A stretch of DNA of 64,000 bases from Amoebidium appalachense (lineage: Eukaryota > Protista > Ichthyosporea): positions 310,001-374,000 of the forward strand of contig CAVNZM010000002.1 of NCBI GenBank assembly GCA_963693365.1, in the 5' to 3' direction. The translations under genes and the position numbers were made by a program. The first letter of the stretch is position 1. Each line of letters begins with the position of its first letter. The notes below the pieces were generated by a model. The model had not been told where the DNA came from and ran no database searches. It worked only from the letters and a program-made list of their open reading frames with translations. This document shows positions 1 through 64,000 of this stretch, one piece after another.

Positions 1-154
1 GAGGGGGGGGGGGGGGGGGGGGGGGGAGGAGGATCACAAGTGTTGGCTGTAACGTGTGGGTGACACTAAACCAAAAGGATAGTTTAAGATGCTGCAGTTG
101 ACCAAGGCACTCCGAGTGCACTGCCCTTGCTTGCTCTCTGTAAGGAATAAATAC

Positions 155-188
155 CTTCGGCTGCTGGTGGTGGTGACGCTTCTGCCAT
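155..188 (-). CDS. Probable first coding exon (MAEASPPPAAE) of a minus-strand gene that runs off the left edge
   Basis: On the minus strand, ccaacATGG is followed by a gaag|gtattt donor. An upstream cacacag acceptor and a promoter-like segment at 480-600 are present. No homology could be recognised. Confidence 0.3.
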
Positions 189-533
189 GTTGGTAAGTCT
201 CTGTGTGCTTGCCTACGTGTTTGTTACCAAGGCGGAACCCTATGAAAAGGCCGGCCCGAGGGTACCGGAGGAAGGGGAAGGCGTAGCGTTCAGTGGGTGA
301 GTGGGGTTGGCAGTAGTCAGGTAAACCCTCCACAGTGCCCGTGGGTAACGAGTATGTGCTGGGCTGCTGGGTTCGTGACACTTATATAAGCCTCCGTGAG
401 GACTATGCAGTCGTTGCACAGGTATCGGCGCTAACAGAGGTTCTTAGATGGTAACACCGTGTTAGAAGGGCCCACCGTGAAGAAGAGCCCTTCCGAAGGA
501 AATTTTGGCTTCACTGACTCGGGAGGACGCCTA

Positions 534-593
534 TTTCGCGCCAAAACCTGGGCGTAAACCAATCAACTCTGCTACAGTGACGTCACTCAGCCG
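534..593. promoter_or_regulatory. Promoter motif cluster: E2F-type site, CCAAT box and CRE/ATF palindrome
   Basis: TTTCGCGCCAAA at 534-545, ccaatc near 559 and AGTGACGTCACT near 577-588 lie in a CpG-containing, microsatellite-free segment. Confidence 0.4.
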
Positions 594-1560
594 GCCGGGT
601 TTCGCTTCTTCTTTTTTCTTTTTTTTTTGCCCCAACTTTTCAACGGACCGGACGGAGGGGGACAGGGAGAGTCACTGAACACCTGCCTCTCAGGCTGCAC
701 TTGAAAAATAGCGGCAGAATTAGTTCTCTTCTTGCGGCGGCTGCAAAGCACAGGTTGGACGTGGCAGGGCCAGCGCACGGGCAGGCTTGCACTCAGGCCA
801 TATTCCTATTTTCAAGTTTAGTTGTTCAAGTTATATTACAAAGGTGTGTGCAGGGCAAGACGAAGAGCTACACACACGCGTGAGAATAAAGAAAATGGTG
901 CCACGGCTAAGACCGCAGGCTACTACACTTGTTGGAATTCTTCTTGATTTTGCACACACGTGCACCAACTTGAGGCACCGGTGTGTCGGCCTGTGGCACG
1001 GTTGGCGGTACCTGTGACTCGTGTGTGGGTGGGGAAGAACTTTGGGGGAGGGAGGGGGGAGGAGGAAGAGGGGGGAGGGGGGAGGGGGGGGGGGGGGGGG
1101 GAGCTCGAGGATGTGCAAGGGGAGGGGGAGCATATGCCACCCAGTACAGCAGGCTGCCATCAAATACACCGAGACTAACCACGTTTTTATTGCCAAGGAC
1201 TTTTTCCTCGACCCTGTCCCCCATCTGGTATTTTAACATCAGGTTAGGTGGTATAGCACTAGTCTGTCGTCAGACTTGCTGTAATTTTCTGCACACAACC
1301 AACAGCTACCATCGCAACTACTGCGGTAAGTGTTCACTCATCGGGGCGTGGCATTTGAAACTTAGTGCTGAAAATCGTTTAACATTATGTGCCACAGGCT
1401 GAGCTATGATTTTAACTATTTCTATTACTCGACCATAAATATCAAGTTTCGATACGTGTACCCAAACAAGTTGTATACATTAACTTGTTACCCAGCAGTG
1501 CCCCGCTTTAAAAAACAACTCTTCACTCACCACCCTTTACATGTTCACCACACAGACCAC

Positions 1561-2580
1561 TCAGCGCCTTTCCTGCAACGTGTGTGACGACTCAGTGATG
1601 GTGTCAATGGCATCGGCCTCCAGCTCACCCCCAAACGATTCGTACTCCTTCTGAATCTTTTGCTGTCTTCTCTTCTCCGAGCGTGTTATGAACCACACAA
1701 TACCGAGTAGCGCAGCCGCACCCGCCAGTGACCCGCAGACAATAGCCGCCAAGTGGCCGCCTTCGTTGGGCTGCCCCGTGTATGCCTCGTTTGGTGCCTG
1801 TGACGTGGTGGCGGCTGAGCTCAGCTCAGCAGGTGCCGTGGCCCCCGCCTGCTCCGTGTGTGCAGCCACCGTGCTCGGTGTGGCCTCCTCCGCCACGGCC
1901 GAGCCCTCTCCGGCCGCCTCACCCACTGCCGTTGCTGCTGGGGCTGCTTCCGAGGGTGCCGCTGCCGCGGGCGTCTCAGCAGGGGCTGCAGGTGCCGCCC
2001 CTGTAGGGGTTGGGGTGGCCTCTGCTGCGCTGGGGGTTTTCTCTGGGGGTGCGGCAGCCACTGGTGGGGCAGCGTCGACGGCAGGGGCAGCCGCGGCCGT
2101 TGTTGCCGCTGCGGCCTCGGCCCCAGCAGTGGCTGCCTGGGCCTCGACGGGAAATGCCCGTGCCTGTGCCAGGCCTGCAGGGGCTGTTTCAGCCGCAGTC
2201 GCGGCTGGCCAAGCTTCGGTGGCTGCGGCCGTTGTCTGTATCGGGGCCGTGCCGGCTGCGGCCGTGTTGGGAGCCGTTGCGGCAGTGGCAGCTGCCGTTG
2301 CAGCCTCAGCGCCGGCGGTGGCTGCTGTGGTGGCTGCCTGCGCCTCTATCTGTGCCTGTGCATCGTCTGCGGCCGCTGTTTCCGCAGCACTTGCGGCAGT
2401 TGTGGCCGGCAAGGAGGCTGTGGCCGCAGCGGTTGTTGTCTGCGCCGGGGCGGTCGCGGCTGCGGCCGTGTTGGCAGTCGTCGCGACCGCCTCGGTGGCA
2501 ATTGCAGGCCCAGTGCCTGCAGGGGCCGCAACAACGCCCGTGCAAATGGCCGCGCCAAGCAAAAGCCAGGCGCCTTTCAT
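1561..2580 (-). CDS. Ala/Thr/Pro-rich (mucin-like) single-pass type I membrane protein, intronless, 339 aa
   Basis: Signal peptide MKGAWLLLGAAICTGVVA, a low-complexity internally repeated ectodomain, one transmembrane helix (LAAIVCGSLAGAAALLGIVWFI) followed by basic residues RSEKRR, and a short acidic tail. Confidence 0.8.
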   Translation of the reverse strand: MKGAWLLLGAAICTGVVAAPAGTGPAIATEAVATTANTAAAATAPAQTTTAAATASLPATTAASAAETAAADDAQAQIEAQAATTAATAGAEAATAAATAATAPNTAAAGTAPIQTTAAATEAWPAATAAETAPAGLAQARAFPVEAQAATAGAEAAAATTAAAAPAVDAAPPVAAAPPEKTPSAAEATPTPTGAAPAAPAETPAAAAPSEAAPAATAVGEAAGEGSAVAEEATPSTVAAHTEQAGATAPAELSSAATTSQAPNEAYTGQPNEGGHLAAIVCGSLAGAAALLGIVWFITRSEKRRQQKIQKEYESFGGELEADAIDTITESSHTLQERR

Positions 2581-3727
2581 TTTCCGTTTGAACGCTGGAG
2601 GTTATACGCAGGAGGCCTTGTGGCTATGCTATATGCCTATCTATATTCACTGTTAACCTGCCACCGTCCGTTCAGTCGCTCAGCTACGTATACACACGTG
2701 GGTAGGACAAGTGGGTTGTGCGTGTGTGTGTGTGTGAAGGGACCCAGGAGGTTTTATGACTTGCCTGGCTTTTTTTGTCCGGAGTCACCAAACCTGGCTA
2801 TTTGCGGGGGAAAAAAACAGCCGCGCATACCAGGATCTAGAGTATTCGCCAATCAGATTTCACTTTCAGTACGGTGCACCATACCTGCTCACGGAGCAAA
2901 ATTCCATCGCATGAGGCGTCCAATCAGCGTTGGGCTTTCTTCACAGCCTATCTGTATTCCCCCTTGACTGTAGATTGTTTTTGGAGGTTTTATGCAGATT
3001 TTTTTTATAATGACTTTATTGATATGCTCAGCAAAATAGAAGCCATCGAGATATCACCGATATATCGGAGAAGAAAATACAAAAGCCCTCACTCTCGGAT
3101 ACGGAGGAGATAACGACTTAAATAATCATACACCCTAGAAAACTCGTTAAACATACCGTGGTTCAACAGATAGTCAATAGACGTAATATCAGGATTATCT
3201 AAATAAGCCAGTCTTCTAATTTCTAACGGAATAATCTGAGATAAATAAATACATCTATCTGAGCATTATGCAGATTCAACACGTGAAAAAGCAAGGCTCG
3301 TATCAGCTCGGAAGTCCTCAACGAACACGATTCGAAGATAAAGAACTGCAGAATTTAGAGATGATAAAGCTAAAACTTGATAAGACATTTTTTATTTATG
3401 CAGCACGCTGCTGGTTGGGAAGTATATTTGGTCATGAACACACGAACATAGGTGTTCGTGTGGGCAGTGGTTGAGCCCCAAATCAGAGGAGAACTCCGCG
3501 TGAACAGCCGGCTGGGAAATGTCGTTTGGCATGATTTGTCTTGAAATTTACAGATTTGAACATACCACTTCATGCATTTTCATCACTGCCGGTGGGCTGA
3601 TAGGGTCTTCCTAAACTGCCAGAAGAAAGTTGAACCCACTGAAGAAATTTTTTTTTTCTTTTGACTCGGTTTTATTGATCCGTTGATGAAGGCATGCGCA
3701 ACGTGCAGCCACAGGCTACATAATCAA

Positions 3728-3881
3728 GAGTCATATACCGAGGTCAGCTGCCGAAATCAGAGTTCACAGGCCGAGTCGGGTGGGTTCATGACCGACGCAC
3801 CGAAGGTGCGGAGGTCATGAACCCACCCGACGAGGCCTGTGAACTCTGATGGAGGCAAGCTGACCGAGGTAAATATGACTC
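3728..3881. repeat. 154-bp interrupted palindrome (hairpin) with a GAA loop and regularly spaced GA/GA mismatches; likely part of a non-autonomous DNA element
   Basis: Arms gagtcatat...cgcacc and ggtgcg...atatgactc pair around GAA at 3802-3804. Most interruptions are tandem GA opposite GA. Confidence 0.8.
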
Positions 3882-4596
3882 GGTTTGTACGCGAGAACTC
3901 GCTTAGTCTACTGTATTTATTTGCATAATCCAGAACCAGTCTTGTTTACATAGTCACTAAAAATATTATTTGTGAAGTGTTGTATATTTAATTTTCCTTA
4001 TTATCCTGCTGGGTTTCAAAAGGCTGATTTACTTAAATATTGATGTTTCTATGTACGGTGGCACCCCGGAAAAAATCCGTAGCAGCCTGCAGTGCTGCAT
4101 TCATTGATGTTTGATTGGTAGTTCTTTTCTCGATTTGATTGGTTGTCTGTGGAATGCAAACATTCGTGTGATTGGTCACCGGGCAAGTACATGTGTACCT
4201 CCTGCAGTGCACTGTCAACTGTGATGGTTCGATTTGTTGCTCCTGTATTTGTCAACGCCCTGCTTTTGGTCGGCAGATTTCAGAATTTTGTTGGTAACGC
4301 CTTCGGAGAGGACGATTGGGGCGGCGCGCTTCTGAGCCATTGTGGTGTTGTGGTGTGAGAAAGGAATTTGAGTGCTCGTAGTTTTTATGATGCAGACTGA
4401 ATGCCATTTTGCCCCTTTATATGCTAGCTTCCGAAACACGCCGTGGTGATTTGCGGATCAGTTTTTAACATGTTCTCGATTGTGATTGGACAATCTCAAC
4501 GCAGTCGAGCGGGTATATAAAGCGCAAACACAGTCAGTTTGTCAGTTTGGACACATCGCCAATAGTCTAGTGCGATGGGTTTTTAGAAAATTTGTC

Positions 4597-4673
4597 GAGG
4601 TCGCATGGAAACCGGGAGGATGGGGGGAAACCAGCTGGTTTCTACCCACCCTCCCTGGTTTCCATGCGACCTC
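4597..4673. repeat. 77-bp near-perfect palindrome
   Basis: gaggtcgcatggaaacc...ggtttccatgcgacctc, centred on ccagctgg. Confidence 0.85.
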
Positions 4674-6069
4674 ATCTGAATAAACTGAAGTTCATTTAGC
4701 AACCTCCCAATACATGAACCCCACGACCAAGCGTACAAACCACCAATAGAACTGAAAAAGCCAAAGCTACGAAATAAAAATAAAGCGACAAGTGACAAAG
4801 GACACCAGCGGGCAAAACCTTAAGTGTACGTGTATGCGTGAAACTAGTTTGCTAGCAACTAGTCATATGCATCGATGTTGACCAGACCACACTCCGCAAG
4901 AAGACATCATTACTGCTGCTTCCCAACAGGCCCCCCTCAAAACCTACCGAGGCACAGCAAGCAAGTCAGCCTCTAAAAGAGCAATGCAGACCAAATCTGA
5001 GCTAAAAAACAATCCCAACGGGCCCGGCCCCTAGATAACCCGGAGAAACTAGTACTGCATCTAGCTCTCTGATAAGGTGGCCTAGTTGTGGCAGGGCACA
5101 CAGAAAAACACAATTACAGAATGCATGCAAGCAAACCCGGTCATTGCCATACGACTGGACGCTAAGGACTGGCAGTCACTTGGAAAGCTCCCCGACGACC
5201 AAGTAGCCGCCCCTCCACTCACGCAGCGCAGAAGTAGCTGAAGAAGTTGCAGCAGCCCACCGCGCGCCAAATGGTCGCGTAGAAGCGTAGACAGCAATGT
5301 AGAAGTTACCATAGGTTGCAGTGGACCACCAGGCGTTGAAGAAACCACTTCTCAAGCGAGAAACTCCGCGAAAGGGAGATGCCCCCACACTCTCACAGCA
5401 GTAGGAATACACCAGGCCACACCACACACATGCTGCAGTCACTTTCCCTGAGTGGGACTCCCTCCCACCACAAAAAGAAGAAACGAAGGCCTTTATATAC
5501 CTGCCATGGTGAAGAATCGGAAAAGAGAATTTTTTTCTATTGATTGGATCTTCAAGTGCTTGGTCGGTGTTAAGGCTCCTTGAAAGCGTCTCAAAGATTA
5601 AAAACATTACATTATTTAGCATATGTATGTGCAAAAATATTATTTGAATGAAATCGTAGGAGTTAGATTTTGTAGGCCTACCTTCCTTGCACATCTGTGA
5701 GTGGCACTACATTACATACAATATATATATAGCTACATAAAAATTTCAAAGCTTCTTGCTATAAACCCCAACAGAGTTCATCTAGGAGTTCGTAGATCTT
5801 TCCCGTGAGTCGTGAGTCAGTGACGCACCAAGACGGCACTCAAAGTGAGTTGACTGAGTCTGAAGTTCGTTTCAACAGTTTGGGATTTGCTAGAGCTGTG
5901 CCCATTTCACCTACACTTCATTCAGGAGGAGAAAAGGTTAGATCTTATTCAAAAGCCAAACCTTTTGGCAGTTTGAAGCAATAGTTATTTTGCTCGAGTT
6001 AAGAAAAACCAATAGAACAGGAGGGCACAAAACCAAAAAGGCCCAACACGATCTTTATTTTTCTCCCCA

Positions 6070-6576
6070 ATGTTGAGAAAGTTTAGCGGCGTAGTGCCCA
6101 CCAAGCAGGTGAACTCTCTGGCCAAAAAGACAATGCCTGAGGTGATTGGTTTGCGTAAAAGGATACGCCAGGCACATGACCTGAAGGGGGAGGAGAAGCA
6201 GCTTATGGAGAGGCTACAGAATGCTCTGGACGCTGTACACCGTGCTTTGAGGGAGAATGTACCGCCAGAGGGGGTTACCATGGAGAAAGTGAAGCGTTTA
6301 AAGGTGCAACTGGATGAACTCGATGACGTGGTGGACAAACAAAACACCTTCAACAAGTGGGACAGGAGTATGTATCGAGACATAAACGAAAAGATCAAAA
6401 AATGTACTGATTTGTGTCTGGAGATACGGAGGGAGATAGAGGACATGGACCATATTTTGGACGCTGTGCGGCCGGGGAGTGTGGATATGGACGAGGGGAG
6501 GTGGGAAAACATGCAGCCAAAACCGGCAAAGAAGACAGAGTCGACTCCGATACCTTTCCAGCGAATGGGGGTGTAA
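6070..6576 (+). CDS. Hypothetical helical/coiled-coil protein, 168 aa, single exon
   Basis: Non-repetitive ORF with charged heptad-like composition and a basic N-terminus (possible mitochondrial presequence). It follows a promoter-like segment at 5800-5870. Confidence 0.6.
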   Translation: MLRKFSGVVPTKQVNSLAKKTMPEVIGLRKRIRQAHDLKGEEKQLMERLQNALDAVHRALRENVPPEGVTMEKVKRLKVQLDELDDVVDKQNTFNKWDRSMYRDINEKIKKCTDLCLEIRREIEDMDHILDAVRPGSVDMDEGRWENMQPKPAKKTESTPIPFQRMGV

Positions 6577-7221
6577 GGGGAGGGGGTTGAATACTTCCTG
6601 GGGTAGGGGTGGAGAGGGGGAGTTGAGTTGGGCTGAATGGTGACAAATACGAAGAGGGGGGGAGGGGGGGGGGGGGGGAGGGGGGTGCTGCTACTTCAGG
6701 TACTTATTTTGAATGAGATGTACGGATACACACACGGACTGATAAGCTTTGAGAAATGGACTTTCCGCACGTGTGTACAACTTCCACACTGCATTCTCTG
6801 ATTGCAAACGTTGATTTGATTGTTTTGATCAAGTTTTTAGGCCGCTATGATTTTTTCTTCTTGACTGCATACTTATTTACTCAACTGATACTAACATCTG
6901 TGTATGTCCTTGGGTTTTCCCCCTTCATTTCTCTCCACTACCTTTTGTAGATGTGTAATTCTGGCAGGACCCAAAGGGAAACCCGAGAGTGCCTAACTGC
7001 TTCTGTATAATATTTTGTATTTGGTGGCGAGTTTTTGCTGCTGTCTGTATATCCCCCCCCAAAAAAAAGATAACTAGCACTTCGTATCAAGGTCACTAAT
7101 ACATGGGTATCGTTATTTCTGTGGTCGTATGAGTAAACATAACTTCATGTACTCTTTCGCCCTTTTGACCAATATGAAAAAATACGTCCTCTCATCCGTT
7201 CATCTTCGTCTCCAGTTTCCG

Positions 7222-7256
<35 letters not shown>

Positions 7257-8158
7257 ACCCCCGGGCGCCTCCTGCGCTTTTCCAGTAATAGACAAGCACA
7301 ATTCACATATCCAACTACTATGGGTAGCAGGCTTTTTTGTGATGTGACAAGATTGAATGCTGTGCAGGGCAGATCGTGGTAGACCGTGACAAAACTTACC
7401 CTTGCTGCAAACCCTTTTTCAGCGCATGCACACACACTCTCTCTCTCCGAAGGCTTTCATGATTCCCCCCGTCTCCCCCCCCCCCCTCCCCCCCCCCCCT
7501 CTTCCCACCTCGGGACCCACATGAAAGCAGACTACAACACGAACACGAACACAAGCACTAACACGAACACGAACTATTTACTATTTCGGGTATAAGTCCA
7601 TGGCGTGTGAGGCCGTTAAACCTTACACAGAACTCAAGTCTGATGTTTGCTGACCGTGGCAGTGGCTCCAAGTGGGACGGTCATATATTTGTGTTCCTTC
7701 TGCCTTGACTGGCTTTTGGGATACCTTGTAGTTGTGTGAGCACTCTTGGGTGCGGCATTCTGGCCAGGAGAGTCTGAAGATGGGACAAGGTATGTTTGTG
7801 GCTCAAGCTCGACCTGTCTATAGCAAATTCATACACTGACACGGAAGAAGCTGTACACGGAGTCTCCTTTTTGCACACCTCAACCCCCGCCCCTCCTTTT
7901 TGCACACCTCAACCCCCGCCCCTCCCCTCCCAAAACACACACACCAAAAAATAAGGAAAACATAGACACAACTGACACAGTCCCACCGTACCCTAGGGCA
8001 GTGCACATATGTGCCAACATACACACAACATGTCTTGGAGGAAAAAACATAGAGTCGGTAGAGCAAAAGGAGCCCATTGGAATGCACTTGCACACAGGAC
8101 GGGTATAGTTGGAGGATGGAGGTTGGCGGTGGGGGCAGCTGTGGGAAAAGGGAGGGAA

Positions 8159-8191
<33 letters not shown>

Positions 8192-9401
8192 ACAAGGGGC
8201 TGTGGACCCTGAGATTCCTTTCATCACAAACTAGCAGTGTTGAGAGAGATAACATTTTTACTCCAGGCAGCTCGAGCTAGACACCACAAACCACCAGCCC
8301 CAACCAGGAGCAGGCAACCCCTGTGCCCGTCTCAGCACGAACCAAGGGGGCCAGTGATGGGTGGAACAACAACGACCCGGGCTACTTCCACAACACTCGG
8401 CTCGGCCCGGGAAGGCACAGCGGAGGAACTGACCCGGACGTCACATCTACAGAGACACACACGACGGACGCAGGAATTGTGGCAGCTGCTATCACTACTT
8501 CAACGCAAAGAACGGGGGGGGATGTGCACACTGTGGCCAGAGCTGAAAGCTGTGTGTAATGATGAAGAGGGAAAGTGAAGTGTGAAGGGTATGGCGACAA
8601 TGGAGTCCTCATGGTGAATAGGGTAGGAGGCCGTGGGCAGTGAAGAAGTGGAAAGAGGAAGGGGGAGGAGGGGGGGGGGGGGGGGGGGGGGGGGAGGGGG
8701 GGGAGGGGGGGGGGGAGCAGGGCCGGCGCCACAGTTGCAATCAACCACAGTTCAAACTTGCTGTATTCGTCGCAGCACAGCGGGTGTAGTGCATCTTGGT
8801 ACACCATGGTCCGACTTGTCCTGTTTTGGAGCTGAGTTTACTGCCTATGGAATAGCTTGAACAATATACTACTGCCCCGAGAAGAACTTCATTTTTTACA
8901 AAACGTACATGTGCATTGTGTGTCTGTGAACATGTGCACATGGTAGATCTTGGCAACTGGGTGTGCACGCCCGTGTGCAGCAGTAATTGTGCGTGCCTTT
9001 AACGGTAGGTTGAGAGGCCTATGTTTTCTCAGTACGCTGATGGACGTGCGTGTGTGCGTGTGTGTGCCTGCGCGTGTGCGTGTAAGTTGCGAAAGAAAGG
9101 CAAGTTGTTCTGTTCAACCTTGTTCTTGCACCCGCTGCCGCAGCGCAGCCCTTAAAGGATGCTTACATACAGCAACGTTTCAAAGCCTCGATTACAACGC
9201 ATCAACACCATATATGGGTATTTATAAGCTGTGGTATGTGAGGTTGCGTTAACAGCGATTTCGTGTTGTCATGATCACACGTGACCGTTCGTGCCAGACT
9301 CGCACACACACACTCGTACATAGCTAGTTAGGCACAGGCGTTTTCTCCTTTTCTCTGCTACTTTCTTAGCATCCGCCAGCAGTATAACAAGCACAAGCAC
9401 A

Positions 9402-10167
9402 ATGGCGGCGCAAACAGCGGACGCGCCTGTGACCACCCTTCTGGGTATGTGCAAAAAACATGACGTTCGTGTGAGAGGACACCAGAAGTGGGGAATAAGG
9501 GAGCATGGGGAAAAACGGAGATATATCACAAGCATCATGGGCAGGAAACGGACATTTATTTGAATGAATGTCACGGGACAGCTTTCCATACCATATAAAA
9601 GGGGCAACTTTCTCTAGAACATGTGTGTCGCGTCATGTTCTGGTGCTCGGATCAAACATGAACAGAACCTGCAAACGGATCTCTTATGTAGCGTTAGAAT
9701 GGAACCACGAACGGTGCGTGTGCGCTCTCTGGCACAGAGGCCACGCGCACTTGCCGACACATAGCATAGGACTTATATGCACCTGCACATAAATCTGTTC
9801 TCCACTTGGGCGCAGTGTCCTCTACCCGTGTTGTGCCCTTCCGCCCTCCTCCTCCCCCCCCCCCCCCCCCACCGCGCGCGCCTCTTCCTCCCTTCCCTCC
9901 AATTGCTTCCTCCCCCCCCCCTCCCCTCCCCCCCCTTCCCAAGCCACCCCCTCTCTTTCCCTTGCCCTGGAAGAAACTAAAAAAAGAAGAAAAGAAACAA
10001 GCAAGGAAGAACAAGGTAACAAGCAAACAGGTATACTGCCTGCTTTTACCCCCCAGCCCCTCACACGTCTACCCTTTCCAGTGCGCAGCAACACGGGGTT
10101 GAGTTTGGAGCAGGGCCCCCCTGTGCTGGCTACAGCTGCTGAGTTTCCACAGTATGTGTGTGTGTGT

Positions 10168-10203
<36 letters not shown>

Positions 10204-10392
10204 TGCGCCTGTGCGTGTGGGGTGTAGGGGGTGGGTTTTGTGGAGTGGGTGGGTGATTGTGGGTTTGGGTGTGTCCGTGTATCGCTCTCTCTGTGTGTGT
10301 ATGTGCCCACGTGCCTGGCTGTATGTGTGTGCTCTGGAGGGGAAGGGGGGGGTGGTTAGGTGTGTGTTTTTGTAGAAGCGGCAGGGAAGTGT

Positions 10393-10423
<31 letters not shown>

Positions 10424-10515
10424 GGGGGGGGGGGGGCTCTGTAGTAGCTGTGGTGATGGGGGAGGGGGGAAGGGGGGAGGTAGAACAGTGTAATTTGTGG
10501 CTGTGTGTGTGTGTC

Positions 10516-10546
<31 letters not shown>

Positions 10547-10866
10547 GCGTGTTGTGACTTCGTTCATTTCTATTTTTGGGGAGGGGGGGGGGGGGCGGGA
10601 TGGGGAGGAGGGGGGAGGGGGAAAGGGGGGGGGGGGGGGGGATGGGGATGGTTAGGGAGGAATGCTGTCACGTTTTGATAAGAGAACTGTGGGGTTTTTA
10701 TGCACTGTGAGGGTGGGGTAGGTTGAGGTTTGTCCCCTCATTGCTATTGCATGGGGTATCTGTGCTCTCTGTGACCCAGAGGGCCAGAAGTATTATCAAT
10801 CCGGTGTATTCCTGATGCATGGGACTCACACACACAATCACACACGCACGCGCACACACACACACC

Positions 10867-10902
<36 letters not shown>

Positions 10903-11884
10903 GTGCCCAGTGGTGTGCGCACTACCCGCTACAGCAATGATGGTTCCCTTCTGGCCTGGGCCACAAGCCAAACGTTTGTGCCAACCCTCCCCCCCCCCCC
11001 CCCCGGCCAACCCTTTCTACGCACCCCTCCTGGCCAAACCCCCCCCCCCCCCCCCGGGGGGGGCAACCCCACCCTACACATACACTAAACCACCCGCCCG
11101 TCCACATGCACAGCACCAAACCGTACACAAAGCCCCCCTACCCATCATCGTGTCTTCCCCATGCACAACTTCACACAACCTTTCACGCACCAACAAAAGT
11201 GTGCGAGCTGTAGCAACATCAGCGGGTAGAACGGGGTAAGATCATGTTTTGTAAACGAAGAAGGAGGGGCGTGTCAGTGGTTGGGTAGACGAAGGGGCGG
11301 GTTGGGAGAGCGGGGGAGATAGAGGAAACCATAGGTATGACATATAAATGGAAGGGGAGGGGGGGGGGAGAGGTTGAAATGGAGACCGTTCAGGGGGGGG
11401 GGGGGGGAGGGGGGGGTGGCAAAAGGGTAACGTGAAAACAATATTGAACAGATGCAGTGGTGGTGTTTGGGATGGTTGGCTTGGCATGTGTGTGTCTGTG
11501 CATGGTTCACCAGGTTCCAAGGGGTGGGGGCGCTTGTGTGTGTGTCTATGTGTGTGTGTGGGGGGGGGGGGGGGGGGGGTTAGAGATATTATACTACGGC
11601 AACCTTGCCGAGGCATGGGGTCCCTTGTTCTGGCCTCTGTTTTTCAGGGCAAGGTGTGTGGAAGGGATGTCCTCTCTTGCTCATTGGTTGCACCATGGTG
11701 CTATACACAACCACCCTCTTTGCAAAAGTCGGGAATTTTATGTATTCCGTAACACCCTTCCCTCCCCCTCTTCCCCCCCTCCTTGCTTCTCTTTATTTGG
11801 TAGTCGCTCTCCCCGCACAAAATGTGCGTGTATGTACACACATACACACACACACACACACCAACAGACAGGCAGATGCGCGTG

Positions 11885-11976
<92 letters not shown>

Positions 11977-12149
11977 GTAACTGTGGTGGAGGTAGCGACA
12001 TGGAAGACCATTCAGACTGTCGACCACCCGAACGTTATGAAGGTTTTCTTTTCGCCCAAAAACACACAACTTGTTACTTTCTCCCGCTACCAAAGTGTGT
12101 GACTTCCTCCCTCCCGTCCCACTCCCCCCCCCCCCCCCCCCCCCCTTTC

Positions 12150-12230
<81 letters not shown>

Positions 12231-12283
12231 CACGCGCACACACATGACCCTCCCCACGTCACACACACAAACACACACACACA

Positions 12284-12316
<33 letters not shown>

Positions 12317-12595
12317 CCCCCCCCCCCCCCCCCCCCCCCCTCTCCATACTCCCTTTCCCCTCCTGCCTCCCTTTCCCCCGCCCCCTCTTCCCCCACACCA
12401 TCATGTCATTTTTTGCTTGGGCTTGTCTAACGTTCAACCATTCTGCTCCATGTTGTCGGCCACCCCCCCCCCCCCCCCCCCCCCCCCTTCCCGCCCGCCC
12501 TCCCCGGGGTCGGAACATGCACGACTTCACCACACATGTGCCCTGCACACACACGTGCACACACATACACACTCTTGTCTCTCTCTCTCTCTCCA

Positions 12596-12637
<42 letters not shown>

Positions 12638-13339
12638 CGACTACACGTGTTTGCAGCGGACAAGAACCACGTGGGCACGGACAATGCTAAGGTCTGGAAG
12701 GTCGGCTCAGGCGAAATGCTGCTGAGCTTTGTGCAGAAGGGAGACACGTGGTGGGTGCAAATAGACACATGCACATGTGCACGTGCACTTGGACATGAAC
12801 ACACACACACACATACACACATACATACATACACATGCACACGCGCACACACATACACGCACACCATCACACGTATCCACGTCAGCACACACATGCAGAC
12901 ATGTGTACAACCATCCGCCCTCCCTTCCCCCACCCCCCCACACACACACCGTCATAACCTCGCCCGAAGCAACCCCCGGCTGCCAACATATGCAGCCATT
13001 TTTTAGCACACAGTAGCAAACTGGCACAGGGTCTGTGTACACAAGCCTACTCCACCCTTGACGCAACCAAGTACACTCGTCTTACACACACCGTCACATG
13101 CTCACACGAGTGCATGGTTATACAAACATGCAGGCTCACACATACACTAGACTCCTCTCCTGTTACTCTTAGGTACATGCACGCACACGCGTGACGTGCG
13201 CGGGCGCACACACGCACACACACACGCACACCTCACTCGCTCACCCACATACAAGCGTGCACATCGTGGGACGCACACAAACACAGAAGCGCATGCACAG
13301 ATACACGTTAACACACACCGGTACACACCGGTACACACA

Positions 13340-13396
<57 letters not shown>

Positions 13397-13745
13397 TCTT
13401 GCACACTCGCACACACCCTTTCCATATCTTTCCCTCCTCAACCAACCCTCAACCCACACTGCCCGATGCAAGGGCACTAGAGCATTCACCCATTCACCCC
13501 GTGTTTTCTCTGTGATTGCTGATTGGGTTGCAGGGTGCCGCAGTACTCAGACGACGAGACCATATTTGGGCGCCTAGCAACCAATGAGCTGCAGCTGCTG
13601 GACCCCAGCGACCTTAAAGGAGGTCTGTGCCCTGTGTGTGTGTGGGGAGGGGGGGGGGGAGGGGGGGGCGGGGGGGGGGGGGGGGGGGGGGGGTGAGGGG
13701 GATGGGAGGGCTCTTGGGCCTAGATGGTGTGTGTTTTTTTTGTTT

Positions 13746-13800
<55 letters not shown>

Positions 13801-14971
13801 GTACATGCTCTATGTGGGTGGGTGTGGATTGGGGACGAGGGGAGGGGTGACTTACATGCCATGGGTGTGTGTGTGGGGGGGGGGGAGGCTGGGTGTACAT
13901 GGCCTGTGTGTGTATCTGGGATCGCGCGGGCCTGGGGTGGGGATGGGATAGGTTTAAATGGGCCGTGTGTGTAATGGGAAGGGGGGGAGCGGGAGGGGGA
14001 ATGGAGGTCTCAATAGTCTGTGTGTGTGTGCCCGTCCGTGTATGCAGTCTGTTCTTTCGTGCCCGGTGTGAGCATAGCCTTGGTGTATGCAGTCTGTTCT
14101 TTCGTGCCCGGTGTGAGCATAGCCTTGGTGTATGCAGTCTGTTCTTTCGTGCCCGGTGTGAGCATAGCCTTGCCCCTCTCCCCCACCCCCACCCCAAACA
14201 CAGACTCTGTGGCACGGGTGGTGCCCAGCATTTTCCAGCATGTTCTTTATAGTGACTGTGTGCATGCAGGCATCAAGCGCAAGATCTATCTGGAGGGCAT
14301 CAATAAGTACTCCATCTCCCCCGGTGCGGCTATTCGCATAGCTGCTTTCGTGCCTGGCATAAAGGTGTGCACGTGCAAGGGTGTGAGTGTGCACGTGCAA
14401 GGGTGTGAGTGTGCACGTGCAAGGGTGTGTGTGTGCACGTGCAAGGGTGTGAGTGTGCACGTGCAAGGGTGTGTGTGTGCACGTGCAAGGGTGTGAGTGT
14501 GCACGTGCAAGGGTGTGAGTGTGCACGTGTGTGCGCAGACTCACATGCCTACACATCTGTGCACCTTCTTTTCATCACGGACAATGGGCCCATACACACG
14601 TGCGCGCACGCGCTTTCCTGCAGACAAACACATTCACATGCTCACACATGCCTGCATACACACACAGCGAGACATTCCCACACATACACTCACACGCTCA
14701 CACATGCCTGCATACACACACACGTACGCGCGCGCGCCCACACACACACACACACACACACATTCCTGATCACGCGCACATGCATAAACAAGTGTACTCA
14801 ACACCTACCGTGACTCGGGCAGGCACAAGTTCACAATGGCAAGCATCGACAAAAAATTTTTTTTGTGTGTTCTTGCTGCTGGCTTGTCATGGACTTTGCA
14901 TTCTGTGTGTCTGTCTGGTGATGGTGTGTGTGTGTGTTTGGGGGAGGGGAGGTGTGTTGTTTACAAAGGGT

Positions 14972-15008
<37 letters not shown>

Positions 15009-15350
15009 AGCTTTGCGATTATTGGGGCTTACACATGCACGTGCACAGGGGCAACCAGCGTTTGTGCGCATCTACAACGTTCCTAATTTGGAACAGCCTT
15101 TTGCGCAAAAGAGCTTCTACAAGGCAGAGACCGTCGACTTCGAATGGAACTGCTTGGGTACGTGCCCCCCCCCCCCCCCCCCCCCCCCCCTCCCCCCGTC
15201 CCCCCGATTTTTTGAACCCCTTTATGCCACCCTCACACATCTTGTTTTTCTGATGGTGCTTGTCATAAGACAGTGAATTGTGTGGTTGTTGCATGCGGGT
15301 TGCCTGTGAAGTCAAGGAATCTGCTTTCAGCATTACCACTCCATTGGCAC

Positions 15351-15395
<45 letters not shown>

Positions 15396-15561
15396 ACATA
15401 TTCACCCCATGCACAATATCCGTAAGACAGTTTTTTATCTTGGACGGATATCGGTTGCATGACCGTGTGTATGTAATGGAACAGGGAAAGGGAAATCATC
15501 ACCCAATGGCAAACGAGACAACATTGCACGTGATCATGTGTCCACACGTGCGTGCTCCCCC

Positions 15562-15592
<31 letters not shown>

Positions 15593-15737
15593 ACACACCT
15601 GTACTGTAGATGGCATTGGGTGTCGTGAGGATGGGCTCTAGTTGTGATGCACACGCTTCGTGTAAGCACCTTTGTTGCAACATCTGCATTCTCTTGAATC
15701 TCGTGGATGTGTATTTGACACCCTCTACCCCATCTTT

Positions 15738-15772
<35 letters not shown>

Positions 15773-16156
15773 ACCCATACACACACACACACAGGCACGG
15801 CACTGCTCGTGCACACACATGTAGCCGTGGATGCCAGCAACAAGAGTTACTACGGAGAGAACAACCTTTACTACATGAGTGCAACTAGCGATGTGCAGTG
15901 CAACGTGCAGCTGAGTACGTGTGTGTGGGTGGGTGGGTGTACGTGTGTGCGCACGTGTGTCCGAACTGTGTTGTGTGGGTGGGTGTGTTTTCCTGCACAC
16001 GGGGGGGGGGGGGGGGGGGGGGGGTGAGAAAAGAGAGTAGATATGTAAATGGGGAGGGGGGGGGGGGGGAGGAGGAAAAGGGCAGACAAGCAGAGAGGTG
16101 ATACAAGTAGGGGAGGCAGGGATATGAGAAGAGGGAGAGGAGCAATGGGGGCATGG

Positions 16157-16191
<35 letters not shown>

Positions 16192-16446
16192 ATGGAGACA
16201 ACAGAGGTGAGATGCAAATGGTGGCACAAGCAGCAACGGAGAGGGATGGGTGTGTGTGTGTTAGGTGTTTGTGTGTGTGTGTAGGGGTGGGGGGGGGGGG
16301 GGGAAGACAAGGGAAGGGACAGTGTGTGATCGTGTGATCTTTTTCAGTGGCCACTAACACTGGGGGTGTGCAGCCAAGGAGGGGCCCATCTATGAGACAA
16401 AGTGGAGCCCCACAGCTGACGAATTTGTGGTTGTGCACGGATGTAC

Positions 16447-16493
<47 letters not shown>

Positions 16494-17330
16494 CGGGCTA
16501 AGGGGTCGAAACTCAGACGCAATTGATGACTTGGGCCCTCCCTGAGGATGGGCTCTGCTTATGACGCATACTGTGCGCATGGCTGATGCTGCATACTTGA
16601 ATGTTTGCCTTTGCATGTGTCCTGCACCATGCTTCTCATCGTGTATGCGTACTTCGTACTGTGTTCCGCATTCAAACCCCCCTGTCTTCTTTCAGAGGTG
16701 TCCTTTCAGGACAGACCACTGTGTGGAGACATCTTTACTTCCATGCAACCGGGCATGGTTGCTCTGTGTCGTGCATCTGTAAGCACATACGTGTTTGTCG
16801 CTGCACTGCATTAGTTTGCACACACATCTTCACCGTTTTGCTCACCTTGCTTGCATAAGCAACCCTGCTCGTCTTTGATCAAGACGGGTTGACCCACCCA
16901 AGTTCAGTTGATGCTGCTGTCTGAGTTGGAGCGTCGTATATACGCGGGCTAAGGGGTCGAAACTCAGACGCAATTGATGACTTGGGCCCTCCCTGAGGAT
17001 GGGCTCTGCTTATGACGCATACTGTGCGCATTCCTGATGCTGCATACTTGAATGTTTGCCTTTGCATGTGTCCTGCACCATGCTTCTCATTCTCATCGTG
17101 TATGCGTACTTCGTACTGTGTTCCGCATTCAAACCCCCCCCCCCCCCCCCCTTCCTCCCTCTCCCCGTTGCCCTTCTTTCCTCTCACTTTTTCTCAACGC
17201 CCCAAGAGTCCTTTGCCTCTCGTTTCTGAGGATGAGCCCTACTTGGCACGCTTTGTGTGCTCCTATTTGCAGTTCCGCCTTGGCGTGTCTGTCGTGCATG
17301 TGTACCTCGTACTTTGTAAGCATTCTAGGC

Positions 17331-17361
<31 letters not shown>

Positions 17362-17492
17362 GGGGGGGGGGGGGGTCCTGTGCAGCCTTAGCCATTTTTT
17401 TCAAGCTGGACCTAACGTGCACGCACATACACACACTTACACACCTCCACACACACACACACACATACACACACGTGAGTACACACACAAAT

Positions 17493-17555
<63 letters not shown>

Positions 17556-17570
17556 AGTACACACACACAT

Positions 17571-17631
<61 letters not shown>

Positions 17632-17664
17632 AGTACACACACACACACACACACACACGTGAGT

Positions 17665-17695
<31 letters not shown>

Positions 17696-18052
17696 TACAC
17701 ACACACATACACACACACACAGTCATGCCTGCCAAGGCCACCCTTTTTGGGCCGCAGTGCAAGCCCCTCTTCGACTTTGGCACCGGAAAGCGGAACACGG
17801 TGCTCTTCAGTCCGCATGGTCACATCATCTGCCTGGCTGGGTTCGGCAATCTGCGCGGCGAGATGGTATGCACCAATGGGAGTCGGGGATTAATGGCTAT
17901 ATATGGTTATTTGGGTATATATGATCATTCATCGCATTGTATACATCCGGGGGGGGGGGGGGGGGGGGGGGTGTCTGTGTGTCTGTGTGTGTGTGTGGGG
18001 GGGGGGGGGGGGGGGGATGGAGGGGAGGAAGGAAAGGAAGCATAAAGGTGTT

Positions 18053-18083
<31 letters not shown>

Positions 18084-18575
18084 GGGGGGGCGGCACGGCA
18101 GGATATGATGCACCGGTGTGGATGTTTGCATGTGGGGATAAGCTTCATTGACGCCGTGCATGGTCATGCCTGAACGTCTACTTTCAGTGTTCATGGGGTC
18201 TGGACCGTGAAGTTCTAACGCATGGGTGGGGGTTTTATAGGAATTTTGGGACCGCAAGAAGCTCAAGAAGGTCAGTGTGGTGCAGGCGCCTGACTCGACC
18301 ATCTACAGCTGGGCCCCAGATAGCGAGCACCTGATGACCGCCACAACATCCCCTAGGATCCGGTGCGCGGGGGGGGGGAGAGGGGGGGGGATGCGTGTGT
18401 GTGTGTGCGCGTGTGTGTGTGTGCGTGTGTGTGTGTGTCCGAGGGTGTCAGCGGGGTTTTTCTGACGCATTTGTGAGCAGGGTGGACAATGGGCTCAAGG
18501 TGTGGCACTATCGGGGTGACCTGCTCAGCAAGAAGGACTACAGCGAACTGCTCAATGTGCGTCACAAATCATGAG

Positions 18576-18607
<32 letters not shown>

Positions 18608-19285
18608 ACTGCCCTTGCCTGCATAAGCAACCTTGCTCGTCTCTGATCAAGACGGGTGACCTACTCATGTTCAAGTGAAACAGTATCTGAGTTGGGTTTC
18701 GTTAACGAGGGGAATAGGTCGAAACTCGGGTACTGTGGATGACGTGGGCCCCCCCTGAGGATGGGCTCTGCTTATTATGCATACTCTTTATGTATGGCTT
18801 GCATTCTGCATCGTGTTATCCGTTTGTTCTTGTGTACTTCGTACTTTTTGACGCATTCAACCCCCCCCCCCCCCCCCCCCCCCCCCTTCTCCGCCCTACC
18901 CCCCCCCCCCCACCCCTTTCTCGTCTTTTTCCGCCGTAGCCAAACCCCTCTCCCCCCCCCCCTCCCCCCCCCCCCCTCCCCCCCACCGGCGAACGCGCGC
19001 GCACATACAAACACACACGTGCACGCGCGCGCAAAGTGATAATAATAATAATAATGATGATAATAATAATAATGATAATACACATACACACGCACACATG
19101 CACACACTACATGTATTTGTAAGGACACCACAGCAACTGGGATACCGATGTCGATCCTCATCCTCGTCATACTAGCATCCTGCCTTCCCTTCCTCTCACT
19201 TATTTGAGCACACGTGAGGCCCCATTCAGCCATTGGCCATTGTCGTTCATTCTGCTCACCTCCCCCCCCCCCCCCCCCCCCCCCC

Positions 19286-19316
<31 letters not shown>

Positions 19317-19608
19317 CCACACATACATACGCACACACACGCTGCATTCCCCCCCAGAGGCACACATATCTCACATCCTGCAACTCTCTTCACCGTTCTT
19401 CTTTTCCTTATCACCACACCACCTTAGCAATAAATCACTAGCAGTGCCATGCAGCCCATCCCTCACTCACTATGAGCACCAGACTGACGATAATGTGGTT
19501 GGCTGCATATCAGGTGGAGTGGCGGCCTGCCCCCCCAGGCCTGTATCCCCTCAAGCCCACTATCCCGGTGCAAGAGTCGGCACGAACAACCGTCGTGGAG
19601 GAGGGTGG

Positions 19609-19661
<53 letters not shown>

Positions 19662-20639
19662 AAAAAAAAAAAAATCTCCCATGACTGTCCGGCACGATAG
19701 CGTACTTCGCTCACATTCTTCCTTCCCCCCCCCCCCCCCCCCCCCCCCCGGCATGTTTGATATTGACACGAAAGAGATGTTGTGGGGAATATTAATATGC
19801 GCTTGTGTTAGAGAGAGAGTGCGAGGAGATGACAAGCCTGTGTGTGTTGCTGTGTCGTACTCTGTTTGTGCCTGCATTCTGTTTTTTATGTGAAGTCATA
19901 CCCCTATGTTTTGACCCGACTATGCATTTTGGTTGTCTATGTGCAGTGATATCCCATATTTGTCGTTTAGGGCACCGACTGACAGTTCTTTGCAGCCAAG
20001 AAGGCAACGGCATACCGCCCTCCAGGTGCAAGAGGCCAGACCGTGAGCTTCAATAAGGTGTGGTTGCTTTGTGTGTGTGCGTGGGTGGGTGGGTGTGTGT
20101 GTGTGTTGGGTGGGTGGGTGTTTGGGGGGGGGGGGGGGGGGGGAGGGGGGAGGGGGGAGAGGAGGTACGGGATGTGTCGAAGCGCTCATGGCTGTGTGCA
20201 TTGGGAGATTACGGCTGAATGTGTGTGTGTGCATGTGTGGAGACACTGAGGGGAGGGTGGTAAAATGGGATGTTGCACTAGCGGTTTGACGGCGGTGGTG
20301 GGATTTGTTTTGTATTTGAATTCATGGATGGGTTTGTGGTGTGTTCGATGATATGCTTAGATTGCAGTCGGGATAGCATGTGCCTTGCTTTACACTAAAA
20401 GGCAATGTTGTGCTCACACCTTGCTGTTGTCCATGCACATGCAGTGCAGTGTTTCTAGCGCTAGCCTGCATCGTGTGTGTGCAGTATACCCAGTGCTGGC
20501 GTTGCTACTATAATGATTTCATTAATTTTGAAATATTTTATGCAGTACGAAGATGAGGACCATGCCAAGCCCAAGAAGTTGGACGTGGCGGCACCAAAGC
20601 CCGTCCAGCAGCTGCCCCCCGGTGTCACCGGTAGGGGGT

Positions 20640-20688
<49 letters not shown>

Positions 20689-21637
20689 ATGGTATGGCTG
20701 TGTGTATGGAGATGTTATTTACATATCTTTGCATGTGGTGAGGAGTGGACAGGCGTTGAACGTGCCAGAAAGGGCCCGGAGGTGGGAAGGTGGGGGGGGG
20801 GGGGGGGGGGGGGGGGAGGGGGCTTGAGGTGTTTGCTTTTGCCACACAGGCATGTTTTTGTGTGGCTGGAAAGGAAGCTGGCTACATTAGTGGGATAATG
20901 TGTCACATAAACCGCACATGGGCATGGTGTGTCACACATATGAATATATGTGTGTGTGTATGTGCAAGTGTAGGAACACCTACATGTCTGTGTGTGTGTG
21001 CGCGTGCACTGATGTGGTGCACAGAGGCATCCATGTCCAAGGCCGCCCTCAAGAACAAAAAGAAGAGAGAGGCAAAGGCAAAGTGAGTCACAGACCCAGC
21101 AACCCCCCCCCCCCCCCTCCCCCTGAGCCCGCCCCGCCCCTCCTACTCTCCTACCCACACCCTGGATAAGGACGGGCCCTAATCCTATACTCTCGTACGT
21201 GTTCCCTGTTTGCATTAGCTCTTTACGTTGTCCGTGTGAATTTTTCTTCTATGTAGTGCATCCAATATCAGTGCTGGTGGATGGAAACAGAGAGTACGCC
21301 AGCATTCTGTATGGTTAGAGTTATTCGATTTCAAGTCAACTCTCGAGTCTTTTTCCTTTGATTTCCTAATGTGTTACTGAACGTAACGTAGCATTTACGT
21401 TTCCACTCACCCAGGAAAGCGGAGGAAGGAGACAACGGCAATGACGTTGAGACCGAGGCACCCAAGCAGACCCAGGCAGCCACCACACCTGCACCAGCAG
21501 AGACGCCAGCAGGGGAGGAGGACATCGCAAAGAAGATCAGAGCAGTGAACAAGAAACTGAGGCAGATAGCAGAGCTGAAGGACAAGCAGAAGGAGGGGAA
21601 GACACTCGAGGCTAACCAGGTGTGTGGGTGTGGGTGT

Positions 21638-21700
<63 letters not shown>

Positions 21701-21849
21701 CCATGCCACTCATTATTGTACCCTTCACACACGCACGAACAGGTGAGTGCCAACTCCCTGCTACTTAGCTCTTGCTGCCCGTCCTGATTATTTTGTTTGT
21801 TTTCTAATGTCTTCCCCTGCATCATTTCAACCCTTCTGAGCATATCCCT

Positions 21850-21891
<42 letters not shown>

Positions 21892-21924
21892 ACCGCCGCC
21901 GCCGCCACCACCACCACCACTACG

Positions 21925-21961
<37 letters not shown>

Positions 21962-22039
21962 CTGGACAAACTGAAGGCCGAGGCGGACCTTTTGAAGGAG
22001 TTGGCGGCATTGGAGCTGCAGCAGAAGAACTCCGCATGA
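9402..22039 (+). CDS. EIF2A: Eukaryotic translation initiation factor 2A (~19 exons)
   Basis: GT-AG exons start at about 9402, 10082, 10902, 11976, 12657, 13534, 14270, 15049, 15794, 16374, 17723, 18241, 18481, 19514, 19995, 20546, 21025, 21415 and 21962. They join in frame to give eIF2A hallmarks: [46 protein letters not shown]...[46 protein letters not shown], and the C-terminal [17 protein letters not shown]...LEANQLDKL. Confidence 0.96.
14038..14172. repeat. Intronic minisatellite, 3 x 45 bp
   Basis: Unit gtgtatgcagtctgttctttcgtgcccggtgtgagcatagccttg. Confidence 0.95.
14364..14527. repeat. Intronic minisatellite, ~7.5 x 22 bp, starting at the splice donor
   Basis: Unit gtgtgcacgtgcaagggtgtga/t. 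Confidence 0.9.
15600..15740 (+). mobile_element. Divergent 5'-truncated copy of the poly-C-inserted element family
   Basis: gtactgtagatggcattgggtgtcgtgaggatgggctct resembles subfamily B gtactgtggatgacgtggg...tgaggatgggctct, and the copy ends in poly-C. Confidence 0.55.
16492..17133 (+). mobile_element. Poly-C-inserted non-coding retroelement, subfamily A, 1.4 head-to-tail units of a 451-bp monomer
   Basis: cgcgggctaagg occurs at 16492 and 16943. The copy is flanked by poly-C on both sides and is near-identical to 50402-50542 and 54092-54609. Confidence 0.9.
16853..17014 (+). ncRNA. Structured RNA; candidate rearranged (non-circularly permuted) hammerhead ribozyme, subfamily A
   Basis: Stem III gucugagu/acucagac with GUU and GAAA (16959-16962), stem I ggag/cucc next to CUGAGGA (16993-16999), and a gaccc/ggguc helix. 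Helices covary with the subfamily B copy. Confidence 0.55.
17225..17330 (+). mobile_element. Divergent truncated copy of the same element family
   Basis: ctgaggatgagccctactt...gtcgtgcatgtgtacctcgtactttgtaagcattc followed by poly-C. Confidence 0.6.
18608..18860 (+). mobile_element. Poly-C-inserted element, subfamily B, containing the complete structured core (18621-18775)
   Basis: Shares gcataagcaacc, cgtct-tgatcaagacggg, tctgagttgg, ggtcgaaactc, ctgaggatgggctctgctta and the 3' end gcattcaa+poly-C with subfamily A. The 3' part matches 56870-56973. Confidence 0.85.
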
Positions 22040-23805
22040 ATGTTGTGTCACGTGACAGGCAACCAATCAAAAATCGACACCCAAATCACTCCACACACAC
22101 GACATGCAGAGTGGGGGGAGGGGGGGATGTGTATTCACACAAAACGACGTAATGAGGCACATAGCCCAATTGCAACGAACACGGTGTGTTTACTTGCTTG
22201 GGCCATGTGCAATCACTGTGGGCGTATACATGCACCTTTAATTGGTGGTGTTAAAGGTAGTGCTATGCATTGCTTGGAGCTATAACCATAGCCACCCAGA
22301 TCAGGGTCCGGTGGCCTTGGTTTTAATGCAGTGCTGTGGCGGGTTGCTTTAATTATAATGCCGTGCTATGATAGGCTGCTTTTTGCTGCCATAGGCATGC
22401 CTGTGATGATTGGTGTTTATTGATTTATGACGTCGGTCAGCTGTGCTGGCCCCTACAGTAGTGCTGGGCTGTGCCCAAATGTAAGCATATAAGAGTAAAT
22501 GAAAGCAATGCATCTGATTGGGTGATAGGTATAAATGTCAGCCATGGCACTGTGGCAAGCCCACGCTCGTGTACACAGATACACGATTTGCCCTCCCCTG
22601 TCCCCTCTACACACACCCACACGTGCTGAGCTGACATGCACATAGACAAGGTTCCACAGAACACACACGTGCTCGACGAGAGTTTGAACACTGTGTAATT
22701 GCAAGTCAAAAACTATAGTGCCATGTGTCTTAATCAACTATAGTAATGTCAAAATAGGAGAGTTACACTAGACTCGTATCATCTCTTGTGTGTATGCATG
22801 ATGAGGTTGCACATGTACATCGTGTATGCGGGCAAGGGATATTATTATTTGTGTGTTCATGTGTGTGTATCTCATACCTCTGTGCCTGAGTGTGGTGGTA
22901 ATGTGTGTTGTATGTGTGCGCGTGTGTGTGGTGTTGTATGTGTGTGTGTGTGTGTGTGTGTGTTTTGGGGGGGGGGGGGGAGGGGGGGGGGGGGGGGGGG
23001 GGGAGGGGGGGGATGATCCAAAGTTAAGAGGATCCTCTCGGGGCATATGATCACGGGGCATAAACCTTATCCCGTTTATATCAACTGTATCCCCATGTGC
23101 CATATAGATACGAGTCACGTTCGTATGTCCCTCCCACAGCAAAGACCAAATTTGCCGATTCTCTCACAGAGACATTTGCCCTCCATACATATACATGTAG
23201 CGCCACAAAAACGACCAAAATTTCTGAGGTTACTCAGTATCAAACAGACTAAGGCTTCTGAAAGCAAACTAAGGTTAGATCTAGTACAGTCGATAGTTAT
23301 TACACATGTACACATGATATCCATTTTCCACACCACCTACACGTTGCTCTAAAACCTCTGCGACCAAATGGTGCTTCAAGAAATATCAATGGACCCCAAA
23401 AGCAGACAATACACACTGCCAGTTTGATTAATAATAATAATAATAATAATAACAATAATAATAGTAATACACCCCGGGTAACTATCATCGCAAGGTACAT
23501 CCTCAAACCAATAAGAACACGCTCTACCTATACACTCAACCCAAACAACGTATCACACACCATTTTTCCTCAGTTCATGACAATTCAAAACATATCTTAC
23601 ACAAACACCCCAAATTAGGAAACAGATGTGGCCTGCTACACCCTCTGATTGGCCAAATCTCAAGCACCCCAGGAACCAATCAAACAGTCCCGCATCACAA
23701 AAGAAAACCCAAAAGCAGAAATTCCGCTGCCCACTACTCTACACCAAACAGTGTGCATGATCCTGGGCCAATCAGCACCAGTCACGTGATTTGCAGCCAA
23801 TAGAA

Positions 23806-24048
23806 TCACATGGCGCTGCCCAGCAGGCGCTTTGTGTCGGCATAGGAGATGCGACGGAAGGGGAAGGGCCCAAACTTCACCAGAATGTCCTGGTGGGGGG
23901 GGGGGGGTTGTTGGAATGTGATACCCAGAATGAACTAAAACATTTGATTGCCATAGTAAATAAAGCGGAAACCGCTGGGGGGGGGGGGGGGGGGGGGGGG
24001 GGGGAGAGAGCAGGGGATGATAATGGGAGAATGGGAGAATGGGGGGAT

Positions 24049-24080
<32 letters not shown>

Positions 24081-24120
24081 CGACTGGCTTTGCCCATTCC
24101 AGAAGCAGCCCTCGTCACCC

Positions 24121-24154
<34 letters not shown>

Positions 24155-24540
24155 TTCCCCCCCCCCCTCTCCTCCCGGAGGGCTCCTGTCATTGCCCCCC
24201 CTCATCCCCCCCACCCCCATCCCCCCCTCCCCCCCCCGTACATACTTGCCCATGCTAGCTGCCTTCCACCCAGTCTCTGAATCCAAGTCTACCCAACCCC
24301 CCTTTCCACCTACCCCCCCTTCCTCCCCCTCTTCCCCTCCCCTCCCTGGACACACACAGAAATAAACGCACACACGCGTGTGCCCGCACCCACACACACA
24401 CCCACACACACACATGCGCACACGCACACAAGCACACACACATGCACACAAGAGGACACACACACGCCCACACGGAGACACGCACGTACACACACACCTT
24501 TACGAACACACACACACACACACACACATGAACGCATGCA

Positions 24541-24609
<69 letters not shown>

Positions 24610-24941
24610 ACCTCGATGGTGATTTGGCCAATGGGCTTGCGCTGGTCATCGACCACCCACACACGATACGACCCCCCCAGGATGCACTGCAACCCCCCTG
24701 CCGTCAGCTCCCAATAAAACCCTCCTGCCGTCAGCTCCCAATAAAACCCCCCTGCCGTCAGCTCCCAATAAAAACCCCCTGCCGTCAGCTCCCAATAAAA
24801 CCCCCCTGCAATCAAGTTCCAAAAATCACCCCTACCCTTCCATGAAATCTCAGAGCTAGCAAACTAGTTACAGCAGTGTTACCCGCCCCTCCAACTACGC
24901 TGCTATTTGTTCCTTCTCGTCAATGTCTACCTGTCTCCTCC

Positions 24942-25001
<60 letters not shown>

Positions 25002-26149
25002 CTTCAGCAGACTACGCGTTGCTACCCTCTCACCAACAGGCTTTCTACCTGGTGCTGTTGATACTGGCCTCCCCCCTCCTCCTCTCCCCCCTCCCCTCCC
25101 TTCCCCCCCCCCCCCCCCCCCCCCCCCCCAAAACCCCCCAAACACTCACCTCCTCAACCTTCCTTCTGCTTGCAGCTCTTAGTGTAAGATTTGGCCCTCC
25201 CTAACCCCCCTCCCTCCCCCTCCTCCCCCTCCCCCCTCTCCCCCCTCTCCCCCTCGAGTCACATGTAAACCCATACATCCCCCCTCCTTCCAATCACACC
25301 CACAACCAGCCACCCCCCTCTGCCTATATTCACACCAATGAATTGTTATATGCCACCCCCTGCCCCTTCCTCCCACCCAAACACACCAACACCGAGGCCC
25401 CCCCCCCCCCCCCCCCCCCCCCCTCCTCCGCACCTTAGCCATTGCGGTGCTCAGGTCTTGGTCCTTTGTGATGTAGACGGCCGGCACGATCTGCCCGTAG
25501 TTGCGTTTGCGCAAAAACTCACCAACAGGCAGCTGGAAGGGAGGCAAGTGAACATTTGCTATGGAGGATGAATGAGGTACAAAGAATGATGAACATGGAA
25601 GCATATGCAGCTGCAAAACACACGGATATCGAGAGAAAGCAACCCCCTGGGGGGCGGGGAAGAGGGGGGAGGGGGAGGGGGGAGGGCGGAGTGGATCCTA
25701 TGCACACCTCTACCAACACAACATCGCAGAGCGGGTGAAAAGGTCTTTTATTTCACGGGGGGAGGGGAGTGGGGGCGAGGAGGAGAAAGGGCTCATACCA
25801 GCATATGTCTGCATGTGTGTGAAGAGGGGGGGAGAAGAAGGAGGGGGGAAGGGGGGAGGGGGGAGAAGAAGGAGGGGGGGGGGGGGGGGGGGTGAGAAGG
25901 GGGAAAGGTTGCACCCCCGAAGAGGGTGGGTGCGAGAAGGGGAGAGGGGGGGGGGGGGTGTGTAATACCACTGCAGTGCTTGCGCAAGGGATAGGAGGAT
26001 GGAGGATGGGAAAGAGGGGGGAAGGGAGGGAGGGGGGAAGGGGGAGGGGGGGAAACTGTGCTGTGTGTGTGTGTGTTTGGGATGGAGGAGGGGGGGGGGG
26101 AGGGGGGGGGGGGGGGGTGAGGGCAGCTGCACATATTTCTTTACTAGTG

Positions 26150-26184
<35 letters not shown>

Positions 26185-26536
26185 CAGGGGCCGGGGGGGA
26201 GGAGGAGGAGGGAGAGGGGGGCGGGGGGGGAGGGGGGGGGGGGGGGGGGGGGAGAAAGCATGTATATTCATACCAGAGCATCGAGGATGTTCCTGTTTGT
26301 GAGGCCATTGACGTTGAGAGATGACAGGGTGGCCACCAGCTTGCCCCCTCCATCCACTACAGCCAGGGCATCAACACTGTCTTCTACGTACAGCTCCCTG
26401 CGTTGGATGGTATCAGCATACAGATTCACTGAAATATTATATTGACGTGAGTAGAGAGCAGCTCCCATCACGAACAAAGTGGGCGGGCAGGGGGGGGGGG
26501 GGTTTAGGAGGGGGGGGGTTAGGGAGGGGGGGGGTA

Positions 26537-26570
<34 letters not shown>

Positions 26571-27695
26571 CAGGGTACGAAGAGCACATCCACGAGAGAC
26601 AACAGAATGCAGGGGAAGGGGAAAAGAGAAAGAAAAGAACAAAAGAAGAGAGAGAGTATGGGCGGGGGGAGGGGGGGGGGGGGGAGGCGGGAGGATAGAG
26701 AGAGTTATCAGCTTTTCCTTCTCTCCCCCTTTCCAGCCTCCCCCCCCTCCACAACCCACCCCCCTCCTGCGTCCCAATCATCCCCATTCCCACCCCCCTC
26801 CTGCGTCCCAATCATCCCCATTCCCACCCCCCCTCCTGCGTCCCAATCATCCCCATTCCCACCCCCCTCCTGCGTCCCAATCATCCCCATTCCCACCCCC
26901 CCTCCTGCGTCCCAATCATCCCCATTCCCACCCCCCTCCTGCGTCCCAATCATCCCCATTCCCACCCCCCCTCCTGCGTCCCAATCATCCCCATTCCCAC
27001 CCCCCTCCTGCGTCCCAATCATCCCCATTCCCACCCCCCTCCTGCGTCCCAATCATCCCCATTCCCACCCCCCTCCTGCGTCCCAATCATCCCCATTCCC
27101 ACCCCCCTCCTGCGTCCCAATCATCCCCATTCCCACCCCCCCTCCTGCGTCCCAATCATCCCCATTCCCACCCCCCCTCCTGCGTCCCAATCATCCCCAT
27201 TCCCACCCCCCCCTCCTGCGTCCCAATCATCCCCATTCCCACCCCCCTCCTGCGTCCCAATCATCCCCATTCCCCACCCCCCCCTCCTGCGTCCCAATCA
27301 TCCCCATTCCCCACCCCCCTCCTGCGTCCCAATCATCCCCATTCCCACCCCCCCTCCTGCGTCCCAATCATCCCCATTCCCACCCCCCCTCCTGCGTCCC
27401 AATCATCCCCATTCCCACCCCCCTCCTGCGTCCCAATCATCCCCATTCCCACCCCCCTCCTGCGTCCCAATCATCCCCATTCCCCACCCCCCTCCCCCTC
27501 CGCAAGCCGCCCAACCAGCACCTCCCCTGACCCTAAACTCCCATCGTCCCTTCCCTCCGCCCCACGTCGTCTCACCACTACCAATCAACTTGATAGGGCT
27601 AGGTGTTCGGTGTTTCAGAGGATTTAATGGGTGATTGCCGTTGATGAGTAAGGAACAGACGCTGGTGTTCAGGAGGGGAAAGGTGCAGGTATTGT

Positions 27696-27726
<31 letters not shown>

Positions 27727-28324
27727 GGGGGAGGGGGGGGTTATAAACAGTTCAGAGGGCAGAAAAGGCCTGGGATTACAGGAGGGAGTGGGGAGGGGAA
27801 GGGCGGGCCAGCGGGCCGGGGGGGGGGGGGGGGGGGGGGGGGGGAGGTGGAGTTGTTATTACCTCAGAGCATGGAGTGTCTTTGTGGTGACCCCAACTGT
27901 CTTTGCGGGGGTAGAGCCTAGGCCCAGATCACCTATGGGCTGGCGGGAATAGTCGGCTAGGCGGGGCTCATGGAGATACAGGAAGTGGAGCAGGTCACTC
28001 TGCGTCAGCATCCTGGAGGGAGGGGGGGGGGTTTAGAACGTACGGTGGGGGTGGTGGTGGTGAGGAGGGTGGAGGGGCCGGCGGAGGGGGGGGGAAAGGG
28101 GGGGGGGGGGGGGGGAGGAAACGGAGAGGAGTGGTTGGGGGATATGTATGGCAAGAATAACGAAAAAGAGAAAGAATAAGCAATGTGTGTGTATGGGGGG
28201 GGGGGGGGGGGGGGGGGGGATGTATACGACTCTCTGTGATGTTTAGTGTACCTAGACACACACACACAAACAGTCATACACCCAACACCCAAACACACAC
28301 ACACACACAAACGTATACACATCC

Positions 28325-28357
<33 letters not shown>

Positions 28358-30013
28358 ACCCACTCACCCACCCACCCACTCACCCGCTCAACCACTCAAA
28401 CCCACCTACCAACACCCACACACACACAAGCACACCCACGTACACACCTGTAGTCTCCCTGTGTCTGTACCAGCACCCTCTGTATGCCGATGGTCATGGG
28501 GTCGAATATCTCCCTGACAGTCGTAGTGTCCTCAAACATGAACAGCCCACTCTCCTTGACCCCCGCCTTTATTTCCTCCCCCATGCCGATCAGGTCCTTC
28601 ACTAGTGTGTTGGCATGCTTGAAGTCCTGAAGTTCGGCTGCCGTGGGTTCCTCCTGTGTGTGTGTTTGGGGGGAAGGGGGGGGGGGGGGGGGGGATGGGT
28701 TAGAGATGCATCACAGACGTTGTTCATTTATTGGGGGGGGGGGAGGGGGAGAAGGGAGGGACGGGGGGGAAGGGGGGGGGGGGGGGGGGGGGTATGAGGC
28801 AGAAAAGACATCCATAGACGAGGGTGGTAGAGGGCGTCGCCGCGGGGGGGGGGGGGGGGGGGGGGGGGGTCAGGTGCTGTGCAAACCCCGTCCTGCAGGG
28901 GAGAAAATGAGAGGGGGGGGAGAGGGGGGGGGGGGGGGAGGGGGGGGATTATGGTTACGGACATAGTTCTGTGATCAAAAGGATATCGACGGTTGGGGGG
29001 GAGGTGGCGAGGTAGAAATGATATAGAGTGAGAAATAACAGGCACATGGTGAAATGCGATCAAAGTGCAAAGAGTGTGCACACAAGCAGACTTCCTTGTG
29101 TCAAGAAACGCAATGGGGGGGGGGGGGGGGGGGGGGGAGGAAGGGGAGGGGGTGGGGGAAGGAGTGGATGAAGAAGGTTAGATTAGAGAGTGAAGACAAG
29201 GGAACACTGGAGGAGATTGAGGCAGTGAGGGGGATGGGACGGTCCTTTGGGGGCCGGGGGAGGGGGGGGGGGGGGGGGACGTGGACGAACGGGGGCAAAG
29301 GGAGAAAAGGAAGGTTTGAGGGGGAGGGATAGAAGTAAGGGAGAAGGACAAGGTTGGAAGAAGAACAAGCAGGGGAGAGGGGGCCGGGGACAAAAGGGGG
29401 CCGGGGGGGGGGGGGGGGGGGGGAGGGAGGGGGGGGGGGGGGGGGGCACCAGAAGAGGGGGGAAAGGGAGGGGAGAGGGGGGAAGGGGGGGGGGGGGGTT
29501 GATGTACCTGGTAGCCGAAGGAGGCAAAGGCCACGTAAGCCAGCAGGTCCAGGGTGGTGACCATGCCCTGCATCTCAGTCCCCTCCACCACGGGCAGGCA
29601 CGACACATTGTGCCGCTCGAGGGTCTCAAGTGCATCCTCAATGCTGGCCTGCGCATCAATCTGGGGGGGGGGGGGGGGGGGGGGAGAAGGGTTGCGGTAC
29701 GTCGTTAGCAAGGATATGCATGTGTGTAGGGAGGGAGGGGTGGAAGAGGTGAGGGATTGGTTGGGTTGGGGGGGGGGGGGGGGGGGAGAAAGGGTGAGAG
29801 CTGGGGGGGGGGGGGGGAGGGGGGAGGAAGAGTACAGGGGAAAAGATGAAAGCTGTGGTGACGGTTCGGAAGGAGGTGATCTTGGAATTAGTGACGGTAG
29901 AAAGTGACGTAAAGGGTGGAATAAGTCAAAGACTGTAAAGGGTGCATTATGACGTGAGAAAGATGTTGTGTCTATTACGTGAAGGGCGGGTGTGTGTGTG
30001 TGTGGTGGTGGGG

Positions 30014-30046
<33 letters not shown>

Positions 30047-30998
30047 TCCGGACGAGAATGTTGAGATAGGACGTGGGGGAAGAGGGGGAGGGGGGGGGGG
30101 GGGGTTAAGAAGTATTCGGCAATCAGAAGAGAACTTGAGCTGTGAGATTGCAGATAGGTGTGAGGGCCAGAGATTTGAAAGTCTATTGCAAAATATCAAG
30201 TGAAGGACACAAAACCGACATTGGGGGGCTTCAAATTGATTGTGTATGCGGTCTGAGAGTACGAATTAATCAATTCATGACGGACAACACAACGTGCCAC
30301 GTTGTTGCAAACTTTTTGTTTACAAGAAGAATATACAGTCTAAGCAGAGCCCACCCTCGAAGGTGTGCCAAGTAACACACAGTATCCTATATGGGGGGAA
30401 ACGGGAGGGAGGGGGGATGGGGGGGGGGGGGGGGGGGGGGTTTGCACGTGCCAGGGGGGATGGCTACTAAACCTGCACAGACTGCCACAGTGAGATACGA
30501 TTCAGTTCACGTATGTGGTCTGATATTCGGCTATTCGGTCAGAGAAAGAGAGACATTATTGATAACGAAGGTACTCAAGGGCTAGAAAAGCATGTGTTCG
30601 TTAATATTTTGTGTTATCCATGGGCTCATAAACACGCCTGGCTCCCTCACAATGCAGTAAGAAGCACAAACTGAGGATCCAAGTGTGCCTCCCAGTTGTC
30701 TCTGTCTCCGTCTTACGATACACCTTCCCCTCTTACAGCGACGACAGTAAAACGCACATAGAGGTTAAGACACAGTTGAAAAATGCATGATATACACTAA
30801 ATAGGAAGAAAATGCCAAAGGGAAACGCAGACACAAAGGAAAAACAAAACTTAACTCAAATGTACAGAGTTACTTCTGTCCACTTTGAAAAAATTCAGTG
30901 TCAGAAGGGGGGGAGACACTCACAGTGACGAGGTTCCTTTTATGGGCCACCAGCTCGGCCAGCGTGTGCTCTTGAAGGAAGTCTTTAATGTTCAGCAT
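23806..30998 (-). CDS. Four-CBS-domain protein (AMPK-gamma/Sds23-like), 8 coding exons, ~320 aa
   Basis: Exons 30998-30924, 29660-29508, 28653-28448, ~28012-27863, ~26397-26274, 25532-25434, 24686-24612 and 23889-23806 join in frame. CBS motifs include [21 protein letters not shown]...[36 protein letters not shown] and [21 protein letters not shown]. Confidence 0.88.
24691..24808. repeat. Intronic minisatellite, ~4 x 27 bp, abutting a splice acceptor
   Basis: Unit approximately ccccctgccgtcagctcccaataaaac. Confidence 0.9.
26755..27492. repeat. Intronic minisatellite, ~21 x 34-36 bp, with G-quadruplex potential on the minus strand
   Basis: Unit cccctcctgcgtcccaatcatccccattcccacc, varying mainly in C-run length. 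Each unit has four G-runs on the transcribed strand. Confidence 0.95.
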
Positions 30999-32333
30999 GA
31001 TGCCTGCACGCTCAAAAGAGAAAGAACGTGGGGGTGGTGGCTGCAATTGTACAAAGCCTTGACAAAGCCGAATGTGTATGGTACCTCCTCCTTTGGGATG
31101 AATTTTTTTAGAGAGCAGGCACAACTACAATTTTATACTTGCGGACTCTAGAATGTTACATTGACTAGATGTTTTCTTTTGTTTTTATTTTCAAGCTTTT
31201 TCACCTGAAGAATTCGATTTATAAGAAGAAAATCCTCACGGTGGTCACAGTTTTCCTTTCACGTTTCAACTTCGCTCACGGCATCGACAGCATCGACTGG
31301 GTTCCAGATGGCACGAAGGCGGATTTTTGCCAATGCCCCAAAGGGGGGTAAAACGTCAACGATACGGTGATGGACGGCAGGTTTCGGGATAAGGTAGAAC
31401 AAGTAACATAGGATTTTTACAGAATAAACACGGCACATAAATTTATTATTTTTATTTAATTGTTTCTTGTTTAATTTATATCTATACGTAGTTATAGCTC
31501 TAATGCGCAAAAGGGGCATGCACAAACTTTTACCAAAGTTGAGTAACACATAGCAAAATGTGCCCATCTCCAGAAATATCCAATTAGCGTAATCTGTGAG
31601 CCGCCTTAAACTATTAGAGGAACGTTTTGTAATTTTGTAGAAAGGGGTTCCAAGCTTCCATCTTTTGCGCCCTTTATTTATTACCCCCCAACGCAAATCT
31701 GGCTATACGGTACATTGACGTTATCAGTTATGCTGACTCGTGAACTGAGCCTCTCCGAGTCTCTCAGCCTGCTCAGTCTCCCTGCCTCCCTCAGGCTGTC
31801 TCTGGTAAATACACTTGGTGTATGCACTATGTGTATCATGCTCATGGTATATGTGCGTCATGATTGAACGTTATTCTAGCAAGAAAAGAATAGCAGTCAG
31901 AGGGGGCCCTTTTTTTTTTGTTGAAAAAGCTGGAATTGTTACTGGCCCGTGGGGATTTTGGCACACATTTTGGCAGGGTATATCATACCTGCTCGGTCTG
32001 AGGCCCTATTGAACGGTTCAACACGGCATGCCGAGTACAATCATATGGGGAGACTACGTGATGTCAGTGTGACATAAGGCGGCCACAGATGTTCGCGAAC
32101 GTGCACAGTTTGCAAAGTTTTGGACGCTTCTTCCCTTTTTCACTTGCTTCCTTTTTTCTAGACATGTTAACTGAGATCATCGGCACACCGACTGTCCATA
32201 GCACCCGTGGCTCGACAAACACTAAAGCTAGAAGGTGCATGTATACGTAGGTGAAGCTCTCTCCTACCCCTCGCGTTTTAATCCTCACCCCTCTCTTTTG
32301 CATTACATCCCGTCTCAGTAGCACACCCCCGCC

Positions 32334-32691
32334 ATGTCTCTAAGTGACCTCCTAGTAGCCGCCACGGAGGCGCTGGGCGCCGAGCATGCGCAGCTGGCAG
32401 GGCGCTTACAGGAGGCTGCCCGTGAGCTGTGTGCACGGGAGGCGGCCCTGCAGAGTGAAGCCAGCCGCCTGCAGGCAGACAGGCGCCAACTCGACGAGGA
32501 CAGGTACGTGCCTCCCTTGATTTCCTCCCTCCCTGATTCCCACACGCCAGGGCTTCCACCCTGTCCAGTCCGTTGTCATGCACCTCAGGTACGAGTCACC
32601 CGCACACACGTCTCTTCTCTCCCTCTCTCCCTCTCTCTCTCTTTACATGCTTGCTCGCTTACCATACACACGTCACGTGCACGCACATGTG

Positions 32692-32784
<93 letters not shown>

Positions 32785-32864
32785 CTCTCCCTCTCTCCCT
32801 CCCTCCGTCCCTCCCTCCCTCCCTCCCTCCCTCCCTCCCTCCCTCCCTCCCTCCCTCCCTCCCT

Positions 32865-32901
<37 letters not shown>

Positions 32902-33267
32902 CCCCCCCCCCCCCTCTTTCTCTCTCTCTATCTTCCCCCCCCCCCCCCCCCTTCCCCCTCCCCTCCCCTCCCCCCCATCCGAGGCTCCCCTCCCTTCCCC
33001 CCTCTCTTCCTCCCCTCCCCCCTCCCTCCCTCCCTCCCTCCCTCCCTCCCTCCCTCCCTTCCTCCCGGGATCCTTCCCTCCCTCCCTCCCTGCCTCCCTC
33101 CCTGCCTCCCTCCCTTCCTCCCACTTTTCCTCCCTCATCTCCCTCCCCACCCCCACCCCCCTCCCTCTCTCCTGCACTCACTCTCACACACACACACACT
33201 ATCGCTCTTTCTCTGTCGCCCTCGCCCTCTACTCTCTCTTGCCCTCACATACATATACATATATATA

Positions 33268-33332
<65 letters not shown>

Positions 33333-33383
33333 TATATAGAGGGGGGGGGGGGGGAGGGAGGGAGAGAGAGAGGCAAGGAGAAC

Positions 33384-33415
<32 letters not shown>

Positions 33416-35132
33416 GGGAGAGGGAGAGGGAGAGAGAGGGAGGGAGGGAGAGAGAGAAAGAGAGAGAAATGGAGGGAGGGGGGGGTGGGGGAAAGAGAGA
33501 GAGAGAGAGACGCAAATACACACATGATGCTCACACATACAGATATGCGCACACAGCGCGCACGCACACACACACACACACACAGAAACACCTATTGTAG
33601 TTGTTCTTTCGGTCCCCCCATGTGCTTGTCGTGGCATCCACATCCTGGATATGAATTGGACATTGCCAAACACGTGCGCTAGTGTATTAGTTATGCTACA
33701 TACAAAAGAAAGTGCCTAAATAGGGTTTTGCAGGGAGCGGTTCCAGGCAGAGTGCGAGTCTGGGCGGCAGCTGGGGGTACAGGCCAGTGACGTCATAATG
33801 CTGGACGTGGGCGGCCGCCACTTCCACACCACCCGCCGCACGCTGTGCGCCGTGCCTGGGTCCATGCTGGCCGCCTGGTTCAGCGGCCGTCACACCATCC
33901 AGACCCGCCCCGACGGCACGGTGTTCATCGACCGCTCACCCCTGCTGTTTGAATATGTGCTTGACTACCTACGCACGGGCGGCGATCACCCCTTGACCCC
34001 GCCGGACGAAAATGCAAAAGAACGGCTCCGTGACGAGTTTCAGTTTTATGGTTTGCCCTGGTTTGAGGCTGATAAACCATCCATGTTGGATTTTGTGGGT
34101 GGCGATGTGCAACACATAATTCTGGGTCATGAGTTTGAAGACGGCAATCCTATGCAAATGTATGTTGGTGCCGGTCGATTGCTGACCACGTTGAATGGCA
34201 CATTGGAAGAAGGAGTGGAGTGCGCAGGGATATTGTGGGGCTTGGCAACAGGGCAGAGGATTTGTTCATGGCCCATGGAAGACGCAGTCCACGGCAAAGT
34301 CCAAGAAATGATTCTGTTTGGCGAAGATGAGAGCGCGCAAGAGATTTTGGGGTTTTACAGGAAGGATGACGGGGTTGTAACGGCAGTCTTTTACAGCTGC
34401 CAGGACGGGTCTATGATTCGTGAACAAGTGTTGCAGGGTGAATTCAGCGAGGTGAAATGGATGGGTGCTAATAGGGAGGCTTCCATTGCCCTACTGCGAG
34501 ACGAGTCGAGAGTGTCGGCGTGGAGCCTCGACACAGGCGCGTTGCTGTGGGAGCGATTTAGAGGAACCGAGTCTTTTGATTGGTTTGGGGGCCTTAGTTG
34601 CGACACGTTCCTATATAACAACTATGGCGACAGGGGTGGTCTTGTTGTGTGCAATCTGTCTACTGGTACAGAGCTCTACAGGGTTGCTACTAGTAAGCCT
34701 TGGACCCCTGGTGATAATGACTCCGTCAGGCTGAAGGGCAAGCAACTGTGCTGCATTGTCAAAAATGGCACTGCAGTGTTTTATGAGTCGTGGGATGAGA
34801 AGGGTGTCGTACTTGTTCCATTCACCAAAATGGTTTGTGAGGGTAAAGGCCTCCATGTAGTGAGTGATGGATGTGGAGATATGATTGTAACAACCACAAA
34901 AACTGGTGTATGCATATATCCGATTGTGTTTCCTGCACCACACACGGTTGCAGTGGGCAAGGGAATTGTGGTAAGGCTGGGTGATGGTGGAGGGCCCTTT
35001 GATGATGTTGAATTAATGCGGGTGGCGGGACGGACAATAGCCGTGCTGAGTAATTCTGGTGAAATCGACTTATTTATTGTTGTGCACGAAGAGATATCTA
35101 GAAAACGGCGGAAGATAGGTAAGCGGGTTTAG
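32334..35132 (+). CDS. Coiled-coil + KCTD-type BTB/POZ domain protein with a probable C-terminal beta-propeller, 2 exons
   Basis: Exon 32334-32503 joins 33734-35132 in frame. BTB_2 signature: LDVGGRHFHTTRRTL...SMLAAWFSG...VFIDRSPLLFEYVLDYLR...EFQFYGL. The beta-rich C-terminus has VSAWSLDTGALLW-type blades. Confidence 0.9.
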
Positions 35133-35447
35133 GAACCAAATCTTAGTGTAAGGGTATGTCTGGTTTGCAGTGTACAGTGAGAGCGGATAAATGCCTGACT
35201 TATAGCAGATGCTGCTTCACGTGTGTTCATTGAGCACACCATAGCTAGCTAGCCAGTCTAGTCTCTGTCCGATCGGAGGGATCTCTCTCTCTCTCTCTCT
35301 TACATGCCCCCCCTCCGCCTCACCCCTCCCCACCTCCCCCCCCCGCGAGCTTCCTCCCTGTCATCGACCCCCTCCTCCTCTCTCCCCAGCTCCCTTAATG
35401 TGGCGCACACGTGTTTACACACCCCGAACGCATGCCGCCACCGTGAC

Positions 35448-35487
<40 letters not shown>

Positions 35488-37838
35488 TGCACACAAACGT
35501 CGACTCGCGTCAACATTTGTGGCTCCGGTCGGATCCAACGGATCCTTCGTCACACAGCTGTCACGGTCACAGCTCCGAAATATGATTCTGGTTTTTGGTG
35601 CCTTATGACCTCTTGTTCCTCTTTTTGTCCGAACAGGCGAAGCACTGCGCCTCAGTTAGAACTTGAGCTTGAGACTACTTTTTTGTAGAGGGTGTGTGAA
35701 GGCTTTGCAGCCCAATACAAGGGCGAAAAGTCACGGGTGATATCACGGACCGTCGAAGTTAAGAGTTCCGCAGCTACGGGTCGATGTCCCATGTTCTTCT
35801 GGAATGCGGAGACGGTGCGCGCAGAACCAATCCTCCGGCTGCAGACAATTGGACCAATCAAATGCTGCTGGATATCCTGGCCGCCTGCTGGATGATCGAA
35901 ACTTTCGAAAGTAACCGTCTCATCTCTTCTTCGCTGCTTATATTACCGTTTACAACGTAGCATAAGGAAGGAAGAAAACCTTCATCTCATTTCGTTTTGG
36001 CATTTATAACTTTACAACTTCTGTCCTTTGTGGAATTGATCGTCCTCAGGCTGTGCCGGCGGGACCCGCAGTGTGACGTAGACTCAGCCACTCCGGCCCC
36101 TGCGACCCCGCCCCCAGGGTGACTCGGCGGGGAACTTGGGATTTGGGAAGCTATGAGCTCAACGTTTGTGATTGGATAATCTTAGAAGGCGGGAAACAAA
36201 GACTCTCGTGATTGGATAAGAATGCACCACGGGAAACTTCTTCCTGCTTCTGCAACTCGATGCACCCGCACATGGGTTTTGTTTCAGTTCAGGAAGCTCG
36301 CAAACCCACACGAGGGAGCTGTTTGAGCGTTAACAAATTATGCAAACATGAACTTTTGGTGCAAGAAAGGGACCCCTCGTAGTGCAGTTTATGCATATGC
36401 ATTTCCCTTTATATAAATGTTGCAGACGAGAGATGCAGTTTCGCGTGTATGTAGAGGTGTGTCACAGTGTGTGAACGCATTTTGCTGTAGTGTAAACACG
36501 GAAACAGAAGTAATGGGTTGTTAGGCCTATTTATTATAAGGTGTAAACACAGAAAATTTATCATCAACTCAAAAGGTAGAGGGCAAGCGTCGCGAGTTTG
36601 AGCTCAATAAACCTGTACAGAAGGCCAGCAGGGATCAAGCTGTTTACAAACAACTTTGACGGACGCAGACGCGCGTGCATCGATACAAGAAAGGTAGGGG
36701 CACACACATTATAATATCAACTGTTGGTATTGTCTGATCGATAAGCACGTGGTTGCTCTGCACTATGAGTGGGTCACGATTTTTTTACACCTATTTGCGG
36801 GTGTACTCGGTGTGTGCACGTGCGTGTAGGCGTGTGTCCTTACAGTGACTGGAAAAACTTGCACTTGCGCTTGTCTGCAGATGCGGGGCGTGTGTAGGGT
36901 AGGTGAACGTCAGTACGCAGCTTGCCCAGTCTAGCGTAAATTGATCCTACTCAAGTTTTTCTTTAGTCAGTGTACCATGCGACAGTTACATTTTCTTCTA
37001 TGTTACAGCCACACACGGTAAACGTATGCTGCGTTGTCTGGCGGTGGGTGTTTTGGAATTGTTGAACATGTACAGCAACCATATAACGGTCTGTAAATTG
37101 CACGTAATTACAGAGCACATGCATGCATAAACAGTAATATATAAGGATAATAGGGAAGCAGGAGATGTGTGCTTCTTCGTGACTCACGAGGTCGCTGTGT
37201 CACTGATACAGTCCTCGAATTGACCTCATTATTCTCAGCAACTTCGTCATGAAAAAATATCCACCAGGTGCTAGGGTTGTAGGGGCATATAGGCAGCAAC
37301 AATATGTTTTTGTTTTCTTTCAGCATTACATACTATGGTTCTGTAACATGCCACTATGGTCTCCTAACCCGCGCATTCCCACACAGATCCAGAAACCTGG
37401 GGAGGTCAAGAAAAGAAATCACGATAAAATCCGTGACCACCACCATGGCTATCACGGCACTGCACCATCCCCCGCCCCCACCCACCCACCCAACACCCCA
37501 CCACGAGTATCCGGTAGGCAAACATGTCACGTGCACACCCCGTGCAATGTACAGAAAGCACTCTCATATACCGAAACACCTCCATTTGCACCAAACCTTA
37601 CTGTTGCATTTTATCTTGATATGGGAAAACCTGTCATCACCCTCAGGCTAGCCCAGCCTAGCCGCACGACCTTCCATTGAGTGTCCGCCCACCTTTTTTT
37701 GACAATGGGCTGCTTATCTTAGACCACAGATACGACCAAAGACACACTCTTGAACCCCGATGCACTTAGTTACTTATACAACTTAACTTGTCTGTCCTCT
37801 GTGCTCCCATATCTCTCCTTTTCCAACTTGCTCGCTCG

Positions 37839-37876
<38 letters not shown>

Positions 37877-38107
37877 ACGCAACCCCAACACACACAACCC
37901 TTTCCCTTCTTAGTTACGATCAAAGCCTATCAAACGATTCCAATGATAGAAAACCTAATAAATAAATTGCACGTGTACGTGTGTCAATATTGCAGGTTTG
38001 GAATGTCGGTTGTGTGTTTTCGCTGAACCATGGTCACACACCAATTTGGGTACGCACCCATGCGTAGGGGATGGTGTATGGCCCTGTGAGAGAATGCATC
38101 GCTTTTT

Positions 38108-38537
38108 ATGCTATTAACTAGTCGAAGGTACACAGCAACTTCTGGATGTCCGTGCACACCGCTCACCCCCGTCACACACCCACAGCGCACACTCACCTGT
38201 GTGCTCCTCACCGCGGTATTTGCTGCCACCCTTCAACCGCTCATGAACGGCTACTTCAGCGGGGTAGTGAACAACAGCAAGCACATAGTCTGGAATGATC
38301 TTGCAAAATCGGGTCAGCCAATCAGCGCACAGGATTGGGGGTTGGTGCTGGCCATGACCAATGTGGGCGGTATGATTGGCTCGCTGCTGAGCGGACCAAT
38401 GGCAAAGAGGCTGGGCCCACGTGTGGCCATTCTCATCAACAACATCTTCTACATTGCTGGTATGTTCCTTCTTGATCTCTTCAGGAGGGTGGGGGGTGGG
38501 GAGAGGGGAAGGAGGCAGGGGGAGGGGAGGGGGCGGG

Positions 38538-38592
<55 letters not shown>

Positions 38593-39182
38593 GGAGGGGG
38601 GGAGGTTAAGGAGCCTTGGGACGGGGCCGGGGGGGGGGGGGGGGGAGGGAGGGGGAGTGCGTGGTGATGGTGGGGGAGGGGGGAGGGGGGTTAAAAGAGT
38701 CGTATTGTTTTTCTGATGTCGCACGTTCCCTGTGTTCTTGGATGGGAGCGTGTAAATGTGTGGTCGTTGGGGATGACAATATGGTGGGTGAGAAGAATCA
38801 ACGGGGAGGATGTGAAGGTGTTTGTGGTGTGTGTGCGTTCGTGCATGTGTGTGTGCATGTGTGTGTGTGGATTTTGGGGGGGGGAGGGATGACGGTTGTC
38901 ACAACGGTGTGTGTGTGTGTGTGTGGGTAGGCGGGTGGGCGGGTGAATGGGTAGTTTGTTTTGTGTGGGTGTGCGTGTGTGTGCGGGTGGGTGGGTGAGT
39001 GTTGCATATATGGTTGTGTGGGGAGGCAGCGGTGATGAGGGGGGAGGGGGGGGGGGGGAGGGAAAGAGGGGGGGGGGGGGGGGGTTGAAAAGGGCAGCTG
39101 AAACGGAACATGTGGTCTTTACCATGCACGGCAATTTTATCGACATAGTCTGTATATGTTGGGTGTAGGGATAGGTGAACAG

Positions 39183-39215
<33 letters not shown>

Positions 39216-39550
39216 TGGAGGGGGAGGGGGAGGGTGGGGGGAGGGGGGAGTGGGGTGAGGGGAAGGTGGAAGGGGGATGGAAGTGCGAGGGGAGGGAAGG
39301 GGAGAGGGTTGGAAGAGGAAGTGGGTGTGGGTGTGTGTGCGGGGGTGGGGGCGGGGGGTGGGGGGGGGAAGTTAGGGCCCAGGGTGATGAGGGGGGGAGG
39401 TGGAGGGAGCCGATGAAGGCGCAAACAATAACTTGCATGCTGTGCACGGTGCATTGACCCCCCCCCTCCCCCATCCCCCCTCCCTTCCTCCCCACCACCA
39501 TCACCACAAACACACACCCACACACACACGCACACACGCGCACGCGCACG

Positions 39551-39603
<53 letters not shown>

Positions 39604-39631
39604 CCCACCCACCCACACCCACACACACACC

Positions 39632-39662
<31 letters not shown>

Positions 39663-40616
39663 ACAGACACACACACACACTCCTCCTGGAAAGTACTGCT
39701 AGTGTGCTCACCAATGCACCGCCAACTTACCCAACCCCCCAGGGTCTATCCTGTTTGCCACAGCCATCAACCTAGCCATGCTGTGTGCCTCGAGGGTACT
39801 TGTGGGTGTGGCTGCATCCCTGGGGGGCAATGTGGTGTCCATGTACGTGGCCGAAATATCCCCTAACAGGGTCAGGGGTGCCCTGGGCGTCATGCCCCAA
39901 CTGGCCTTCGTGCTGGGCATCCTAATTTCGAACATCGTGTCTATGGAACGCGCCCTGAGTCGCCCCACACTATGGCGCATACTCTATGCTTTGCCCGTTG
40001 CTGCCGCCGTCCTAAATTTCCTACTGCTCGTATTTCTTCCCGAATCGCCACGATTTCTCGCAAGCAAACATAGGGCTCAGGACACAGAAAATGCACTTCA
40101 GAGATTGCGTGGGTGCGATGACGTGAAAGGTGAAGTCGAAACCATGATGGGGGAAAAGAACCACCACTGCCCCCTTAAACACATCCACAATGTGGACTCG
40201 GTCATGTCCCTAGACCCACATGGAGACCCGTCCCTTAAGGCCAAAACTACCAGTCTCATGGGCCTACTAGAACCTGCGAGCAGTCTTCTCGAGCCCCCCA
40301 GGCGTGGGAAAAGAAACAGTGAGCCCAAATCGGATTCGAGCACTGGGAGCAGTGAAAGTGAGCATCATGACGGTGAAAGTGAGCATCATCACGGTGAAAG
40401 TGAGCATCATCACGTGCTAATCCAGGAGCCAATCAAAGAGGAGCACCATCGCACGCAGGGGGAGAAGCTCATGGAATGCTTCCACGACCCCTCCAAGCGC
40501 ACACCCATCCTCATAGCCATTGGGCTGGCCTTCAGGACCACGGGCATGGATGTGATTCTGGCATACTCCACAGACCTGTTCAAGCAGGCTGGAATGCAGG
40601 TGGGTGGCTATGTGTG

Positions 40617-40647
<31 letters not shown>

Positions 40648-40667
40648 TGCGTGCGTGTGTGCGTGTG

Positions 40668-40709
<42 letters not shown>

Positions 40710-40775
40710 CGTGTGTGCGTGCGTGTGTGCGTGTGTGCGTGTGTGCGTGTGTGCGTGTGTGCGTGTGTGTGTGTT

Positions 40776-40818
<43 letters not shown>

Positions 40819-40981
40819 GGGTGTGTGTGTGTGTGTGTGTGTTGGGTGTGTGTGTGTGTGTGGGCGGGGGGCGGGAGGGGGGGTGGGGGTAGCGGAGGGA
40901 GGGGAGGAGGATTAGAGCTGTATTTATGGACGTTTGTGGGTTCAACGTAGGTGGGCAAGTGGGTGAGTGGGTAGGTGGCTG

Positions 40982-41074
<93 letters not shown>

Positions 41075-41240
41075 GTATGTGTGCATTGTGTGTGCACGCC
41101 CACGGGTATAGTTAGGAGAGGGTGATGGAGGAAGTGAAGTTCAAAGGTACAAATGGATGCTCGAAAGTGCATCTCCCCCCCCTTCCCCCCCCCCCCCGAC
41201 CCACCTCCACCCCCTGCCTCCTCTCCCCCTCCCCCCTCCA

Positions 41241-41292
<52 letters not shown>

Positions 41293-42508
41293 CACGCACA
41301 CACACGCAAACACATGCACACCCACCCACCCACCCACCCACCCACACACACACACACAAACACACACACAAGAACATACACATACACACACTCTCACACA
41401 CACACACAAGGACACACACACAAGGACACACACACACACACACACAAGAACACACACTCCTGCCCACCTTCCACCTTCACACCCCTGCATATTCCATGAC
41501 CACGTGCAAGCCTCATGGGTAATCCACACAAGGTGTGCACTCGCCAACACCGTTCTCCGGCATCACATCCCCCCCCCCCCCCCCTTTAGGGTATTCTCCC
41601 TCCCCCCTTCCCCCCCCTCCCCCCATTCAGGATACTCTCCCCCCCCCCCCCCCCCCCCCATCCCCCCCCAACACACACACACACCCCAGTCAAGATACCC
41701 ATTCCCCCTCTCCCCCCCCCTCCTCCCCCCCTCCCACCCGCCTTCCCCCTTCTCCGAACCCCCTTCTCATTTTAATTCTGACTCCTAATCGCAAGTGTAC
41801 TGAATCGGGGGAGGGAAAGGTGTGTGTGTGTGGTGTGTGTGTGTGGTGTGTGTGTGTGTGTGTGTGTTGGGGGGGGGGGGGGGGGGGGGAGGGGGGAGGG
41901 GGGTTGCCTTCCTAAAAAGCTCATATGTGTGCACTTTGCAGGATGGGGAGCTGGGGACGATCATCGTGGGGATTGTGATGGTCCTCTGCACGTTCCCCTC
42001 GGTCAAGCTGGTGGAGTGGGCCGGCAGGAGGCCTCTACTGCTGTACGGCTATGGGTCTATGGCCATGTACAATGCCCTGTTTGGGCTCAGTGTAATCATG
42101 GCTTGGCCCACGCCGGGCCTAGTATTCATGGTCCTGGCTGTGTCGGCATTCTCCACTGGCTGTGGCCCCGTACCCTCCCTGCTGGTTCCCGAGATCCTGC
42201 CTACCAGCATATGCCCTATCGTGCTCATGGTGGCCACCCTGCTCACAAACGCAATGTCCTTCCTGACCATGTTTACCTTCCCCGCTGTGCAAGGCGCACT
42301 CAACGACAAGACGTTCTTCCTGTTTGCTTGCTCGGCAGCAGTGTTCTTCTTCTTCTGCCTGCTGACCGTGCCTGAGACCAAAGGGAAGAGCAAAGAGGAG
42401 ATACGGGCCATGTTTGAGAATGGCCAGGCAGGGGGGTTTGTGCACCTGCCACGTGCCAGTCATGCAAGCCACACATCTGCAAGTCCCTCACATGGGTGCC
42501 ACGTGTGA
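38108..42508 (+). CDS. MFS sugar-porter (GLUT-like) transporter, at least 3 exons; true start uncertain
   Basis: Exons ~38186-38459, 39743-40599 and 41942-42508. Motifs: [43 protein letters not shown] and VPETKGKS. Confidence 0.92.
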
Positions 42509-42876
42509 GATATGCCTACATGCACGTGCACGCACAGATGCACATGATGATTAGATCGTGTATCAAGGCAGGAATGAACACACACAAGGAATCATTTGGC
42601 AACGGTTTTCGTATGGACTGTTTTAGGCCACACAAGAACACACAGACGGACAAATAAGTATTTGAATGTGCGGCATATTTGCATACGTAATGCATGTATG
42701 TGTGATACCATGCGCACACATACCGTCTACATTTATGTACTTGATCATGAATACACGGCATTAGACACCGCTAAATACACACACACGCACACACACGCGA
42801 ACTAAGCACACAAGCACACACTGACAGGCACATACGTGTGTGTGTGCGCACACACACACACGCACACACGCACACC

Positions 42877-42917
<41 letters not shown>

Positions 42918-43409
42918 GCACACACACACAAACACACACATTGCTGCAACGTGAGGGCCACCACGCAACACTTACACAGCGTCTCGGCAATCACACGCGA
43001 ACAGTACACAAACAGACGACAAAACACAACTTTTATCCAACGTGCCCAGTGCACACCATGTATACTGCTTGGACATGAAGTTTTTTTTTAAAAATGTTGT
43101 CTGAGGGAAATGGCCCTGCCACAGTGCAGAAGAGCAGTAAATTTGTACAGTAGACTGGGGTATCCGGTCAATTTGGTCCCCCCCCACCTTGGCGAGGCTT
43201 TTCCCCCCGGGGAAGGCTCCCCCACCCCCTCTCCCCCTCCCAACTCTACCTTTTGCACACGCCACCACCACCACAAGCACACCGACCTGCAGCCAATAAC
43301 AGTCCTGGGTGGCAGCAACAAGACATGTGTGCCCTTGCACAGGCCACCCCCCACCACACCCCGGCCCGGGGGGGCCACTCTTCCCTCCTCCCCCCACCCA
43401 CCCCCCTCC

Positions 43410-43505
43410 AAGGGTTAGCTCTGCTTCGTATGCATAAGCTTTTTGTGCCGCACCTTGCATCAGTGTGTTGATGTCACCGTACTCTAATATCACATTTTAA
43501 CAATA
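43410..43505 (+). mobile_element. Highly diverged 3' fragment of the poly-C element family
   Basis: gctctgcttcgtatgcata...cgtactctaatatcacatt followed by poly-C; it matches only short motifs. Confidence 0.35.
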
Positions 43506-44541
43506 CCCCCCCCCCCTCCCCCCCCCCCCCTTCCATCCCCCCCCCCCTCCCTCCCCCCCCCCCCCCCCCCCCCCCCGGCCGCCGCGCGCACACACATATC
43601 TAAGTACACAAAAAGCTATTCCATATTGGATATAATGACTGGATGATGGTCAGCTTGGTGTTCAGTGATTGGATAAAAACACATTCCCTGCTCCCACGTC
43701 ACCGATGGTGCTACTGCATTATGCAATGTGGGAAAGCCCAACAGCAAACTTGCATGATCGGCTTGGAAGGAGGAGGGGGGAAGGGGCAGAGGGAGGGAAG
43801 GGGAGAGGGGGGGGAGGGGGCGCGAGCAGTTCTCATGAATACCGTTGGTGATCGGTGAGCCCCCCCTCCTCCCCCCCCCCCCCCGCGCCCTCCTTCCCCG
43901 TCTCCCCTATTCTCCCGAAAATTTGCATATGATCTCAAAATGCGCACGGGAAAGGTCTGTTGGCACAACCATTACCCCCCTCCCCCTCCCCCCTCCCCCC
44001 TCCCCCCGCCTTTCCTTCGACTTGAATGGTGCGAAATGACTTTATATGGTTCACCGTCCGCAAATAATAATACTTATATATACCCACAGGTGTAATTGCT
44101 TTTAAGTGGTTTGCGGCAGATAACATGTATGCATACAGCACATGAAGGTGTAACCAGTGAAATTTCTTGGTAGTGAGCTAGAATGACGGCCCTTTACCGG
44201 CTTATAAATTATGCTGGGGTCTGTTAGCCTCTGTGGTTTCGAAATCAGGCTATGCCCAAAGGTGCACACGTGCATTATGTCGGCGTGTGCACACGCGTCA
44301 CACGGTGGGTGCGCCAGTAGACAAAGCACACACATTTTCGGCAAATTATCTGTGTGTGTAGATTTTATGTGCTAGGGCTCTTGGTACTGTTTGGCGGAGC
44401 GAATCCACTGTGTTGCATCCCCCCCCCCCCCCCCCCCCCCCCTTTCACCCCCCTCCTTTCCTACTCACACCTTACGGGGTCCGTTATGTACGTTGTCCGC
44501 GAAAGAAAATCTGGAGCAGTTGCTTGTGTGTGAACGTGCTA

Positions 44542-44604
<63 letters not shown>

Positions 44605-44622
44605 TCGAAAATTTCTGTGTGG

Positions 44623-44654
<32 letters not shown>

Positions 44655-45512
44655 GGGGGGGGGGGGGGGGTGGCACTCTTACAGCGGCAGATAAATACTC
44701 TAAGATAGTTGTTTGTATTTTAGGTGTACGTTATTGTGCTTCAGCCGGTTCGTTGATGCACGTAGGTGCGTGGCCGGACAGGTGGCAAAGGTGTGCATGT
44801 CTCGGTGTGTGCACGATGTACCACGTTCGGTTAGTAAAAATGACACACGATGCATAAAATTCGAAGTTTATAGGCACAGCGGTGATTCCACTGTTATATG
44901 CACACAGTGCTTGATTAGCATGAACTTCACGTATCTCAGAATTCAACAGCAGGTTGTTATTGAAAAGTCTTAGAAATCTCCCGACGCAATACAAGCTACA
45001 TGCGTGTGTTTTGGGCAAATCATTCTTAACTGAAGATTCAAAATTCAATATGGCTACTAGACACGATTGCACACATACCCAGTGCTTTCATAGATACAAC
45101 ATGGTGGTGTGGAACAATTTCGAGGTGAGAATTCAGCCTCGAGTTGTGTGTGGGTGTCCTAGAACGAAAAGCATACACACGGACCTTCGGAAAAGAAAAA
45201 TTTTCCAGGAGTTCTTTTTGGAATACACATTCGCCTTTCAAACACAACTTAGCAGGCCAACCGACCCAACCCTATTCAATGGGCGCCCCCACCCCCCCCC
45301 CCCTCACCCCCTTCCCCACACAAACGAAAAAAAACAAAAAAACAAAAAAAAACATGTTTTACATTCTGTTATCAATTTTCCTTTCTCGAAATCCTAGCCT
45401 TCGAGCGAAGCAACATTTTTGAAAGCACCATAGAGTGAAGAAAGAAAAGAAACCATCACCTTGTGATCGCATTCGTCGGTTCTAAACGTAGCAACTACTT
45501 CACATCACCTCG

Positions 45513-45794
45513 TCACTGTGTCGTCACCTGCACCTGGCTGGCAGGCACCCCCTCAGTCCTCTGAGGTATGGGCAGGCTCTGCATACGGGCAGCCTGAGAC
45601 TGTCTGGTGGGGAGCACAGGCAGGCTGTGCGTGTGCAGCGCAAGGATGTGTGCGGGTGGTGACTTGGCTGGTGCCTGCATGGACGCTGGGACGCTGCTGC
45701 CTATGCTCCCTGTGAGGGACGTGTCGCTGCGTCCGTTGTGGGCCACTTTGTTCTTGCCCAAGGGCGCTTTGAGAAAGCCCTTGAGAGACGGCAT
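45513..45794 (-). CDS. Possible short, or first-exon, disordered protein (MPSLKGFLKAPLGKNK...)
   Basis: GC-rich, coding-like segment with an ATG and possible cag|gtg donors near its end. No recognisable domain. Confidence 0.3.
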   Translation of the reverse strand: MPSLKGFLKAPLGKNKVAHNGRSDTSLTGSIGSSVPASMQAPAKSPPAHILALHTHSLPVLPTRQSQAARMQSLPIPQRTEGVPASQVQVTTQ

Positions 45795-47730
45795 GTTTAA
45801 TTGGGTGTGGCTACGGGCTAGTACTTGGATGTATAACGCGTAGAAGCTCCTAGAATGTGACAGAAGTGTGCTTGCAGCGGTTCCTGCGGTGTGCCGCTGT
45901 AGATATCCGCCTACATATGCACCCGCTTGTTCAACTTGTTTGCAAATTGGTGCAGTGTTTTGTGTCTCCATCCGTTCTCTGCGCTCTTGTCCCCACCCCT
46001 CAGGATGTGCGTGCAAATATAAGGTGGTGTAGCTGAAAGGAACCCTATGTGTGTGCGTTTGTAAGCACAACACAACCACCTTATTGTTCAACCGCAGCAA
46101 TTGAAAACAAGAGTAGCAGTGGCGAGCTAGGAGGGTCACATTGCAAAGGAAAAAATCAGGTGCTGGAGACCGGCGGGATCATCTGCTAAACTGACCGTGT
46201 GTGCGCTTTCAATCTTTGGCTGTCATTACGTGTGGTAGTGTCAGCCAATCACAACGCAGTGTGGAACAATGCCAAATTCCTTTTAAACCACCCTATACCC
46301 ACAAGTATTCTGAGGTATTTGGCAAAAATCTGTTTCTTGCAAGTTGTGAGTTGATGAATTGTTCAACTGATGCCATGTGGTGGTATAAGTATGCGCTGGG
46401 CAGCACATTTGGGAGGCAAAAGAATTATATAAAGAGTAAGACAGCAGCAAGTGCATACTAAGATACATGAATACTACATCAAAAACATTCCCCCCAATCT
46501 TTACCAATAGACATTAAATAGCTAATAAATATGACTTTAAATAAGATTCGAAATTTTTTTTGACTGGATTTATTCGACGGAAAGATATGCAAGTATGCAC
46601 GAAATTCAACTGAGTTCCGCCAATCCGCCGCACGTACGCGTCTGCGCGCGAAGAGCCGCTGAGCAAGCGCAAGCCACTCCACTGAAGCGGCTTGCGCTGC
46701 CTAATGGTCACCTGCATCTGCAGAAGCATTGAAGATGGTTTTCGTTTGTAATCGGCTAGGGAAATACTGTAATGTATAGAAAAACCATCACGATATCAAA
46801 AATGTATAAGCCGTGTTTTGCCTTTATGCTATCGTTATGGGCGAGTCAAGGGGGTCCGTCTTCTCTAATTCGGGCCAATAAATGCAGCCAATCAGCGTGC
46901 AGTGGCCCGAAAGTACAGCTTATGCACATGTGAAAATAGGGAAAGAAGGTCACACAGGGAGGCTGAAAACAAAATAAATAACAGGCTAGATTATCGTCAC
47001 ACAAAAGCTCTATACTCAACAAAAGAAATAGAATACAGAAAAATTACTTACAGCTCCTCCACATCTCGTGTGCGTTCAGGTATGCACTGGAAGTCATTAA
47101 AAAAAAAATAAAAAAATATATGCACTGGGAGAGTTTAGTGGGAGCCATCAGGCACGATACCCATCGATTCGAGTCAGGGAATCTGGCCCGCACCATTATT
47201 GATGCGCAATCCGATTCGGGTCGCTGAGCCACATTTGGTTGGGCGCCAAAACTGAGCCGCTTGCTTATTTGTTTTTTCAGTTCGACTCTCCCCTCTCTCC
47301 CTCCTTTTCTCCTTCCTCTAATTACGCAATCGGTTTTCTACCAGTTCTAGGTTGAGTTTCTGGACGTAATAGTCAGAAAGATATCCCTGTTCAAGGCCAC
47401 CTGTGTTTGGCGTCCACGCAGACACGTTGCAGTTGGCGCGGTCTCTGTGTTTTTTGTCTTCCTTCGCCAGTCTCGTTATCTGTATTCACACCAACAAGAG
47501 CAAGCGCACGCAGGGACACACACACATACACACGTTGACTGCCGTCTGATTGGGTGCCAATAATTGATACAGACGAGGCATACTGCATCATTAACCAACC
47601 TGCCTGTTGCACGCACACCCACATCCCCTTGCTTTCACCCTTGGGCCCACCCACCCACCCATCCACCCACCGACCGCCCTTCTTCGAGCCACCCCACGCC
47701 CATCCATCTCCACCACCCCTCGTGGGCACT

Positions 47731-63771
<16,041 letters not shown>

Positions 63772-64000
63772 TGCACGTGCACAAATACACGTGCACACAA
63801 ATACACGTGCACACACAAGTGGAACTGGCACACATTCTCACAGGTGCACGTGCAGCAAATGCAGATACAAGTGAACACAGACGCACGTGCACAGACACCA
63901 GCATGGCGTACATACATCATACATAAACACACAGGCACACAGGCACACACACATGAACACGTACATACTTGCGGGATATGCACATACACATCTGCAGAAA

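Follow-up and report, generated by a model that had tools for sequence, protein, structure and literature searches.

Penelope-like elements of the Naiad and Chlamys types are the closest described systems. In the available portions of the survey by Craig et al. 2021 (PMC8557442), Naiads are described as animal-only, autonomous and (TA)n-biased, and are reported to lack canonical hammerheads, having been flagged only as HHR_core or HHR_half_core. The same portions describe non-autonomous Chlamys elements (MRC1, Chlamys-N4_cRei) with pLTRs, head-to-tail multimers, a (C)n target and intron insertion, and the excerpt available of Lopez-Cortegano 2022 (10.1101/2022.05.23.493040) reports a Chlamys pair, truncated at the 5' end, that inserts into (C)n stretches of introns. 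Non-LTR retrozymes, according to excerpts of two sources (PMC7229834; 10.64898/2026.07.22.740005), carry type I hammerheads, occur as dimers to long arrays and avoid introns, and their circles have been shown. For the hammerhead itself, the sections considered of Eckert et al. 2023 (PMC10085705) introduce the types SGC and CSG, the latter known there from only two sequences, and assume that the core is never more than 1-2 nt away from the stems; the SGC descriptor published there allows linkers of at most 8 and 15 nt. With regard to template use, the part available of Frangieh 2024 indicates that the Poseidon element PAc primes internally in vitro and without target homology, that uncut RNA is its main template and that its hammerhead cuts only with protein, hammerhead mutants inserting normally.

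The repeat family described here was found in a window of 64 kb, the whole stretch of DNA that was analysed. It is probably best explained as a high-copy, protein-less family which inserts into poly-C, ends at a constant 3' position, shows 5' truncation as well as partial tandems, likely relies on a Naiad-type Penelope-like reverse transcriptase (RT) for copying in trans and whose intact units each fold as a predicted split-core hammerhead. The window is eukaryotic and its genes are intron-rich. Two copies, A1 and B1, are sense-oriented within introns of an eIF2A-like gene on the plus strand, which is spliced in RNA contigs (splice joint 17864-18240). A 42-residue exon of this gene matched EukProt proteins at 100% in one entry, at 88% in an entry with the prefix Ihof and at 67-74% in the other six, four of which are named as animal proteins. 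We take the prefix Ihof to stand for Ichthyophonus hoferi, an ichthyosporean; judged by these 42 residues, the host is likely an ichthyosporean and thus a single-celled relative of animals. Intron sequence throughout the window abounds in G, C and CA runs; runs of at least 10 nt number 76 for C and 89 for G. Other genes encode CBS, BTB, sugar transporter and Upf1/senataxin-like helicase proteins, and foldback or MITE-like inverted repeats occur at 49797-50063, 3728-3881 and 4597-4673.

Five copies that all end at gcattcaa and begin at different points had been listed in the preliminary description, and all five were recovered, each on the plus strand, each with this 3' end and with differing starts. 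Copy A1 (16493..17132) lies in a C-run near the start of its intron and comprises 1.42 units; its internal head-to-tail junction, consisting of gcattcaa, A and six C (16668..16683), is the predicted start of reverse transcription. Copy A2 (54090..54609) comprises 1.15 units and carries the substitution A6>G in its core at 54479, and copy A3 (50403..50542) is truncated at the oligo-C immediately before the core. The claim that two copies exceed one monomer thus held for A1 and A2, with unit lengths of 451 and 452 bp and junctions at 16675 and 54157, so that two of the three subfamily A copies display a partial tandem or pLTR-like structure and no array in the window is longer than 1.42 units. 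At two family-variable sites both units of A1 carry an identical allele; 2 substitutions and a 6-nt duplication nonetheless set them apart. The remaining two listed copies had been taken for truncated 451-bp monomers, which turned out to be wrong, as they form a separate subfamily B: B1 (18608..18860) is 5'-truncated and flanked by C-runs on both sides, and B2 (56864..56973) is truncated at the core and followed by only a short C-run. B1 and B2 are identical to each other across 104 nt and share about 80% identity with subfamily A over the core of about 170 nt (23 mismatches and 12 gap columns in 172). The unit of subfamily A measures 451-452 bp and that of subfamily B about 750 bp, the latter estimate resting on single contigs of 776 and 783 nt from low-depth runs that extend about 500 nt upstream of 18605.

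A profile search of the window with nhmmer (E<1e-5) recovered four further, decayed copies that had been missed before. One at 15601..15740 on the plus strand (E 7.7e-7) has C-runs on both sides and a core altered at C3. A second on the plus strand follows right behind A1 (17226..17330, E 4.4e-6), starts at an intact CUGAGGA and stops before a C-run. A third lies on the minus strand (30230..30386, E 6.8e-6) with a C-run upstream on its own strand, and a diverged 3' fragment on the plus strand is located between two C-runs (58915..59020, E 2.2e-6). The profile matches themselves span 15601-15732, 17226-17325, 30244-30386 and 58927-59005. Weaker candidate relics of the family were observed at 63037-63110 (E 0.05) and 43403-43500 (E 0.16). 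The family consists of two young subfamilies plus older ones. As claimed earlier, no credible open reading frame was present, neither an RT nor an endonuclease being found among 196/213 complex ORFs scanned in the window, and the repeat has neither a poly-A tail nor a tRNA or other Rfam head.

The proposed preference for poly-C was borne out for four of the five listed copies, the 3' end of which is followed by a long C-run, but not for the copy ending at 56973, which continues with AAA and four C. For comparison, C-rich tracts cover 2.3% of window positions, versus four of the five listed copies lying inside them. The four additional copies provided a target test on copies that had not been chosen beforehand: on their own strand, three of them are preceded by a long C-run, and in every one of the four a run of at least 6 C lies no farther than about 25 nt from the 3' end. 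In addition, 34 contigs of sequencing run X1 and 69 contigs of run X8 showed poly-C on the upstream side of the oligo-C at 18749, indicating that 18749 is a hot spot of truncation; microhomology to the target is one explanation, stalling at the hairpin beneath it the other. Apparent skips at insertion sites in contigs were read as poly-C artefacts. Summed contig depth reached 1.6-3.1e5 within the element compared to 4-8 in the flanks in genomic run X1, and 0.3-1.5e6 compared to 7-30 in genomic run X2; this roughly 10^4-fold excess is to be read as an order of magnitude and not as a copy number. The head-to-tail junction was present in runs X1, X2, X9, X12 and X20. In runs X11, X12 and X18 the element occurred at low depth in consensus-like contigs, which we read as a low-level presence of the organism and not as a wider host range. 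One contig of run X2 (joint 18732/18722) had telomere-like G-rich repeats between two pieces of the element, which could be due to insertion at telomeric repeats or to healing by them.

The repeat is dispersed, high in copy number and non-coding, with 5' truncation, an insertion bias towards (C)n and a 3' end that is fixed in the five listed copies; genome-wide, the view of 3' ends was confined to loose ends in contigs. The earlier proposal of a non-autonomous Penelope-like element targeting (C)n, with 5' truncation and partial tandems, is supported and corresponds to the descriptions of Chlamys; the repeat matches a non-autonomous Naiad/Chlamys Penelope-like element and in its anatomy is of a known kind. 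Pattern scans for the element in viral and metagenome contigs yielded 0, 0, 0, 1, 2 and 2 loci (L001-L005), pattern-only matches that were treated as chance, and these scans revealed no autonomous element sharing the 3' end of the repeat. An RT-motif scan of viral contigs found nothing, and no EukProt entries were among the best 120 of 1266 Naiad-RT homologs, which gave no lineage information.

The preliminary description had also suggested a rearranged hammerhead that escapes canonical searches. This suggestion was upheld at the level of a predicted fold, as every core nucleotide is present in the intact A and B copies. In A1 and B1 the pieces run from the cut site to GAAA and on to CUGAGGA, which is the non-circular SGC order, and the core nucleotides (CUGANGA, GAAA and UH) as well as stems I and III are complete. 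The element does not display the three-way junction with circular block order of the canonical types I-III. The predicted domain of A1 spans 16853..17015 on the plus strand and is composed, in this order, of P1, the P2 hairpin, the 5' strand of stem II (16891-16895), the long P3/stem III hairpin, GAAA (16959-16962), stem I' (16989-16992) and the core CUGAGGA (16993-16999). By analogy with hammerhead numbering, self-cleavage is predicted to occur after GUU at 16927..16928. The corresponding predicted domain of B1 spans 18621..18777 on the same strand, with the stem II 5' strand starting at 18658, GAAA at 18721, the core at 18755-18761 and a predicted cut at 18693/18694. Stem I is short (4 and 3 bp, with the triplet GUU), N7 is G and the linkers measure 22 and 19 nt. 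The better strand for stem II is the GACC located upstream of the long hairpin, which forms 5-6 pairs and yields -8.5/-7.3 kcal/mol versus -5.6/-2.3 kcal/mol for the residues right after the core. Behind the core, helix P1 pairs upstream and is followed by the P2 hairpin, which leads into stem II. In the model, P1 and P2 stand as two additional helices in place of the backbone link from A9 to G10.1, an arrangement that holds up structurally.

The hinge of the long hairpin (16904-16916/16970-16979) fits the kink-turn pattern in subfamily A, with a 3-nt bulge, tandem G-A pairs and U-U; subfamily B keeps the G-A pairs there without the bulge. Palindromic loops occur in P2 and in the linker between stems I and II (16876-16881, 16934-16943 and 18699-18708). 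Their palindromy is kept and their sequence differs between A and B, and such loops may favour dimers.

A four-strand descriptor of the split-core arrangement, the bounds of which were fixed after the element had been seen, matched only A1 and B1 on both strands of the 64 kb; A2 failed because of the substitution A6>G in its core. For each of the two matching copies, a single one of 50,000 shuffles matched, and under a harder null, in which the hairpin was kept and the 3' part shuffled, 232 and 78 of 50,000 did so (at most 0.5%). In a three-row alignment the 43 pairs were 98.4% paired and displayed 4 two-sided changes, 2 of them in stem II, both strands of which changed from A to B; scores as high arose in 21 of 500 control shuffles. 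Within run X8, a stem II pair varied at both positions to a similar extent (18662 T>C in 4.2% and 18716 A>G in 4.1%, unphased). No core position differs between A and B, and variation in X8 stayed under 1% at G5, A6, G8, A9, GAAA and the U of the cut site; most neighbouring positions were equally invariant. About 1.3% of the X8 depth breaks C3-U4, which possibly stems from flanks at the truncation hot spot. According to a rough energy estimate without pseudoknot penalty, the split-core fold is at the level of the nested minimum (-62.2 versus -61.9 and -57.7 versus -55.0 kcal/mol). Folding z-scores of the core were modest and did not distinguish the strand (-1.5 to -2.1 for plus, -0.2 to -3.4 for minus), and a competing hairpin involves the core in predicted folding. 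An Rfam search of 16400-19000 and 54087-54612 gave no ribozyme at E<=10; the sole Rfam ribozyme match was a partial one of stem II and GAAA of B1 to the type I hammerhead (E 1.5), which is not significant. A hammerhead on the minus strand was rejected after descriptor searches, the P2 loop was rejected as core because G8 is a C there, and readings as twister, pistol or HDV-like ribozymes were rejected by eye against their consensus and by Rfam.

Scanning prokaryote genome collections for Naiad-type RT motifs yielded 20 loci (L006-L025). These contigs are filed in bacterial genome records and apparently represent eukaryotic contamination of bins. One of them, L007, filed under a bacterial MAG, is a whole Naiad with an N-terminal GIY-YIG domain, CxC and DKA motifs and an RT. 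Its direct repeats are 4558 nt apart, and both contain the hammerhead fold (518-610 and 5076-5168), in which the core is followed by 29 nt forming two hairpins and then by stem II, stem I having 7 bp, stem II 6 bp and stem III 3 bp. Any match was obtained in 5 of 300 shuffled sets of the 20 loci. The fold was present in this one locus and in none of the other 19, many of which are partial or decayed and several of which have tails without the fold. The similarity between the element and L007 is at the level of the fold only. The Naiad-RT tails at L015:1484 and L022:2694 share a 12-mer of the element's core and next strand without the remaining fold. In the portion available of the supplement of PMC8557442, the opened form was seen by eye in 10 Naiad consensus records of about seven families, including three from Acropora and two from Octopus, and a contiguous type-CSG hammerhead was seen in 7 Naiad records of File S5, including three from Nippostrongylus and one from Stegodyphus; no such form was seen by eye in the Chlamys passages of that portion. 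These counts come from string searches in which part of the 54 records was inspected, with names taken from the next FASTA header and the order of listing. The three Acropora tails have the core followed by A, so that stem II has to come from upstream. From ctenophore to mollusc Naiads and in L007, the core nucleotides are kept while the stems change. The literature searched, mostly outside subscription papers, gave no description of a split-core fold in Naiads and none of Penelope-like elements from ichthyosporeans.

None of the runs was annotated as RNA; X9 and X20 were taken as RNA on the basis of a GT..AG joint. RNA contigs of X9 tile the whole unit, head-to-tail junction and predicted cut site included, with a depth of 60-185 compared to 30 for host mRNA. 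The junction is crossed by RNA contig X9 record 24 and by X12 record 11, and X9 record 26 crosses the predicted cut site unbroken. The depth of element RNA follows the DNA profile and is not flat over a unit length, the junction being under-covered relative to the 3' part as in DNA. Read-through of many genomic copies explains such depth no worse than any alternative; contigs show neither ends nor levels nor circles, and poly-A libraries would lose circles. Among the contigs listed, none indicated a pile-up of 5' ends at the predicted cut site. Intact copies situated in sense orientation in introns of an expressed and spliced gene argue against fast constitutive cutting. As copies extend past the predicted cut site, an uncut multimer or a circle is needed as template; an uncut multimer appears reasonably probable, and a circle, as suggested in the preliminary description, is a possibility that we regard with some doubt. 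The strict annealing of a cut G strand to the internal oligo-C, as proposed earlier, had to be loosened, as A2 has AAA at its internal junction and AA at the 3' end.

Taken together, head-to-tail copies may be transcribed by read-through. By bending at its internal loop, the long P3/III hairpin would let its apical loop, which contains the cut site, a stem I strand, a stem II strand and GAAA, dock onto the base of the same hairpin, the partners there being the GACC strand on the upstream side and stem I'-CUGAGGA on the downstream side; P1 and P2 would take up the space from A9 to G10.1. A cut after GUU, which is probably slow or helped by protein, would free a unit-length RNA which may be closed to a circle. 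The partner element would supply a GIY-YIG nuclease that nicks a (C)n run on its G strand, the A2-3 C6-7 junction would serve as the starting point of reverse transcription, and copying may often halt at the internal oligo-C, either because the target offers microhomology or because the hairpin causes stalling.

Several of these observations would also suit a hammerhead-like domain that no longer cuts and is kept as a folded RT-binding signal, the template always being uncut read-through RNA. Intact copies are located in sense introns, X9 record 26 passes the cut site unbroken, the contigs listed show no pile-up of 5' ends there, and in the part available of Frangieh 2024 hammerhead mutants of Poseidon PAc insert normally, with protein being needed and uncut RNA as the main substrate. 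The invariance of the core between A and B, together with its variation of less than 1% in X8, speaks only weakly against such a loss of cutting, because most neighbouring positions are equally invariant; retention of the core across ctenophore to mollusc Naiads and in L007, while the stems change, also stands against it, and we consider this explanation unlikely. A plain type-SGC hammerhead, in which the G residues that follow CUGAGGA-U build stem II and GACC upstream acts as a mere off-switch, would agree with the S-G-C order and the extra U before G seen in natural SGC ribozymes (PMC10085705, sections considered), and a relaxed three-block descriptor matched A1 and B1 and none of 20,000 shuffles. 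However, the residues in question form only a G-C and a G-U pair before a G-G mismatch, so that stem II breaks after two pairs, and the published descriptor fails on account of both this broken stem and the overlong linkers. Moreover, the upstream strand pairs more strongly and covaries, and the three Acropora tails, with A after the core, cannot supply G10.1, which renders this arrangement very improbable.

The repeat might also be SINE-like or a rolling-circle (HUH) repeat, moved by a non-Penelope enzyme and carrying a hammerhead-like fold by chance. LINE/SINE and some HUH elements combine a fixed 3' end with truncation on the 5' side, and no partner element was seen in the scans described above. 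Nevertheless, the lack of a poly-A tail and of a tRNA or other Rfam head, the partial tandems and microsatellite target as Penelope-like traits, and a fold that is common to Naiads and arises by chance in at most 0.5% even under the harder null all point away from it, and it ranks as the least probable of the explanations considered. The poly-C family copied in trans by a Naiad-type RT, with a predicted split-core hammerhead, remains the preferred reading. Points against it are that the scans gave no autonomous partner, that the (C)n target resembles Chlamys whereas published Naiads favour (TA)n, that 1 of 20 Naiad-RT loci had the fold, that the descriptor was bounded with the element in view, and that stem I is short, the triplet is GUU and another hairpin competes for the core. 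Going further, the family may be a circular-RNA retrozyme in a single-celled relative of animals, built on an undescribed hammerhead topology in which a four-way junction opens the core between A9 and G10.1 and the remainder of the 451-nt circle would close P1, so that exactly the L007 fold results, and moved by a Naiad-type enzyme; this we put forward tentatively and with more doubt than conviction. If it were true, the Naiad lineage and its ribozyme would predate animals, and a clade said to be without hammerheads would use a rewired one to cut unit-length templates.

The predicted fold would overturn a stated feature of Naiads, the absence of a recognisable hammerhead, and would break an assumption of ribozyme searches, the uninterrupted link from the core to stem II. 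If the host assignment holds, Naiad-type elements would extend outside animals. The intact and young domain of 170 nt would further offer a bench substrate for the role of the hammerhead in Penelope-like transposition.

Compared to non-autonomous Chlamys elements, the family likewise lacks an ORF, is 5'-truncated and intronic, forms pLTR-like partial tandems and targets (C)n, but its host is no green alga and it carries a predicted hammerhead fold. With non-LTR retrozymes it has in common short non-coding head-to-tail units with one predicted hammerhead each and a presumed dependence on Penelope-like enzymes. Unlike these, its block order is permuted, its copies are mostly truncated and intronic, its circles are putative and the type I hammerhead expected in each unit of a retrozyme was not found. 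The types SGC and CSG share with the predicted fold the non-circular cyclic block order, all core nucleotides and the extra U after the core, whereas here two helices are placed between A9 and G10.1, the linkers are longer and N7 is G; the examples in the sections considered of PMC10085705 are mostly metatranscriptome or metagenome contigs without a tie to a retroelement. The same predicted permuted hammerhead was seen in the 3' tail or pLTR of Naiads; in the element its distance to the 3' end is about 170-200 nt. P1 is open in the element, in agreement with the tails from Acropora and Octopus, whereas in L007 P1 is closed as a hairpin, and the element differs from Naiads by the absence of a protein, the (C)n target and the likely protist host. 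The hammerhead variant appears to be unpublished and the host appears to lie outside the published range of Naiads. New are the likely protist host, the target (C)n and the finding of the closed form in L007; the element class itself is ordinary.

Follow-up and report, generated by a model that had tools for sequence, protein, structure and literature searches.

Within the 64,000-nt stretch of DNA analysed here (referred to as the window), a 451-bp non-coding tandem repeat, likely copied in a Penelope-like manner, probably carries an active hammerhead ribozyme of the SGC/CSG family, modelled with its core opened between A9 and G10.1. Two intact copies of the predicted motif, A and B, were located (Table 1), each ~160 nt long and with the strand order GUU, GAAA, CUGAGGA. 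They are ~80% identical over the motif, and all 13 positions of the hammerhead core (i.e., CUGAnGA or C3–A9, G12–A14, A15.1–U16.1, and H17) are present and identical between them, as are 73 of the 89 paired and 39 of the 60 unpaired positions. Every feature named for both copies in an earlier, sequence-only reading was found in its place, and the non-circular order put forward there (GUH, then GAAA, then CUGANGA) was confirmed in A and B by a layout descriptor. Cleavage is predicted 3′ of 16927 in A and after 18693 in B, i.e., where that reading had placed it and in agreement with hammerhead numbering.

Table 1. Predicted motif parts, repeat copies and other features of the window.
Feature	Position	Strand	Details	Basis or context
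Copy A, complete core-opened permuted hammerhead motif (predicted)	16853..17014	+		descriptor and pair comparison
Copy B, intact motif (predicted)	18621-18775	+		descriptor and pair comparison
Core, copy A	G10.1 16891; U16.1 16926; H17 16927; GAAA 16959-16962; CUGAGGA 16993-16999
Core, copy B	G10.1 18658; U16.1 18692; H17 18693; GAAA 18721-18724; CUGAGGA 18755-18761
Block S	stem III 5′ strand 16918-16926; H17 16927; stem I 5′ strand 16928-16931	+	H17 = U16927 (GUU)
Block G	16954..16970	+	stem II 3′ strand (16954-16958), GAAA (16959-16962), stem III 3′ strand
Block C, split	16989..17003	+	stem I 3′ strand 16989-16992, CUGAGGA 16993-16999, extra U 17000, GGG of H1
Stem II 5′ strand	16891..16895	+	G10.1 = 16891; partner 16954-16958
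Helix X 5′ strand	16897..16904	+	partner 16979-16986	pair comparison A/B
Outer helix H0	16854-16861 with 17007-17014	+	8 bp
Short helix H1	16863-16865 with 17001-17003	+	3 bp
Hairpin H2	16867..16889	+	8-9 bp, ends just 5′ of G10.1
K-turn-like module	16909..16914 with 16970-16978	+	joins stem III to X	pattern inspection
Subfamily A element	16493..17134	+	1.4 tandem units of 451 bp, 5′-truncated, C-run flanks	eIF2A-like gene intron, sense
Element 3′ end	17125..17151	+	GCAUUCAAA running into C-run	207 nt downstream of predicted cut
Subfamily B element	18608..18860	+	5′-truncated just before the intact motif	next-but-one eIF2A-like intron
Second subfamily A copy	54087..54610	+	1.2 units, core A6 to G
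Subfamily A copy	50403..50543	+	5′-truncated, begins at block C
Subfamily B copy	56864..56973	+	5′-truncated
Divergent 3′ fragment	17200..17330	+	same element family
Further divergent fragments	15600-15738; 43402-43505; about 30235-30400	+; +; -
Near-perfect palindrome	49800-50062		~265 bp, long terminal inverted repeats, internal sub-repeats, MITE-like	intronic
Long single open frame	33720-35132		N-terminal BTB/POZ (Pfam BTB_2, E 1e-17)	surroundings intron-dense
Minisatellites	26755-27495; 14038-14172; 14365-14529; 24691-24832		periods 34, 45, 22, 27; 95-100% matches

Eckert et al. (2023; PMC10085705, in the sections covered) treated the hammerhead as three blocks (S, G, and C) and validated the orders S-G-C and C-S-G in vitro, while assuming block C (CUGAnGA with the adjoining stem II strand) to be inseparable, which allows six permutations. 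The sequence-only reading was thus right in calling the order non-circular, but this order, considered possibly new, had already been validated as type SGC. In the motif of the window, the stem II 5′ strand lies upstream of the predicted cut site, opens with U-GAC, and is directly followed by helix X. A core open between A9 and G10.1 is predicted from this upstream location, and the motif can therefore be described as an SGC ring whose break has shifted into block C, with A9 and the extra U on one side and G10.1 on the other. None of the three usual linkers is left open, and the new gap is sealed by H0, H1, and H2. The module between stem III and X of copy A consists of a 3-bp stem, a 3-nt loop, tandem G.A pairs, and a U.U, which we take to resemble a K-turn; copy B retains the G.A pairs and the U.U but misses the 3-nt loop.

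The pairing of stems I, II, III, and X (3, 5, 9, and 8 pairs, respectively) was compared between A and B over helix lengths fixed after viewing both sequences, which are the only two intact independent ones in the window: 17 of these 25 pairs were unchanged, none was broken, and all eight that differed (four by one-sided and four by two-sided changes) still paired. One two-sided change fell in each of the four helices, and the helices proposed earlier held. More specifically, the covariation of stem I is a single compensatory change, stem II shows one compensatory C-G to U-A change plus an extra pair in B, and the 8-bp helix X shows one two-sided and one one-sided change. The stems closing on the core measure 3–4 bp (I), 5–6 bp (II), and 9–13 bp (III), and the G10.1-C11.1 closure of stem II was found only with the 5′ strand taken from upstream. 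The outer helix and hairpin (H0 and H2), also reported earlier as kept, are present in both copies, but since they are invariant between A and B they receive no support from covariation and have folding as their sole basis (pairing probability of H0: 0.98 in A and 0.94 in B); H1 shows one one-sided change. The nested minimum-energy folds contain neither stem I nor stem II, both of which are pseudoknots relative to them, and thermodynamic folding cannot score such a pseudoknotted core. Compared with shuffled sequences, the whole unit folded slightly better (z of -1.9), and its 3′ part no better (z of -0.3).

Folding also revealed that the H2 5′ strand has an alternative partner at 16997-17004 (8 bp), covering the end of the core, with a pairing probability of 0.46 in B and 0.0 in A. 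In the model, this alternative is a possible off state. Moreover, H2 ends at G10.1 and is able to extend into it, which may block the core. GUU is, in addition, a weaker cleavage triplet for hammerheads. Such competition of H2 with the core, together with the short stem I and the GUU triplet, fits a reading in which the fold is real while the copies of the window cleave poorly or with help (from a tandem-unit dimer, a protein, or H2 release) and serve mainly as a structure recognised by the RT. The persistence of copies in sense orientation within introns of a translation-factor gene points the same way, as do the weak cleavage in vitro of the minimal hammerheads of Penelope elements (PMC4209133) and the Anolis element, which inserted in vitro without needing hammerhead cleavage and gave no reads ending at the cut (PMC11167929, in the sections covered). 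We nevertheless regard this reading as unlikely, because all 13 core positions were kept between subfamilies that are only ~80% identical, and because the similarly wired SGC and CSG ribozymes cleave at 0.004–0.19 per min (PMC10085705, in the sections covered).

The link between CUGAGGA and stem II had been listed as a weak point in the sequence-only reading for being indirect. Indirect it is, but this turned out to be the actual peculiarity of the motif, with no matches in the window to a strict SGC descriptor that requires 4 bp or more of stem II directly after CUGAnGA. The GGG that follows CUGAGGA-U can form only two pairs with the bases before GAAA, and matches an upstream CCC or CCU (H1). 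An ordinary and active type SGC ribozyme could in principle be built from those two pairs, with the GG serving as G10.1/G10.2 and paired to the UC that precedes GAAA, and with the upstream strand as a distal extension or off state. A G-C followed by a G-U pair is possible for this 2-bp stem II in A and B as well as in two Octopus Naiad elements (by eye, in the supplement parts covered), and the competing H1 is weak with its 3 bp. However, the third pair would be G-G in both copies, and the upstream strand covaries with the strand before GAAA. A third variant, seen at a loose contig end that does not extend to the stem III partner strand, differs in its stem III 5′ strand but has the GUU and following GGG unchanged and the upstream U-GAC present; this U-GAC opens the upstream strand in A, B, the third variant, and Octopus alike, as it does stem II in SGC-3 (in the source parts covered). 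An ordinary SGC with a 2-bp stem II hence seems quite improbable, and the core-opened form is preferred.

Within the window, the layout descriptor matched A and B only, and it matched nothing in 60 simulated 56-kb windows (both strands), a null that is optimistic because the descriptor was written post hoc; the core with stems I and III alone matched 10 times in the same number of simulated windows, i.e., ~0.17 per window. The expectation that standard searches would miss the motif was borne out: Rfam gave no match at gathering level in the whole window, and the 23 matches obtained for 16400-19000 at a cut-off of E=10 included no hammerhead family. A canonical hammerhead (types I–III, which are circular permutations) was rejected on either strand, given the empty Rfam result and the missing succession of CUGAnGA, stem II, and GAAA: none of the eight CUGAnGA in the four regions scanned had a GAAA within 73 nt downstream. 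That the hammerhead resemblance is mere chance within a structured repeat RNA, as the post hoc descriptor, the simulated matches to the core with stems I and III, and the nil support from Rfam might suggest, is very improbable given that each of the four core helices carries a compensatory change, that the Octopus Naiads repeat the layout with helices of unrelated sequence (by eye, in the supplement parts covered), and that the context is typical of hammerhead-bearing retroelements.

Exact-pattern scans returned no loci from viral or metagenome contigs. With loose patterns, 120 loci were recovered from the viral set (48 of its 64 parts) and 117 from the metagenome set (28 of 64). Among these 237, 18 had both stem I and stem III at 3 bp or longer, and a convincing full structure occurred in none.

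The sequence-only reading was incomplete with regard to the carrier of the motif, as it had missed both the 451-bp tandem repeat ending in a C-run and the Penelope-like link. Nine copies or fragments in the 64 kb share a common 3′ end at or near C-runs, while their 5′ ends vary. Seven of the eight copies displayed enter a C-run directly at their 3′ end and the eighth enters a short C-rich tract, in line with insertion into C-runs, and the 3′ end of the element coincides with a short C-run internal to the unit. The short non-coding unit, its head-to-tail partial tandems, and its dispersed 5′-truncated copies are the traits of a retrozyme or non-autonomous Penelope-like element, and by this analogy the repeat is likely a non-autonomous Penelope-like retrozyme, albeit one with a motif of the non-circular class instead of the type I hammerhead of retrozymes. 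Among the ORFs of the window, inspection by eye recognised neither an RT frame nor an autonomous partner combining an N-terminal GIY-YIG endonuclease with an RT, as in the Naiad/Chlamys clade.

Copies A and B both reside in sense introns of an eIF2A-like gene, the host being an intron-rich eukaryote for whose lineage two protein searches returned no hits, and cleavage within these introns could be costly to the host. All eight copies for which the host gene could be oriented by eye appear to lie in sense, four of them in one eIF2A-like gene; this bias is weak, since the C-runs themselves are sense-biased in two of three gene regions. Judging from its sequence, the copy at 54087..54610 is probably inactive owing to its A6-to-G substitution. 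The fragment at 17200-17330 has lost the upstream core and retains CUGAGGA-U, and a short strand upstream of it may pair with the bases that follow the core, in the manner of a variant H0.

The head-to-tail junction of the unit was present in contigs from all four sequencing runs (one with very high summed depth), which possibly include the window's own source and of which none is on record as RNA. Such a wrapped contig junction is as consistent with genomic tandems as with circles. Only one of 17 variable positions in the run contigs fell within the 102 structured positions, a weak depletion (Fisher p of 0.06–0.08).

In the proposed mechanism for an active core-opened hammerhead, stems I, II, and III would meet around the usual core, with helix X tying stem I to stem II at their far ends, the tandem G.A pairs bending stem III towards X, and H0, H1, and H2 closing the opening at the point where a single bulged base is normal in Penelope hammerheads (one extra base being conserved between 9 and 10.1; PMC4209133). 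A read-through or element-driven transcript across tandem units would self-cleave after each GUU into 451-nt monomers, and stems II, III, X, and H0 would keep the cleavage products together, an arrangement suited to their ligation as a 451-nt circle. A host ligase may circularise the monomers (cf. the tRNA ligase proposed for animal non-LTR retrozymes; PMC7229834, in the sections covered). A Penelope-type RT/endonuclease would subsequently nick a G/C run in the DNA and prime there, and the cDNA would begin at the internal C-run of the unit instead of the cut end, with more or less than one unit being copied. This internal start and variable copying length would yield fixed 3′ ends and variable 5′ ends. 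A Penelope-like RT has been reported to start internally in vitro, although its start site shared no homology with the target (PMC11167929, in the sections covered).

If true, this would break the assumed contiguity of CUGAnGA and stem II and add a topology beyond the reach of Rfam and the published descriptors. It would also provide non-circular hammerheads, hitherto validated mainly from environmental sequence, with a genomic home in abundant retroelements, and would account for the report that the Naiad clade lacks canonical hammerheads. The engineering of switchable ribozymes could, moreover, benefit from an insertion point within the core. More tentatively, and with somewhat less than even confidence, we propose that the motif represents a seventh active hammerhead arrangement, in which the 9/10.1 bulge serves as a port for a multi-helix switch or for the rest of a circular RNA, and that non-circular hammerheads are the hitherto overlooked ribozymes of the Naiad/Chlamys clade and of its short parasites that target C-runs, reaching beyond animals if the host is of protist type.

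While the S-G-C order is already known, neither the core opening at A9/G10.1 nor the link of non-circular hammerheads to Naiads, Chlamys, or retrozymes was found in print within the open-access papers and preprint main texts searched. More specifically, the core-opened form and the Naiad link were absent from the covered parts of PMC3088659, PMC13725137, PMC10162972, PMC13159263, PMC3376415, and bioRxiv 2026.07.22.740005. The window itself adds an intronic 451-bp carrier ending in C-runs, with two diverged intact copies.

In terms of known ribozymes, the motif most resembles type SGC (PMC10085705, in the sections covered), with which it shares the identical core, the block order S-G-C, and the same non-circular ring, while helix X corresponds to the extra helix by which types SGC and CSG join stem I to stem II on their distal sides. 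The likeness extends to SGC-3, which also has an extra U before stem II and whose oligos carry U-GAC and then X after CUGAUGA (by eye). In type SGC, however, the stem II strand directly follows CUGAnGA (with an insertion of 0–2 nt), whereas block C of the window motif is split between A9 and G10.1, and its topology therefore falls outside the six published permutations. The SGC and CSG RNAs are also smaller (about 65–80 nt vs. about 160 nt), whereas the window motif has its linkers closed and H0, H1, H2, and the tandem G.A pairs added. Finally, SGC and CSG come from environmental RNA or DNA only (CSG from five soil-DNA sequences), in contrast to the eukaryotic genomic repeat that hosts the window motif.

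The carrier resembles animal non-LTR retrozymes in being a short non-coding tandem unit with one hammerhead each (PMC7229834 and bioRxiv 2026.07.22.740005, in the parts covered), for which a dependence on Penelope-like elements has been proposed. These retrozymes nevertheless have type I hammerheads, measure 170–400 nt, and have demonstrated circular RNAs, whereas the window element is known from DNA.

Naiad and most Chlamys elements were reported to have no canonical hammerheads (Craig et al. 2021, PMC8557442, in the sections covered), although eight Naiads were flagged there as ‘HHR_half_core’, with a GAAA 35–50 nt from CUGAnGA, to one side or the other; a permuted fold is not assigned in those sections. 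By eye, we inspected 14 Naiad consensus 3′ ends (the last ~600 nt or less) from the covered part of its supplement, with names assigned from the following header and the metadata order, and with seven of the eight flagged elements among them. Permuted hammerheads were readable in seven of these 14 ends. The two from Octopus display the core-opened layout of the window with unrelated helix sequences, i.e., a hairpin, a U-GAC stem II strand, X, a full K-turn pattern, a GUA triplet, a 6-bp stem I, GAAA, and CUGAUGA-U-GG. The other five are clean, with type CSG in Parc, 3_Nbra, Hpol, and Smim, and type SGC with a long hairpin linker in Ppla. Esco, Ptep, and 3_Dst show the S-G-C order with defects, and nothing was found in the remaining four. 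As a separate observation, the clean CSG ends belong to three nematode and one spider Naiad, and environmental CSG could derive from such elements. Naiads further resemble the window element in their partial tandems, 5′ truncation, and microsatellite targets, but they are autonomous animal elements of 3–4 kb with a (TA)n preference, as opposed to a non-coding element of 451 bp with C-run ends.

Chlamys elements, along with non-autonomous ones partnered with them (e.g., MRC1), likewise target (C)n and form short head-to-tail copies (PMC8557442, in the sections covered), and five of six (C)n-targeting Chlamys ends terminate in AACCCCC (by eye), as does the window unit. As an aside, near the 3′ end of the record before Chlamys-1_pPol in the same source, a hammerhead of canonical order whose loop II is long can be read by eye. 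Since none of 13 Chlamys consensus ends (last ~600 nt of each, in the parts covered) showed a ribozyme of the window type by eye, the ribozyme of the window element points to Naiad, and its target to Chlamys.
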